A stretch of 64,000 nt of DNA from Porticoccaceae bacterium (GTDB lineage: Bacteria; Pseudomonadota; Gammaproteobacteria; Pseudomonadales; Porticoccaceae), in contig JANXGQ010000036.1 of assembly GCA_024959305.1 (NCBI GenBank), forward strand, positions 8,624-72,623, given 5' to 3'. Position 1 is the first letter of the stretch. Each line of letters begins with the position of its first letter. Positions 1 through 64,000 of the stretch are shown piece by piece. The notes beneath the pieces were generated by a model, which was not told where the DNA came from, searched no databases, and worked only from the letters and a program-made list of their open reading frames with translations. The translations under genes were made by a program, and so were the position numbers.

Positions 1-724
1 CCTCCAGCCCGACCCCAAGATTTCGCATATCTCGCTTGGCCGCTCTCAGTGCTTTTCTGAAAATTCTTACTTCAGCCTTTGGATCCTCGGTATAGCGCGC
101 TGGCACAGAAGCCAAATCCATAGTCTGATGCGCCAGCACAACACGGCCAATACCCACGCCTGAGGAGCTGGGAATACCGTGAAAAATTGCCTCGCGGCTC
201 TTCCCTCGGCCAGCGGACGCCAACTCGCGCAGAGCGCCGGTTGCCTCAGCATGGGCAATGGCACCAGATAACTGAGCGCAAACCGTCACCATAAAAGCCT
301 CTTCCTCAGCTGCAAAGCGGCGCTGAGTTTGCTGCTGTAACACCAATACGCCTAAAACCTTGCGGTGGTGGATAATGGGGACACCCAAAAATGAATGGAA
401 AATCTCTTCGCCAATCTCTTCAAAATAGGCAAAGTTGGGATGCTTATCCGCATCCTGTAGGTTGAGAGGCTCTTCCTTTGCCGCCACAAGCCCTACCAGC
501 CCTTCACCCATGGCCAGCCGCACCTTGCCAATGGACTCTTGACGCAGCCCCTCGGTTGACATCAGCACATAGCGCTGGTCAGTCTCGTCGAACAAATACA
601 CCGAACAGACTTCAGCCTGCATTACCTCTTGAACTTCTTTGACAATGATAGTGAGCACTTCAGGCAAACTGCGCGCGCTGTTTACTTCCTGAACTATGGT
701 TCTTAAAGAATCCAATATATTCAT
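1..724 (-). CDS. ptsP: PTS enzyme I-Ntr (GAF-domain N-terminus), partial, runs off the window start; absent from the ORF track
   Basis: Manual translation from ATG at 724: MNILDSLRTIVQEVNSARSLPEVLTIIV...VCSVYL...GEGLVGLVA...PLNLQDADKHPNFAYF...SFLGVPIIHHRKVLGVLVLQQ, the GAF domain of PtsP. It abuts rppH, the conserved rppH-ptsP operon. Confidence 0.93.
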   Translation of the reverse strand, partial: MNILDSLRTIVQEVNSARSLPEVLTIIVKEVQEVMQAEVCSVYLFDETDQRYVLMSTEGLRQESIGKVRLAMGEGLVGLVAAKEEPLNLQDADKHPNFAYFEEIGEEIFHSFLGVPIIHHRKVLGVLVLQQQTQRRFAAEEEAFMVTVCAQLSGAIAHAEATGALRELASAGRGKSREAIFHGIPSSSGVGIGRVVLAHQTMDLASVPARYTEDPKAEVRIFRKALRAAKRDMRNLGVGLE

Positions 725-1246
725 CTATCTATGTTTTCTCCGCTTTTCAAAACCCGCATTGGCAGGCGCAAATTCGACAAGGGCTTTGCGATAGACCTTT
801 TGCTTAAATGACACCACAGCACTAATGGGGTACCAGTAATTAACCCATTCCCAAGCATCAAACTCGGGATTGCCCGTCGCATTAAAATTGATCTTCTTCT
901 GATCGCCAACTAAGCGCAAGAAAAACCACCGCTGTTTTTGACCTATACAGCGCGGATTCGAATGCTTGCGTTGCATCCTCTCCGGTATCTGATAGCGGAG
1001 CCATTTTTTAGTCTGCTGCACAATCTTAACATCGCCGGCCTCCAAGCCCACCTCTTCGTAGAGCTCTCTGTACAGCGCCTGCTCGGCAGACTCCCCAGGA
1101 TCAATGCCGCCCTGAGGAAATTGCCAAGCTCTCTGACCAACTCTTTTGGCCCAGAACAGCTTGCCGCGACCGTTTCCAATCACCATCGCGACATTCGAGC
1201 GAAACCCATCCTTATCTACCAATGTAAAATTACCACCTAAAATCAT
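725..1246 (-). CDS. rppH: RNA pyrophosphohydrolase (Nudix)
   Basis: DKDGFRSNV, WQFPQGGIDPGESAEQALYRELYEEVGL Nudix box, CIGQKQRWF, PEFDAWEWVNYW. Confidence 0.97.
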   Translation of the reverse strand: MILGGNFTLVDKDGFRSNVAMVIGNGRGKLFWAKRVGQRAWQFPQGGIDPGESAEQALYRELYEEVGLEAGDVKIVQQTKKWLRYQIPERMQRKHSNPRCIGQKQRWFFLRLVGDQKKINFNATGNPEFDAWEWVNYWYPISAVVSFKQKVYRKALVEFAPANAGFEKRRKHR

Positions 1247-1365
1247 ATCTGTGGGCTCATTGTTCCACAGTCTCAGTGACTCAGCAATTTTCTCTTGAGC
1301 CGATGGGTTATCACCGTTATCCTTTCACTCGCCCAATAACCCTATTTACTCAACTGGACTTCCCT

Positions 1366-2022
1366 ATGGCATTAGCCATCTTTGACTTGGACAATACTCT
1401 AATCGCCGGCGATAGCGATCACGGCTGGGGCGAATTTCTGGTCACTCAGGGCAAGGTCGATAGCCATCACTACAAAGCAGTAAATGATCGTTTTTACGCA
1501 GATTATGAGGCTGGGTGCTTAGATATTTATGCCTATCTTGAATTCTCTCTAGAACCTCTCGCAAGAATTCCCAGTGCAGAACTTCAACAATTGCATCAAG
1601 CTTTTATGCGGGAAGTAATAGCCCCTATGATGCTCGGCAAAGCACAGGATTTGATAGAGCGGCATCGTCGATCGGGAGATCGCCTGCTGGTGATTACATC
1701 CACTAACCGTTTCGTTGTTGAACCGATCTGTGCTGCTTTGGGTATCGAAGAGTTGATCGCCACTGATCCTGAAATAATTAATGGCGCTTACAGCGGTCAG
1801 ATTGTCGGTGTCCCCACCTACCGAGAGGGCAAGGTTACACGCTTTAAGCAATGGCTCTGCGACCATCGAGAGCACAGCCGGGGCAGTTACTTTTACTCAG
1901 ACTCCATCAACGACCTGCCCATGCTACTGGAAGTTACTCACCCAGTAGCAGTGGATCCAGACCCTGAATTGCGCGAAGAAGCGTTGGCCAGAGGCTGGGA
2001 TATTATTTCACTGCGAGATTAG
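1366..2022 (+). CDS. HAD-IB family phosphatase; positional equivalent of the Pseudomonas histidinol-phosphatase divergent from rppH
   Basis: [10 protein letters not shown] motif I and [12 protein letters not shown] motif IV. Start moved to ATG 1366 (the track starts at 1276). Confidence 0.85.
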
Positions 2023-2408
2023 GCTTCATCGATCGCGATCTGATAATTCTCGGCATCCATCAATTCATCGAGATCCCCCGAGCCGTCAACCTTGACTCTG
2101 AATAACCAGCCGTCCGCGTAGGGACTGTTGTTAACCGTCTCTGGCTCATCCTCGAGAACTGAATTGATCTCGACTACCTCGCCACCCACTGGGGAATAGA
2201 TATCAGAGGCCGCTTTGACTGACTCTACCACTGCCACTTCACCACCAGCATCAACCTCGGCACCCAGCTCTGGAAGTTCTATATAGACAATATCGCCCAA
2301 GGCTTCCTGAGCATGATCAGTAATGCCGACAACAACGCTCCCATCGCTCTCCAATCGCGCCCACTCGTGGCTATTTGCATATTTTAACTCTGTGGGAAAA
2401 TCGCTCAC
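2019..2408 (-). CDS. gcvH: Glycine cleavage system H protein
   Basis: [37 protein letters not shown] lipoyl-Lys motif, [11 protein letters not shown]. Confidence 0.97.
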
Positions 2409-2621
2409 ACCGCACCTCTAATAAATGTTCATTGTTGGAAAACTTTGCTTCAGCACAGCATTTTACTGATGAACTGATGCAAAAATAAAGTTATTTTAAA
2501 CCTAAAAACATCAGTTGATCGCTTATATCTTGCGTAAGATATTGAAATACCATTAAAACCCTAAGTTGTTCTATTCAGCCTGCAGGTGAATTCAAAAACG
2601 CTACACTGTTTTGCGCTGGAT

Positions 2622-3614
2622 CTAAAGATACAAAACTGGCGGCGGCTCATCTAAGGCGGCAAACTGTTCGCGCAACATAAGAATATGCTCACTCCAATAA
2701 CGGGGTGAGCCAAACCAAGAAAAGGCACGAGGAAAAGCCGGGTCCGACCATCTCCGGGCAATCCAAGCGCTATGGTGGATAATGCGCAGCGTTCGCAAAA
2801 CCTCAATTAGCGCTAGCTCCTTGATATCAAAATGGTAAAACTCATTGTATCCCTCAACTAATTCACAGAGCTGTGCTGTTTGCTCATACTGATCTCCCGA
2901 TAGAAGCATCCACAAATCTTGCACCGCAGGTGCCATTCGAGCATCGTCAAAATCCACAAAATGGGGGTTGTCATCTCGCCACAGAATATTGCCCGAGTGA
3001 CAGTCTCCATGAACTCTTATTCTATTGATATCTCCGAAATCGTCGAGAATTTGCTGGCATTTACCGAGCAGATCAAGGCCTAAAGTATCGTAGGCAGGAC
3101 GCAGTTCGGCGGGAATAAACTGCTCGCTAATAAGCCGGTAAGACTGCCAGCCAAAGGTTTCAATATCCAATTTGGGACGCCACTTAAAATCTACGGTTGA
3201 CCCTATACTGTGAAAGCGCCCCAACAGACGCCCAAGAATCAGCAGATTATCTAAATTGTCCAACTCTGGAGCATATCCACCGCGGCGAGGATACAGGGAA
3301 AATCTAAATCCCATATGGTGATTCAAGGATGCTGCCGAGTTATTCAGCAGCGGACAGACCACCGGCAATTCCTGTTCCTGTAGCTGAAAGCAATAGTCAT
3401 GCTCTTCCTTTATCTGACGGTCGTCCCAACGCCCCGGCCTATAGAACTTGGCGATCAATGGCTCTTTTTCGTCGACACCCACCTGATAGACTCGATTTTC
3501 ATAGCTGTTTAATGCGATCAAGCGACCATCGGTCACATGGCCACAGCTCTCCACCGCATCCATAATCATATCCGGCGTCAGCAATTCGAAGGTATGAGTA
3601 GCAGATTTAGTCAT
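2622..3614 (-). CDS. srkA: Stress-response Ser/Thr kinase SrkA/RdoA
   Basis: LNSYENRVYQ, KFYRPGRW, HGDCHSGNILW, FVDFDD, PAVQDLWMLL, WSDPAFPRAF. Confidence 0.93.
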   Translation of the reverse strand: MTKSATHTFELLTPDMIMDAVESCGHVTDGRLIALNSYENRVYQVGVDEKEPLIAKFYRPGRWDDRQIKEEHDYCFQLQEQELPVVCPLLNNSAASLNHHMGFRFSLYPRRGGYAPELDNLDNLLILGRLLGRFHSIGSTVDFKWRPKLDIETFGWQSYRLISEQFIPAELRPAYDTLGLDLLGKCQQILDDFGDINRIRVHGDCHSGNILWRDDNPHFVDFDDARMAPAVQDLWMLLSGDQYEQTAQLCELVEGYNEFYHFDIKELALIEVLRTLRIIHHSAWIARRWSDPAFPRAFSWFGSPRYWSEHILMLREQFAALDEPPPVLYL

Positions 3615-3632
3615 ATCAATTACCATAGAGCT

Positions 3633-4049
3633 CTAATCGACCATCGGCTTTGAGCGCAGGGTTTTTTTTCTGCCATGTTGGGTCTTTTTATCCATACGCT
3701 TTTTTTGCGAGTTCCTAGTTGGCTTGGTTGCTTTGCGCACCTTGGCGGTTTTGGTGACCGATTGCAATAGGGCTTGCAAGCGCTGAATCGCCTCCAAGCG
3801 GTTTTTATCCTGACTGCGGTAGCGCTGGGCCTTGATAATAACCACGCCCTCTTTCGAGATGCGCTGATCGTTGAGGGATAAGAGTCGCTGCCGATAGAGA
3901 TGCGGCAAAGAGGATTCAGCAATATTAAATCTTAGATGCACCGCGGAAGAGACTTTATTAATATTTTGACCGCCGGGACCACTGGATCGGATCGCAGTCA
4001 ATTCGACCTCCGAGAGTGGTACTGAGATACTGGCTGTGATCAATATCAT
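3633..4049 (-). CDS. arfB: Alternative ribosome rescue factor B (peptidyl-tRNA hydrolase)
   Basis: RSSGPGGQNINK (GGQ motif) and basic C-terminal tail RKATKPTRNSQKKRMDKK. Confidence 0.95.
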   Translation of the reverse strand: MILITASISVPLSEVELTAIRSSGPGGQNINKVSSAVHLRFNIAESSLPHLYRQRLLSLNDQRISKEGVVIIKAQRYRSQDKNRLEAIQRLQALLQSVTKTAKVRKATKPTRNSQKKRMDKKTQHGRKKTLRSKPMVD

Positions 4050-4273
4050 TCACAGCACTCTATCAGCTCAAAGCGCGGTTGCATTTGCCCCTCTACCTCC
4101 ACCTCCTCAATAAACATATGCAGAGGGCGAACCCATAGTCCAGAATCACCGTAGAGAGGCCGATACACCACCAGATAGTCTTCACTCTCGCTGTGTCTGG
4201 CCACCCCAATGACCTGATATTTATTGCCTTTGTAGTGTTTGTATATGCCTTTCTCTACGCTCATTTTACTCAC
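4046..4273 (-). CDS. DUF1653 family protein
   Basis: GIYKHYKGNKYQVIGVARHSE...VVYRPLYG...LWVRPLHMF signature. Confidence 0.88.
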   Translation of the reverse strand: MSKMSVEKGIYKHYKGNKYQVIGVARHSESEDYLVVYRPLYGDSGLWVRPLHMFIEEVEVEGQMQPRFELIECCE

Positions 4274-4281
4274 CTAGTCCG

Positions 4282-4944
4282 CTAAACAACTCTCACTATT
4301 GCCTCGATAAGATCAGATAGAGACAACTTTAATTTATCTTTGGGCTTCAGTGATCCTACCCCGGCGGGGGTGCCCGTCAACAGCACATCACCTGGCTGCA
4401 GGCTAAAGAACTGAGTGACGTAAACCATCAACGATAGCACTGGCATCAGCATCTCTCCAGTATGTCCATCTTGACGCAAGTCTCCGTTTTGCCAGAGCCT
4501 GATGCGCTGATCCTGCAAATTGCCGACCCTGTCCATCGAGATAAATTCTGACAACGGGCAGGCACCATCAAATGCCTTGGCCTTCTCCCAGGGCAATCCA
4601 CTGCCCTTAAGTTGTTGTTGCAGGTCGCGCAGGGTGAGATCCAATGCTAGGCCAACGCCCGCTATCACATTCTGCGCCTGCAATTCAGTGCAACCCTGAG
4701 TCAAAGGCTGCCCAATCAGTACCGCCAGCTCAGTTTCAAAGTGACATTCGCCTCTCTGGGTTGGAATGGAAATCGGCGCTTGCATACTGACAATTGCGGT
4801 ACTGGGCTTAATAAAAAGTATCGGCTCATCGGGCACGGCATTATTCAGCTCTCGGGCGTGGGCAGCATAATTTCGTCCCACGCAGACAACTTTTCCTACA
4901 GGCAAGGCACTGTGTTTTTTATCAACTACATGTAGATAACTCAA
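4282..4944 (-). CDS. Fumarylacetoacetate hydrolase family protein (YcgM/FAHD1-like)
   Basis: GKVVCVGRNYAAH, FIKPST, HFETELAV, WEKAKAFD, GDVLLTGTPAGVG. Confidence 0.92.
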   Translation of the reverse strand: MSYLHVVDKKHSALPVGKVVCVGRNYAAHARELNNAVPDEPILFIKPSTAIVSMQAPISIPTQRGECHFETELAVLIGQPLTQGCTELQAQNVIAGVGLALDLTLRDLQQQLKGSGLPWEKAKAFDGACPLSEFISMDRVGNLQDQRIRLWQNGDLRQDGHTGEMLMPVLSLMVYVTQFFSLQPGDVLLTGTPAGVGSLKPKDKLKLSLSDLIEAIVRVV

Positions 4945-4995
4945 CCTCTGCCCCCTTTTACTTTGACCACGGCCATTTTCTTGCCAATTTGGCAG

Positions 4996-6387
4996 CTAAT
5001 CAAATATTTTTCCAGGATTTAAAAGCCCCTTGGGATCAAAAGCCTTTTTAATCCTGCGCATCATATCAATTTCTGCTGCAGATCTAGAGTAGTGTAGATA
5101 GTCTTTTTTGAGCAACCCGACCCCATGTTCAGCACTGACACTGCCCTGATAGCGAGCCACAAGACCACCGATCTCACTACTCACAGGAACACAGCTGGCG
5201 ACGAAGTCCTGTGAATCCATAGCCTCTGGTTTAAGAATATTCAAATGAAGATTGCCGTCGCCTATATGGCCGTACCAAACCAGCTCAAAATCTGCATAGC
5301 GATCTGCCACTAGCTGATCAGCCTCCTTTATAAAATCCGCCATGGACGATACTCGAACAGAGATATCGTTCTTGTAGGGCTGCCACTGCCGCAGCGCCTC
5401 CGATATCTGTTCGCGCAATTTCCACAATGACTGCGCCTGAGACAAACTCTGGCTCATCACCCCATCCAGTACCCAGCCCTGTTCAACTATGTGCTCAAAA
5501 ATCCCCATAGCCTGATCCAGTAAATCTTGGTTGGCTATTTCAAATTCAAGCAGTGCATAGAATGGGGCTGCAGTGTCCAATGGCTCAGCACATCCCGTAT
5601 GGGCGACCACCTTCTCCAATGCCAGCTGCGAGAAAAACTCAAAGGCACTGAGATCAATCTGAGCACTAAAGGCTTCAAGAACCTTTAGTATTGCCGAAAA
5701 GTGACTAACGCCCAATACCATTACCCTAGATTCTGTGGGGGGCCTAGTTAACTGAATCGTCACTTCGCAAATTAACCCCAGCGTTCCCTCTGAGCCGATA
5801 AATAGATGCCGAAGGTCGTAACCCGTGTTATTTTTAACCAGCCCCCTGTTCAGATCCAAGAGCTCGCCGGAACCAGTGACCACCTTGAGTCCCAACACCC
5901 AGTTGCGGGTCATACCGTAGGCTATGACTTTTATTCCCCCAGCATTGGTGGCTACGTTACCACCGATCTGGCTAGAACCAGCGGCGGCAAAATCCACCGG
6001 AAAAAAAAGATTGTGCTGCTCTGCAAAGGTCTGGAGATCGACGGTGATCATCCCAGCCCCTAGGGTCACAGTGCGCTCAAGCGGCTTAAAGTCCAGCACT
6101 TGGTTGAGTCGATCCATGGCCACCACCAGCTCTCCATTGGCAGCAACTGCTCCACCACTTAATCCTGTTCTGCCTCCAGAGGGAACAATGGCCAGATTAA
6201 ATTCATTGGCCACAAGAACAATCTGCCTAACTTCCTCTACTGATCCAGGAAGAATCACTGCACAGGGCCTGGGTTGCCAAATGGTGGTGCGATCTACACC
6301 AAAACGATCAAGATCTGATTTTGACAGCAGTAGTCTGCTAATACCCACAATGCTTTTTAGGCGCTCAACAATATGCTTCGATAACAT
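4996..6387 (-). CDS. FAD-linked oxidase, D-2-hydroxyglutarate dehydrogenase-like
   Basis: PSGGRTGLSGGA, SSQIGGNVATNAGG, GYDLRHLFIGSEGTLG, GHIGDGNLHLN, SAEHGVG, DPKGLLNPGK. Substrate is inferred. Confidence 0.85.
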   Translation of the reverse strand: MLSKHIVERLKSIVGISRLLLSKSDLDRFGVDRTTIWQPRPCAVILPGSVEEVRQIVLVANEFNLAIVPSGGRTGLSGGAVAANGELVVAMDRLNQVLDFKPLERTVTLGAGMITVDLQTFAEQHNLFFPVDFAAAGSSQIGGNVATNAGGIKVIAYGMTRNWVLGLKVVTGSGELLDLNRGLVKNNTGYDLRHLFIGSEGTLGLICEVTIQLTRPPTESRVMVLGVSHFSAILKVLEAFSAQIDLSAFEFFSQLALEKVVAHTGCAEPLDTAAPFYALLEFEIANQDLLDQAMGIFEHIVEQGWVLDGVMSQSLSQAQSLWKLREQISEALRQWQPYKNDISVRVSSMADFIKEADQLVADRYADFELVWYGHIGDGNLHLNILKPEAMDSQDFVASCVPVSSEIGGLVARYQGSVSAEHGVGLLKKDYLHYSRSAAEIDMMRRIKKAFDPKGLLNPGKIFD

Positions 6388-6765
6388 CCACAAATCCCTT
6401 ATTTATTGAATAACTCATACTTCAATTATGTTACCACGACGATCAATCTGTGGATTTTCGTCAAGTTTCGCCTACCAAAAAATGAAAAATTGGCCTCTTA
6501 ATCTTGGTTTAACATCGAAATTGGCGGTTAAAACGCAAAAAAACACATTTTTTTGCGTTTTAAACCACCGAAAATTAGCCAAATTAAAAAAAAACCAATA
6601 CACTGCGGATTCTGAAGTGTCGACCTGCTGCATAGTGGGTAGTCCCATCGGAGTGGTCTTTGTGCTTCTACAACATTGTTTGGCTCAAAGTGTTAAGTCG
6701 GTCCCGATGTGGGGCCGGTGTTTTAAGCGTCGATTGTGGCGCAGTTATTTTTAAGTGAGGTTGTT

Positions 6766-6975
6766 ATGTCAGAGCGAGTTACTGGCACTGTAAAGTGGTT
6801 TAACGATAGTAAAGGTTTCGGTTTTATTGAGCAGGAAGGTGGTCAGGACGTATTTGTTCACCACAGTGCCATTCAAGCTGATGGATTTAAATCTTTAAAA
6901 GAAGGTCAGGCTGTAACCATGGAAGTTGCCGAAGGCCAAAAAGGTCTTCAAGCAGAGAATGTAATAGCTGATTAA
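6766..6975 (+). CDS. Cold-shock domain protein (CspA family)
   Basis: [15 protein letters not shown] (RNP1), DVFVHHSAI (RNP2). ATG 6766 is preceded by GAGG. Confidence 0.96.
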
Positions 6976-7014
6976 GGCTTTTTACTGCCGGATGGCAGTG
7001 ACGAAATTCTTTGG

Positions 7015-7044
7015 GGCCCTGACAGCAATGTCAGGGCCTTTTTT
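7015..7044 (+). terminator. Intrinsic terminator of the csp gene
   Basis: GGCCCTGACA-gcaa-TGTCAGGGCC (10-bp perfect stem) followed by TTTTTT. Confidence 0.9.
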
Positions 7045-7096
7045 GTGTAGCTAGGACCAGTATAGATGGGCGCCTGTTTTAAAGACGCCGCATTTG

Positions 7097-7264
7097 TTAC
7101 TTTATCTTCGCTTCTTTATAGATAACGTGCTGACGAATAGTGGGATCGTACTTCTTGATCTCCATTTTCTCGGGCGTGTTACGCTTGTTCTTGTCAGTCG
7201 TATAAAAGTGTCCTGTGCCTGCACTAGACACTAGACGAATTTTTTCTCGAGCCGATTTAGCCAT
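7097..7264 (-). CDS. rpmG: 50S ribosomal protein L33 (55 aa, below the ORF-track cutoff)
   Basis: Manual translation [55 protein letters not shown], directly downstream of rpmB. Confidence 0.97.
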
Positions 7265-7275
7265 CTCATAATCCT

Positions 7276-7512
7276 CTAGATTTTCTCGCCCTGAGCACGC
7301 AGGCCGGACAAGACTTGTTCAATACCTTTTTTATCGATAATACGCATACCCTTAGTGGATACACGCAACTTCACAAAGCGTTTCTCAGATTCAATCCAAA
7401 AACGATGTGTGTGGAGATTCGGCTCAAAGCGACGACGAGTTCTATTCTTCGCATGAGATACATTATTTCCGGCCATTGGGCGCTTACCTGTGACCTGACA
7501 TACTCTAGACAT
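7276..7512 (-). CDS. rpmB: 50S ribosomal protein L28
   Basis: [33 protein letters not shown]...[15 protein letters not shown]. Confidence 0.98.
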
Positions 7513-7725
7513 TGTTGCTGCCTCTTTTTGCAATTTGTGCCGTGAGCACTACCCCGTCGGCGACTGAATTCTATTCTGGAACGCTCCGATTTTTGAAGCC
7601 TCTCTTAAAGAGGCGCGTTTTATACCAGAAAGCCTGCCTTGAATCAAACAAAAAGCACAGAATAACGTCGAAACACCGAGGTTTTTCATCAGCCCGTAGC
7701 TTTAACCTATCCCCCTGAGAACAGC

Positions 7726-8400
7726 TTACATTTTACCCCTGTCCGCCAGAGACACCACTTCCCCCTTGCCAATGATAAAATGGTCCAGCAATCTAATATC
7801 TAAAACTTCTAAAGCTGCCTTTAAACTTTTTGTGATCTCAACATCCGCTACGCTAGGTTCTGCGCTGCCGGACGGGTGATTATGCGCCGCAATAACCGCT
7901 GCCGCATTTTTCTGGAGTGCCAACTTAACCACTTCTCGCGGATGCACGCTCGCCGCATCTATGGCCCCTTTAAACAGCTCATGGAATTCAATAAGCCGGT
8001 GACGCGTATCAAGTAGCAGTGCCACAAACACTTCCCGATGATAATCGCGCATCTGTACCGCCAGATAATCTTTTACCTTATCGGGACTGTTAAATACACA
8101 ATCATTGCACAGTTGCTCTTCCAGATAGCGCTTGGTGAGCTCAAGGGTTGCCTGCAACTGACAATACTTGGCCGGCCCTAATCCCTTGGCCGCACAAAAG
8201 CTGTCTTGGTCCGCCTTCAACAGAGGCCCCAGACCGCCAAAGTGGCTGATCAAATCCCGCGCCATATCGATGGCGTTAACCCCTTTTCGCCCAATCCGCA
8301 AAAAAATGGCCAGCAACTCTGCATCCGTGAGCGCATTAGGCCCTTTCTCCAAAAGCTTTTCTCTGGGCCTGCTCTCCAGCGGCCAGTGCTTTATAGCCAT
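7726..8400 (-). CDS. radC: RadC/YicR JAB-domain protein
   Basis: RPREKLL...[36 protein letters not shown]. Canonical coaBC/radC/rpmB position. Confidence 0.95.
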
Positions 8401-8481
8401 AGTAAGTCCTTATTTATCAGTATAGAATCCCTTTCCTAAGTGTTATCTTAGAACCTCTGTGATGATCTATCTGGATAATTA

Positions 8482-9678
8482 ATGAGCGGCCTTTCAAATA
8501 AACGCATAATTCTTGGTATAACCGGCGGTATCGCCGCCTATAAAGGTGCCGAGATAGTGCGGCGTTTGCAGGACCAAGGCGCTGAGGTTCGGGTGGTGAT
8601 GACAGCGGCAGCCACAGAGTTTATTCGCCCCCTAACCCTGCAAGCTCTGAGCGGATATCAGGTGCACACAGACCTGCTGGACGCGGAGGCCGAGGCCGCC
8701 ATGGGGCATATTGAGCTGGCGCGCTGGGCCGACCTGTTGTTAATAGCCCCTGCCACAGCCAATTTTATTTCAACCATGGTGCATGGTGGCGCCGATAGCC
8801 TGTTGAGCGCAGTTTATCTGGCTACATCAGCTAAAATCGCGGTGGCGCCAGCCATGAATCAAGCTATGTGGTCGCATACTGCAAGCCAACAAAATATTCA
8901 GGCACTGAAAGGTCGCGAAACTATTATTATTGAGCCGGATACGGGCATTCAGGCCTGTGGCGATATTGGGCCGGGCAGGTTGCAACAGCCTGAGATTATT
9001 GTCGATCAGCTAAAGGCTATTTTTGAATCCGGGCTATTGGCAGGGAAGAAAGTGGTTATTACCGCCGGCCCCACCCGTGAGGCCATAGACCCGGTTAGAT
9101 ATATCAGCAATCACAGTTCGGGCAAAATGGGCTATGCCCTTGCAGCGGCCCTCACGGAAGCCGGCGCCAAAGTAGTGCTTATCTCTGGGCCGGTGCTCTT
9201 AGACAGTCCAGCAGGCTGCGAGCTGATATCAGTGGTTTCCGCAGATGCTATGTTAAACGCCTCGGTTGCCGCAGTTAAAGATGCCAATATTTTTATTTCA
9301 GCAGCGGCGGTAGCCGATTACCGCGCTGTGGACGTTGCGGATCAAAAAATAAAGAAGCAGGCTGATAACCTATCACTTGAGCTAAAGAAAAATCCAGATA
9401 TTGTCAGTACCATAGCAACCGACAACCCACAGCTTTTTGTGGTTGGATTTGCCGCTGAAACTGAGAATATTGAAACCTTTGCCAGAGATAAACTAGTGCG
9501 CAAAAAATTGCATGCCATTATTGCCAATGATGTATCTCGCCAAGATATAGGCTTTAACGCTGATGATAATGAGGTGAGCTGGATAGATGCGCAATCTTGC
9601 AAGCATCTGGGTAAAAAGAGTAAATCCCAACTGGCGAGGGATATAGTCAAACTTATAGCCGCCAACTATGATGGCTAA
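8482..9678 (+). CDS. coaBC: Bifunctional phosphopantothenoylcysteine decarboxylase/ligase
   Basis: GITGGIAAYK, HIELARWAD, APAMNQAM, TAGPTREAIDPVRYISNHSSGKMG, VGFAAET. Confidence 0.97.
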   Translation: MSGLSNKRIILGITGGIAAYKGAEIVRRLQDQGAEVRVVMTAAATEFIRPLTLQALSGYQVHTDLLDAEAEAAMGHIELARWADLLLIAPATANFISTMVHGGADSLLSAVYLATSAKIAVAPAMNQAMWSHTASQQNIQALKGRETIIIEPDTGIQACGDIGPGRLQQPEIIVDQLKAIFESGLLAGKKVVITAGPTREAIDPVRYISNHSSGKMGYALAAALTEAGAKVVLISGPVLLDSPAGCELISVVSADAMLNASVAAVKDANIFISAAAVADYRAVDVADQKIKKQADNLSLELKKNPDIVSTIATDNPQLFVVGFAAETENIETFARDKLVRKKLHAIIANDVSRQDIGFNADDNEVSWIDAQSCKHLGKKSKSQLARDIVKLIAANYDG

Positions 9679-9721
9679 GATTAAACCGATTGGGCAATAT
9701 AAGAGTATCTCTGCTTAAACC

Positions 9722-12071
<2,350 letters not shown>

Positions 12072-12072
<1 letters not shown>

Positions 12073-12662
12073 TGGTCGCAAAACGCAGTTCCAGAGCCCA
12101 AGATATACTGCAAGCACTGGCGCGAATGTTGGAAGAATCCCATGGGGGACGCATCACTACGGCCGCGCTAGCCGCTGAACTGGGTGTTTCTGAAGCGGCT
12201 CTGTACCGACATTTCCCCAGTAAAACCCGCATGTATGAAGGCCTGATTGATTTTATTGAAGAGACTATTTTTGCTCGGGTAACCAGCATTATTAGCGATG
12301 AGCCGGATGCCGTTAACCAATGCTACAGAATTATTAGCTTAACCCTGGCATTTACGGAGAAAAATGCCGGTATCAGCCGGTTATTGCACGGCGATGCCCT
12401 GACCGGCGAAACTGCAAGATTGCACGAGCGGATCGCGCAGTTCTTCAGCCGCCTCGAATCTCAGCTTAAGCAGATACTCAGGGAGGCAGAAATTCGTCAA
12501 GGGCTTAAAATTAACGTCTCTGTATCTGTGGCAGTGAATATGCTGCTGGTTGTTCTGGAGGGCAAGATAAGTCAGTTTGTGCGCAGTGGTTTTAAACAGC
12601 CACCCACCCAACACTGGCCGGAACAATGGCCACTGCTAGCCCATCAATTATTTGACTATTAA
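12072..12662 (+). CDS. slmA: Nucleoid occlusion factor SlmA (TetR family)
   Basis: RITTAALAAELGVSEAALYRHFPSKTRMYEGLIDFIEE...LHGDALTGE. Confidence 0.92.
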
Positions 12663-12751
12663 CTCAGTGGTCAAATAGGCGCTCCAGCGCCATTTTCCGT
12701 CGCCCCCAAAACCGGCTTAATATGTAGTGCGGGCTATTCTCAACTAAAACG

Positions 12752-13393
12752 TTAAACGCCGTACTGCTGTCGGTATTTATCTATCTGTTCAACCAGCACA
12801 TTACTTTCCGGCTTAGCCTTTAGGTAGTGCATAATATCTTCAATATCAATAATGCTGGCCACTGGGATATTGAACTGGCTCTCGACCTCTTGTATAGCTG
12901 ACTTATTAGTAGTTCCGCGCTCTTTTCGATCCAACCCTATCACCACCCCGGCGGCCTGTGCACCGGCTTGCTCTACCATCGCCATCACTTCTCTTATGGC
13001 AGTGCCGGCAGTGATGACATCGTCAATAATTAGGACTTTTCCCTGTAGCGGCGCGCCCACTAGTGAACCCCCCTCGCCATGGGATTTTGCCTCTTTGCGA
13101 TTGAAGCAGTAGGGCACATCGATGCCATGCTGTTCTGCCAGTGCTATGCAAGTGGCCGCCGCTAGGGTAATGCCCTTATACGCGGGCCCAAATAGCACAT
13201 CGAACTCTATCCCCGACTCGGCAATGGCCGCTGCATAACATCGCCCCAAGGCCGCCAGAGCGCTGCCTCGATAAAACTCTCCAGCGTTAAAAAAGTGCGG
13301 TGAAACCCGCCCCGACTTGAGCGTAAACCGCCCAAACTTTAAGGCGCCACTAGCAATCGCGTTATCAATAAACTCAATTTTATAGGTTTTCAT
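12752..13393 (-). CDS. pyrE: Orotate phosphoribosyltransferase
   Basis: [44 protein letters not shown]. Confidence 0.97.
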
Positions 13394-13431
13394 TAGCTCT
13401 AAATCTTTACCCAGTTATTTTAACCATCAGA

Positions 13432-14151
13432 TTATTGGGCCAGTGCCATATTCTGTACGCGAACCAGATCGGCAATTCCGTGCTTTGCCAATTCCAACAT
13501 CTCAGTCAATGCCTCTCCGCTCAATGGCGCCGCCTCGGCAGTGCCCTGAACCTCAATAAAGCCTCCATCGGCATTCATCACTATATTCATATCAGTGTCG
13601 GCATTTGAATCTTCAATATAATCTAGGTCCAGCACCGGCAACCCGTTGTACACCCCCACTGAAACAGAGGCCACCATAGCGATCAGAGGATCCCCCAAAA
13701 TGGCTTTTTTGCGTTGCAGGTGGCGAATTGCGTCCACCAATGCCACACAACCCCCAGTGATAGCGGCAGTTCTTGTGCCTCCGTCGGCCTGAATTACATC
13801 GCAGTCAATATGGATGGTATGCTCGCCCAGCTGCTTTACATCAACAGCGGCGCGCAACGATCTGCCAATCAGACGCTGTATTTCCTGAGTGCGGCCACTT
13901 TGCTTGCCTCGAGCGGCCTCGCGCCCCATGCGACTATTGGTGGAACGCGGCAACATACCGTATTCGGCAGTTACCCAGCCCTTCCCAGCGCCGCGCAAAA
14001 ACCGCGGCACGCTGTTTTCCACGCTGGCCGTGCAAATCACCTTGGTATTGCCAAACTCAACCAGCACCGAACCCTCGGCGTGGCAGGTATAGTCGCGGGT
14101 TATTTTGACTGGTCGCAATTGTTCCGGACGCCGTCCGCTGGGTCTTTCCAT
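13432..14151 (-). CDS. rph: Ribonuclease PH
   Basis: [46 protein letters not shown]. Confidence 0.98.
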
Positions 14152-14267
14152 AATTGATTTCCTAATAATAGAGGGATTTTAATCAGCGCTCGAATTGTAA
14201 CAAATCTTCCACCTCTTGGACTGCCTTTGTTAGAATAAGCGCATATAAAAAATCTCTTGGAGAGACT

Positions 14268-15131
14268 ATGCCTCGTAGTATGACAGCATTCGCCAGAACA
14301 GTGGGCGATTTTGATTGGGGGTCGGTGAGTTGCGAGCTGCGCTCGGTCAACCATCGATTTTTAGAAATCGGTTTCCGAATGCCCGAAACGGTGCGCGAAC
14401 TGGAAATGCAATTTCGCGAAATGGCGCGCAAAAAGCTCGGCCGCGGAAAGATCGACTGCTCTCTTCAGATCAATTTTAATCGTGCCGATACCTCTATGGC
14501 TGTCGACTTGGAGTTGGCTCGACGCCATATAGAGATAGCTGAAAGCATTGCCGCGCAAACAAAAAATCCGGCACCTATCTCTGCAATAGATATTATGAAG
14601 TGGCCGGGGATTTTAAAAGACCTAGAGGTCGACACTAAGCAGCTCCACAACGCCGCTTTACAAACATTTGATCAAGCACTTAATCAAATGCTCGAAGGGC
14701 GCCAACGCGAGGGCGCAAAACTTGCCGATATGATTGAACAACGCCTGCAAGGCATAGAGACTCAGGTGTCTGTGGTGCGCGAACATTTGCCGGAGATTCT
14801 CAATCAACAGCGTCTGCGCCTTAACGAAAAGCTGTCGGAGCTAAAAACCCAACTCGATGAAGGTCGGTTGGAACAGGAGATGGTTATTATCGCCAATCGC
14901 GCCGATGTAGATGAAGAATTAGATCGCCTAAATGCGCATATTAGTGAAATTCGCAATGTCTTAACTCGCCCAGAATCTGTGGGACGGCGGCTGGACTTTC
15001 TGATGCAAGAGTTAAATCGCGAGGCCAATACGCTGGGTTCAAAATCAATTGCCGGTGTTACCACTCAGGCCTCAGTCGAACTGAAAGTGCTGATAGAACA
15101 GATGCGCGAGCAGATTCAAAACATCGAATAA
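14268..15131 (+). CDS. yicC: YicC/YloC family endoribonuclease
   Basis: RSMTAFAR, SVNHRFLE, GRRLDFLMQELNREANTLGSKS, EQMREQIQNIE. Confidence 0.95.
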   Translation: MPRSMTAFARTVGDFDWGSVSCELRSVNHRFLEIGFRMPETVRELEMQFREMARKKLGRGKIDCSLQINFNRADTSMAVDLELARRHIEIAESIAAQTKNPAPISAIDIMKWPGILKDLEVDTKQLHNAALQTFDQALNQMLEGRQREGAKLADMIEQRLQGIETQVSVVREHLPEILNQQRLRLNEKLSELKTQLDEGRLEQEMVIIANRADVDEELDRLNAHISEIRNVLTRPESVGRRLDFLMQELNREANTLGSKSIAGVTTQASVELKVLIEQMREQIQNIE

Positions 15132-15178
15132 ATTTTCTTGATGCCCAAACCCGAGCCCCGCTGATAGCTTCAACGCCG

Positions 15179-17009
15179 CTACTTTAGAAACCGACTAATT
15201 CTCTCCAGCACATTGGTTACCTGCTCTGTATTTAGAGCTTTATCCATTCTCCGGTTAGTTCTATCCAGTGATTGATAACCACCAACTGCGTTAACCTCCA
15301 AGATAGAATCAGCACTGATAATACTATAAGCACTGTAACTCGAAGAAATGACCCAATCGCGCTGATCAAAACTACCGAATAGATCAACACCCGTTGAGTA
15401 ATCTGTGATGTTATTGGTCACTCCTAGGTAGTTCTTCATTAACGTCGGCACCACATCCTCATGGGAGGTGAAGCTATTCAAATACTGTTTGTTCGCCTTA
15501 TCCAATACCTGCGGACCAATCAGAAGAAATGGCACTTTTACCTGTGAATTAGTGAAATTACTGTTGTGACCCCAGAAGTTAAGCTTGTTGTCATTCAGCT
15601 CCTGTCCATGGTCGCCAGTAATCAGGATCATGGTATCGTCTAACATACCCTGTGCTTGCAGCGTCTCAATCACCTCTTTTACCAGACTGTCAACATAGCT
15701 AACACTGGCCTTATAGCGATTAAACAACGGTGTTGGGTCTGTATCCTTGCTTAACAGCAAGTAATTCAACTCTTTCAGCATAGGCTCGAATTTTGACTCA
15801 TAACTTGTCGGGAAATCATAGCCGTGTGGAGAATCAAAAAACAAAAATGAAACCACTGGTTTTGAACGGCTCGACGACTGATACCAAGCCTTCCAATCAT
15901 CGATTAAATCTCGATCTCTCTCTGATACTGTATTGCCTTCAGAACCAATGCGCAAATCAGGTACATGACGGAAAACCGTGCGATCAAACTCAGGGTTGAT
16001 AAGCTGTGCAGAAGCAAAAATGCCAAGTTGGTAATCCAGCTGTTGTAATCTATCAACCAATACTGATGAACGTTGATTGGCTAGAAAAGCATGCCAATAG
16101 GCTCCCGGAATACCGTAAAATAAGCCAAAAATTCCGGTTCGAGTAGAATTACCCGCCGACATATGGTCGTTATAAACTAACCCTTTCTTAGAAAGCTCCC
16201 AGATTGTAGGCATTACCTCTGGCGTAAAAGTATCATAGCGCCAGCTATCGATCACCAGGAACAAAATATCTTTAGGCCGCTGTGGAGCCTGCCCTGCAAT
16301 AGGGTTTAGCGGATAACTCAAATCCCCCTTTGCCATCCACCTTTAAACGCCGCTGCTGTTCAATCGCAACCAAGTCTACCCAGCCTAACTTTTGGAGCTG
16401 TGAGTTGGCAGTCAATGGATAGTACAGGGGCAAGTATCGACTGACCATAGATACTGGCTGGTTTGCATATGCAAAAGCCCAAGCATGAATTAGATTGGCG
16501 ACAATAAATACTGCAAATATAGAGTAGCCTAGCTTGCGCCCCAGCTTCGGTTTAATGCTTTGTTGTTTACGCTCTAGTAAAGAGACTAACCAAAATTCAA
16601 GTATTAAAACCGCAACCAAACCGCCGATAACCATTAACCAGACTGTGAGGGGGAAACTGACAATATCGCCCGCTAGAATTAGCCCCACTACTACCGCATT
16701 AATATGGAATCTGTATTGAGCAAAGACAATCGTGTCCATAAATAACAGCATCAACCCCAATGCTCCAATCAGGGCAATCACCAGTCTTCGAGGGGTCTGC
16801 TGAAGAAACAGAGCTGGCAGTAAAAACAGCCCAATCACCATAGCTAATAGGCTCATCTGCCCAATGGTGGAAGTGATAACAAATACTGTTGATAACCAAG
16901 TAACCAGTTCAGCTGGAAAAAATATAAAAAAGCGCGTAGAAATTAAAGAGGCGAAAAGCGCATTGATCAGGATAAACCAGCCCAGCGCACGATGATTGTA
17001 TTTGGCCAT
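15179..17009 (-). pseudogene. yejM: DUF3413/sulfatase-like LPS homeostasis protein (YejM/PbgA/LapC family), split by a one-base frameshift
   Basis: ORF 16272..17009 encodes the multi-TM N-terminus (RYLPLYYPLTA). ORF 15179..16336 encodes the sulfatase-like domain (FLVIDSWR, GNSTRTGIFGLFYG, ITGDHGQE, WGHNSNF). Removing one G from the G5 run (C5 at 16324-16328) restores ...VDGK-GDLSYPL. Could be an assembly error. Confidence 0.8.
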
Positions 17010-17318
17010 AGTAAAAGTCCATTAAATTAACACTAAACCTTTGCACAAAACTCCACAGATCAGCCAAGGACGACCCTATCAACCAATGATAATTAGGGCA
17101 AGCAATCTTTGCATTAGTCCCATCAGTAACAGCTCACACAGCTGTGCAGTTCTGATTTGACGATACTGGGGAAGTGATCCTATTGCCATCCTTCACCATC
17201 AACCGCATAGGTTTCGGATGCACAAAGCACCCTCTGCGTAGAGAACATGGATTTATTTTTCTACTGCTGTAAACTCGTTACCGCTAACAATTATTCAAAC
17301 CTAACAATTTTTTTCTAT

Positions 17319-17927
17319 ATGGCACTAGGTACTCTGTTTATTATTTCAGCCCCTTCCGGCGCGGGTAAAACCAGCTTGGTTGCGGAATTGCTGAGCCGAC
17401 TCGATAATATTCAGGTGTCGGTATCCCATACCACCAGAGCCAGCCGCCGCGGCGAGCAGGATGCTGTCAATTATCACTTTGTATCGCGCCAGCAGTTTGA
17501 AAGCATGGTGGCAGATCAAAAATTTGTTGAGTATGCCGAGGTGTTTGGCAACTACTACGGCACTTCCGAGGAATGGGTCAACAGCGCATTAAATCGGGGG
17601 ATCGATGTGATTCTTGAAATTGACTGGCAGGGCGCTGAGCAGGTGCGGGAGAAATTTTCTCGCAGCGTAAGCATTTTTATTCTACCGCCCAGCAAGCAGA
17701 CACTGCTTGAGCGACTCAAAGGCCGAGGTCAGGATGAAGCCGCGGTAATTGAAAAGCGTGTTGCCGCCGCGACCGAAGAAATGAGTCACTATAAAGATGC
17801 CGATTATTTAGTGATCAACGATCAGTTTGAGATCGCCTGCCACCAGTTGCAGGCAATTGTCGAAGCTCAGCGCTGCGAAATTAATGCCCGAGGGCATGAA
17901 AAATTGCTGACAGATTTATTGTCGTAA
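17319..17927 (+). CDS. gmk: Guanylate kinase
   Basis: ISAPSGAGKTSL P-loop, SHTTR, NYYGTS, LEIDWQGA, FILPPS. Start taken at ATG 17319. Confidence 0.97.
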   Translation: MALGTLFIISAPSGAGKTSLVAELLSRLDNIQVSVSHTTRASRRGEQDAVNYHFVSRQQFESMVADQKFVEYAEVFGNYYGTSEEWVNSALNRGIDVILEIDWQGAEQVREKFSRSVSIFILPPSKQTLLERLKGRGQDEAAVIEKRVAAATEEMSHYKDADYLVINDQFEIACHQLQAIVEAQRCEINARGHEKLLTDLLS

Positions 17928-18010
17928 CCCTCTATATTAGGTAAACTAGTCGACCCTCGGTGGCAAATGGCCACAAATTCCAATTAATTTTTATGCACAG
18001 CGGATAAAAA

Positions 18011-18277
18011 ATGGCTCGCATTACTGTAGAAGATTGCTTAAATCACGTAGACAACCGTTTTGAATTGGTGATGGTGGGCTCCAAGCGCGCCCGTCAGATC
18101 GCCGTAGACGGTCGCCCCCCTTTAGTTGATGGAGAGAATGACAAACCCACAGTTATTGCGCTCCGTGAGATTGAGCAGGGTCTGATTAGTCCGGAGATCC
18201 TTCAAGAAATAGATCGTGACTACGAAATCGTAGAATCCGAAGAAAGTTCAGAAGGCGCTCCTCAAGACTCTGTCTAA
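18011..18277 (+). CDS. rpoZ: RNA polymerase omega subunit
   Basis: [10 protein letters not shown]...[16 protein letters not shown]...[10 protein letters not shown]. Confidence 0.98.
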
Positions 18278-18306
18278 CGCAGCTCTAAAGCCAGGGAGGA
18301 GGGCAA

Positions 18307-20421
18307 GTGCTTTCAGTACTAACTAACAAGCTCTCTAACTATCTCGACAAAAAAGAAGTCAAAAAAGTCGAACGCGCCTTTAGGTACGCGGAACAATGCC
18401 ACTCGGGCCAGATACGTCAGAGTGGCGACCCCTACATTACGCACCCCCTTGCAGTGGCCAATATTCTTGCCGATATGCGGCTGGATCATGAAAGCCTGAT
18501 GGCTGCGCTTCTTCACGATGTGATTGAAGATACCGGCGTTACCAAAGGTCAAATCAGTCGTCGCTTTGGCCGCACTGTTGCCGACTTGGTGGACGGTGTC
18601 AGCAAACTGAGTGAAATTGAATTTGAGACTAAGGCGCAACTACAGGCTGAAAGTTTTCAAAAGATGACCTTGGCAATGTCAAAGGACATTCGCGTGGTCT
18701 TGGTCAAATTGGCAGATCGACTGCACAATATGCGCACTCTGAGTGTGCTGGCCCCAGAAAAGCGTCGCCGCATCGCACGCGAAACACTGGATATTTATGC
18801 GCCTATCGCCCAGCGCCTGGGCATCAATGGTATTCGTATAGAATTTGAAGATCTGGGTTTTGCCACTATGTATCCCCTGCGCCACAGGCGTCTGCGGGAG
18901 GCGATGAAAGCAGCGGGCAAAAATCGCAAAGAAATTGTCGCCGAAATACATCAATCTATTGAAGTTCGCCTAGAGCAAGAGTCATTTCCCGCGATTGTTA
19001 AGGGCCGCAAAAAACATCTGTGGAGCATTTACCTAAAGATGCGCGAAAAGAAAAAGTCTTTTCGCGATATTATGGACGTGTTTGCATTCCGACTGATTGT
19101 TGACTCAGTGGACGACTGCTACCGCACTCTGGGCATAATGCACAATATCTTCAAGCCCGTACCCGGTGAATTTAAAGACTATATCGCCATACCAAAGGCC
19201 AATGGTTATCAGTCTTTACACTCTGTTTTAGTGGGTATGCACGGAGTGCTAATTGAAGTGCAAATTCGCACCAAAGAAATGGAGCAGATGGCCAACTACG
19301 GTATTGCCGCGCACTGGGAATACAAAACCGGAAATAAAACCGTCGAGGCCAGTCAGCGGCGTGCTATCCGCTGGGTTCAGGGTCTCTTGGAGATGCAAAA
19401 ACAGGCCGGTGACTCACTGGAGTTTCTGGAGCATGTCAAGGCGGATCTATTTCCCGATGAAATTTATGTGTTTACACCTAAGGGCAGCATAATTGAGCTG
19501 CCCTCTGGCGCAACACCTATAGATTTTGCCTACTCGGTTCATACAGATCTGGGCAATAGCTGCATAGCCTGCCGCGTCGATGGAGAGCTCACCCCACTGT
19601 CGGAGCAACTTGAAAGCGGCCAAAAGATCGAGATTGTGAGCACTGAGGGTGCTCAACCCAATCCCAACTGGCTCAATTTTGTGGTAACCGCGAAAGCGCG
19701 AAGTGCCATTCGCCACTTCCTTAAAAATCAGCAACATGATGAGTCTGTCGATCTGGGTAAGCGGCTTTTGGATCGGGCGTTGGCCAACTATGGCACCAAA
19801 TACAATCAGCTTAGAAAATCACAAATCAAGCGACTTCTCAAAGAGACTTCAGCCCCTACCTTCGAGTACGTTTTGCAACAGATTGGGCTCGGTAATCGGG
19901 TGCCTTTTGCAGTGGCTAATCTGCTTGTTCCGCCATCAAAACGCAATATACCTGAGGGTAAGCGCAACTCCTCTCTACCCGTAGTTATAGATGCATCTGA
20001 CGGCCTTCTACTGCAGTATGCCCGATGCTGCCATCCAATCCCGGGAGACCCTATACTGGGCCATGTTACACCGGGGAAAGGCCTGGTAATTCACTTGGAA
20101 TCCTGTCGCAATCTCAAAGAAGTTCGCTTCCATCCAGAAAAGTGTATGCCGCTTACCTGGTCCAGAGTGGTGCATGGTGAATTTCCTGTAGAGCTTAAAG
20201 TTGAAATAACTCCAGAACGCGGCTTTATTGCTGCACTCGCCTCGCGCATAACCGAGGAAGATGCGACAATTGAAAACATTAACGTCACTGAAAAAGACGC
20301 TTTCACCAGTATTGTAGATGTGGTGATAACGGTTCGTGATAGGATTCATCTTGCGGAAATACTGCGCCGAGCTCGAAGTCTAACCTCTGTGCGGCGTATC
20401 TACAGAGTACGGAATAAATAG
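18307..20421 (+). CDS. spoT: (p)ppGpp synthetase/hydrolase SpoT
   Basis: PYITHP, LHDVIED (HD), VKLADRLHNMRTL, PKANGYQSLH, TGS and ACT domains; gmk-rpoZ-spoT synteny. Confidence 0.97.
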   Translation: MLSVLTNKLSNYLDKKEVKKVERAFRYAEQCHSGQIRQSGDPYITHPLAVANILADMRLDHESLMAALLHDVIEDTGVTKGQISRRFGRTVADLVDGVSKLSEIEFETKAQLQAESFQKMTLAMSKDIRVVLVKLADRLHNMRTLSVLAPEKRRRIARETLDIYAPIAQRLGINGIRIEFEDLGFATMYPLRHRRLREAMKAAGKNRKEIVAEIHQSIEVRLEQESFPAIVKGRKKHLWSIYLKMREKKKSFRDIMDVFAFRLIVDSVDDCYRTLGIMHNIFKPVPGEFKDYIAIPKANGYQSLHSVLVGMHGVLIEVQIRTKEMEQMANYGIAAHWEYKTGNKTVEASQRRAIRWVQGLLEMQKQAGDSLEFLEHVKADLFPDEIYVFTPKGSIIELPSGATPIDFAYSVHTDLGNSCIACRVDGELTPLSEQLESGQKIEIVSTEGAQPNPNWLNFVVTAKARSAIRHFLKNQQHDESVDLGKRLLDRALANYGTKYNQLRKSQIKRLLKETSAPTFEYVLQQIGLGNRVPFAVANLLVPPSKRNIPEGKRNSSLPVVIDASDGLLLQYARCCHPIPGDPILGHVTPGKGLVIHLESCRNLKEVRFHPEKCMPLTWSRVVHGEFPVELKVEITPERGFIAALASRITEEDATIENINVTEKDAFTSIVDVVITVRDRIHLAEILRRARSLTSVRRIYRVRNK

Positions 20422-20430
20422 GAATAGCTT

Positions 20431-20817
20431 ATGTCCAATAAAGCCCATATTTACACTGAAAAGGCACCCGCCGCAATCGGCCCTTACAGTCAGGCAGTCA
20501 AGGTCCACCAAACGGTTTATCTATCGGGGCAAATCCCTCTAGATCCCGAAACCATGGAGTTGGTGGGCGGCGATATACAACAGCAAGCTCGTCAGGTATT
20601 TGCAAACCTCCGAGCCGTCTGTCAGGCCTCTGGTTCGGACCTCAAAGGCATTGTTAAGCTCAATATCTACCTGACCGATCTGGGCAATTTTGCGGCTGTT
20701 AACGAAGTAATGGCAGAGCTATTCGACGAGCCCTATCCCGCCCGAGCGGCAGTTGGCGTAAAGGCGCTACCCAAGGGCGCAGAGGTGGAAATGGACGCTA
20801 TTGTGGTTGCTAGCTAA
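20431..20817 (+). CDS. ridA: RidA/Rid family enamine deaminase
   Basis: [43 protein letters not shown]. Confidence 0.93.
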
Positions 20818-21653
20818 TCAGCTAACAACGCAAGATATCCCTCTTTATAGGAGGGATATTTAAATGGGTAGCCAGCCTCTAAAAGCCGGCGGTTACTACA
20901 GCGTCGCGTGGCACTCAGTTTGACCGATTCTTCAGTCAGCTCAACCGACATTTGAACAGCTAACCATCGGCGCAGCTGATGTTGGGTTACCGGCTCTGAA
21001 TCCGACGCCAAATAAATATTTTGAAGCCTCTCTCCGCCGCCAAAAAGGCCTATTAAATGGGCCAATACGCCTGCACAATCCTCACGGTGAATGCGGTTGC
21101 TCCACTGTTCTGGCTGTGCTGGCCGGCCTTTTCCGGCAATTATTTGATTGAGCATTCTGCTGCGTCCGGAGTCGGCGCCATAGATACCAGAAAATCTAAC
21201 CAGCGTATTGGCACAGGGTAGGCGCTGAATAATCTGCTCGGCCTGTAACAGTATCTGCCCAGAAAATGTTTGCGGCTCAGCCGCGGAGCATTCATCCACC
21301 CAAGCGCTTCCGCAATCACCATAGACACTGGTGCTGGACACCCAAATAACCAACTTTGGCGGTCTTTGCGTAGCCGTAACCGCGGTTAATATGGAGTCGG
21401 CGGCAGCTAGATATGAATCGCGATAGGCCTGCTCGGTAAATTCTGCCGGGGTCAGGGTAGCCACCCAAATATCAAAACCTTGGGACACCGCCGATTGTAA
21501 CTGCTCGGGGTCAGTGATATCGCCGGCAATAGCAATTATCCCTGCGCGCAGGTTTTTTGGATTGCGCTTACATCCAAAGCATTGATGCTTATCGGCCAAT
21601 AATGCCGCGACCCGCTGTCCAATATCACCACAACCAAGAAAAAGGATTTTCAA
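20814..21653 (-). CDS. Atypical SDR / NAD-dependent epimerase (YeeZ-like)
   Basis: LGCGDIG nucleotide-binding motif, [23 protein letters not shown]. Confidence 0.88.
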
Positions 21654-21721
21654 TTAAAATTCTCACTCTTATTAAAATTAGCTATTATGAGCCATAAAAT
21701 ACTCAAAACGAGAAAAGCCCG

Positions 21722-21913
21722 ATGACATTCACAGTACTTTGGTCAGGCCGCGGAACCCTGCAATCAGAGTCAGCTTCTATCCTCACCATGACCGCAGGCA
21801 GCTCACTGGAAACGCTCTATTATAGGCTCGCATCTGGCTTGGGTGTTGTCATTTTTCCACAATCCGCATCTCTGGATCCCAATTTTAAGGGGTCAGGGCT
21901 GGTCACTGGCTAA
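21722..21913 (+). pseudogene. oxyR: Heavily deleted relic of the LysR-type regulator OxyR
   Basis: Starts MTFT (OxyR: MTLT). A shifted frame at 21732-21773 reads QYFGQAAEPCNQSQ (cf. HFGRAAERCHVSQ in the HTH). 21797-21868 reads GSSLETLYYRLASGLGVVIFPQSA (cf. SSLETIRHMVASGLG..LP.SA). The stop overlaps the recG ATG, the oxyR-recG position known in Pseudomonas. Confidence 0.8.
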
Positions 21914-24024
21914 TGCCTGCACTCAGCCTAGACAAAATAGCGACTAACCAACTGCGGGGTGTCGGTCCTCAGCTAGCCAAGCGGCTACAAAAACTGGGAT
22001 TGCGCAACCTGCAAGATCTATTGTTTCATCTGCCACTGCGCTACGTAGACAGAACCCAAATAACCCCGATCAGCAGCCTCCAGCCACTGACAGAGGTAGT
22101 TCTCGAAGGACAGATTAAAACTAGCGAGGTTGTTTTTGGCCGCAGGCGAAGTTTGCTGTGCAAGCTTCAGGATAACAGCGGCACCGCTGTATTGAGGTTT
22201 TTTCATTTTAGTCGCGCCCAACAAGAACGCCTAAAACCCGGTGTTCGACTGCGCTGTTTTGGAGAGGTAAGGCGCGGCAGATTTGGTCTCGAACTCTATC
22301 ACCCAGAGTACCAGCATATAGACGGCAACAATGCGGCCAGTTTGGAAAAAACATTAACCCCCATCTATCCCACCACTGAGGGAATCACTCAGGTACGCAT
22401 TAGGGATCTCTGTACTCAAGCATTAGAGCATCTTAACCGCCATGGCATCTCGGAACTATTGCCAGAACAACTTAAACAGCAAATAGGTGGTGCGCTCTCC
22501 TATTCTCTTATCGATGCTCTACAACTTATCCACTCACCGCCGCCAGGTACCGAACTGCATCGCTTGGCCAGAGGTGAGCACCCCGCACAGCAACGATTAG
22601 CGGCAGAAGAACTGATTGCACACAACCTGAGTCTTTTAAAATTACGGCAAAAAGTTCAGCGCCAGCAAGCCCCAATACTGGTAGAAAATAAGGCGGCTCT
22701 AAATAGCCTTCTCGAGCAATTACCCTTTGAGCTCACCGCCGCTCAACAGCGCGTCGCGGCGGATATTCAAGCGGATATCAGTAAAAATATTCCCATGCTG
22801 CGCTTGATTCAGGGCGATGTGGGGTCGGGCAAAACTGTGATCGCTGCTATGGCGGCATTGCAGGCCATCGCCAATGGCAAACAGGCTGCGCTAATGGCTC
22901 CCACGGAAATCCTCGCCGAACAACACCGCATGAATTTTGAGCAGTGGTTTCAGCCTATGGACATTCGCATTGCCTGGTTAACCGGCAAAGTTAAGGGCAA
23001 GGCTCGAGAAATGCAGCTGGAAACTATTGCCAATGGCAGTGCGCAAATGGTGATCGGCACCCATGCACTGTTTCAAGAAAGCGTGCAGTTTAAGGATCTG
23101 GGTTTAAGCATTATTGACGAACAGCATCGCTTTGGGGTCCACCAGCGTCTGGCTCTGCGCAATAAGGGTTTTGGTTGTGACGATTCCCAAAAAGATGCAA
23201 CTGCCCCTCATCAACTTATTATGACGGCAACGCCGATTCCGCGAACATTGGCAATGAGCGCCTATGCCGACCTCGATTGCTCCGTTATTGATCAACTGCC
23301 GCCCGGGCGAACGCCCGTGAAAACAGCCGTATTAAGCAATCTGCGCCGCAATGATATTATTCAACGAGTCAGGGCATCCTGTGCCGACGGACGCCAAGCC
23401 TACTGGGTGTGCACATTGATTGAAGAATCCGATGTACTTGAAGCTCAGGCCGCCGAGGTCACCGCCAACGAATTGCAGCTTATGCTGCCCGAACTGTCCA
23501 TAGGCTTAGTGCATGGCCGCATCAAACCGCGCGAAAAATTAGCGGTGATGGATGCCTTTAAATCTGCTGAGATAAATTTGCTGGTGGCGACCACGGTCAT
23601 AGAGGTGGGTGTGGATGTGCCCAATGCCAGTTTAATGATTATTGAAAATGCCGAGCGCTTGGGATTATCGCAATTACACCAACTCAGAGGCAGAGTGGGC
23701 CGAGGTGCAATTCAAAGCCATTGTGTTCTGCTCTACAGTCATCCCATATCCGCCAATGGCAGTGCGAGATTAAAGATTATGCGCGAAACCACCGACGGTT
23801 TCGCCATTGCAGAGAAAGATCTTGAATTAAGGGGGCCGGGGGAGTTGCTGGGCACGCGCCAAACCGGCGATATGCAACTACAAATTGCCGACTTACAGCG
23901 CGATGCACAGCTGCTACCACAAATAAAACAAGCTGCCGAGAGTCTTCTTAACCATCACCCCAACAATGTCTCAGCACTGATCGATCGCTGGCTGGGTTCA
24001 AGTGAACAATATGCGCAGGCATAA
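21913..24024 (+). CDS. recG: ATP-dependent DNA helicase RecG
   Basis: QGDVGSGKT, MAPTEILAEQH, DEQHRFG, MTATPIPRTL, QLHQLRGRVGRG, DLELRGPGE. Confidence 0.98.
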   Translation: MPALSLDKIATNQLRGVGPQLAKRLQKLGLRNLQDLLFHLPLRYVDRTQITPISSLQPLTEVVLEGQIKTSEVVFGRRRSLLCKLQDNSGTAVLRFFHFSRAQQERLKPGVRLRCFGEVRRGRFGLELYHPEYQHIDGNNAASLEKTLTPIYPTTEGITQVRIRDLCTQALEHLNRHGISELLPEQLKQQIGGALSYSLIDALQLIHSPPPGTELHRLARGEHPAQQRLAAEELIAHNLSLLKLRQKVQRQQAPILVENKAALNSLLEQLPFELTAAQQRVAADIQADISKNIPMLRLIQGDVGSGKTVIAAMAALQAIANGKQAALMAPTEILAEQHRMNFEQWFQPMDIRIAWLTGKVKGKAREMQLETIANGSAQMVIGTHALFQESVQFKDLGLSIIDEQHRFGVHQRLALRNKGFGCDDSQKDATAPHQLIMTATPIPRTLAMSAYADLDCSVIDQLPPGRTPVKTAVLSNLRRNDIIQRVRASCADGRQAYWVCTLIEESDVLEAQAAEVTANELQLMLPELSIGLVHGRIKPREKLAVMDAFKSAEINLLVATTVIEVGVDVPNASLMIIENAERLGLSQLHQLRGRVGRGAIQSHCVLLYSHPISANGSARLKIMRETTDGFAIAEKDLELRGPGELLGTRQTGDMQLQIADLQRDAQLLPQIKQAAESLLNHHPNNVSALIDRWLGSSEQYAQA

Positions 24025-24120
24025 ATGCAGTGGTCTTATGTGGAATTTTTTTTAAAATTGCTATTTTAATTTTGTCGCGACCGCTTATAATCAGCGCCAA
24101 GAAAACTGAGGGAATAACCC

Positions 24121-24801
24121 ATGGCTTTTAGTAATCCGATTTCAGACCTGTTTGGCAAGTCCCCTATAAAACCGCTTCAAGAACATATGTCTCTTGTTGT
24201 TAAATGTTCTTCCCAACTGACCCCTTTTTTCGATGCAGCTATTGCCAATCAATGGGAGCAGGCCTCAGATATCTTTGACAGCATTTCAAAAGACGAAGAC
24301 CATGCAGATGAACTAAAAAAACAATTTCGTCTCAATATGCCGAAAAGTCTTTTTATGCCAGTTTCACGCTCAGATCTACTGGGCATATTGGCTCACCAAG
24401 ACAGTATTGCCAATCTATCCAAAGATATATGCGGCATAGTGCTGGGTCGTAAAATGGATATTCCCAAGTCACTGCAAGCAGATTTTCTAGGCTTTATCAA
24501 AAGCGCTATTCAAACCTCGGAGCAGGCCTTGAAGGCCATCAACGAACTGGACGAGCTTCTTGAAACAGGATTTGTCGGACAGGAAGTAAAGTTTGTCCAA
24601 AAATTGATCCGCGAACTGGATGCACAGGAGCACAGAGTTGATAAGAAGGAAAGAAAGCTTCGTCTGGGCCTATTTAAAATTGAGCATGATTTGCCGCCAA
24701 TCCATGTGATGTTTCTCTATAACGTCATTGATAATATTGGTGAGGTCGCCGACACCGCAGAGCGTGTGGGCAACCGTTTAGAGCTCCTCATAGCCAAATA
24801 A
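24121..24801 (+). CDS. DUF47 (TIGR00153-type) phosphate transport regulator
   Basis: LFGKSPIKPLQEHM, LFMPVSRSDLL, QDSIAN, IGEVADTAERVG. Paired with a PiT transporter. Confidence 0.92.
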   Translation: MAFSNPISDLFGKSPIKPLQEHMSLVVKCSSQLTPFFDAAIANQWEQASDIFDSISKDEDHADELKKQFRLNMPKSLFMPVSRSDLLGILAHQDSIANLSKDICGIVLGRKMDIPKSLQADFLGFIKSAIQTSEQALKAINELDELLETGFVGQEVKFVQKLIRELDAQEHRVDKKERKLRLGLFKIEHDLPPIHVMFLYNVIDNIGEVADTAERVGNRLELLIAK

Positions 24802-24823
24802 ATAACTTTCGGAACCCATCATC

Positions 24824-26101
24824 ATGGAATTATTTACTGAGTACGGCACCCTATTGATTATTCTTGCGGGAATGTTCGGCTTTTTTATGGCCTGGGGTGT
24901 TGGCGCCAATGACGTAGCCAACGCAATGGGCACTTCAGTGGGCTCCAAAGCACTGACTATCAAACAGGCCATTCTAATCGCCATGGTATTTGAGTTTGCC
25001 GGTGCCTACCTAGCTGGCGGTGAAGTGACCTCCACTATACGCAAAGGCATTGTAGACACCGCTATATTTGCTGAACAACCGGACTACCTAGTGTTCGGGA
25101 TGTTATCGGCTCTTTTGGCCGCCGGCACCTGGTTGATGATCGCAAGCATTATGGGCTGGCCAGTTTCAACCACCCATTCTATTGTCGGATCAATTGTTGG
25201 TTTCGCCGCTGTGGGCGTATCCGTAGATGCGGTTAATTGGGACAAGGTAAGCACCATAGTGGCCAGCTGGGTAGTATCGCCAGTGCTAGCAGGGACCATT
25301 TCCTTTGCCCTTTTCCGCAGTGTTCAACGGCTAATTCTGATTCATGATAATCCGTTTGAAAGAGCCAAGAAATACGTGCCCTTTTATATGTTTGCCGTGG
25401 GATTCCTAATGGCAATGGTAACCATGCTCAAAGGCTTAAAACATGTCTTTAAAGATATAGGCGTGCAACTGAACTTTAGTGAAACTGCTGTATTAGCAGC
25501 AATTTTCGGATTGCTAGTGGCGGTTCTCGGCACCTATTTGCTGTCAAAGGTAAAACGTGACGAATCCCTTGAGGTAAATGACCGTTTTGCCAATGTAGAA
25601 AAAGTGTTCGCGGTACTGATGGTATTTACCGCCTGTAGTATGGCCTTTGCCCATGGCTCAAATGATGTAGCCAACGCGGTTGGTCCTCTGGCCGCCGTGG
25701 TTAACGTGGTCAGCTCCGGTGGTGATATAGCTGCAAAAAGTGCTATGCCCGGCTGGATTTTGCTATTGGGCGGGGCCGGTATTGTTGTGGGTCTGGCGAC
25801 CTACGGCTTTAAGGTGATGGGCACCATTGGTCGCAAAATCACTGAACTGACTCCGAGTAGAGGATTTGCTGCGGAGCTGGGTGCTGCGGCCACCGTAGTA
25901 TTGGCATCGGGAACCGGCTTGCCCATATCCACCACCCACACCTTGGTGGGAGCTGTATTAGGGGTTGGAATGGCGCGTGGTATTGGCGCGCTCAATTTGC
26001 GTATGGTAGGGGCAATTTTTGTATCTTGGGTGGTTACCCTTCCCGCCGGCGCCGCACTCTCAATCCTTTTCTTCTTTTTCTTTAAAGGGGTATTTGGATA
26101 A
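24824..26101 (+). CDS. Inorganic phosphate transporter, PiT family
   Basis: Two PiT signatures (GANDVANAMGT, HGSNDVANAVG) plus PVSTTH/PISTTH; hydrophobic. Confidence 0.95.
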   Translation: MELFTEYGTLLIILAGMFGFFMAWGVGANDVANAMGTSVGSKALTIKQAILIAMVFEFAGAYLAGGEVTSTIRKGIVDTAIFAEQPDYLVFGMLSALLAAGTWLMIASIMGWPVSTTHSIVGSIVGFAAVGVSVDAVNWDKVSTIVASWVVSPVLAGTISFALFRSVQRLILIHDNPFERAKKYVPFYMFAVGFLMAMVTMLKGLKHVFKDIGVQLNFSETAVLAAIFGLLVAVLGTYLLSKVKRDESLEVNDRFANVEKVFAVLMVFTACSMAFAHGSNDVANAVGPLAAVVNVVSSGGDIAAKSAMPGWILLLGGAGIVVGLATYGFKVMGTIGRKITELTPSRGFAAELGAAATVVLASGTGLPISTTHTLVGAVLGVGMARGIGALNLRMVGAIFVSWVVTLPAGAALSILFFFFFKGVFG

Positions 26102-26140
26102 TCCTAATTTCGCAGTTGAACTGTCAACGAAATCAATTTA

Positions 26141-26200
26141 AGCGCGATAACTGTGCAATTGACAGATTCTAGCCACTGCTCTACGCACCAATACTGTGCC
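26141..26200. promoter_or_regulatory. Two candidate NtrC-type enhancer sites
   Basis: AGCGCGATAACTGTGCA (26141-26157) and CGCACCAATACTGTGCC (26184-26200) partially match TGCACCA-N3-TGGTGCA and lie upstream of the sigma54-like promoter. Confidence 0.5.
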
Positions 26201-26249
26201 ACGCCAATAACCGCCGACTTAAAACTCTTGTCAGGAAACTTTTTTAGTT

Positions 26250-26265
26250 TGGCACGAATTTTGTA
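26250..26265 (+). promoter_or_regulatory. Candidate sigma54 (-24/-12) promoter of the nirB operon
   Basis: TGGCAC-GAATT-TTGTA vs consensus TGGCAC-N5-TTGCW; correct GG-N10-G spacing, one mismatch at -12. Confidence 0.62.
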
Positions 26266-26337
26266 TATGGTAGGGTAGAAAGGCGCTAGGTTGTCAACCC
26301 ACTCTTTTAAGGGCAGCAGCCTAGTGCATCATAAGAT

Positions 26338-26477
26338 GAGACCTTTGCACGGATAGAGATTTTGTTCTCAGACAAGGCAAAATCGCACGGAATAAGGGAG
26401 TTTATAGATCATAAATGACCGAATGAGTACGATTTTAACGCCGTATGAGGGCAAAAGATCATTTGCGCAAAGGTCTC
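26338..26477. mobile_element. 140-bp miniature inverted-repeat element (MITE) in the nirB leader
   Basis: TIRs GAGACCTTTGC / GCAAAGGTCTC (11 bp perfect, 12/13 extended). Direct repeat AAGAT on both flanks (26333-26337 and 26478-26482). Internal pairings AAAATCG...CGATTTT and TTTAT-agatc-ATAAA. No ORF. Confidence 0.8.
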
Positions 26478-26499
26478 AAGATAAGTGAAGGAAAAAATA

Positions 26500-29025
26500 A
26501 TGTTAAATGTAGTTGTAGTAGGTAACGGCATGGTGGGTCACCATTATGTGGCGCAGCTAGTGGATTCCGGTATTGATGCCAAAATTACCGTTATTGGTGG
26601 CGAACCCAGACCCGCTTATGATCGGGTTCACCTCTCGGAGTTTTTTGCCGGCCGGTCGCCAGAAGAACTGGCACTTACAACTAGAGAGCATTACGCTGAA
26701 TTGGGAGTCGATGCTCATTTTGGCGATCCTGTCGAGCGCATAGATCGCGACAATAAAACGGTCATTACTAACGCTGGCCGCAGCTTCTCCTACGACAAGC
26801 TAGTGCTGGCCACCGGCTCCTATCCCTTTGTGCCCCCAATAGCGGGCTCTGACCACCAAGCCTGTGCGGTGTACCGAACCATCGATGATTTAGGCAATAT
26901 TCAAGCACAGTCCAAAGGTGCAAAAGTAGGGGTTGTCGTGGGCGGCGGTCTGCTGGGTCTAGAAGCAGCCAATGCACTGCAAAATCTCGGCCTGGAAACC
27001 CATGTAGTCGAATTCGCACCCGGGCTAATGGGCGTGCAATTAGATACTGGTGGCAGCGCCATGTTGCGCCGCAAGATTGAGGCCCTAGGGGTGCAAGTAC
27101 ACACTAGAAAGGCCACAGAGGTCATTGAAGAAAATGTACAGGGCGAAACCCGCCTAGAGATGAAGTTTGCCGATGGCGAGTCGCTGGCCACAGATGTTAT
27201 TGTATTTTCTGCGGGAATTCGCCCCTATGATCAACTGGCACGGGATGCAGATCTCAAGGTTGGCGAACGCGGTGGAATTGACGTCGATTACCATTGTAAA
27301 ACCAGTGATTCAGATATTTTTGCTATAGGCGAATGCGCTCTGTTTGGCGGTCGTATCTTCGGTTTGGTAGCGCCAGGTTACCGCATGGCTGAGGCCGCAG
27401 TCAGCCAACTCGGCAACGATCCCATACCTTTTCAGGGTGCAGATATGAGCACCAAGCTAAAATTGCTCGGTGTAGATGTGGGTTCCATTGGCGATGCTCA
27501 CGGCAAGTGTGAAGGCTCCATTGCCTATACTTTTAGCGATGAGCGTATCGAAATCTACAAACGTATTATCGTCAGCGCAGATGGCAAAAAACTACTGGGC
27601 GCTGTTTTAGTCGGTGACTGCTCAGACTATGACAGCTTGCTCCAGTACTTTTTAAATGACATTGAGCTGCCCGCAGACCCTGAAACCTTAATTCTGCCTT
27701 ATAACGCCGGCTCTGCACCCACTTTGGGCGCCGCGGCACTGCCTGCCACCGCCACTATCTGCTCCTGCCACAATGTCAGCAAAGGCGATATTGTCGATGC
27801 GATGGAGGCGGGACACTGCTCCCTTGCCGCGGTAAAATCTGAAACCGCCGCCAGCACCGGTTGCGGTGGCTGTACCGCACTGCTGAAAAATATTGTCGAT
27901 ACCGAAATGGCCGAGCGCGGACTTGAAGTTGATACCTCGATCTGCGAACACTTTGCCCACACCCGCCAAGAGTTGTTCCATCTGATCAAAGTGGGCAGTA
28001 TCAAAAGCTTTGATGAGCTACTCGACAAACATGGCACGGGGCGCGGCTGTGATATCTGCAAGCCAGCGACCGGATCTATCCTCGCCTCACTGTGGAATGA
28101 CTATGTCTTAGAAGAAAAACATGTGGGCTTGCAGGATACCAACGATACATTTTTAGCCAATATGCAAAAAAACGGGACCTACTCTGTAGTTCCGCGAATT
28201 GCCGGTGGTGAAATCACTCCCGACAAACTGATTGTGCTGGGTCAGGTGGCGAAGAAATATAACCTCTATACAAAGATTACTGGAGGTCAGCGCATTGATT
28301 TATTCGGTGCGCGAGTGCAGCACCTGCCCGCTATCTGGAAAGAATTGGTCGAGGCCGGTTTTGAAACGGGTCACGCCTACGGCAAAGCATTGCGCACAGT
28401 GAAATCCTGTGTGGGCAGCACCTGGTGTAGATACGGCGTGCAAGACAGTGTCGCTATGGCTCTGTATGTAGAAAACCGCTACAAAGGCCTGCGCTCACCG
28501 CACAAGCTAAAATCCGCAGTGTCGGGCTGTACTCGGGAATGCGCCGAGGCCCAGTCTAAAGACTTTGGTGTGATAGCCACAGAAAATGGTTGGAATCTAT
28601 TTGTTTGCGGCAACGGCGGTATGAAACCACGCCATGCCGACCTGTTCGCCACTGATTTGGATGATGAAACTCTGATTAAATACATAGATCGCTTTTTAAT
28701 GTTCTATGTGCGCACCGCTGACCGCCTGCAGCGCACTTCTGTGTGGATGGACAACCTAGAGGGCGGTCTGGATTATCTCAAGCAGGTAGTGATCGAAGAT
28801 TCTCTGGGTATCGCCGCCGAACTTGAAGAACAGATGAACAATATTGTCGGCACCTATCAATGTGAGTGGAAAACCACCATTGAAGATCCTGAGCGTCTCA
28901 AGCGTTTTGTGCAGTTTGTTAATACTGACGAAGACGACGAGAAGATTATCTTTGTGCAGGAACGCGGACAGCCGCGACCGGCTACAGAAGAAGAGCGCCA
29001 GACACTACTGAAAGAAACTGCGTAG
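26500..29025 (+). CDS. nirB: Assimilatory nitrite reductase (NADH), large subunit
   Basis: VVVGNGMVGH, KLVLATGSYPFVPP, GGGLLGLEAA, CSCHNV/TGCGGC, CEHF...GCDICKP, RTVKSCVGSTWCRYG, GCTRECAEAQ siroheme/[4Fe-4S] ligands. Confidence 0.96.
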   Translation: MLNVVVVGNGMVGHHYVAQLVDSGIDAKITVIGGEPRPAYDRVHLSEFFAGRSPEELALTTREHYAELGVDAHFGDPVERIDRDNKTVITNAGRSFSYDKLVLATGSYPFVPPIAGSDHQACAVYRTIDDLGNIQAQSKGAKVGVVVGGGLLGLEAANALQNLGLETHVVEFAPGLMGVQLDTGGSAMLRRKIEALGVQVHTRKATEVIEENVQGETRLEMKFADGESLATDVIVFSAGIRPYDQLARDADLKVGERGGIDVDYHCKTSDSDIFAIGECALFGGRIFGLVAPGYRMAEAAVSQLGNDPIPFQGADMSTKLKLLGVDVGSIGDAHGKCEGSIAYTFSDERIEIYKRIIVSADGKKLLGAVLVGDCSDYDSLLQYFLNDIELPADPETLILPYNAGSAPTLGAAALPATATICSCHNVSKGDIVDAMEAGHCSLAAVKSETAASTGCGGCTALLKNIVDTEMAERGLEVDTSICEHFAHTRQELFHLIKVGSIKSFDELLDKHGTGRGCDICKPATGSILASLWNDYVLEEKHVGLQDTNDTFLANMQKNGTYSVVPRIAGGEITPDKLIVLGQVAKKYNLYTKITGGQRIDLFGARVQHLPAIWKELVEAGFETGHAYGKALRTVKSCVGSTWCRYGVQDSVAMALYVENRYKGLRSPHKLKSAVSGCTRECAEAQSKDFGVIATENGWNLFVCGNGGMKPRHADLFATDLDDETLIKYIDRFLMFYVRTADRLQRTSVWMDNLEGGLDYLKQVVIEDSLGIAAELEEQMNNIVGTYQCEWKTTIEDPERLKRFVQFVNTDEDDEKIIFVQERGQPRPATEEERQTLLKETA

Positions 29026-29033
29026 GAATTGAT

Positions 29034-29372
29034 ATGACCCAAGATAACAAACTAGTGGCTCTGTGCAAACAGTCCGACCTTATACCCAACTCAGGCATTT
29101 GTGCACGCGTAGGAGATCAACAGATTGCCCTATTCTATCTGCCCAAGGAAACGCCTCAGGTGTATGCCATTGGCGACTGGGACCCCATTGGCAAAGCCAA
29201 TGTGTTATCCCGAGGCATAGTCGGAGATATTGACGGGCGCATCGTTGTCGCCTCGCCACTCTATAAGCAGCACTTCGATCTTCACACCGGCGATTGCCTA
29301 GAAGACGCAACGGCCAATGTGCCCTGCTACCGCGTCAGCCTAGATGGCGATCAAGTGCTGATCGCACTTTAA
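29034..29372 (+). CDS. nirD: Nitrite reductase small subunit
   Basis: QIALF...YAIGDWDPIGKANVLSRGIVGD...VASPLYKQHFDLHTGDCLED. Confidence 0.95.
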   Translation: MTQDNKLVALCKQSDLIPNSGICARVGDQQIALFYLPKETPQVYAIGDWDPIGKANVLSRGIVGDIDGRIVVASPLYKQHFDLHTGDCLEDATANVPCYRVSLDGDQVLIAL

Positions 29373-29406
29373 ACGTAGATATGTACCAGATTTGGGACCT
29401 AATAAT

Positions 29407-31596
29407 ATGATTTTTGGACGGAAAAAGCGCAAACCAATCGTCATTCCTGCCAAGCCAGTCGCTGAGTGGAAATACACCACCTGTAACTATTGCTCGACCG
29501 GCTGCGCGATTGAAGTTGGCTTGAGCGAAGAGGGCAAAATCGTCTCCAGTCGCGGCCATGCGGGCGCGGATGTAAACCGCGGCAAGCTCTGCATCAAGGG
29601 AATTCTCGAGCACGATCTATTTCAATCGGCCGGGCGCGGCACCCAACCCCTGATGCGCAACCGCTTCCAAGAAGAATTTCAGCCAACCGACTGGGATACA
29701 GCTCTGGACCACAGCGCCGCCAAGATCAAGGAAATCCAACAGAAGTACGGCCGCGACAGTTTTGCCGTGGTGTCCACGGGCCAGCTGTACACCGAAGAGT
29801 TTTACACGCTGGGCAAGTTGGTGCGCGGCTGTATCGGCACCAACAATTACGATGGCAATACCACGCTGTGCATGGCGTCCGCGGTGGCCGGCTATAAGCG
29901 CTCCTTCGGCTCGGATGGCCCGCCAGGGTGCTACGAAGACTTTGAGCATACACAGTGCTTTATGGCATTCGGCTCCAACCTTCCAGAGCAACACCCGATT
30001 ATTTACTGGCGCCTGAAAGAAGCGCATGAAAAACGCGCCTTTCCGATTATCTGTGTCGACCCGCGGGTGACCATGCTGGCGCAGTTCGCAGATATTCACC
30101 TGCCGATTACACCAGGCACCGATTGCGTTCTGATCAACGCCATGCTGCATGTGATTATCTCTGAGGGCCTGCATGACGAGGAGTACATCCGCGCCCACAC
30201 CAATGGTTTCGAGGAACTCAAAGCCACGGTGGCAGACTATGACCCGGTTCAGGCCCAGCATATATGCGGTATTGACGAGGACATGATCCGCCATGTGGCA
30301 CGGCTTTACGCCAAAGCCGATGCGGCCATGTCAATCTGGACCATGGGCATCAATCAGAGTACCCACGGCACCGACGGCGTATGCAATATCAACAATCTAA
30401 ATTTGATAACGGGAAATATCGGCAAGCCCGGCGGCACCTCCCTGTCCATTACCGGCCAGTGTAATGCCATGGGCACCCGCGAGTGGTCGTCCTGCTCTGG
30501 ATTGCCCGGTTACCGCAAACTGGAAGAAGCGGCGCACCGCGAGGAAATCGCCGATTTTTGGGGAATCGATCCCGAGTTTTTCCCCAAGCAGCGCGGTTTA
30601 GCGCAAACTGATATCTTCCCAGCTATCGAGGCCGGTCAGATCAAGGGGCTGTGGCTGGTCGCCACCAACCCGCTCACGTCCATGCCCAATCAGGCGCGCA
30701 TGCGCAAGATGTTCGAAAAACTGGATTTTCTGATTGTGCAGGACGTGTACGAGGATGTGGAAACCAATCAGTATTCCCATGTATTTTTCCCCGCCGCGGT
30801 CTGGGCGGAGAAAGAGGGCTGTCAAACCAACACCGAGCGCCGCGTCAACCTAGTCCGCAAGGTGATTGAACCCATGGGCGATTGCAAGGCGGATTTCTGG
30901 ATCTTCCGCGAAATGGCCAAGCGCTTCGAAAACGGCCAAGTAATCAATTTCCCAGAAACCACTGAAGCCACCTTTGAAGAGATGAAAGAGCTATCGGTTG
31001 GCGCAGACCGCACGCTGGACATCTCGGGGATGACCTACAGCAAGATTGAACAGGCCAAGGGTATTCAGTGGCCCTATCGCGAGGATGCACAGGGGCTCAA
31101 AGGGGATGCTCGCCTCTATACCGACGGCAAATTCCAGACTCCAGACGGCAAGGCCAATCTGATTGCGGTCAAATTCCGCGACAACAACGAGAAGCCGGAC
31201 GACAGCTACCCCTTCTGGTGCAACAGCGGCCGCGTGGTCGAACATTTCCACACCCGCACCAAGACCGGAAAGATCGGCAACCAAAACAAGTTTAGCCCCA
31301 CGCCCTATATGGAAATTAATCCAGACGCGGCAGAGGAGCTCGGTGTCGAGCACCTGTCCTATGTGCGCCTAGTGTCCAGACGTGGTGATGCGGTGGTGCT
31401 GGCCCAGCTTACCCATCGGGTACCGCGCGACATGATATTTATCCCCTTCCATTTTTACGACTGCGTGAACCGGCTGACTCTGGGCCTGCTCGATCCCATC
31501 TCGCGGCAGCCCGCATTTAAGCAGTGCGCAGTGCGCATCGAAAAAGTCGACCAGCAGGAGGCCGCTCGCTTAAACGTTGAGCGCCGCACCTACTAA
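29407..31596 (+). CDS. nasA: Mo-bisPGD oxidoreductase of the NasA/NarB/NapA nitrate-reductase clade; about 730 aa, no C-terminal BFD extension, no Tat signal
   Basis: CNYCSTGC...GKLCIKG [4Fe-4S] motif, GNTTLCMASAV (Cys Mo ligand as in NapA/NarB), SITGQCNAMG, EGCQTNTERR, SGRVVEHFHTRTKT, FIPFHF, PAFKQCAV. Confidence 0.85.
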   Translation: MIFGRKKRKPIVIPAKPVAEWKYTTCNYCSTGCAIEVGLSEEGKIVSSRGHAGADVNRGKLCIKGILEHDLFQSAGRGTQPLMRNRFQEEFQPTDWDTALDHSAAKIKEIQQKYGRDSFAVVSTGQLYTEEFYTLGKLVRGCIGTNNYDGNTTLCMASAVAGYKRSFGSDGPPGCYEDFEHTQCFMAFGSNLPEQHPIIYWRLKEAHEKRAFPIICVDPRVTMLAQFADIHLPITPGTDCVLINAMLHVIISEGLHDEEYIRAHTNGFEELKATVADYDPVQAQHICGIDEDMIRHVARLYAKADAAMSIWTMGINQSTHGTDGVCNINNLNLITGNIGKPGGTSLSITGQCNAMGTREWSSCSGLPGYRKLEEAAHREEIADFWGIDPEFFPKQRGLAQTDIFPAIEAGQIKGLWLVATNPLTSMPNQARMRKMFEKLDFLIVQDVYEDVETNQYSHVFFPAAVWAEKEGCQTNTERRVNLVRKVIEPMGDCKADFWIFREMAKRFENGQVINFPETTEATFEEMKELSVGADRTLDISGMTYSKIEQAKGIQWPYREDAQGLKGDARLYTDGKFQTPDGKANLIAVKFRDNNEKPDDSYPFWCNSGRVVEHFHTRTKTGKIGNQNKFSPTPYMEINPDAAEELGVEHLSYVRLVSRRGDAVVLAQLTHRVPRDMIFIPFHFYDCVNRLTLGLLDPISRQPAFKQCAVRIEKVDQQEAARLNVERRTY

Positions 31597-31622
31597 ACGC
31601 CGCACCCATTAGGAATTGTGAT

Positions 31623-33578
31623 ATGAACGATCTCAGTAAAGCCCAGACCCTCGCAGGGGCAGCCAATGAAACCGCACAGGCCGACGGCAGTACCCTGTGG
31701 GAAATGCGCACTGAGGAACAGTCCTACGCCTTGCTGCCCGACCAAGAAATCAAGGACCAAAATTGCTACGGTCAAAAAATTGATCTGCTAGAGCTGACCG
31801 AAGGTGCCCTACCAAAGGACCGCCCGCTCTACATCAACGAAAATCCAGAGGTTGGCAGCAACCCCAACCGCAACAAGCAACATGCGTTTTTCTTTACTGC
31901 CGACAACTGTATCGGCTGCCACGCCTGTGAATCCGCCTGTGCGGAGAAGAACGAAACCCCAGCGCATCTGGCGTTTCGCTCGGTCGGTTACGTGGAGGGC
32001 GGTAGCTATCCAGACTATCAGCGCCTGAATATTTCCATGGCCTGCAATCATTGCGACGATCCGGTTTGTCTCAAGGGCTGCCCTACCGGTGCCTACACCA
32101 AGCACGCCGAGTACGGCGCCGTGCTACAGGACCCCGAAACCTGTTTCGGCTGTGGTTACTGCACCTGGGTGTGCCCCTATAACGCACCTCAGCTCGATCC
32201 TGTCGAGGGTCATGTCTCCAAGTGTAATATGTGTGTGGACCGCCTCGAAGTGGGCCTGAAGCCCGCCTGTGTCTCGGCCTGTGTGGGCAACGCCCTAGAT
32301 TTTGGCGTGGTTGAAAATATTCCAGAGAACCGCGAGGAAGCCAAGGTCAGTATCCCCGGCTTTCCGGACCCATCGATCACCCAACCCAATATCCGCTTCC
32401 AGCAGGTGAAGAAACTGCCGGATGAAATGACGCGCCCGGACTCGCAACCGGTCAAATATCACAAAGATAGCCACGGCAACTACAAGCCGAGCATCGATCA
32501 GAAAACCGGCGCAAAAAAATTCTGGAATCTGCGCCGCTTGAGCTCAAAGGAAAACCCCTTGGTGCTCTTTACACTGATGTCGCAAGCGGCAATCGGCGCC
32601 TTCGCCAGTATCTTCCTCGGCACGCAATTTGGACTGGATGGGTTCGTCGAATTTGCCGGATCATCCATGTACGCGCCCTTCGGCATGCTGTGTTTTTTAC
32701 TGGTCGGCTACGGACTCTTTATGTCCACTATGCATCTGGGCAAACCCCTGCGCTTCTATCGCGGGTTTAACAATTTGCGCCATTCTCCGGTATCTCGTGA
32801 AGGGCTGGGTATCGCCGCCTTTATGGGTTTTCTGGCCCTGCATATCCTCTGCAGTCTGCCCGCAAACGCCCTATTTGCCGACGCCTATCAGTATTTATTT
32901 GGAATAGAAATATCGAAATTGCTAAGCCCCGCACTCACGGCGGGCAGTGCCGCTGTACTGGGATATCTGGCGCTGATTTCCGCGATTGCCGGCCTCTACT
33001 ACATGACCCGTTGCTATCGCATTCCGGCGCGTCCATTCTGGGACCACTGGCAGGCATCTGCCACTTTCTTCGGCAGCAGCCTATCGCTCGGCGCTTTGGT
33101 GACCGGCCTAGTTGCTATCCCCACACTGATAATGAGCGCAAGCCAAATCGGTCCGGCGCTACAGATACTCGGCAGCATTCTCGCCTTGGGAGCTGTGCTC
33201 GAAGGCATCGGCCTGTACGTCCATCATCGGGATATGAGTAGCGCGGAACACGAGGGCGGCGCCTCCCACTATGTGCAACGCACCACCTTTGGCAAAAGCT
33301 ACCTGCTCAGAAATCTGCTGCTGGGCACCCTTAGCCTAGCCGCGGTGGCTCTGGTTATCTCTGGTTACAGCAATATCTGGGCGCTTGGTTGCTGGGGGCT
33401 AGTAGCCCTTATGCTAATTGGCAGCAGCCTAATCGGACGGGCGCTCTTTTATGTGCTGGTGATTCCAACCACCATGCCCGGCGCATTTTTCTGGCGCAAC
33501 AAGGGGTTTGAACAGCATGCACGGGATACCGGTCTGGCCAATATGCCGCAGGTGGGTGTAGTGCCCGATACCCACTAG
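31623..33578 (+). CDS. Fused DmsB-like 4x[4Fe-4S] ferredoxin plus DmsC/YnfH(NrfD)-type 8-TM membrane anchor
   Basis: CIGCHACESAC, CNHCDDPVCLKGCP, CFGCGYCTWVCPY, KCNMC...PACVSAC, then ENPLVLFTL, HLGKPLRFY...SPVSRE and GRALFY motifs with about 8 hydrophobic segments. Confidence 0.88.
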   Translation: MNDLSKAQTLAGAANETAQADGSTLWEMRTEEQSYALLPDQEIKDQNCYGQKIDLLELTEGALPKDRPLYINENPEVGSNPNRNKQHAFFFTADNCIGCHACESACAEKNETPAHLAFRSVGYVEGGSYPDYQRLNISMACNHCDDPVCLKGCPTGAYTKHAEYGAVLQDPETCFGCGYCTWVCPYNAPQLDPVEGHVSKCNMCVDRLEVGLKPACVSACVGNALDFGVVENIPENREEAKVSIPGFPDPSITQPNIRFQQVKKLPDEMTRPDSQPVKYHKDSHGNYKPSIDQKTGAKKFWNLRRLSSKENPLVLFTLMSQAAIGAFASIFLGTQFGLDGFVEFAGSSMYAPFGMLCFLLVGYGLFMSTMHLGKPLRFYRGFNNLRHSPVSREGLGIAAFMGFLALHILCSLPANALFADAYQYLFGIEISKLLSPALTAGSAAVLGYLALISAIAGLYYMTRCYRIPARPFWDHWQASATFFGSSLSLGALVTGLVAIPTLIMSASQIGPALQILGSILALGAVLEGIGLYVHHRDMSSAEHEGGASHYVQRTTFGKSYLLRNLLLGTLSLAAVALVISGYSNIWALGCWGLVALMLIGSSLIGRALFYVLVIPTTMPGAFFWRNKGFEQHARDTGLANMPQVGVVPDTH

Positions 33579-33716
33579 AGATTATTGCATTAGGGCGATA
33601 GTCAGGAACCAGCTAACAATTTCACGCTGGTTTCCTGAGCGATCAATATATTGGAGGGGTAAGCATTAGCCTAGCTATTTTAGCTCCTCGGAAAAATGGT
33701 AGCTTGCAATGGTCAA
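33578..33716. repeat. Degenerate MITE-like element immediately after the nitrate operon
   Basis: Left end GAGATTATTGCA and right end TGCAATGGTC (33705-33714) resemble the GAGACC(T/A)TTGCA TIR. Span is about 139 bp. Internal hairpin CAGGAACCAGC...GCTGGTTTCCTG. No clear TSD. Confidence 0.4.
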
Positions 33717-33768
33717 GCCCTGCTCACCGTTTTCAATTTTTCCTATGCTATTTTACAGTAATTTCGCT

Positions 33769-34935
33769 CTATCCGTTGTCTGCCCGATATTTTAGCATGG
33801 CAACCGCCGGAAGCTCTTTACCCTCAACATATTCTAAAAAAGCACCTCCACCAGTAGAAATATAGGACACTTTATCCATAATTGCATACTTATCGACTGC
33901 CGCCAGCGTATCGCCACCGCCGGCGATAGAAAAACCCGCACTGTCGGCAATTGACATTGCCAGGGTTTTAGTGCCCTCGGCAAATTGCTCAAACTCAAAA
34001 ACGCCCACCGGCCCATTCCAAATAATGGTGCCCATGGATTTAATAATCTGTGCCAGACGTTGCGAGGATTTGGGGCCAATATCAAAAATCATATCATCCT
34101 CTTGCACCTGATCCACTGACACCACTGTAGCCTCGGCAGTTTCAGAAAATTCCTTTCCCACCACCACATCAGTGGGCAGCGGTATATTGACCTTTTCCAT
34201 CAGCGCCTTGGCGGCCGGTATTAGATCGGGCTCATACAGAGATTTGCCCACCGGCTTGCCGGCGGCTGCCAGAAAGGTATTGGCAATGCCGCCCCCAACA
34301 ATCAGCTGATCGACCTTATTGGCTAAGGTTTCCAGCACTAGCAATTTGCTGGAAACCTTGGAGCCGCCGACAATCGCGGCTACAGGTGGTGTTGGCGCTG
34401 CCATGGCTTTTTCAAGGGCCTCCAGCTCATTTGCCAACAGCGGGCCGGCACAGGCGAGGGGCGCAAATTTGGCAACCCCATGGGTTGAAGCCTGAGCCCG
34501 ATGGGCGGTGCCAAAGGCATCCATTACAAAAATATCACAGAGTTGCGCATAGGCCTTCGACAGGGCTTCATCATTGCCTTTTTCACCTAGGTTAAAACGC
34601 ACGTTTTCCAATATGGTAATTTCTCCCTCAACAACCTCAAATCCATGCTTCCAGTTTTGCAACAAATTGACCCGCCGCCCCAGCAACTCACTTAGATAAG
34701 TTGCCACCGGCTGTAAACTGTACTCTGAGCTATACTCCCCCTCGGTTGGACGCCCCAAATGGGACATTAAAATAACCTGAGCGCGCCCGTCCAAAGCCTG
34801 CTGAATAGTCGGCAACGCTGCCTTGATACGGACGTCACTGGTTACCGCGCCATCTTTGATGGGCACATTTAGATCTTCGCGAATCAAAACGCGTTTTTGG
34901 TTAAGGTCTAAATCGGTCATTAATTTGATGTTCAT
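33769..34935 (-). CDS. pgk: Phosphoglycerate kinase
   Basis: [58 protein letters not shown]. Confidence 0.98.
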
Positions 34936-34981
34936 TGGTTTCCTTATATTTCAGTTCTATACGGAACAGTAAAAATTAGTC

Positions 34982-35986
34982 TTACAGCCAGCTACGCAAT
35001 ACATCTAGCATTCTATTGGCATAGCCCCATTCATTATCAAACCAAATAAGCACCTTGATCAATTTTTGCTGGCTTACTCTGGTCTGACTGGCATCCACAA
35101 TACCGCTTCGCGGGTCATGATTAAAATCACAGGAGGCCAGTGGCTCCTCTGTATAACCCAGTACAGCTTGCAATGAACCCTCGGCGGCACTGGCCAGAGC
35201 CCGATTTACAGTCTCCATATCCACAGCCTTATTGACCAGTACAGAGAGATCAATCACCGACACATTTAGGGTTGGCACGCGCATCGCCTGCGCCTGAAAT
35301 CGACCGGCAAGATTGGGCATTAAACGGTCAATGCCCAAGGCTAACTGGGTATCCACTGGTATGATAGAGTGCATAGCAGCCCGCGTTTTGCGCAGATCTG
35401 TATGGTGATAAGCATCGATCACCGGTTGATCATTCATAGCTGAGTGAATGGTGGTTATCACCCCGCCCTCAACCGAAAAATGATCATCCAGTACCTTAAT
35501 CACCGGAACTACGCAGTTGGTCGAGCAGGACGCACTGGAGATTATTTTTTCTTTACCAGTCAATTCTTGATGGTTAAAACCATAGACAATGGTGGCATCC
35601 ACATCGGATTCAGCCGGTTGCGAAAATAATAGTCTTTTGGCACCGCTACGCAGATGTTTTTCCGCGGTTTTGCGATCGCTAAAACTACCACTGCACTCGA
35701 GCACCACATCAATGTTTAGTGGCCCCCATGGCAACTGCTCCAGCTCGTCTATATGAAAAATATCTATACGGTCGCCACACACTGCAAGTGAGTGGTCACT
35801 TACGTCTATATCCCCTAAAAACCTACCATGGGTTGAGTCATAGCGGGTTAAGTGGGCAATGGTTTTATTATCCGCCGGCTCATTGATCGCCACCACCCTG
35901 AGCTGATCCTGTAGATCCGATTCATAGACCGCTCGCAGCACCGAACGGCCGATACGCCCGTAGCCATTAATGGCTACGCGGATCAT
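34982..35986 (-). CDS. epd: D-erythrose-4-phosphate dehydrogenase
   Basis: INGYGRIGR, ASCSTNC (epd-type), HSAMNDQPVIDAYHHTDLRKTR; tkt-epd-pgk synteny. Confidence 0.93.
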   Translation of the reverse strand: MIRVAINGYGRIGRSVLRAVYESDLQDQLRVVAINEPADNKTIAHLTRYDSTHGRFLGDIDVSDHSLAVCGDRIDIFHIDELEQLPWGPLNIDVVLECSGSFSDRKTAEKHLRSGAKRLLFSQPAESDVDATIVYGFNHQELTGKEKIISSASCSTNCVVPVIKVLDDHFSVEGGVITTIHSAMNDQPVIDAYHHTDLRKTRAAMHSIIPVDTQLALGIDRLMPNLAGRFQAQAMRVPTLNVSVIDLSVLVNKAVDMETVNRALASAAEGSLQAVLGYTEEPLASCDFNHDPRSGIVDASQTRVSQQKLIKVLIWFDNEWGYANRMLDVLRSWL

Positions 35987-37995
35987 TAATCTAAGGTCTC
36001 CAGCACCTTGGCCACCACATTCTCAACGGTAAAACCAAATTCTTTCATCAACAGATTGCCGGGGGCAGATTCACCAAAACTGGTCATGCCTACCACGCGA
36101 CCGTCCAGACCCACAAACTTGTGCCAATAATCAACGTGAAGTGCCTCGACAGCCACCCGAGCCCGAATTGACGCCGGCAGAACTGCCTCTTTATAGGATT
36201 GATCCTGGGCACTGAATAACTCTGCACAGGGCATAGAGACCACCCGCACCCGAACCGCCTGCTCTGCTAATTGATCCGCGGCTTGCAGGGCCAACTCCAC
36301 TTCCGAACCTGTGGCAATCAAAATTGCTTGAGCATCCGCAATATCGCGAAGAATATAGCCGCCGCGATGTACATTCGCCAATTGCTCCTCTGAGCGCACC
36401 ATCGGAGCTAGACCCTGCCGACTAAATACCAGAGCACTGGGGCCATCTCTGCGCTCAATAGCACTTTTCCAGCAAACCGCCGACTCCACTGTGTCACAGG
36501 GTCGCCAGGTATGAAGATTGGGTGTAGCGCGCAGTGCACTCAGCTGCTCTACAGGCTGATGGGTGGGGCCATCCTCGCCCAAACCAATAGAGTCATGGGT
36601 ATACACAAAAATACTCTGCTGTTTCATCAGCGCCGCCATGCGCACCGCATTGCGCGCATATTCCATAAACATCAGGAAGGTGGCGCCATAGTTGATAAAG
36701 CCACCATGCAGGGCAATCCCATTCATTATTGCGCTCATGCCAAACTCACGCACACCATAGTAAATGTAGTTGCCATCGGCATTGTCGCCGCTAATATCTT
36801 TAGAGCCGGACCAGATAGTCAGGTTAGAACCGGCCAGATCTGCCGAGCCGCCGATCAATTCTGGAAGCATTGAACCATAGGCGTTAAGGCAGTTTTGAGA
36901 GGCCTTGCGAGAAGCTACTTTTTCCATCTTTTGCTGACAGTCGCGAATATAGGCATCCGCCTTATCGCTAAAGTCGGCGGGTAATTCACCGCTACTGCGG
37001 CGCTCAAATTCAGCGGCCAATTCAGGATGCTCGGCCCTATAGGCGGCAAACTTTCGATTCCATGCAGACTGTGCGGCAGTGCCTTTTTCCACGCAGTTCC
37101 AAGCCGCGTAGTAATCCTCGGGAACTTCAAAGGGCCCATACTGCCAGCCCAGTTGCTGACGAGCGAGGACAATCTCATCGGCACCCAGTGGCGCGCCGTG
37201 GCAGTCCTCTTTGCCCTGCTTGTTGGGTGAACCAAAGCCAATCACCGTTTTACAGCAGATCAATGTGGGTTTATCCGTAGCCTGAGCCTCCTTGATAGCC
37301 GCGCTCACCGCCTCGGAATCATGACCGTCTACATTTGCAATAACATGCCAATTGTAGGCCGCAAAACGCGCTGGCGTATCATCACTAAACCAGCCTGTCT
37401 GCCCGTCAGGGCCCGCAACCTCACCATCGATGGAAATACCATTGTCATCGTAGAAGGCAATGAGTTTGCCCAACTTTAGGGTGCCTGCCAAAGAGCATAC
37501 CTCGTGAGAAATACCTTCCATCAGGCAGCCATCACCGAGAAATACATAGCTGTGATGATCCACCACATCATATCCAGGTCGGTTGAACTGCGCCGCGAGA
37601 ACCTTTTCCGCAAGCGCCATACCCACAGCGTTACCGATGCCTTGACCCAGGGGGCCAGTGGTGGTTTCAACGCCGGGCGCATAACCATATTCCGGATGAC
37701 CGGGGGTCTTTGAATGTAATTGACGGAAATTCTTTATCTCTTCAAGCGGAAGATCATAACCGGTCAGATGTAACAGGGAGTACAGAAGCATGGATCCATG
37801 CCCGTTGGACAGTACAAAGCGGTCTCTATTGACCCAGCTTGGGTCTGCCGGATTGTGGCTCAGGCAGTCTCTCCACAGCACTTCGGCAATATCTGCCATA
37901 CCCATGGGGGCACCTGGATGCCCACTATTAGCCTGTTGCACAGCATCCATACTGAGGGCGCGAATAGCATTAGCGAGGTCTCGACGTGAGGCCAT
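35986..37995 (-). CDS. tkt: Transketolase
   Basis: [39 protein letters not shown] motif, [16 protein letters not shown]. Confidence 0.98.
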
Positions 37996-38120
37996 GAATT
38001 GTCACTCCTGAAACGGAAAAATTTGGGGGTTGTATTGTCGCTTAGTCGGCACTCTCAGTAAACTGCTATTCAATATTTAGCACTGATTAGTCTGGTCAAA
38101 TAATACGCCTTGGGCTCCCT

Positions 38121-38154
38121 TATCAAAATATTTTTATATAAAAATATTTTGATA
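38121..38154. promoter_or_regulatory. Perfect 34-bp palindrome read as two tandem SahR-type operators
   Basis: TATCAAAATATTTTTATATAAAAATATTTTGATA is its own reverse complement. Each half resembles ATCAA-N6-TTGAT. It lies directly upstream of the ArsR-methyltransferase gene. Confidence 0.7.
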
Positions 38155-38167
38155 TACAACAGCCGCC

Positions 38168-39193
38168 ATGCTAAAGTGCCGTCCTATGTCAGTCTTTCAA
38201 GCCTCCCCAAGCAATTTCGACCCCACTGCTCCCTCGGCGGTTGGCTCGATCGGCAATCTGTGCAAAGCCGCAGGGGATCCGCTGCGCATTCAGATTCTTA
38301 AGGTCTTACAACAAAATGCCTATGGCGTTTTGGAGCTCTGTCAGGTTTTTGATATACGGCAGTCTGCAATGAGTCATCATTTAAAAATTCTATCCAGTGC
38401 CGGACTGGTAGCAACTAGGCGCGAGGGCACTACTATCTTTTATCGCCGCAACCCGCTGCATCCAGATAGCGGTCTTCAGTTGCTTCAAAAAGCACTGCTC
38501 CAAACTGTTGATGATGCAACCATCGACGTTCTAGTAGCCGAACAGCTCGCAGAGATCAACCAAGAGCGCGCCAGTGCATCGGTCGAATTTTTTAACCGCA
38601 ATGTGGGCCGCTTTGAAGAAAACCAAGATCTTATCGCCAGCTGGGCAGATTATGGCGACAGTGTGGAAAATTTTCTCGATAGCTCGGTGAGCGCAACAGG
38701 TAGCGCGCTGGAAATTGGCCCTGGCTACGGCCAGTTTCTGAGTAAATTATCCGCAACCTTCGATCGGGTAATAGCCTTGGACAACAGTGCGGAGATGCTT
38801 GAGCAGTGTCGACAGCGCGCCAAACAACAGGCACTGAGCAATGTAGAGTTTTTGCATGGCGATACATCGTTAGCGCTAGAAAAAAATATAGCAATCGACT
38901 GTATTTCTCTGAATATGGTACTCCACCACAACCCGACGCCAGCCGATATTATTACCCACTGTGCCGATCTCTTAAACGCAGCGGGGGTGCTGTTGATAAC
39001 CGATCTCTGCGCCCATGATCAGGACTGGGTAAAACAATCCTGCGGAGACCTGTGGATGGGATTTGACCCAGAAGAAATAACCAACTGGGCAGATCGCGCA
39101 GGGCTCACAGAGGGCAACAGTTTATTTCTCACCCAACGCAATGGATTTCGCATACAGGTGCGGCAGTTTAAGAAAACTGCAACTACAAATTAA
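38168..39193 (+). CDS. sahR: ArsR-HTH plus SAM-methyltransferase-domain regulator of the SAM cycle
   Basis: KAAGDPLRIQIL...VLELCQ...QSAMSHHLKIL...RREG (ArsR); EIGPGYG, NMVLHH, DLCAHDQDW...GDLWMGF. Heads metK-ahcY-metF. Confidence 0.88.
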   Translation: MLKCRPMSVFQASPSNFDPTAPSAVGSIGNLCKAAGDPLRIQILKVLQQNAYGVLELCQVFDIRQSAMSHHLKILSSAGLVATRREGTTIFYRRNPLHPDSGLQLLQKALLQTVDDATIDVLVAEQLAEINQERASASVEFFNRNVGRFEENQDLIASWADYGDSVENFLDSSVSATGSALEIGPGYGQFLSKLSATFDRVIALDNSAEMLEQCRQRAKQQALSNVEFLHGDTSLALEKNIAIDCISLNMVLHHNPTPADIITHCADLLNAAGVLLITDLCAHDQDWVKQSCGDLWMGFDPEEITNWADRAGLTEGNSLFLTQRNGFRIQVRQFKKTATTN

Positions 39194-39207
39194 ATTAAGG
39201 GAACATT

Positions 39208-40362
39208 ATGTCTACTTATAATATTTTTACCTCCGAATCAGTTTCAGAAGGCCATCCGGATAAAATGGCTGACCAGATCTCCGATGCGGTATTGGATGCC
39301 ATTATCAAAGATGACCCCCATGCTCGAGTGGCGGTAGAGACCATGGTGAAAACCGGTATGGCGATTATCGCCGGAGAGGTGCGAACCGAAACCTATGTGG
39401 ATCTGGAACAGATTGTACGCGATGTGATTACTGATATCGGCTACGATCATTCTGACAAAGGCTTTGATGGCAACTCCTGCGCGGTAATCAATGCTATTGG
39501 CAAACAATCCTCGGATATAGCGCAGGGGGTAGACGAGGCTGACAATAAGGATATAGGTGCCGGTGATCAGGGTCTTATGTTTGGCTATGCCAGCAATGAG
39601 ACGGAGGTGCTGATGCCAGCGCCTATTTACTATTCCCATCGGCTGGTAGAGCGTCAGGCACAGCTGCGTAAAAACGGCACTCTGCCCTGGTTGCGCCCAG
39701 ATGCCAAGAGTCAGGTAACGCTGCGCTATGAGCAGGGGGTTCCGGTGGCCGTGGATGCCGTGGTGTTATCCACTCAGCACTCCCCAAATATCTCCCAAGC
39801 GGATCTTCGGGAAGCTGTACGCGAAGAGATTATTAACCATGTGTTACCGGCAGAATGGCTACATGCCAAGACTCAATATCATATTAATCCCACCGGCAAT
39901 TTTGAGATCGGTGGGCCTATGGGCGACTGCGGCCTTACCGGACGCAAAATCATCGTCGATACCTACGGTGGTATGGCTCACCATGGTGGCGGTGCTTTTT
40001 CCGGCAAAGATCCCACCAAAGTTGATCGCTCAGCCGCTTACGCCGGTCGCTATGTGGCCAAAAATATTGTCGCCGCAGGCCTCGCCGATCGCTGTGAAAT
40101 TCAGATTTCCTACGCTATCGGCGTCTCCGAGCCCACATCTATCAGCATCAATACCTTTGGCACCGGCAAACTATCGGATCAAGAAATTGTGCAGCTGGTT
40201 CGCGAACAGTTCGACCTGCGCCCGCGCGGCCTGATTGAAATGCTCGACCTGCGCAGACCTATCTATCGGCAGACTGCCTCCTACGGACACTTTGGTCGTA
40301 CGGAAGCAGACTTTACTTGGGAAAACACTGACCGGGCTGCGACGCTTAAGAAAGCGCTGTAG
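39208..40362 (+). CDS. metK: S-adenosylmethionine synthetase
   Basis: [41 protein letters not shown]. Confidence 0.99.
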
Positions 40363-40398
40363 CCTATTGGCACCCTCTTTAATAAAAGGCAAATCAAT

Positions 40399-41787
40399 AT
40401 GACAGCAATAGCAAACAACAGTAACCCAGCATTTGAGGACTACAGGGTCGCCGATATTAATCTGGCGGAATGGGGTAGAAAGGAAATCTCCATTGCCGAA
40501 TCGGAAATGCCCGCGCTGATGGCGCTGCGCGAAAAGCACAGCGCTCAACAGCCGCTGGCCGATGCGCGTATTCTGGGCTGCATACATATGACCATTCAGA
40601 CCGCGGTACTTATTCAGACTCTGGAGGCACTGGGGGCTGAGGTGCGCTGGACATCCTGCAATATCTTCTCCACCCAAGACCATGCCGCCGCCGCTATTGC
40701 CGCCAGTGGCACCCCAGTATTTGCTTGGAAAGGCGAAACTGAAGAAGAATACGACTGGTGTTTAGAACAGCAAATACTTAAAGACGGCGCACCCTGGAAT
40801 GCCAATATGGTGCTCGATGATGGCGGCGATCTTACCGCCCTATTACACAAGAAGTATCCTCAGATATTGGAACATGTTCATGGTATCACTGAAGAGACCA
40901 CCACAGGCGTACATCGGCTGTATGAAATGTTGCAAGCCGGCGAATTAAAAGTACCGGCCATCAATGTCAATGATTCAGTCACCAAGTCTAAAAATGACAA
41001 TAAATATGGCTGTAGACACAGCCTTAACGATGCCATAAAACGCGCCACAGACCACCTTCTTTCGGGCAAAAAGGCACTGGTCATCGGCTATGGCGATGTG
41101 GGCAAAGGGTCCGCACAATCACTGCGCCAAGAGGGCATGATTGTGAAGGTCAGCGAAATTGACCCTATCTGCGCCATGCAAGCCTGTATGGATGGCTTTG
41201 AAGTGGTGTCTCCTTACAATCAGGGCGATGTCGACAAAGGTATCAATGCCGAACTGCTTGCCAGCACCGATCTGCTAGTGACTACCACAGGCAATTACAA
41301 TGTCTGTGACTCCAATATGTTAGCTGCACTAAAGAGCGGTTGCGTGGTTTGTAATATTGGGCATTTTGATAATGAAATCGACACCGCCTATATGCGTAAA
41401 ACTTGGGAATGGGAAGAAATTAAACCCCAGGTGCACAAGGTCTACCGCAATCGCAGCAGCAATGACCATTTACTACTGCTGGCCGAGGGCCGTCTGGTTA
41501 ATTTGGGCAATGCCACTGGCCATCCCAGTCGTATTATGGACGGCTCATTTGCCAATCAGGTTCTGGCACAGATCGAACTCTACCAGCGGGCGTTCGCCGC
41601 ACAGGACAGCGCCACTCAAACCGAGATGCTGCATGTGGAAGTATTGCCCAAGCATCTGGATGAAGAGGTGGCTGCCCATATGGTAAGAGGATTTAGCGGC
41701 GTTATTACCAAACTGTCTCAGGAACAGGCCGACTATATCAATGTATCCATTGAAGGCCCCTTTAAAGGTGACAGCTACAAATATTGA
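40399..41787 (+). CDS. ahcY: Adenosylhomocysteinase
   Basis: [68 protein letters not shown]. Confidence 0.98.
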
Positions 41788-41847
41788 CATTATCCTGTGC
41801 CCCTGAGTTCAAAATTCAGGGGTAACTTAATCTAGGATCCAAGTTTT

Positions 41848-42690
41848 ATGGCCACAAAACCGCATATTAGCTTTGAATTTTTTGCCGCCAAAACACCAGA
41901 GGGCCGGCAAAAACTGAAAACCACCTGCCAAGAACTCAGCAAATTCAGCCCTGAGTTCTTCTCGGTGACCTATGGTGCCGGTGGATCTACCAGAGGCACC
42001 ACTAAACAGCTGGTTCTGGATATACAACAGAAAGGCTATCAGGCCGCACCCCATCTGTCCTTCGGGGGAGATGGCAGTGCCGAGGTGTTGGCTCTAGTCG
42101 ATGCCTATAAAGAGGCTGGCATCTCCAATTTAGTCGCTCTGCGAGGCGATCTTCCCTCTGGTGTAGGTGGCACCAAGCTGGTTCATGCCAACGAATTAGT
42201 CGCACTTATTCGTGAACACAGCGGCGATTACTTTGATATCAATGTGGCTGCCTACCCGGAAATTCACCCCGAGGCAGAGAGCTATAACCAAGATATTTAC
42301 TGGCTTGGAGAGAAGCTTAAAGCCGGTGCCAATCGCGCCATAACCCAGTATTTCTACAACCCGGACGCCTACTTTCAATTTATAGACAGCTGCCAAAAAG
42401 CCGGTATCGATAAACCTATAGTGCCGGGCATTATGCCGCTTACCAACTACCATAATCTGCTGCGATTTTCCGACAGTTGCGGTGCGGAAATTCCGCGCTG
42501 GTTGCGCTGGAAACTTAAAGAACTCAGCGCTAATCCCGAGGATCTGATCAACTACGGGATAGAGGTGGTAACCAAGCTCTGCGAAACGCTGATTGCCGGC
42601 GGCGCGCCGGGGCTGCATTTTTATACCATGAATCAATGGCAGGTTTCTGACCGCCTGTGCCGCAATCTGGGCCTACCTAAAAAACAATAA
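41848..42690 (+). CDS. metF: 5,10-methylenetetrahydrofolate reductase
   Basis: ISFEFF, SVTYGAGGS, VALRGD, AAYPEIHP, ITQYFYN, LHFYTMN. Confidence 0.96.
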   Translation: MATKPHISFEFFAAKTPEGRQKLKTTCQELSKFSPEFFSVTYGAGGSTRGTTKQLVLDIQQKGYQAAPHLSFGGDGSAEVLALVDAYKEAGISNLVALRGDLPSGVGGTKLVHANELVALIREHSGDYFDINVAAYPEIHPEAESYNQDIYWLGEKLKAGANRAITQYFYNPDAYFQFIDSCQKAGIDKPIVPGIMPLTNYHNLLRFSDSCGAEIPRWLRWKLKELSANPEDLINYGIEVVTKLCETLIAGGAPGLHFYTMNQWQVSDRLCRNLGLPKKQ

Positions 42691-42693
42691 CCA

Positions 42694-43425
42694 ATGCGTA
42701 TCCCCAGAGTATACTCGCCACAGTCAATTTCCGTTGGTGACTGCATCCAGCTTGAGCAGGGCCCTGCGCGCCATCTAACCTCAGCACTGCGAATGACCAG
42801 CGGACAACAGCTGGTGGTTTTTAATGGTCTGGGCGGTGAATATAGCGGCGAATTGGTAGAAGCCAGAAAGGGCGCGGCATCTGTGCGTATCACCGCCTTT
42901 AAAGACGTAGATCGAGAATCCCCCCTGCCTATCCATCTGGCCATTGGCATCTCGCGGGGCGAACGTATGGATTGGATCGTACAGAAGGCCACTGAACTGG
43001 GCGTTGCCGAAATCACTCCACTGTTTAGTCAACGCTGTGAAGTAAAATTAACTGGCGATAGATTGCACAAAAAAAATCGCCACTGGCAACAGGTAGCCAT
43101 TAGCGCCTGTGAACAGAGCCAACGCAATTCCGTGCCCCCTGTAAATACTCCCATCGACTTAGATCAATGGCTGTCCTGTTGTGATCAAAGCTTAAAGTTA
43201 GTGCTGCATCACCGCGCTGAAAAAAAGCTTGGCGATATGCCCCAACCAACGGACAGTATTGCCCTGTTAATTGGCCCCGAGGGCGGGCTTAGTGAGCGTG
43301 AAATTAGCTGCGCCACAGACTCTGGCTTTCTACCTTTGGCACTGGGCCCCAGAGTGCTGCGCACAGAAACTGCTCCCCTTGCCGCGATTAGCATACTGCA
43401 GGCACAATGGGGAGATATGCACTAG
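42694..43425 (+). CDS. rsmE: 16S rRNA m3U1498 methyltransferase
   Basis: MRIPRVY, QKATELGV, ACEQSQR, LIGPEGGLS, LGPRVLRTETA. Confidence 0.97.
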   Translation: MRIPRVYSPQSISVGDCIQLEQGPARHLTSALRMTSGQQLVVFNGLGGEYSGELVEARKGAASVRITAFKDVDRESPLPIHLAIGISRGERMDWIVQKATELGVAEITPLFSQRCEVKLTGDRLHKKNRHWQQVAISACEQSQRNSVPPVNTPIDLDQWLSCCDQSLKLVLHHRAEKKLGDMPQPTDSIALLIGPEGGLSEREISCATDSGFLPLALGPRVLRTETAPLAAISILQAQWGDMH

Positions 43426-43429
43426 TGCT

Positions 43430-44188
43430 ATGCTTGTAAAGGGCAAAATAACCATAACAAAAATCCATTATCTGCAAGCAGTTTTATTGCTCTGCCTATT
43501 GCCAATCTCCAGCGTCGATTTCGCAGACTCTGAGGATCCTGTAAAAGCCGTGGGCACCGTCTACTGTGATGGTGGTATTCGCGGCACCGCAAGCCATATT
43601 GCACTGCCGGAAAAATTTCAAAATAAACAGTCGATTATTCTGACCGCCGCCCATGTGCTCTACAATAAACAGACCGCAAACCCCTTTAAAGACTGTTATT
43701 ACCAACCGCAAAACAAACGCCTAAGCAATATCGCCTTTGAAAAAATATCGGCGCACAGCTACTCGACAACCTCTAAAAATAAAATTGCTCAGGCTGAAAA
43801 TGATCTTGTTTTTATTCAACTAAAACACCCGGCCTATCAACCCGCATTAAAATTATCAGAAGCAATAACGAGTAAATCGGATAATTTGTTACTCATTGGT
43901 TTTAATGCGGATCAGGAAAAAATTCTTTTATCCAACCGCTGCCAACGGCGTTATTCCGATGCATTGCATAATGAAAAACTTCTACTGCATAACTGTCCAT
44001 CGCAAGGGGGCGACTCTGGCGCCCCTATTATCGATAGGGACAGCGGAGAGATTATTGCTGTGCACGGCGGAAAATTAAATTTTCAACCCAGCGGGAAAAC
44101 AACTGACTTGGGGAAATGGCTTAATCAGGGAAGGCGTATTGATTCTCAGACTATCCAATATTTAAACGATTTTATTCCGCAAATCTAA
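43430..44188 (+). CDS. Trypsin-like (S1) serine protease, probably exported
   Basis: Catalytic triad motifs ILTAAHV, ENDLVFIQL and GGDSGAPI; hydrophobic N-terminal segment. Start taken at ATG 43430. Confidence 0.8.
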   Translation: MLVKGKITITKIHYLQAVLLLCLLPISSVDFADSEDPVKAVGTVYCDGGIRGTASHIALPEKFQNKQSIILTAAHVLYNKQTANPFKDCYYQPQNKRLSNIAFEKISAHSYSTTSKNKIAQAENDLVFIQLKHPAYQPALKLSEAITSKSDNLLLIGFNADQEKILLSNRCQRRYSDALHNEKLLLHNCPSQGGDSGAPIIDRDSGEIIAVHGGKLNFQPSGKTTDLGKWLNQGRRIDSQTIQYLNDFIPQI

Positions 44189-44245
44189 GATCTGAAACCC
44201 ACCAAGCTTTAACGCTTGAATATCCATATATGATGAACCGACCAC

Positions 44246-44782
44246 CTACGCGACTTTTTCAATCCCGCTGCTCTCAATCTTGTTAATGGGCTGCTTCTGC
44301 GCCGACTTTTTAATAACAACAGATCCCGCCAACTTATCGTGCCAGCCCTGCTTGCGCCGATCGAAAGCAATCCAAAAAAAGCCCATAAAAATTATTATTG
44401 TGGAGAGGATATAGCCGAGGTACCTACCAATAGCCTGCCAAACGGTTAAGGCAGACATAGTTTTAGCGTTGACAACTTGTAGCCCCAACAGCATTTTTCC
44501 GGGGGTTCCCAAAAAACGCATCCAAAACCAGACAGTTAATATTACAGGCGCTATATAACCGAGAAACAGATCCCAGAAACCGAGAAAAACGGCCCCACCG
44601 GTCCAATAGCCCCGAACCCCGTATATCAGCGTTAGGGGCACAGAAATAAATATTGTAAGCAGAATGGTATCGATTGAAGCGGCCAATAAACGAATCCAAA
44701 AGCCCGCGTACTGGGTCTGTCCCTCTATCTGCTCCTCTATCTGCTCCTCTATCTGCTCCATCACTGCGCCCTCGGCCATCAT
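44246..44782 (-). CDS. RDD family membrane protein
   Basis: YAGFWIRLLAASID, GTPGKMLLGLQVV, RRKQGWHDKLAGSVV. Start uncertain (44782 or 44761). Confidence 0.9.
   Translation of the reverse strand: MMAEGAVMEQIEEQIEEQIEGQTQYAGFWIRLLAASIDTILLTIFISVPLTLIYGVRGYWTGGAVFLGFWDLFLGYIAPVILTVWFWMRFLGTPGKMLLGLQVVNAKTMSALTVWQAIGRYLGYILSTIIIFMGFFWIAFDRRKQGWHDKLAGSVVIKKSAQKQPINKIESSGIEKVA
44723..44758. repeat. 3 x 12-bp tandem repeat in the RDD N-terminus (EQIE repeats)
   Basis: CTCTATCTGCTC at 44723, 44735 and 44747. Confidence 0.9.
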
Positions 44783-44932
44783 AAATCGATCGGAATCTAC
44801 AACGCTAAGAATAAACCACAAAGCGCCGTTCAGCAAAGAGGCATTTATACCGAGTTATTTCTGTGCAACTGCGGATTTTGGTCTATTTTAAAGTAGGGCA
44901 ATCAGTCGATCTGGCTTAATTCAGGCAAGGCG

Positions 44933-44995
44933 CTGGACTACCACAGGTTTGAAGCAAAATTGGATCAGCTGTTCACAACTGGTGAAGATCTGTAG
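44933..44995 (+). pseudogene. prpB: Relic of the last about 20 codons of 2-methylisocitrate lyase
   Basis: LDYHRFEAKLDQLFTTGEDL* matches the PrpB C-terminal YH.FE.KLD.LF pattern and directly precedes the prpC relic. Confidence 0.72.
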
Positions 44996-45014
44996 CAACC
45001 ACAGGGAGACAATT

Positions 45015-45131
45015 ATGGCTAAGAGGCAACCCTCTGGCGCTGGACTGCGTGGCCAGTCCGCCGGTACAACCACCCTCTGTACCGTTGGCAAAAGATCATT
45101 CGTGCTGGGTACTTATTTCATATCTGAATAG
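45015..45131 (+). pseudogene. prpC: Relic of the first about 26 codons of 2-methylcitrate synthase
   Basis: RBS GGGAG, then MAKRQPSGAGLRGQSAGTTTLCTVGK (cf. PrpC SGAGLRGQVAGQTAL.TVG). Similarity stops at about 45092 and the frame closes at 45131. Confidence 0.8.
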
Positions 45132-47014
45132 GGGTTTTGTAAATCAAACTCAATATCCCGAGCAAAACTGGGAACGCTGATACCCTGCTCGGTAATAACC
45201 ACTTTATCCTCATCCACCAACTCTTCGCCAAATCGATAAATAACATCTAGCTCAGCCCTATCGGCACGATCGGCGTAGCGCTCCGCTTCAGCTCTAGTTA
45301 CCGCGCGTTTAGCTCGATAGGCATCTAGCTGTTGTTCTGCATAGCGGGCAGTCAGCATGATTTCAACCTGTTGCGGCGCTAGCAGTACAGCGGTGGCATT
45401 GTTGCCGCCAAAGCCCTTTGAATTAATAAAGGCAACCTGCATTTTATTGTCGCTGACATCCATATCTTGAAGCGGGAACAATGTGCGCTGCTGATTTACA
45501 TCCTCGGCAATTTCGGTAATCGTTTTAATACCGGGAATAATTTGGTATTTAAAGGTTCCCATGGCTGACATCAGCTGATCGCCACTGGCCGCAGAAATAG
45601 TATGCCCAACGTAAGACTTTACCGCTGTAACTGGCCAGTCCCGTATATCGAAGGCATCGGCAACTCGGTTGATCAACTCCGATTCCGTAGTGCGATTGGC
45701 CGGCGTACTGGAACCGTGGGCATGCACAAAGCTGTGTTTCTGCACAGTCTGTTTGCCCACTATGTTAATGGCTGCGGCCACCGCCTTGGAAAAGGATATG
45801 GTATTGCCAATCCCCGGCGCAGAAATAGATTTCTTAACGCCATCAGCATTGATAAATACCTCCGGTACCGCAGCCTGAATATCTGCTCCCAGCTCAACCG
45901 CAAGTGCATCATCCATTAACACCAGATACTGCGTTGCCTCAGCTAGCGTAAACCCACAGTTATGGCCAAAGGGGCGACTGGCCCGACGCCAGTCCGGGGT
46001 ATCCGTAGCATCTAGCTTACAGAGATTTGCATCGCTTCCCAGTGCGCTCATATTTGAGAACCCTTCAGAAACCTCCGGCATTACAACCGCTTCGGCATTG
46101 CCGACAATCGCCACCCGGCGCGCACCACTGCGAATATCGCGCACCGCCGCCTGTAGGCAATACAGGAAGGTGGCGCAGGCACCGGTGATGGCTTCGGTAT
46201 GGCCGACACTGCCCAACACATAGGCATTAATAAAGTCCGCGGGCATTGAATTTAAGCCCATGGGAACCTGTTTTGCCGTGGTGCGCCCACCTTTCAATCG
46301 CGCTTGCAATAGGCCACCAAAACCTTCGTCACTCATCTGACTAAAACCGCTGGAGGAGTAAACGCCGATTTGATCCGGGTTAACCGCATCGGCAATCTTT
46401 TGCCAGGGAATACCCACCGAATGCAATGCGTCGCTGGCACCGATCAGTGCCATTTGCAAAGTGCGCGGGTGAAACCTTGCATTGTAATGATCGGCGGGAT
46501 TGAAACCATCTGGCAGCTCCCCTGCCGCTTTGGCCGCCAATTCATAATCGGAGTTGACCAAAAAATCACTGTCTGCTGTTAACCTAACCTCAACTGTTCC
46601 ATTATCTAAGTCCGTCATCTGCCAGTGCTCGGGGAGGTGACTTGGCAAATCGCGTTTGGCAATGGTAAATACCGGCTGAGAACCCTGCTCAGCATTTAAG
46701 TTAATCTTTTTATTGCCCGACACCGCGCTGGGATCAAAGGAGGTTATTTTTCTGACCAGTGTTCCGCTTAAAACTGTTGCGCGAAATTGTTCGTCGACCT
46801 GAGCTGCACTGAGAATCTGTGCATCGGCAGTCATAAAGTCTTGATCATGTTTTTTAACCAGTGCCATCAGGCAGGCCAAACTCACTATGGTCGCCTGCTG
46901 TTGCGATGGCGAGAGGGACTCTAGAATCATGCGCCGAAAGGCCTGATGCGATGAACTGCGTCCAGCCGCATTGTATCCGCCGAAGCCAACGATGAGTGGC
47001 AGTGAAACAGCCAT
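45113..47014 (-). CDS. fabY: FabY-like beta-ketoacyl synthase
   Basis: LPLIVGFGGYNAAGRSSSH, GACATFL catalytic Cys, HAHGSSTPANR, INSKGFGGNNA. Confidence 0.85.
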   Translation of the reverse strand: MAVSLPLIVGFGGYNAAGRSSSHQAFRRMILESLSPSQQQATIVSLACLMALVKKHDQDFMTADAQILSAAQVDEQFRATVLSGTLVRKITSFDPSAVSGNKKINLNAEQGSQPVFTIAKRDLPSHLPEHWQMTDLDNGTVEVRLTADSDFLVNSDYELAAKAAGELPDGFNPADHYNARFHPRTLQMALIGASDALHSVGIPWQKIADAVNPDQIGVYSSSGFSQMSDEGFGGLLQARLKGGRTTAKQVPMGLNSMPADFINAYVLGSVGHTEAITGACATFLYCLQAAVRDIRSGARRVAIVGNAEAVVMPEVSEGFSNMSALGSDANLCKLDATDTPDWRRASRPFGHNCGFTLAEATQYLVLMDDALAVELGADIQAAVPEVFINADGVKKSISAPGIGNTISFSKAVAAAINIVGKQTVQKHSFVHAHGSSTPANRTTESELINRVADAFDIRDWPVTAVKSYVGHTISAASGDQLMSAMGTFKYQIIPGIKTITEIAEDVNQQRTLFPLQDMDVSDNKMQVAFINSKGFGGNNATAVLLAPQQVEIMLTARYAEQQLDAYRAKRAVTRAEAERYADRADRAELDVIYRFGEELVDEDKVVITEQGISVPSFARDIEFDLQNPYSDMK

Positions 47015-47182
47015 GTGCATTCCTCTCCAAAAGCATTTAATTTAAGGAAAGTGTAGAAGTATTGTGGCGACTTTTATTTAGTTTTTTAGCCATATTAATT
47101 AATAATTAAGACTTTTATGCTATATTTGCTAGTGGAGTGTGTATTTATGGGATATCTGAGCTAACTATGGTTGTTAATCTAG

Positions 47183-48166
47183 ATGGTTTTTAATCTAACA
47201 CTGTTGCTCTGTGACAATATGCTGGTCTCCAGCAGCACCTTGGCTGCAGAGATTTTCAATTTTGCTCAGGCCGCCGCCCGCGCAACCCGCGAAAGGTCAA
47301 AAGGGGTCAAAATCCGCTGGGTCACCCCCGACGGTTTAGCGGTGAAAACCTCAGCTGGATTCGAATTACAACCCACCCATTCTCTGGATGACCTATTTGT
47401 TAGCGATCTAGTGCATATTCCCGCACTGTGGCGCAACCCACAGCCAGCTGTGGAAAAATATCAGGCATATATCCCCTGGCTTCAGGAACAGCATCGACAA
47501 AACTGTAACTTCACTGCGGTGGGTACTGGGGTCTGTTTTCTTGCCGAGGCAGGCCTGCTCGACGATAAACCAGCAACCACCCACTGGCATTATTTTGATC
47601 AACTGCAACGCCGTTATCCCAGAGTCCAACTGGAGCGGCAACAGTTCACCACAACCGCGGGAAATATCTATTGTGCCGCCAGTGTAAACGCCATGGCGGA
47701 GTTGATTGTGTATCAGGTAGAGCGAATCTTTGGGCGCATTATAGCGCGTCAGGCGCAACGCAATTTCTTTCACGAAATTCGCAATATTTCAGAATCGGTG
47801 AGTATTGACGAGGATAGGGACAAAAAGCATGCTGACGAAGCAATCGTTCAGGCTCAGATTTGGATGCAGGACAATCTCGGGAAAGCCCTTAACATTGCCA
47901 ATTTAGCAATCCAGTTCGGAATGACAACAAGAACCTTTAACCGGCGCTTTAAAGCTGCGGTGGGACAGACCCCTGTAGACTATTTGACCCACATTCGCAT
48001 GACCTTTGCCTGCGATCTACTTAAGAATACAGATTTATCTATATTAGAGGTGGGCAGCTATAGCGGATTTAAGGAAGCAACCTGGTTTTCATCAAGGTTT
48101 AAACAGTGGTCCGGCAATACACCCAAGGCGTATCGCCAGACCGTCAGAGCTAAGCTTTTCGGTTAG
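47183..48166 (+). CDS. GlxA/FtrA-type AraC family regulator (DJ-1 plus HTH)
   Basis: AVGTGVCFLAEAGLLDDKPATTHW; RTFNRRFKAAVGQTP...YRQ AraC HTH. Confidence 0.9.
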   Translation: MVFNLTLLLCDNMLVSSSTLAAEIFNFAQAAARATRERSKGVKIRWVTPDGLAVKTSAGFELQPTHSLDDLFVSDLVHIPALWRNPQPAVEKYQAYIPWLQEQHRQNCNFTAVGTGVCFLAEAGLLDDKPATTHWHYFDQLQRRYPRVQLERQQFTTTAGNIYCAASVNAMAELIVYQVERIFGRIIARQAQRNFFHEIRNISESVSIDEDRDKKHADEAIVQAQIWMQDNLGKALNIANLAIQFGMTTRTFNRRFKAAVGQTPVDYLTHIRMTFACDLLKNTDLSILEVGSYSGFKEATWFSSRFKQWSGNTPKAYRQTVRAKLFG

Positions 48167-49338
48167 GCTGAAATAACCCTAACTCGCATAACTCCATCAA
48201 CCCGCTGTATTTTTTGAATAATTTGATCCGTTAAATCGCCCTCAACATCAATGATATTGTAAGCCACTTCATTGCGGCTCTTGTTCACCATATCTACAAC
48301 ATTGAGCTCAAAATCTGCAAGGATCGACAATACGCTACCCAGTACTTTGGGTACATTGCTATTGGCAAAGGTTAGCCTAGTGCCACCATTTCGGGACATT
48401 TTAGTGGGAGGAAAATTAACCGAGTTATGGATATTGCCATTCTCAATAAAATCCATCAGTTGGTTGGCCGCCATTACTGCGCAGTTCTCTTCGGCTTCAG
48501 CGGTACTGGCACCAATATGCGGCATTAACAACACATCTTTGCGCCCCAACAGCTCGGGAGCGGGGAAATCGCTGATATACCCAGCGATAGTGCCATTATC
48601 CAAGGCTGTCACCATATCCTCTGAACTGACTATTTCTTCTCGGGCAAAGTTAAGAATTTTTGCGGTACTTTTCATCACACCCAGAGTCTTGCTGTTGATC
48701 AGATGCTTGGTTGCGTGAATTGCTGGGACATGCAATGTGACAAAGTCAGCTTTGGCCAACAGAGCCTCTAAACTATCCATACGCCCAACACGACTGGAGA
48801 GTTGCCACGCCGCCTCGACAGAAATAGCCGGATCGTAGCCTATCACGTCCATCCCCAAATCCAAGGCCAGATTAGCGATAATAGATCCAATGGCTCCCAG
48901 ACCAATAACGCCCAAGGTTTTACCCGTAATCTCTGCGCCGGCAAAGCGTTTCTTTTCTTTTTCCAGCAACTTGCCCATCTCAGCTGAATCATCCATATGA
49001 TCCAGTTGCTGAACATAATTCATACCGCCATAGATATCCCGAGATCCCAACAGCAGGCCCGCGACTATTAACTCCTTGACCGCATTGGCGTTGGCACCGG
49101 GGGTGTTAAATACCACAACACCTCGGTCGGTATAGTCAGCAACGGGAATATTATTCACCCCCGCCCCTGCTCTGGCCACAGCTACAAGGCTCTCCGGCAC
49201 CTGCTCCTCATGCAATTTCTGACTGCGCAAAATAAAACCCTGAGGATCAGTTATATCGCCGCCAACCTGATATTTATCCGCGGGAAAGCGATTTAGGCCC
49301 TTTGCGGAAATGGCGTTATAGGTACGAATCTTATGCAT
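48163..49338 (-). CDS. serA: D-3-phosphoglycerate dehydrogenase with C-terminal ACT domain
   Basis: ARAGAGVNNIP, NTPGANANAVKE, GVIGLGAIG, PHIGASTAEAEENCA. Start at ATG 49338; follows serC. Confidence 0.92.
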   Translation of the reverse strand: MHKIRTYNAISAKGLNRFPADKYQVGGDITDPQGFILRSQKLHEEQVPESLVAVARAGAGVNNIPVADYTDRGVVVFNTPGANANAVKELIVAGLLLGSRDIYGGMNYVQQLDHMDDSAEMGKLLEKEKKRFAGAEITGKTLGVIGLGAIGSIIANLALDLGMDVIGYDPAISVEAAWQLSSRVGRMDSLEALLAKADFVTLHVPAIHATKHLINSKTLGVMKSTAKILNFAREEIVSSEDMVTALDNGTIAGYISDFPAPELLGRKDVLLMPHIGASTAEAEENCAVMAANQLMDFIENGNIHNSVNFPPTKMSRNGGTRLTFANSNVPKVLGSVLSILADFELNVVDMVNKSRNEVAYNIIDVEGDLTDQIIQKIQRVDGVMRVRVISA

Positions 49339-49366
49339 ATTTAATATCTCTATTAGTGCTTGTATT

Positions 49367-50482
49367 TTATTGAACAACTTGCCCGTAGGCCCAATCCAGC
49401 CAGGGCAACAGTGCTTCCAGATCGGTCTGCTCCACGGTGGCGCCACACCAAATACGCAACCCCGCAGGCGCATCTCTGTAAGCGCCTATATCATAGGCAA
49501 CGGCTTCTCCATCTAACAGTGCAACCATTTGCTTAACCTGATCGGCATCTAAGCTGAGACTTAGGCAAACGCTGGTATTAGAAATTTGATCTGGCTGTTG
49601 AGCTAGGAAATCGATCCAAGGCCGCGACTCAACAAAACCTTTAAGTACCGTCAAATTGGCTTCGGACCTTGCGATGGCAGCGGGCAGGCCGCCAATGGAG
49701 CGCACCCAATCCAGTGCATCCAGATAATCTGCGACACAGAGCATTGAGGGCGTATTGATGGTTGCGCCGCGGAATATACCTTCGATCAGCTTTCCGCCTT
49801 TGGTAAGACGGAAGATTTTCGGCAATGGCCAAGGCGGGGTATAGCTCTCAAGCCGCTCCACCGCACGCGGGCTTAAAATCAACATACCGTGAGCCCCTTC
49901 ACCACCGAGCACTTTCTGCCAACTGTAGGTGACAACATCCAGTTTTTCCCAAGGCATCTGCATGGCAAAAACTGCCGATGTGGCATCACAGATTGTCAGG
50001 CCGCTTCTGCGCTCGTTAATCCAATCTGCATTGGCTACTCTTACCCCTGAGGTTGTACCGTTCCAAGTGAAAACGCAGTCGTGTTCAGGATTGGCCTGAC
50101 TCATATCCGGCAGGGCGCCATAGTCTGCGGTGTAGCTGTGCAAATCTTGCAGTTTTAATTGCTTGAGGGCATCTGTAAGCCAGCCTTTACCAAAGGATTC
50201 CCAAGCAAAGATATCCACGGGACGCGCACCCAGTAGCGACCACATAATCATTTCCATAGCGCCTGTATCAGATGCTGGTACCACGCCGACGCGATAACCC
50301 TCGGGCAGCCCCAGAATCTCCGCGGTCTCTTGACAGACACGACCCAGCGCCTGTTTTCCCAACGCAGAGCGGTGAGAGCGCCCCAATGTGTCGATTTGCA
50401 AGGCGTCCAGACTATAACCCGGCCTTTTAGAACAGGGTCCGGAGGAAAAATTGGGGTTATTTGGTTTAATCGCTGGTTTCAT
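49367..50482 (-). CDS. serC: Phosphoserine aminotransferase, Methanosarcina/alphaproteobacterial type
   Basis: [65 protein letters not shown]. Confidence 0.92.
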
Positions 50483-50637
50483 AAAATATGCTAGTACCTT
50501 TCGAGTGGCAAATTAAAAAGGGCGCAAATAGTACCCATAGGTTGTTTAGATATAAAGATATTTCAGCACGAAAGCCTTTTTACTCGCACAGTGCCTACAG
50601 TGTTGCCATTTGGACGCGGCTAATTTCAATCCCCTGA

Positions 50638-51276
50638 TCACTCGGTGACCTGCGCGCGCTCTTTCTGTATCAGAAAGTCCACTACGCTCAGCACCCCAGA
50701 AAAACCGCCTGCTTTACGGGTACTGACACGGTATTTGCCGTTGACTATTATTTCCGGGGTTCCCTGAACACGGTAACTGCGGATTCTTGCCTTGGCCTGA
50801 TTGACCATACTGGTCATGCCAAAGGAATTGTAGGTCTGCGAGAATTTTTCCCTATCAATGCCCTCAGCCACAAAGATGCCCGCAAAATCCTGTTCATCTT
50901 TAAGCGACTTTTTCTCTAAGTGGATAGCCTCAAATAGCGGCGTATGTACCTGATCCAGAACCTTTAACAGCGCCGCCGTATAGTAGGCTCGAGCGGAGGG
51001 CTCTAGTGCTGGCGCCCAAACTGCAGGTGTGCGCTGAAAATCCACGTCCTCAGGCAGCTTCTCTACCCAGGAATGCAACACAGATTCAAAGCTGTAGCAA
51101 TGACTACAGGTATAGGAGAACACTTCATTGACTTCAATTTTTTTCGGGTCGGCAGTTCTTACCGGTTGCGGAAGAATTTCATAATGTACGCCCGCTTTAT
51201 ACTTTTCGTCCTCGGCCTGACACATTGCTATCGGCAACAGTGCAACCAGAAAAATAACTCGTTTAATCCATAACAT
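50638..51276 (-). CDS. dsbA: Thiol:disulfide interchange protein DsbA
   Basis: Signal peptide, EVFSYTCSHCY (CxxC), VQGTPEIIVNGKY cis-Pro loop. Confidence 0.92.
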   Translation of the reverse strand: MLWIKRVIFLVALLPIAMCQAEDEKYKAGVHYEILPQPVRTADPKKIEVNEVFSYTCSHCYSFESVLHSWVEKLPEDVDFQRTPAVWAPALEPSARAYYTAALLKVLDQVHTPLFEAIHLEKKSLKDEQDFAGIFVAEGIDREKFSQTYNSFGMTSMVNQAKARIRSYRVQGTPEIIVNGKYRVSTRKAGGFSGVLSVVDFLIQKERAQVTE

Positions 51277-51317
51277 TATCAGTCCTCCTAGTAGACTAAG
51301 CCAACGGTTAAGCCGGC

Positions 51318-51926
51318 TCAATTCAGCCCCGAAATATAGTTGGCCAGTGCTTTAATTTCTTTGTCGCTCAATGCCTCTGCAACGCCCTGCATAATTGTTG
51401 CGTTGGTGCCAGAATCGCGCTCACCTCTGCGATAGGCCAGCAATTGCTTTTCTGTGTATTCGGCGTGCTGGCCTCCCAAGGCGGGATATCCAGCGGGGTT
51501 GTTGCCAGCTCCAGAAGGCGAGTGGCACGCGATACAGGCGGCAACACCGGTTTTTAGGTTGCCGGCACGGTACAGGTTCTCACCCTGCTTTGAGTCAGTC
51601 TTTTTGGCACCGGATAGCTGTCGTTTTTGGCTATCATAGTAAGCGGCTATATCTTGTAGATCCTGATCTGACAAAGAGTCCAATAAACCGGTCATTTCCA
51701 CAATCGCGCGCTCGCCAGCCTTGATATGGCGCAACTGGGCGATCAAATACTTTTCACCAAGACCCGCCAGTCTCGGAAATAAAGCAATCGCACTGTTACC
51801 ATCACTGCCATGACAACCAACACAACTTGCTGTCTTGACCTTACCTGCCGCGGCATCGCCGTCAGCCCAAGCTGGCGGCGCCAAAAACGCTACTGCTAGA
51901 CCGTAAATAAAAAATATTTTTTTCAT
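51318..51926 (-). CDS. Diheme cytochrome c4
   Basis: Signal peptide, CVGCH and CIACH heme motifs, PRLAG and YPALGGQHAEY. Conserved engB/c4/dsbA arrangement. Confidence 0.93.
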   Translation of the reverse strand: MKKIFFIYGLAVAFLAPPAWADGDAAAGKVKTASCVGCHGSDGNSAIALFPRLAGLGEKYLIAQLRHIKAGERAIVEMTGLLDSLSDQDLQDIAAYYDSQKRQLSGAKKTDSKQGENLYRAGNLKTGVAACIACHSPSGAGNNPAGYPALGGQHAEYTEKQLLAYRRGERDSGTNATIMQGVAEALSDKEIKALANYISGLN

Positions 51927-52071
51927 GGTTAATCCAACTCTCACAATCCGTTAGAATAGCCGAACGTAGAGTTATACGCGCGAACTATAAGAGCTTTAGT
52001 CTATTAAGCTAAAGCGCGCGCATTATATACCAATAAGCTCTGTTTCTTAAGCCAAATTATGATGTCTTTTT

Positions 52072-52725
52072 ATGGAAACAAATACAGTCAATTTTCAAAG
52101 CGTTACCTTTTTAATCAGCGCGCCGACTTTGCAGCAATGTCCTGACGACATTGGCTGCGAAGTGGCCTTTGCCGGGCGCTCCAATGCTGGTAAATCCAGC
52201 GCTATTAACAGCTTGACTCGCAATCGAGGTCTGGCGCGAACCAGCAAAACTCCAGGTCGCACCCAACTGATTAATCACTTTGAGATCGAACCGGGTAAAC
52301 GACTGGTTGATCTGCCCGGTTATGGCTACGCCAAAGTGCCCAAAGCCATCAAGGCTAAATGGGATCGTCACTTGGCCGAGTATCTGCAAATGCGCCGCAG
52401 TCTTGCTGGGCTGGTGCTGTTAATGGATATTCGCCATCCCCTTCAAGACTACGATCAACAGATGCTAAATTGGGCAGCTCAGGCAGGGCTACCAGTACAT
52501 ATTCTACTGACCAAAGCGGATAAACTGAAACGTGGACCAGCGAAAAATGCCCTGCTCGGCGTTGATAAGGTGCTGCGCGATATGGATCCCGGTTATACGC
52601 TATTAACTGTGCAGATTTTTTCATCCTTAAAAAAAATCGGGCTTGAAGAGCTTGAGAACCAACTGAGTACCTGGCTATGTCAGAACCCCCTATCGTCTTC
52701 CGATAACGGATCCCAGCCGATTTAG
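52072..52725 (+). CDS. engB: GTP-binding protein EngB/YihA
   Basis: [37 protein letters not shown]. Confidence 0.97.
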
Positions 52726-52757
52726 TGGAGCGGCTGACCACAGCTACATGACCATGC

Positions 52758-52795
52758 AAAAAAAAGCCCCGATCCGACAATCAGACCAGGGCTTT
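52758..52795 (-). terminator. Intrinsic terminator (minus strand)
   Basis: AAAGCCCUGGUCUGA-UUG-UCGGAUCGGGGCUUU stem running into a U8 tract. Confidence 0.88.
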
Positions 52796-52873
52796 GTTCT
52801 ACTACTACACACTACTTTGGAGAGTTTACACTTCTTATTCTCTTAGGGGGAGAATATGCAATCATTGTTTGCG
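52758..52873 (-). ncRNA. Candidate small RNA at the Spot42/ErsA locus (polA-engB interval); 5' end approximate
   Basis: SigmaE-type promoter upstream, C-rich hairpin loop (ATTCTC-CCCCTAA-GAGAAT), strong intrinsic terminator, no ORF. Confidence 0.6.
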
Positions 52874-52878
52874 AAGAT

Positions 52879-52904
52879 TTAGACAGCGTTTTTGGATTAA
52901 GTTC
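52879..52904 (-). promoter_or_regulatory. Candidate sigmaE/AlgU-type promoter
   Basis: GAACTT-N15-TCTAA on the minus strand (consensus GAACTT-N16/17-TCT[AG]A); spacer is one base short. Confidence 0.55.
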
Positions 52905-52976
52905 ACTTTTTTTTAAAAATCAGATTTTTTTTATTTTTTTGGCTAGGTCAACTCGGATTTTTATAAAAAACTCGAG

Positions 52977-55736
52977 CTAATGAGCCTGATCCCAGTTATC
53001 TCCAACACCCACATCAACCACCAATGGCACTTGCAGACTTGCGGCACTTTCCATACGTTCAGTCACGCCCACCACGACCTCGTCCAATTCCTGTTCTGGG
53101 ACCTCGAAAACCAGCTCGTCATGTACCTGCATAATCATGCGACTGTCCAATTGATTGGCCTGTAACCAATTATCGATACTGATCATAGCCAACTTAATAA
53201 TATCTGCGGCAGTCCCCTGCATAGGTGCATTAATAGCTGTGCGCTCAGCGGCCTGTCGGCGCATACCATTTCTGCTATTAATTTCCGGCAGGTACAGTCT
53301 GCGACCAAAATAGGTCTCCACATAGCCTTTTTCTGCAGCGCTGTGACGGATACTGTTCATATACTGCTGCACGCCCGGGTAGCGCTCGAAATAAAGGTCA
53401 ATATAGTCAGCGGCCTGTTTGCGGCCAATATTTAATTGGCGCGCCAATCCAAACGCCGACATACCGTAAATAAGCCCGAAATTGATTGCCTTGGCGCTGC
53501 GCCGCTGATCCGTTGTGACATTTTCTAGCCCTACACCAAATACCTCAGCAGCGGTTGCGCTGTGGATATCCCGCCCCAGTGCAAAGGCATTTAATAGGCT
53601 CTTATCGGCAGACAGATGCGCCATAATACGCAGTTCTATTTGCGAGTAATCCGCCGCCACTAGTCGGTGCCCCGGCGCGGCGATAAACGCCTGGCGCACA
53701 CGGCGTCCCTCTGCAGTTCGCACCGGAATATTTTGCAGGTTAGGATTCGAGGAGGAGAGTCTGCCAGTGGCTGTTCCCGCCTGATGGTAGGAGGTGTGAA
53801 TTCTCTTGGTGGCAGCATTAATCATAATGGGCAGCTTGTCGGTATAGGTAGATTTTAACTTGGCCAACCCGCGGTGCTCCAAGAGCACCTTTGGCAGTGG
53901 ATAGTCCAGCGCCAACTCCTGAAGCACTTCCTCTTTGGTGGAGGGGGCCCCTTTAGCAGTCTTCTTAAGTACCGGTATTTGCAACTTTTCAAATAGGATT
54001 TCCGCCAGCTGTTTTGGCGAGGCTAAGTTAAATTGTTGTCCGGCCAGATCCCAGGCTCGAGTCTCCAGTTCCGCGAGCCGTTCAGCAAGCTCCTGACTCT
54101 GTTGAAATAACAGGGTGTCATCGACCAGAGCCCCAGTGCGTTCAATCCGCGACAACACAGAGATCAAAGGTAGTTCTATATCTTCAAAAACCTGCTGCAA
54201 GCTCGACTCAGCAGCAACACGGGGCCACAGGGTCTGGTGCAGGCGCCATGTAATATCTGCATCTTCGGCGGCATAGGGGCCCGCCTGCTCCAAGGCCACC
54301 TGATTAAAGGTAAGCTGAGAGGCTCCGCTGCCGGCAACATCGGAGAAGCTGATGGTTTTACAATCCAGATAATGCTGAGCAAGGCTGTCCATATCATGCC
54401 TGGTGGCAACGCTGTTGAGCACGTAGGATTCAAGCATGGTATCAAAGGCAATGCCCTTTAATTCTATCCCATGTTGCGCCAGCACACTCATATCATATTT
54501 TAAATTTTGACCCACTTTTTTGACGCTTGGGTCTTCTAGAAGCGGCTTAAGTGCACTGAGCACAGCGTCTCTCGATAACTGCTCTGGAGCACCCAGATAG
54601 TCGTGAGCAAAGGGAATATAGGCGGCGCGCGCCGCCTCAACGGCCACAGAGACCCCCACCAGATCCGCCACCATATAATCAAGGCTGGTGGTCTCGGTGT
54701 CTACAGCGATCAGCGGGCTGTTTTGCAATTGCTCCAGCCACGCCGCAAATTGTTCAGCCGTTAGCAGCGTCTCATAATCAACCGAGATCTCTGTGCTGGG
54801 AGCAGGCGCATCGGCAACCGCAGTTTGGGAAGAGAGTAAATCTGTGATTGGCGCGCTGCGCTGATCGGCAAGCTCATTAACCCAAGTTTTAAATTCCAGC
54901 TCTTTAAAGAGGCTCAGCAAACCGTCGGTATCAGGCGGTTGATTGTGCAGCTCATCAACGGCTAGCTCCATTGCCACATCGGTCTTAATGGTGGCCAGCG
55001 TATAGGACAGATAGGCTAATTCCCTATGCTCCTCAAGTTTCCCCGCCATGGTTTTGGCGCCGCGAAATGTCAATCCTGCAACCTTATCGAGGCGCTCATA
55101 AATACTATCTAAGCCGCCTAAGCCCTGTAGCAGACCCAGAGCCGTCTTCTCTCCAACCCCCGGAACTCCAGGGATATTGTCCGATTTGTCGCCCAACAGT
55201 GCCAAATAATCGATAATCAGCTCGGGGGGTATACCAAACTTAGCGATCACCCCTTCCCTGTCCAAATGGGTATTGGTCATAGTATTTACCAAACTGATAT
55301 GCTGATTAACCAACTGCGCTATATCTTTATCGCCCGTGGAAATAATCACTGGCTGTTGCTGTTCGGTGGCCTGTACCGCCAATGTACCTATAACATCATC
55401 CGCCTCCACAGCCTCAATACTCAGTAAAGGCATACCCATAGCTCTGATAATATTATGAATAGGCTCAATCTGTTGTCGCAATTCATCGGGCATGGGGGGC
55501 CGGTTGGCCTTGTATTCACTGTAAATATCATCGCGAAAGGTCTTGCCTTTGGCATCGAAGATCACCACAGTGGTACTATCCGGATAGTCCTTTTGCAGGC
55601 GCCGCAGCATATTGATAACACCTTTGACGGCTCCAGTGGGCATGCCTTTGCTATTGGTTAAAGGAGGCAGTGCATGGAACGCCCGGTACAGGTAGGAAGA
55701 GCCATCAACAAGGATTAGGGGTGTTTTATCAGTCAT
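52977..55736 (-). CDS. polA: DNA polymerase I
   Basis: [14 protein letters not shown] 5'-3' exonuclease, DTETT 3'-5' exonuclease, [40 protein letters not shown]. Confidence 0.99.
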
Positions 55737-55786
55737 ATTAGTCGGGCTTTTTAAAAATGGTTGCCAAGAATTAAAGGATACATTAT

Positions 55787-56650
55787 TTACTCAAAACAGG
55801 CTTTAAATTGCTCGGCAATACCCCGTATATATTTTTCATAAGTCATTTCATCCATCTGCTGATCCGACGCTTGCAAATCAAGATACTTCAGAGGCAGGGC
55901 TAAATCCTGCGCAATTGCCAATGCATCTTTATTGCCATGCTGGGGCTCAACAAACACACAGTGAACGCCCAGCTGTTTAGCTTTGACGCGCAAATCATAC
56001 TGGGTTCTGGCACCGCGCTTTTCACCCATACTATCGCGGATGGCCAATGCAGGTTTTAGCTTAAATTCACTGACAAAATACCCCAGTCCATCATGGTGGG
56101 ATAGGTAACTGAGTTCTTTTACCGGTGCCAATATGGCATTGACAGCGGCTCTCTGCCGCCGGTTAAATATTTCCCGCGGCGCCAGACCAAGGCGCTTTTG
56201 AAGCGCCTTGGCAATACGGTTGGCGGTGGTTGGGGATAGCCATATATGGGGGTCGACAGCATAGCTGCCGTGGTGGTGCTTATCTAATAAGGGCTGTAGA
56301 TGGTCCAAATCCAACCATTCAATGGCGGTAACCAATTTAGTTTTCGGTAATGATTGCAGCTGTTTTGCGGCTCTTACCTCAAAATTAGGGCCCACCCACA
56401 GCACCAAATCGGCTGCAGCTACTTTTTTTACATCAGATATAGTCATTACCGCATTGTGAGGTGACTGTGCCGACGGCATTATATAGTTGACCACCGCCCT
56501 GTCCTGCAGTGCCGACTTGGCGATAATGGCAAGCGGCTTTGTAGTAGTCACAATCAGCGGTTTGGCGTTGTTATCGCCATAGGCCGAGGAAACCGCCAAA
56601 AATAATAGCAGCGTCCAGCGCAGGCTAAATGTAATGTTATAATGTATCAT
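55787..56650 (-). CDS. znuA: Zinc ABC transporter substrate-binding protein
   Basis: Cluster A-I SBP motifs [19 protein letters not shown]; divergent from zur-znuCB. Confidence 0.85.
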
Positions 56651-56651
56651 T
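56633..56651. promoter_or_regulatory. Zur box 1
   Basis: AATGTTATA-A-TGTATCATT vs AATGTTATA-N-TATAACATT (16/18). Confidence 0.72.
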
Positions 56652-56716
56652 CTTTAAATTTCATCCCTTTTCATCCGCCATAAAAACTTTTAATTGCAAT
56701 ATTCACCCCAAATAGA

Positions 56717-56735
56717 TACGATATATTATAACATA
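56717..56735. promoter_or_regulatory. Zur box 2
   Basis: TACGATATA-T-TATAACATA (14/18 vs the same palindrome), upstream of zur. Confidence 0.6.
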
Positions 56736-56758
56736 ACAACTATTTGCTTGGGTATTCT

Positions 56759-57256
56759 ATGCTCACCAATGCTCGTTTAGTGCATCAACCCCATGATCAT
56801 GTGCGCTGTATCAATGCAGCAATCGCACAAGCTTATGAGTTGTGCGCAAATCTGCAAGTGCGTATGACGCCCACCAGAGAGGCTATCTTAAGGCTACTTT
56901 GGCAGAGCCATCAACCTCTGGGGGCCTATCAGCTACAAGAGCAGCTGGCCAAGGTAACTAACAAGCGTATTGCGCCCCCCACCATCTACCGAGCTATTGA
57001 ATTTCTGCTGGAACTGGGGCTTGTACACCGAATTCCGTCATTAAATGCCTTTTTTGGCTGCCCGTTCCCCAATAGCGAGCACAGCAATATTTTTATGATC
57101 TGCGACCAGTGTAAAAGTGTAGCTGAAGTGGCTGATAAGCAGATTAATAAATTATTGGAAACCCTCAGCCATAAGGCCAACTTTAAACTCCAGACTCGAA
57201 CCATTGAATTATTTGGGCTGTGCCCCAACTGTGAGCTCGGAGAGGCCGATGAATAA
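56759..57256 (+). CDS. zur: Zinc uptake regulator (Fur family)
   Basis: RMTPTR, GAYQL, APPTIYRAIEFL...VHRIPSLNAF, CDQC and CPNC; in the znu locus. Confidence 0.93.
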   Translation: MLTNARLVHQPHDHVRCINAAIAQAYELCANLQVRMTPTREAILRLLWQSHQPLGAYQLQEQLAKVTNKRIAPPTIYRAIEFLLELGLVHRIPSLNAFFGCPFPNSEHSNIFMICDQCKSVAEVADKQINKLLETLSHKANFKLQTRTIELFGLCPNCELGEADE

Positions 57257-58010
57257 ACCGCTTATCAGCCTGAAATCCGTCAGTAAATCATTTGCCGGTC
57301 AGGCAGTGTTACAAAATATCTCTATGTCCATCAGCGGGGGGGAGATCACCACCATTATCGGGCCCAATGGCGCCGGCAAATCCTCCTTGGTACGGATTAT
57401 TCTCGGGCTTATTGAGCCAGATTCTGGAAAGCTAGAGAGCTCTACAGAGCTTAGAATCGGTTATATGCCGCAGAAACTCCATATAGACCCAACCCTACCT
57501 ATTTCGACCTGTAGATTTCTACAGCTGGCCAATACCTCCCACCAAGCCTGCCATAGGGCACTGGATTTAGTGGGTATACCAGAGCTTAACAACAGCCCTT
57601 TCCACAAGCTTTCCGGCGGGGAAATGCAGAGAGCACTGTTGGCCAGAGCCATTTTGCGGGAACCCAACCTTCTGGTTTTGGATGAGCCAGTTCAGGGCGT
57701 TGACCTAAACGGCCAAAACCAGCTCTACAACCTAATTGGAGAGATCAGTAAAAGCCTCAACTGCGCGGTTATTATGGTATCCCATGATCTTCATTTGGTG
57801 ATGTCGGCGACCGATCATGTGATCTGCCTAAACCACCATATTTGCTGTCAGGGGAGGCCGGAGCAGGTGACTCAAAATCCCGCATACCTAGATATTTTCG
57901 GCAAAACTTCTATCTACAACCATCGCCATGACCATCAGCACAGCCTTCAGGGTGAAGTTTTAGATGCGCAGGGCAAGCATCGTCACGGAGAGGGCTGCCA
58001 ACATGACTGA
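57249..58010 (+). CDS. znuC: Zinc ABC transporter ATPase
   Basis: GPNGAGKS, LSGGEMQR, LDEP, VSHDLH, HHICCQGRPE and His-rich C-terminus. Confidence 0.95.
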   Translation: MNKPLISLKSVSKSFAGQAVLQNISMSISGGEITTIIGPNGAGKSSLVRIILGLIEPDSGKLESSTELRIGYMPQKLHIDPTLPISTCRFLQLANTSHQACHRALDLVGIPELNNSPFHKLSGGEMQRALLARAILREPNLLVLDEPVQGVDLNGQNQLYNLIGEISKSLNCAVIMVSHDLHLVMSATDHVICLNHHICCQGRPEQVTQNPAYLDIFGKTSIYNHRHDHQHSLQGEVLDAQGKHRHGEGCQHD

Positions 58011-58788
58011 TTTTCTTCTCTACGCCCTGTTGGCAGGGCTGGGTGTAGCGGCAGTGGCAGGGCCTTTGGGCTGTTTTGTGGTGTGGCGACGCATGGCCTA
58101 TTTTGGTGACACGCTGGCCCACAGCGCGCTCTTAGGTGTCGCCTTGGGCGTGCTGCTGAATACTGATCTTGGCATTGCCGTAACTGCGGTCTGCCTGTTG
58201 ATGGCACTGGCGTTGGTAGCCCTTGAGCAACACGGGATTCTGGCGCTGGATACGCTTCTGGGTATTCTCTCTCACTCGGCTCTGGCCGCCGGCCTTTTGG
58301 TGATATCCCTGCTGCCCAATGTGCGGGTAGACCTAATGTCGCTGCTGTTTGGTGATCTGCTGTCGGTGACCCCCAGTGATCTGTGGATTATCTACAGCGG
58401 TGCCGCAGTGGCCATCTTTTTACTGGCACTACTTTGGAAGCCATTGATCAGTATTACTGTGGAGCCCGAACTGGCCGCTGTAGAGGGCGTTAATGTAGCT
58501 AGGGTGCGAACCGCACTTATGCTGATTACCGCACTAGTGATTGCCATCGCAATGAAGATTGTCGGCGTGCTTCTAATAACTGCGCTACTGGTGATTCCCG
58601 CAGCAACCGCGCGCAGAATCAGCTCTACGCCAGAATCCATGGCAGTGGCAGCTAGCCTAGCGGCAATGCTGGCAGTACTTATGGGCCTGGCTGTCTCATG
58701 GCATATGGATACGCCAGTTGGACCCTCAGTGGTAGTTTGCGCCACCTTGCTGTTCTGTTTTTCCCTTGGAGTAACACAAAAGAGCTAG
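58003..58788 (+). CDS. znuB: Zinc ABC transporter permease
   Basis: GCFVVWRRMAYFGDTLAHSALLG, LFGDLL, KIVGVLLITALLVIPAA. Confidence 0.96.
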   Translation: MTDFLLYALLAGLGVAAVAGPLGCFVVWRRMAYFGDTLAHSALLGVALGVLLNTDLGIAVTAVCLLMALALVALEQHGILALDTLLGILSHSALAAGLLVISLLPNVRVDLMSLLFGDLLSVTPSDLWIIYSGAAVAIFLLALLWKPLISITVEPELAAVEGVNVARVRTALMLITALVIAIAMKIVGVLLITALLVIPAATARRISSTPESMAVAASLAAMLAVLMGLAVSWHMDTPVGPSVVVCATLLFCFSLGVTQKS

Positions 58789-59330
58789 AATCGATCTAGA
58801 CCACAGGATAAGGATTGCCATATTTCGTCAGCGCCGTTCAACTCGTCAGCGCCCAAAGACTGTCCTGACTGCAGCAAAATTTTTCGCCCGATCCCCGCAG
58901 TTCTTGCTGCGACCATATCCGATAATTTATCGCCAATCATGACACAGGAACCTGGCAGAAGGTCAAATGCTGCAATGCCTTTCAGCAACATGCCAGGTGC
59001 AGGTTTTCGACATTCACAGTCTAACAAGTAAGGGCCAATAGCTTCTTTAGGATGGTGCGGACAAAAATATACCGCATCTATTTCACAGCCATTGGCCATA
59101 AATTGTGATTTCATCCATTCTGTGAGAATCGCAAATTCCCGCTCTGAGTAATAGCCTCGACCAATGCCAGATTGGTTAGTCACAATAATTATCCTGTACC
59201 CAAGCTGGCTAAAGTGACGGCAGGCATCAAAAATCCCGTCGATAAACTCAAAATCTTCGATTTTAGAAACATAGGCATGGTCTTTGTTTACCACGCCATC
59301 CCTATCCAAAAATACTGCTTTATTGTTCAT
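58785..59330 (-). CDS. gmhB: D-glycero-D-manno-heptose-1,7-bisphosphate phosphatase
   Basis: FLDRDGVVN, VTNQSGIGRG, CPHHP...CECRKPAPGM, IGDKLSD. Confidence 0.95.
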   Translation of the reverse strand: MNNKAVFLDRDGVVNKDHAYVSKIEDFEFIDGIFDACRHFSQLGYRIIIVTNQSGIGRGYYSEREFAILTEWMKSQFMANGCEIDAVYFCPHHPKEAIGPYLLDCECRKPAPGMLLKGIAAFDLLPGSCVMIGDKLSDMVAARTAGIGRKILLQSGQSLGADELNGADEIWQSLSCGLDRF

Positions 59331-60379
59331 ATAATCTGTTGCTCTCTAACAACTTTGTCAAACATAGCCAGAACCGACTGGGTGCTTATCTGCTTCATTA
59401 ACCCTTTTTCTTTCAGCCGCAGACCCCAAGAAAGTTGCTCCGCTGTTTTGCCAAATCGTTGTTGTAAATTCTGGTTATAAACCTCAACCACATAGTCCTG
59501 ATGCAAGTATGGACCAGTGCGCGCTGGGTTGGAATAGGCATGCAGCCCGATAACCGGGGTTCCCACCGTTGCTGCCATATGGGCGGGACCTGTATCCGGA
59601 GCAATCACTAAATCAGCTGCTTCAACAACGCACAGCAGTTGCTTTAACGAAGTCTTACCTACCAGATTTAATACGGGAAAATCTAAAAATGAAGTAATCT
59701 CCGAGGCTAGGCGCCGCTCCAACTCGGCTGGCCCCCCTGTGAGAACAATGGAAAATCCCTGTCGATTTGCGTATTTTGCAACCTCGGCATATCGCTGTGA
59801 CAGCCAGTTGCGTTCCGATCCACTTGCCGCAGGTGAAATAACCAGCACCCTGTCTAAGCCATCTAATTGTTGTTTGGCAAACTCCCTATCTGACTCTGCA
59901 ACAGGCATGTTCCAAGTCGGCTTATAGTGGGGAACTCCTATGGCTTTAGCAAAACCCATAAAACCCTCTAAGACGTGAGCGCATTTTTGTGAGGCGATGC
60001 GTTTATTAGTAAAAAGAGAATGTCCCTCTTTGGCTCTGTGCCAATCAAAGCCAATTTTTACTTTGGCAGGAATACATCGCGCGGCAAAATTAGCTCTAAG
60101 GGCAACCTGCATATGAAGCAAAACATCAAACTGGGTATGTTTAAATCTGTCTTTGAGTTTCTTATAGGCAGCTTTTCCCTGCTTTTTATCAAACACTACA
60201 AGGTTTACCCCGGGTAAGCCTTCTAGTAGCGCGGCTTCTACCTTGCCAATAACCCAAGTAATATTGGCTTTGGGATAGTGCCGTTGAATTGCTTGTACAG
60301 CGGAAACAGCGTGACAAACATCGCCAATTGCAGATAGGCGAAGGATACAAATTTCGTTTGGTTGGTCTAATAAAATCAC
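59327..60379 (-). CDS. GT9 family (heptosyltransferase-like) glycosyltransferase
   Basis: LRLSAIGDVCH, NLVGKTSLKQL, PDTGPAHMA, RTGPY. Confidence 0.9.
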   Translation of the reverse strand: MILLDQPNEICILRLSAIGDVCHAVSAVQAIQRHYPKANITWVIGKVEAALLEGLPGVNLVVFDKKQGKAAYKKLKDRFKHTQFDVLLHMQVALRANFAARCIPAKVKIGFDWHRAKEGHSLFTNKRIASQKCAHVLEGFMGFAKAIGVPHYKPTWNMPVAESDREFAKQQLDGLDRVLVISPAASGSERNWLSQRYAEVAKYANRQGFSIVLTGGPAELERRLASEITSFLDFPVLNLVGKTSLKQLLCVVEAADLVIAPDTGPAHMAATVGTPVIGLHAYSNPARTGPYLHQDYVVEVYNQNLQQRFGKTAEQLSWGLRLKEKGLMKQISTQSVLAMFDKVVREQQII

Positions 60380-60508
60380 AATGAGCCTTATAAATTTAAA
60401 TAAAGTGACCGAGTTACTCTAAACTTGCATATTCAAGTCTCAATTAGCTCGTATGTCACCATCTTATCAAGCTTGTTATACTCGCCGAAAGTTTCGGTGA
60501 AATCCCTT

Positions 60509-61240
60509 ATGCTCGATATTATTCAAACTGGCAATCAGACATTACTCACAGCATCCAATAACCCATTAAATATTACTCAAGATTGGTTTGAGCCCAATTA
60601 CTGGTATCGCAAAAAAGCCATTATAACTGAAAAGAAAGGGCGCTCTACCACATGGTTTTTTACCTACGAAGAGGGCACTGCTGTACTTCGTCACTATTGG
60701 AGAGGCGGCCTGATCGGCAAGCTTTTAAGTGACCAGTACCTTTATACGGGACTCAAAAATACGCGAACTTATCAAGAGTATAATTTGCTCATTGAGCTAG
60801 CCAATAAGGGGCTTAATGTACCAGTGCCTATTGCCGCAAAAATTGCAACCAATGGTTTTATCTGTCGAGGTGATCTAATCACCAAAGCTATCCCTGGGGC
60901 GCGCAGTTTGCTAGATATATTGAAAAGCCGACCCCTAGACGACGACGAAGTCATGCAAGTGGGGCAGGCCATTGCCAAATTTCATCAACAGGGTGTCTAC
61001 CACGCAGATCTAAATATCAACAATATTTTATTTGATAACCACAACAACGTTTTTTTAATCGACTTTGATCGGGGGCGGATAGTGAAACCCTCCAGCACTA
61101 GGTTACAAGCCAATATAGATAGATTGCATCGATCTTTTGAAAAGGAGCAAAATCGCAATAACCCTTGTTATTGGCAACCAAAACAATGGCAGCTATTGCT
61201 GAATGAATATCAGGATAAAAGGGCAGCAAAAGTCTCTTAA
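60509..61240 (+). CDS. kdkA: 3-deoxy-D-manno-octulosonic acid (Kdo) kinase
   Basis: [46 protein letters not shown]. Start taken at ATG 60509. Confidence 0.93.
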
Positions 61241-62679
61241 GTAGATTTTATTTTCTTTATAATATTGGACGTCGAACACTGATTAACAAACTCAAGCACC
61301 TCAACCCGGCCGCCGTTGGCGAGCACAGAGTCCGCCCCCGCAATTTCTTCAACCTTATAGTCGCCGCCTTTAACCAGTACATCGGGGCTGATTTCCTCAA
61401 TTAAATTGGCGGGCGTATCATTTTCCTCGGCACAGCCAAACGGGATCACCCAATCAACGGATGCCAGGGCCAAAAGCACGGTTGCGCGCTCTTGCAATGG
61501 ATTTATTGGGCGTTGCGAACCCTTCAAACGAGCAATGGAGCCATCATTATTTAGACCCACAACCAGCTTCTTGCCAAGAGTTTTCGCCTTTGCCAAATAC
61601 CTCACATGACCTGCATGCAATATATCGAAACAACCATTGGTGAAGACAATTTTTTCACCCCGTTGACGCGCTTGTTTAATATGCTGCAATACCTCATCAG
61701 CCGGCGGATGATACTGTTCGCCGGTTTCTCCTAGGTATTCTGATAGCTTAGCTGCCAGCTCTTCTGGCGACACGGTTGCCGCACCCAATCTGGTTACCGC
61801 AATCCCAGCTGCTACGTTGGCAATTTCCACCGCCTGCGCGGTTGGCATATGGGTGCCGAGCATGACAGCCAAGGTAGCAATAACCGTATCGCCGGCACCT
61901 GTTACATCGGAGACTTCCAGTACTTGCGTTGGAAAGTCGTGTTTTTCTGTTGCGGTTATTAGTGACATGCCCTTCTCAGATCGCGTCAATAACATGGCCC
62001 CAATCTGACAATCGGCGATAATTTTTCGCGAACCCTCAGCAAGCATGGCTTCACTTCCAGTGATGCCGCCAACAGCTTCGTATTCAGCCAGATTTGGCGT
62101 AACAAAATCAGCCCCTGCATAATCGGACATATCTTTTGATTTCGGGTCGACCAAAACCATTTTACCGGCCTGCTTAGCCATTTTGATCATCTGGCTGATT
62201 TTAGCCAGCGATCCCTTGTTATAGTCAGAAAACAGCACAATATCAAACTGCTTAACAATGGCTAGAAACTTGTTGAGTAGCAAGTCTGCATGCTGTGGTA
62301 AAAACCTTTGCTCTAAATCCAAGCGCACCACCTGTTGATGACGACTAATCACACGCATTTTGGTAATTGTAGGTGCCTGTTGCTGCTTAATTAAAAGTGA
62401 ATTGATACCCTCTTGCTCTAACAATGACTCCAGACTATTGCCATTGTCGTCATCGCCAATAATACCCAATAAACTCACCTGACCATCCAGATGAACAATA
62501 TTTTTGGCGACATTGGCAGCCCCGCCCGGCTTGTCTTCCAATTCACTGACTTTAACCACAGGCACGGGAGCTTCAGGGGAAATACGCCCAGTATCACCAT
62601 GCCAATAACGATCTAACATAACATCGCCAACCACCAGTATTTTCGCGTCATGTCGCTTTTGAAAATAAGATAAATCCAT
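61237..62679 (-). CDS. hldE: Bifunctional heptose-7-phosphate kinase / heptose-1-phosphate adenylyltransferase
   Basis: [12 protein letters not shown]...[37 protein letters not shown]. Confidence 0.97.
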
Positions 62680-63266
62680 TAAGCACTTTCCGCTACTAAT
62701 GCATCGATAGCCTCACACAACCAATGACCGATAAACATATGCGCTTCTTGAATACGTGCGGTTTCAGCATTGGCAATAATAATGGACAATTTGGCAATAT
62801 CTTTTACTGTTCCACCATCGCGACCCGTTAAGGCCACCGTATAAGCGCCAATTTCATTGGCAGCGGCCAGTGCCAAGTTAATATTAGCGCTAGTCCCAGA
62901 AGTGGTTAAGCCAATCACCAGATCCTCCGGTTTACATAATCCCTGAATTTGGCGCTCAAAGACTGAATCAAAATGGTAGTCGTTGGAATGGGCCGTTAAA
63001 ATGGAGGTATCTGTGGTTAAAGCAATTGATGCTAACGGCCCGCGCTCATTTTTATAGCGCACCATAAATTCAGCTGCCAAGTGTTGTGAGTCAGCGGCAC
63101 TACCGCCATTGCCAAACCAAATTACTTTACCGCCAGTTTTAAGCGTTTTACGGCATTGCTCAAGCAAACTTAATGCTTGTTCATGATACATATACATTGT
63201 TTCAAACGCTTTTTTATGGCGCTCTAGACTGGCTAAATAGCTTTGTTGGATTTGCTTTGAAATCAT
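62679..63266 (-). CDS. gmhA: Phosphoheptose isomerase
   Basis: [32 protein letters not shown]. Confidence 0.95.
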
Positions 63267-63483
63267 ATTATTCGCTTCAAATATCAGACTGGGAATTAGG
63301 TTATTGCACGCCTACGCTGTCAATAGCCATGCCAAATTGCGGAATTTCTTCCGTCAAGGCTTTTGGCCACTGAGATTCTACACCTTTTCACAAAAAATTC
63401 TGCTAAAAGAGCATGTAGGGCATGCTATCAAGTTAACAATTTACTACAATCCCTCACTTATCATAAGCTTCAAGGAAGAGCTA

Positions 63484-63621
63484 ATGCACCCAGATTCAAA
63501 TCCCCAACCTCTGATTCCTATTGCCGACTGTAAAAAAGTACTCTATATGTCTCATCTGGCACTAGGTGATTATATCTATCAGGGTGCCTTTAAATTTTAT
63601 ACCCATAGGGATAAAGTGTAG
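63484..63621 (+). pseudogene. Truncated N-terminal fragment of a GT9-like glycosyltransferase
   Basis: MHPDSNPQPLIPIADCKKVLYMSHLALGDYIYQGAF resembles the GT9 first beta-strand/LGD motif; stops after 45 codons. Confidence 0.55.
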
Positions 63622-63638
63622 ACCATTTTTACAGTAAT

Positions 63639-63659
63639 GAGACCATTGCATTAGGGCGA
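63639..63659. repeat. Isolated TIR-like end related to the 33578 and 26338 elements
   Basis: GAGACCATTGCATTAGGGCGA is 19/21 identical to 33578-33598, and its first 12 nt are 11/12 identical to the MITE TIR. Confidence 0.5.
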
Positions 63660-63700
63660 AGTGATAAGATGCGCAAATCTTTTTCAGAAGTTTAAGTTAA

Positions 63701-64000
63701 ATGGCTCGTATTGCATATTCATTGTTTTTGTACGTTTTAAGTCCGGCTGTCTTTTTGCATCTGTGGCTTAGAGGCATCAAAGACCCCTCCTATCGAAAGC
63801 GCTGGGCTGAGCGCCTGGGATTTTATCAAACTACTCTGGAGACCAATACTCTGGTTATTCACTGCGCTTCCGTGGGTGAAATAATGGCGGCGAGCCCACT
63901 GATTAAAAAGCTGATAGCAAAATTTCCCCATCAAAGAATCACCATGACCTGTAATACGCCAACCGGCTCTGAACAAATCAGCAAAATTTTTGGGAAATCG
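63701..64000 (+). CDS. waaA: Kdo transferase, partial (runs off the window end); absent from the ORF track
   Basis: Manual translation MARIAYSLFLY...YRKRWAERLG...IHCASVGE...ITMTCNTPTGSEQI. Confidence 0.93.
   Translation, partial: MARIAYSLFLYVLSPAVFLHLWLRGIKDPSYRKRWAERLGFYQTTLETNTLVIHCASVGEIMAASPLIKKLIAKFPHQRITMTCNTPTGSEQISKIFGKS

What the first reader, a model, noticed from the sequence alone, without database searches (positions are those of the whole stretch)
52758..52904. Candidate sigmaE-dependent sRNA at the Spot42/ErsA position between polA and engB
Seen on the minus strand: GAACTT-N15-TCTAA, then about 115 nt without an ORF, ending in a long hairpin and a U8 tract. The transcript contains a hairpin with a CCCCUAA loop (52837-52855), a second anti-SD-like stretch ACUCUCCAAAG and a GU-rich run GUAGUGUGUAGUAGUAG. 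Established: E. coli spf (Spot 42) and Pseudomonas ErsA occupy this polA-engB interval, and ErsA is AlgU/sigma22-dependent and represses algC. Inference: this is a divergent, possibly undescribed lineage-specific homolog that blocks ribosome-binding sites. One weak example target is the yicC SD UUGGAGAG (14257-14264), which is complementary to CUCUCCAA over 8 nt.
Basis: partly seen in the sequence, partly recalled or inferred. Interest (0 to 1): 0.7.

Follow-up and report, generated by a model that had tools for sequence, protein, structure and literature searches.

The report
Envelope-stress small RNA beside polA
The gap between the DNA polymerase I gene and engB holds a real, conserved gene for a ~115-base regulatory RNA with an envelope-stress (sigma-E type) promoter and an exposed C-rich loop. 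It is an unannotated marine relative, by position and design, of Pseudomonas ErsA and Xanthomonas sX13, so it is a new member of a known kind rather than a new kind.

Summary
The unit is a gene, not only a polA tail. A covariance model built from the transcript alone finds it in 76 of 79 genomes of the genus, and in eight further genera of the family when scored without filters. Every one of 59 copies carries (G)GAACT[TA]-N15/16-(G)TC[TA]AA ending 6 nt before the conserved 5' GCAAG. The window's own genome has a second copy (83% identical, promoter included) behind nadE. Other genomes have two to four copies, often in tandem.

The invariant RNA features are a run of at least four C that is always predicted unpaired, a second CYCC-AAG motif, and a terminator with many compensatory changes. 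The GU-rich run is an insertion unique to this copy, and the proposed yicC target is not distinguishable from chance.

No Rfam family matches (Spot 42, ErsA RF01719, sX13, anti-hemB). One sister-genus copy is hit weakly by both my model and the ErsA model, and the polA-engB position is shared.

The most likely mechanism is sigma-E-induced repression of mRNAs with G-rich ribosome-binding sites. The best candidate target, a TonB-dependent receptor, has only weak support. No expression data could be obtained.

The parts
52906..52945 (-). A/T-rich stretch upstream of the -35 box; a possible UP-like element
   Evidence: T-rich then A-rich columns at -50..-36 carry some information across 59 promoters; sequence.
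52899..52905 (-). -35 box TGAACTT (family consensus GGAACTT)
   Evidence: Information peak at -33..-27 over 59 promoters. GAACTT in 40 and GAACTA in 13 of the 53 promoters that my pattern parsed; the other 6 also show GGAACT.
52879..52884 (-). -10 box GTCTAA, 15 nt after GAACTT
   Evidence: Information peak at -13..-7. GTCTAA in 27 and GTCAAA in 15 of the 53 promoters that my pattern parsed. The spacer columns are uninformative.
52758..52872 (-). Predicted RNA, about 115 nt, starting at the conserved GCAA (5' end inferred, not mapped)
   Evidence: Full-length covariance-model match 52757-52872, 96.7 bits. Homologues in 76 of 79 genomes of the genus.
52858..52872 (-). SL1: 5' hairpin GCAA-ACAAUGA-UUGC
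   Evidence: The three pairs tested form in 92% of cells but show no compensatory changes. The hairpin is predicted in most homologues.
52837..52855 (-). SL2: AUUCUC[CCCCUAA]GAGAAU, C-rich loop at 52849-52843; proposed seed 1
   Evidence: The C-run has an unpaired probability above 0.5 in 58 of 58 homologues (median 0.98; baseline for the RNA body 0.55). It sits in a loop closed by at least 4 pairs in 32 of 53 homologues against 29% of flank-shuffled controls.
52815..52825 (-). Second conserved motif ACUCUCCAAAG (family form CYCC-AAG-YA); proposed seed 2
   Evidence: Conserved in alignments A1 and A4. Unpaired probability median 0.66, above 0.5 in 80% of homologues.
52799..52814 (-). GU-rich run; an insertion specific to this copy, probably a slippage expansion of GUAGUAG
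   Evidence: Absent from the own-genome second copy and from all other homologues.
52758..52795 (-). Rho-independent terminator (15-pair stem plus U8); it may also terminate the convergent engB
   Evidence: Of its 13 pairs, 11 show compensatory changes and 95% of cells are paired; shuffles and slid controls score far lower.
52977..55736 (-). polA (DNA polymerase I), upstream on the same strand
   Evidence: ORF. Pfam 5_3_exonuc, DNA_pol_A_exo1 and DNA_pol_A on the identical locus.
52072..52725 (+). engB/yihA GTPase, convergent; its stop codon is 32 nt from the end of the RNA
   Evidence: ORF. Pfam MMR_HSR1. Orthologues flank the RNA in 49 of 59 copies.

Best explanation
This is a gene for a trans-acting small regulatory RNA of about 115 nt. 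It is transcribed from its own extracytoplasmic-stress (RpoE/AlgU, sigma-E type) promoter and ended by a strong intrinsic terminator.

It belongs to a previously unannotated RNA family. I call it 'type A' here, meaning the polA-proximal small RNA of the polA-engB gap. The family is present throughout this marine gammaproteobacterial family.

Proposed mechanism (inferred):
1. Envelope stress frees sigma-E from its anti-sigma factor.
2. Sigma-E transcribes the RNA from what is the best sigma-E promoter match in the genome.
3. The always-exposed C-rich loop (UCUCCCCCUAA) and the second CUCUCC-AAG stretch pair with G-rich ribosome-binding sites of a set of mRNAs and block their translation. This is how sX13 works in Xanthomonas, and ErsA does the same with other seeds in Pseudomonas.

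The likely targets are envelope proteins. The best single candidate is a TonB-dependent outer-membrane receptor whose Shine-Dalgarno position is a conserved G4-5 run.

Shown: conservation of the gene, conservation of the promoter motif, the terminator, the exposure of the motifs, the synteny, and the presence of rpoE-rseA-rseB and hfq.
Inferred: sigma-E dependence, the transcription start site, base-pairing, and the identity of the targets.
For: 1. It is an independent gene.
- Model R1, built from the transcript only, hits 76 of 79 genomes of the genus (55 of 55 high-quality ones) and 121 of 201 genomes of the family.
- All 59 copies examined carry the GGAACTT / TGTCtAA boxes at a fixed distance upstream, although the model holds no promoter columns.
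- A second copy in the same genome (C16:17214-17362, behind bamD-nadE) keeps both promoter and terminator.
- Tandem copies each have their own promoter.
- In genome G011 the upstream gene is not polA, yet the promoter is kept.

2. The sigma-E system is present.
- rpoE (62% identical to E. coli RpoE) is followed by rseA- and rseB-like genes, and hfq is present.
- The strict motif occurs only at the two RNA genes in 1.58 Mb.

3. The anatomy fits a base-pairing RNA.
- The C-run is unpaired in 58 of 58 homologues.
- The terminator shows compensatory changes in 11 of 13 pairs.
- There is no conserved ORF, and no downstream gene lies on this strand.

4. Position. 45 of 59 copies lie between polA and the convergent engB, which is the slot of ErsA (PMC8575079; the ErsA locus was retrieved and confirmed by RF01719 at 134 bits). 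sX13 lies 175 bp downstream of polA (PMC3771888).

5. Mechanistic precedent. sX13 uses 4C/5C loops, including UCCCCCU, against 4G motifs at translation starts (PMC3771888).

6. Candidate target. CUUAGGGGG at -18..-10 of a TonB-dependent receptor gene pairs over 9 bp with CCCCCUAAG. A G4-5 run stands at that position in 22 of 22 orthologues. Cognate pairs score slightly better than non-cognate pairs (p = 0.02-0.04).
Against: - No transcript evidence was obtained. The window is found only in DNA metagenomes. Metatranscriptome contigs cover a relative's locus, but they give no transcript ends and could include polA read-through or DNA.
- Sigma-E dependence rests on a sequence motif alone. The genome's rpoE upstream region lacks a good copy of the motif, and a relaxed motif is not enriched genome-wide (109 hits against 186 in controls), so there is no internal positive control.
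- Target prediction shows no enrichment over shuffled seeds.
- The covariation signal for the TonB-dependent receptor is weak and is confounded by relatedness.
- SL2 is predicted in only 32 of 53 homologues.
- No weak terminator separates polA from the RNA, so some of the RNA could also arise from polA read-through.
Confidence: 0.7

Rival explanations
1. The stretch is only the 3' untranslated tail and terminator of polA, and a shared bidirectional terminator for engB. The promoter-like boxes are fortuitous or non-functional.
For: No clear terminator lies between the polA stop and the RNA. A metatranscriptome contig in a relative spans the polA 3' end and the RNA (record 4). The terminator hairpin is flanked by A's and U's, so it could work in both directions.
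Against: Copies away from polA keep the promoter, body and terminator (own genome C16; 7 of 59 copies lie elsewhere; G011 has another upstream gene). Tandem copies each carry the boxes. The -35 and -10 boxes are conserved while the spacer is not. The internal motifs are conserved far beyond what a terminator needs.
Confidence: 0.05
2. It is a real small RNA, but it is transcribed by another sigma factor: the genome's second ECF sigma (C84:10413-10892) or sigma-70. It would then not be part of the envelope-stress response.
For: A second ECF sigma gene exists (28% identical to RpoE). No other promoter in this genome validates the motif. A weak sigma-70-like pair lies further upstream at 52951-52924.
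Against: GGAACTT-N15/16-TCTAA or TCAAA is the established consensus of RpoE/AlgU-type sigma factors (my knowledge of the E. coli and P. aeruginosa consensus; ErsA is sigma-22 dependent according to PMC13613067). The same motif precedes the authentic ErsA genes retrieved here. The sigma-70-like site is not conserved and is wrongly placed relative to the conserved 5' end.
Confidence: 0.1
3. It is a sigma-E-driven RNA that acts mainly by binding or titrating a protein, or as a sponge for another RNA, and not by pairing with ribosome-binding sites.
For: No target set stands out statistically. The copy number varies from one to four, as in some titrating RNAs.
Against: The conserved exposed motifs are C-rich and anti-Shine-Dalgarno-like. 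They are not the GGA motifs of CsrA/RsmA sponges. The closest characterised RNAs (sX13, ErsA) act by base-pairing (PMC3771888, PMC13613067).
Confidence: 0.1
4. It encodes a small protein (the 17-codon ORF at 52865-52812).
For: An ATG-initiated 17-codon frame exists in the window copy.
Against: There is no Shine-Dalgarno sequence. The own-genome second copy has ATA in place of ATG. Insertions and deletions between homologues are not multiples of three. Only 27 of 59 copies have any ATG ORF of 10 or more codons.
Confidence: 0.02

Closest known systems
ErsA of Pseudomonas (Rfam RF01719, Pseudomon-1/ErsA)
   Same: It lies in the polA-engB gap on the polA strand, convergent with engB. It has a GAACTT-N16-TCnnA promoter, a 5' hairpin at +1, three stem-loops, CU-rich pairing stretches and a strong terminator. 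Authentic ErsA loci were retrieved and compared here. One sister-genus copy of the window's family is hit weakly by both models.
   Different: RF01719 gives no match on the window. The ErsA core CUCCUU-GUGUUUAGUGUUGG (the U-rich domain II) is absent. In ErsA the C-rich motif sits in the terminator loop; here it sits in a separate SL2 and the terminator loop is plain. The order of the single-stranded domain and SL2 is swapped.
sX13 of Xanthomonadaceae (Rfam RF02232; PMC3771888)
   Same: It lies downstream of polA and is about 115 nt long. It has an apical C-rich loop that includes the heptamer UCCCCCU, and it is presumed to act on G-rich motifs at translation starts. sX13 accumulates under salt and heat stress.
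   Different: RF02232 gives no match. sX13 has three C-rich loops; the window RNA has one loop plus a single-stranded CUCUCC. No sigma-E-type promoter for sX13 came up in my term searches of PMC3771888. sX13 acts without Hfq; whether this RNA needs Hfq is unknown.
anti-hemB / ncS04 (Rfam RF02837)
   Same: It is a small RNA convergent with engB in other proteobacteria, according to earlier notes of this scan. The second, engB-proximal small RNA ('type B') of sister genera gives weak anti-hemB hits (21.6-21.7 bits).
   Different: There is no match on the window. Type B is absent from this genome. The window RNA is the other, polA-proximal lineage.
Spot 42 (spf, Rfam RF00021)
   Same: Same chromosomal slot (polA - RNA - engB).
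   Different: 13.6 bits against a cut-off of 80. None of 151 genomes of the order is over the cut-off, while E. coli is. Spot 42 has a CRP-repressed sigma-70 promoter (my knowledge) and different seeds.
Sigma-E-dependent small RNAs of enterobacteria and Vibrio (RybB, MicA, MicL, VrrA, MicV)
   Same: They serve as the repressing arm of the sigma-E response, and their promoters are among the strongest sigma-E promoters of the genome (my knowledge). Here the RNA genes are the only consensus matches in the genome.
   Different: There is no sequence or Rfam relation, and the seeds differ.

Membership tests
ErsA (RF01719 Pseudomon-1/ErsA) | Scores at or above the Rfam gathering cut-off (50 bits) with RF01719 | tested here: not met
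   No RF01719 hit with E of 10 or less on 52600-53100. Positive controls L180 and L182 score 134 bits. Other families of the order score 33-41 bits. A sister-genus type A copy scores 29.5 bits.
ErsA (RF01719 Pseudomon-1/ErsA) | [quoted passage not shown] | tested here: met
   (45 of 59 family copies). ErsA location as given in PMC8575079.
ErsA (RF01719 Pseudomon-1/ErsA) | Transcribed by the envelope-stress sigma factor (sigma-22/AlgU = sigma-E) | tested here: inconclusive
   The promoter motif is present and conserved and the rpoE-rseAB genes are present. Actual dependence cannot be tested with these tools.
ErsA (RF01719 Pseudomon-1/ErsA) | U-rich unstructured domain II between SL1 and SL2, used for target pairing (CUCCUU...GUGUUUAGUGUUGG) | tested here: not met
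   The core is seen in the f26, f47 and f12 loci but not in the window's family. The window's GU-rich run is a copy-specific insertion.
ErsA (RF01719 Pseudomon-1/ErsA) | Hfq-dependent action | not testable with these tools
   An hfq gene is present (72% identical to E. coli Hfq). The RNA has a U8 tail and AAGAAG/ARN-like stretches.
sX13 (RF02232) | Scores at or above the Rfam gathering cut-off (50 bits) with RF02232 | tested here: not met
   No hit with E of 10 or less. A polA-engB RNA of another family of the order (L095) scores 31.4 bits.
sX13 (RF02232) | Stable stems with apical 4C/5C loops | tested here: met
   There is one C5 loop (52849-52843). The C-run is unpaired in 58 of 58 homologues. 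Several sister genera present a second CCCC in a hairpin loop. That is fewer loops than the three of sX13.
sX13 (RF02232) | Represses mRNAs that carry 4G motifs near the translation start | tested here: inconclusive
   At most 152 of 1435 genes have GGGG at -17..-4 and at most 35 have GGGGG. The TonB-dependent receptor has a conserved G-run. There is no statistical enrichment.
Spot 42 (RF00021) | Scores at or above the Rfam gathering cut-off (80 bits) with RF00021 | tested here: not met
   13.6 bits, E 6.7. None of 151 genomes of the order is over the cut-off; the E. coli control is positive.
anti-hemB (RF02837) | Scores at or above the Rfam gathering cut-off (49.5 bits) with RF02837 | tested here: not met
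   No hit on the window. There are only weak hits on the type B RNAs of sister genera, and type B is absent from this genome.
   96.7 bits with R1 and 78.1 bits with R2. The window was one of the sequences used to build both models, so its own scores are circular; the independent support is the matches in other genomes and the promoter boxes, which the models do not contain.

The most novel reading that the evidence does not exclude
The polA-engB gap may be an ancient nursery of sigma-E-driven small RNAs with C-rich loops. In this reading ErsA, sX13, anti-hemB and this 'type A' family are diverged descendants of one or two ancestral genes, which Rfam splits or misses.

In streamlined marine genomes such as this one, these RNA genes are the only consensus sigma-E promoters. 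The envelope-stress response would then be carried out mainly post-transcriptionally, by shutting off translation of mRNAs with G-run ribosome-binding sites. Such mRNAs would include those for nutrient-uptake TonB-dependent receptors.
Probability: 0.25. Interest if true: 0.6.

Novelty: new member of a known kind. Interest (0 to 1): 0.42.

Why it matters
Small RNAs of abundant, mostly uncultured marine gammaproteobacteria are almost unknown, and this one is invisible to Rfam-based annotation.

It extends the ErsA/sX13 type of regulator (stress-sigma promoter, C-rich loop, next to polA) to a whole marine family. It also shows that sister genera carry two different such genes side by side.

In a 1.58-Mb streamlined genome it is the clearest sigma-E promoter match. 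It is therefore a ready handle for studying envelope-stress control, for example through reporters in E. coli, and for reading metatranscriptomes.

It does not reveal a new kind of mechanism.

Tried and rejected
- **Rfam.** The whole window at gathering cut-offs gave 0 hits. The region at E up to 10 gave only terminator-driven chance hits such as His_leader and PyrR.
- **Collection scan spent without result.** My one genome-contig scan went on the oligo CGAATGGCTTCTTGAGCC from PMC5819304 Table S2. Its first three bases appear to belong to the T7 promoter part of the oligo, so the scan returned only chance matches.
- **ErsA 5' end as a pattern.** A 15-mer with one mismatch over 401 genomes gave only noise. 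ErsA was found instead by anchoring on engB in large-genome families.
- **Link to ErsA by model.** Model R2 against ErsA-type loci of other families gave only marginal hits (E 0.4-0.9), so there is no direct statistical link.
- **Target prediction.** Unconstrained duplex energies were no better than for shuffled RNAs. Contiguous seed matches were not enriched, except weakly for the anti-SD-like seed 2 at 8 nt (38 genes against 18.8 +/- 8.7), as expected for any anti-SD sequence. The yicC site is therefore rejected as evidence.
- **Sigma-E regulon.** A genome-wide relaxed motif was not enriched (109 hits against 186 in controls), and the rpoE upstream region has no good match. A regulon could not be reconstructed as an internal control.
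- **RNA-seq.** No run holds the window's RNA. Logan contigs of three metatranscriptomes cover a relative's locus, but the unitig break at the promoter coincides with a strain variant and says nothing about a start site.
- **SL2 covariation.** Alignment-based covariation for SL2 failed because the helix register differs between genera. It was replaced by a per-sequence test.

Full report
**1.

On the minus strand the sequence reads T-GAACTT (52904-52899), then 15 nt, then G-TCTAA (52883-52879), then 6 nt. The RNA body begins at G52872.
- SL1 is GCAA-ACAAUGA-UUGC (52872-52858).
- SL2 is AUUCUC[CCCCUAA]GAGAAU (52855-52837).
- ACUCUCCAAAG lies at 52825-52815.
- A GU-rich run lies at 52815-52799.
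- A 15-pair terminator lies at 52795-52763, with U8 ending at 52758.

polA (919 aa, minus strand) stops at 52977 and engB (217 aa, plus strand) stops at 52725, so the two genes converge on the RNA (Pfam domains). The only frame is a 17-codon ATG ORF without a Shine-Dalgarno sequence. The genome's own second copy lacks its ATG, and the frame is not conserved.

**2. It is a gene, not just the tail of polA**

The same genome (1.58 Mb, 97 contigs, 48% G+C) holds a second copy at C16:17214-17362. It is 83% identical from the -35 box to the terminator and sits behind bamD-nadE and before a convergent gene.

I built a covariance model from eight transcripts only, with no promoter columns (R1).
- It finds full-length matches in 76 of 79 genomes of the genus (55 of 55 high-quality ones).
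- It finds matches in 121 of 201 genomes, and 11 of 20 genera, of the family.
- Scored without filters, a broader model (R2) also finds the RNA in eight further genera.
- Many genomes have two to four copies, often in tandem about 200 nt apart.

Of 59 copies examined, 45 lie between polA (same strand) and the convergent engB. Four have engB only, three have polA only and seven lie elsewhere. In genome G011 the upstream gene is not polA, yet the unit is intact.

**3. The promoter is conserved together with the RNA**

All 59 copies carry (G)GAACT[T/A] and (G)TC[T/A]AA (rare variants CCTAA, ACTAA) ending 6 nt before the conserved 5' GCAAG. The information profile has two sharp peaks, GGAACTT at -33..-27 and TGTCtAA at -13..-7. 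The spacer is uninformative, and a T/A-rich stretch lies upstream. This is the signature of selection on promoter boxes.

The boxes match the established RpoE/AlgU consensus (my knowledge). They also match the boxes in front of the authentic ErsA genes that I retrieved.

The genome encodes rpoE (62% identical to E. coli RpoE), followed by rseA- and rseB-like genes, and it encodes hfq. The strict motif occurs only twice in the genome, at the two RNA genes.

One caveat applies. A relaxed motif is not enriched, and rpoE's own upstream region has no good copy. No other promoter in this organism therefore validates the motif.

**4. Anatomy of the RNA**

The terminator is strongly supported: 11 of 13 pairs have compensatory changes, 95% of cells are paired, and shuffled and slid controls score far lower.

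The run of at least four C is predicted unpaired in 58 of 58 distinct homologues (median probability 0.98, against 0.55 for the RNA body). It sits in a hairpin loop closed by at least 4 pairs in 32 of 53 homologues, against 29% of flank-shuffled controls.

A second motif, CYCC-(A)AG-YA, is mostly unpaired. In one sister genus it is itself a CCCC hairpin loop.

**5. Relation to known families**

Rfam finds nothing in the window at gathering cut-offs. With E up to 10 it finds only chance hits driven by the terminator. Spot 42 scores 13.6 bits against a cut-off of 80, and RF01719 (ErsA), RF02232 (sX13) and RF02837 (anti-hemB) do not appear at all. Spot 42 is over its cut-off in none of 151 genomes of the order, but it is in the E. 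coli control.

I anchored on engB in 43 genomes of other families of the order. Most polA-engB gaps there hold a GAACTT-N16-TCnnA box followed by a C-rich small RNA and a terminator.

One family (f26, 6-Mb genomes) carries authentic ErsA. The 3' end is the exact reverse complement of the published oligo ErsA_Rv_EMSA (PMC5819304 Table S2), and RF01719 scores 134 bits. Two other families score 33-41 bits on RF01719, one locus scores 31 bits on sX13, and one scores 23 bits on anti-hemB. The RNAs of this slot thus lie in the twilight zone of three Rfam families.

My model R2 does not reach ErsA-type loci significantly. One sister-genus copy (L226) is hit by both R2 (E 9e-4) and RF01719 (29.5 bits, E 0.06) over the same 100 nt. 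That is a weak bridge and not proof of common descent.

**6. Architecture of the locus in the family**

Sister genera hold two different sigma-E-type RNA genes in the gap.
- Type A is polA-proximal and is the window's lineage. In some of those genera its terminator loop is C-rich, as in ErsA.
- Type B is engB-proximal. It has UCUCCCUCUUCGUUGUGAGCAA, a hairpin with a CCUCUCCCCUCUUGG loop and a GC-rich terminator. Two type B loci give weak anti-hemB hits.

The window's genome has only type A and no type B anywhere.

**7. Function**

The published analogues act by base-pairing.
- ErsA is sigma-22 dependent, needs Hfq and pairs at ribosome-binding sites (PMC13613067, PMC7264166, PMC8575079).
- sX13 lies 175 bp downstream of polA. 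It has three C-rich loops, including UCCCCCU, and represses mRNAs with 4G motifs at translation starts (PMC3771888).

By analogy I propose sigma-E-induced occlusion of G-rich ribosome-binding sites.

Target prediction in the own genome gave no statistical enrichment.

The most attractive candidate is a 980-aa TonB-dependent receptor (C58:23904). Its CUUAGGGGG at -18..-10 pairs over 9 bp with CCCCCUAAG, and 22 of 22 orthologues keep a G4-5 run at that position. The flanks co-vary in some lineages: CUUAG with CUAAG, AUUUAG with CUAAAU, CUCAGGGG with CCCCUGAG. Cognate-against-non-cognate tests are only weakly significant (p = 0.024 and 0.04) and are confounded by relatedness.

Other genes with G5 ribosome-binding sites include urtD, ureC, nuoH, nuoK, murG, queE and a small lipoprotein; bamB has GGGGAG at its ribosome-binding site.

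**8. Expression**

No RNA run holds the window. Contigs from three metatranscriptomes cover the homologous locus of a relative at depths like those of its neighbouring genes, but they give no transcript ends.

**9. Verdict**

| Statement | My estimate |
|---|---|
| It is a real, conserved small-RNA gene | about 0.9 |
| It has a sigma-E-type promoter that is used | about 0.8 |
| It acts by pairing through its C-rich loop | about 0.55 |
| The TonB-dependent receptor is a target | about 0.25 |

It is a new, Rfam-invisible member of the ErsA/sX13 kind of regulator. It is not a member of the Spot 42, ErsA, sX13 or anti-hemB families as those models define them. Earlier notes of this scan describe the same kind of element in other genomes. 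I used them as leads and tested the points I took from them.

Noticed in passing
L220-L231 (sister genera of the same family), polA-engB gaps: Most sister genera carry a second sigma-E-type small-RNA gene, 'type B', between the window-type RNA and engB. It has UCUCCCUCUUCGUUGUGAGCAA, a hairpin with a CCUCUCCCCUCUUGG loop and a GC-rich terminator. Two of these loci give weak anti-hemB hits (about 21.6 bits). Type B is absent from the window's genome.
   Followed up: partly
L177 (G351, another family of the order): Three tandem ErsA-like genes lie between polA and engB. The first two have clear GGAACTT -35 boxes and score 33-37 bits on RF01719.
   Followed up: partly
L219 (G102, sister genus g25): There are three to four tandem units of about 150 nt resembling type A, each with its own terminator. 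Only the first is preceded by a GAACT box.
   Followed up: no
L091 (G037, another family), polA-engB gap of 746 nt: Three direct repeats of about 230 nt each contain GGGAACTTGTT-GCAGAACAAGTGAAC, an inverted repeat that includes a GAACTT box. Their nature is unknown.
   Followed up: no
window 52817-52940 as seen in run X15: A related strain in a public run has a 23-nt insertion behind 52824 (RNA sense AAGUGUAAUGUAAGAAGUGUAAA, a duplication of the linker between SL2 and the second motif) and a replaced terminator region. The linker length therefore varies between strains.
   Followed up: no
own genome C84:10413-10892 and C84:10894 (outside the window): A second ECF sigma gene (28% identical to RpoE) is followed by a 106-aa membrane protein, probably its anti-sigma factor. 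The ribosome-binding site of that gene (CUUUGGAG) matches the RNA's second motif over 8 nt.
   Followed up: no
own genome C58:23904 (outside the window) and L186-L206: A TonB-dependent receptor gene uses a G4-5 run as its Shine-Dalgarno element in all 22 orthologues examined. In the own genome at most 35 of 1435 genes have GGGGG at that position.
   Followed up: partly
own genome C55:17089-17643 (outside the window): The nadB / rpoE-rseA-rseB arrangement is intact, but the rpoE upstream region lacks a consensus sigma-E box. The best match is GAAATA-N15-GTCAAA.
   Followed up: partly
L071 (G534, family f21): A clear type A homologue (50.7 bits; TGAACTT-N16-GTCTGA) lies about 6 kb from engB in a 5.3-Mb genome of another family. 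The lineage therefore reaches beyond the window's family.
   Followed up: partly
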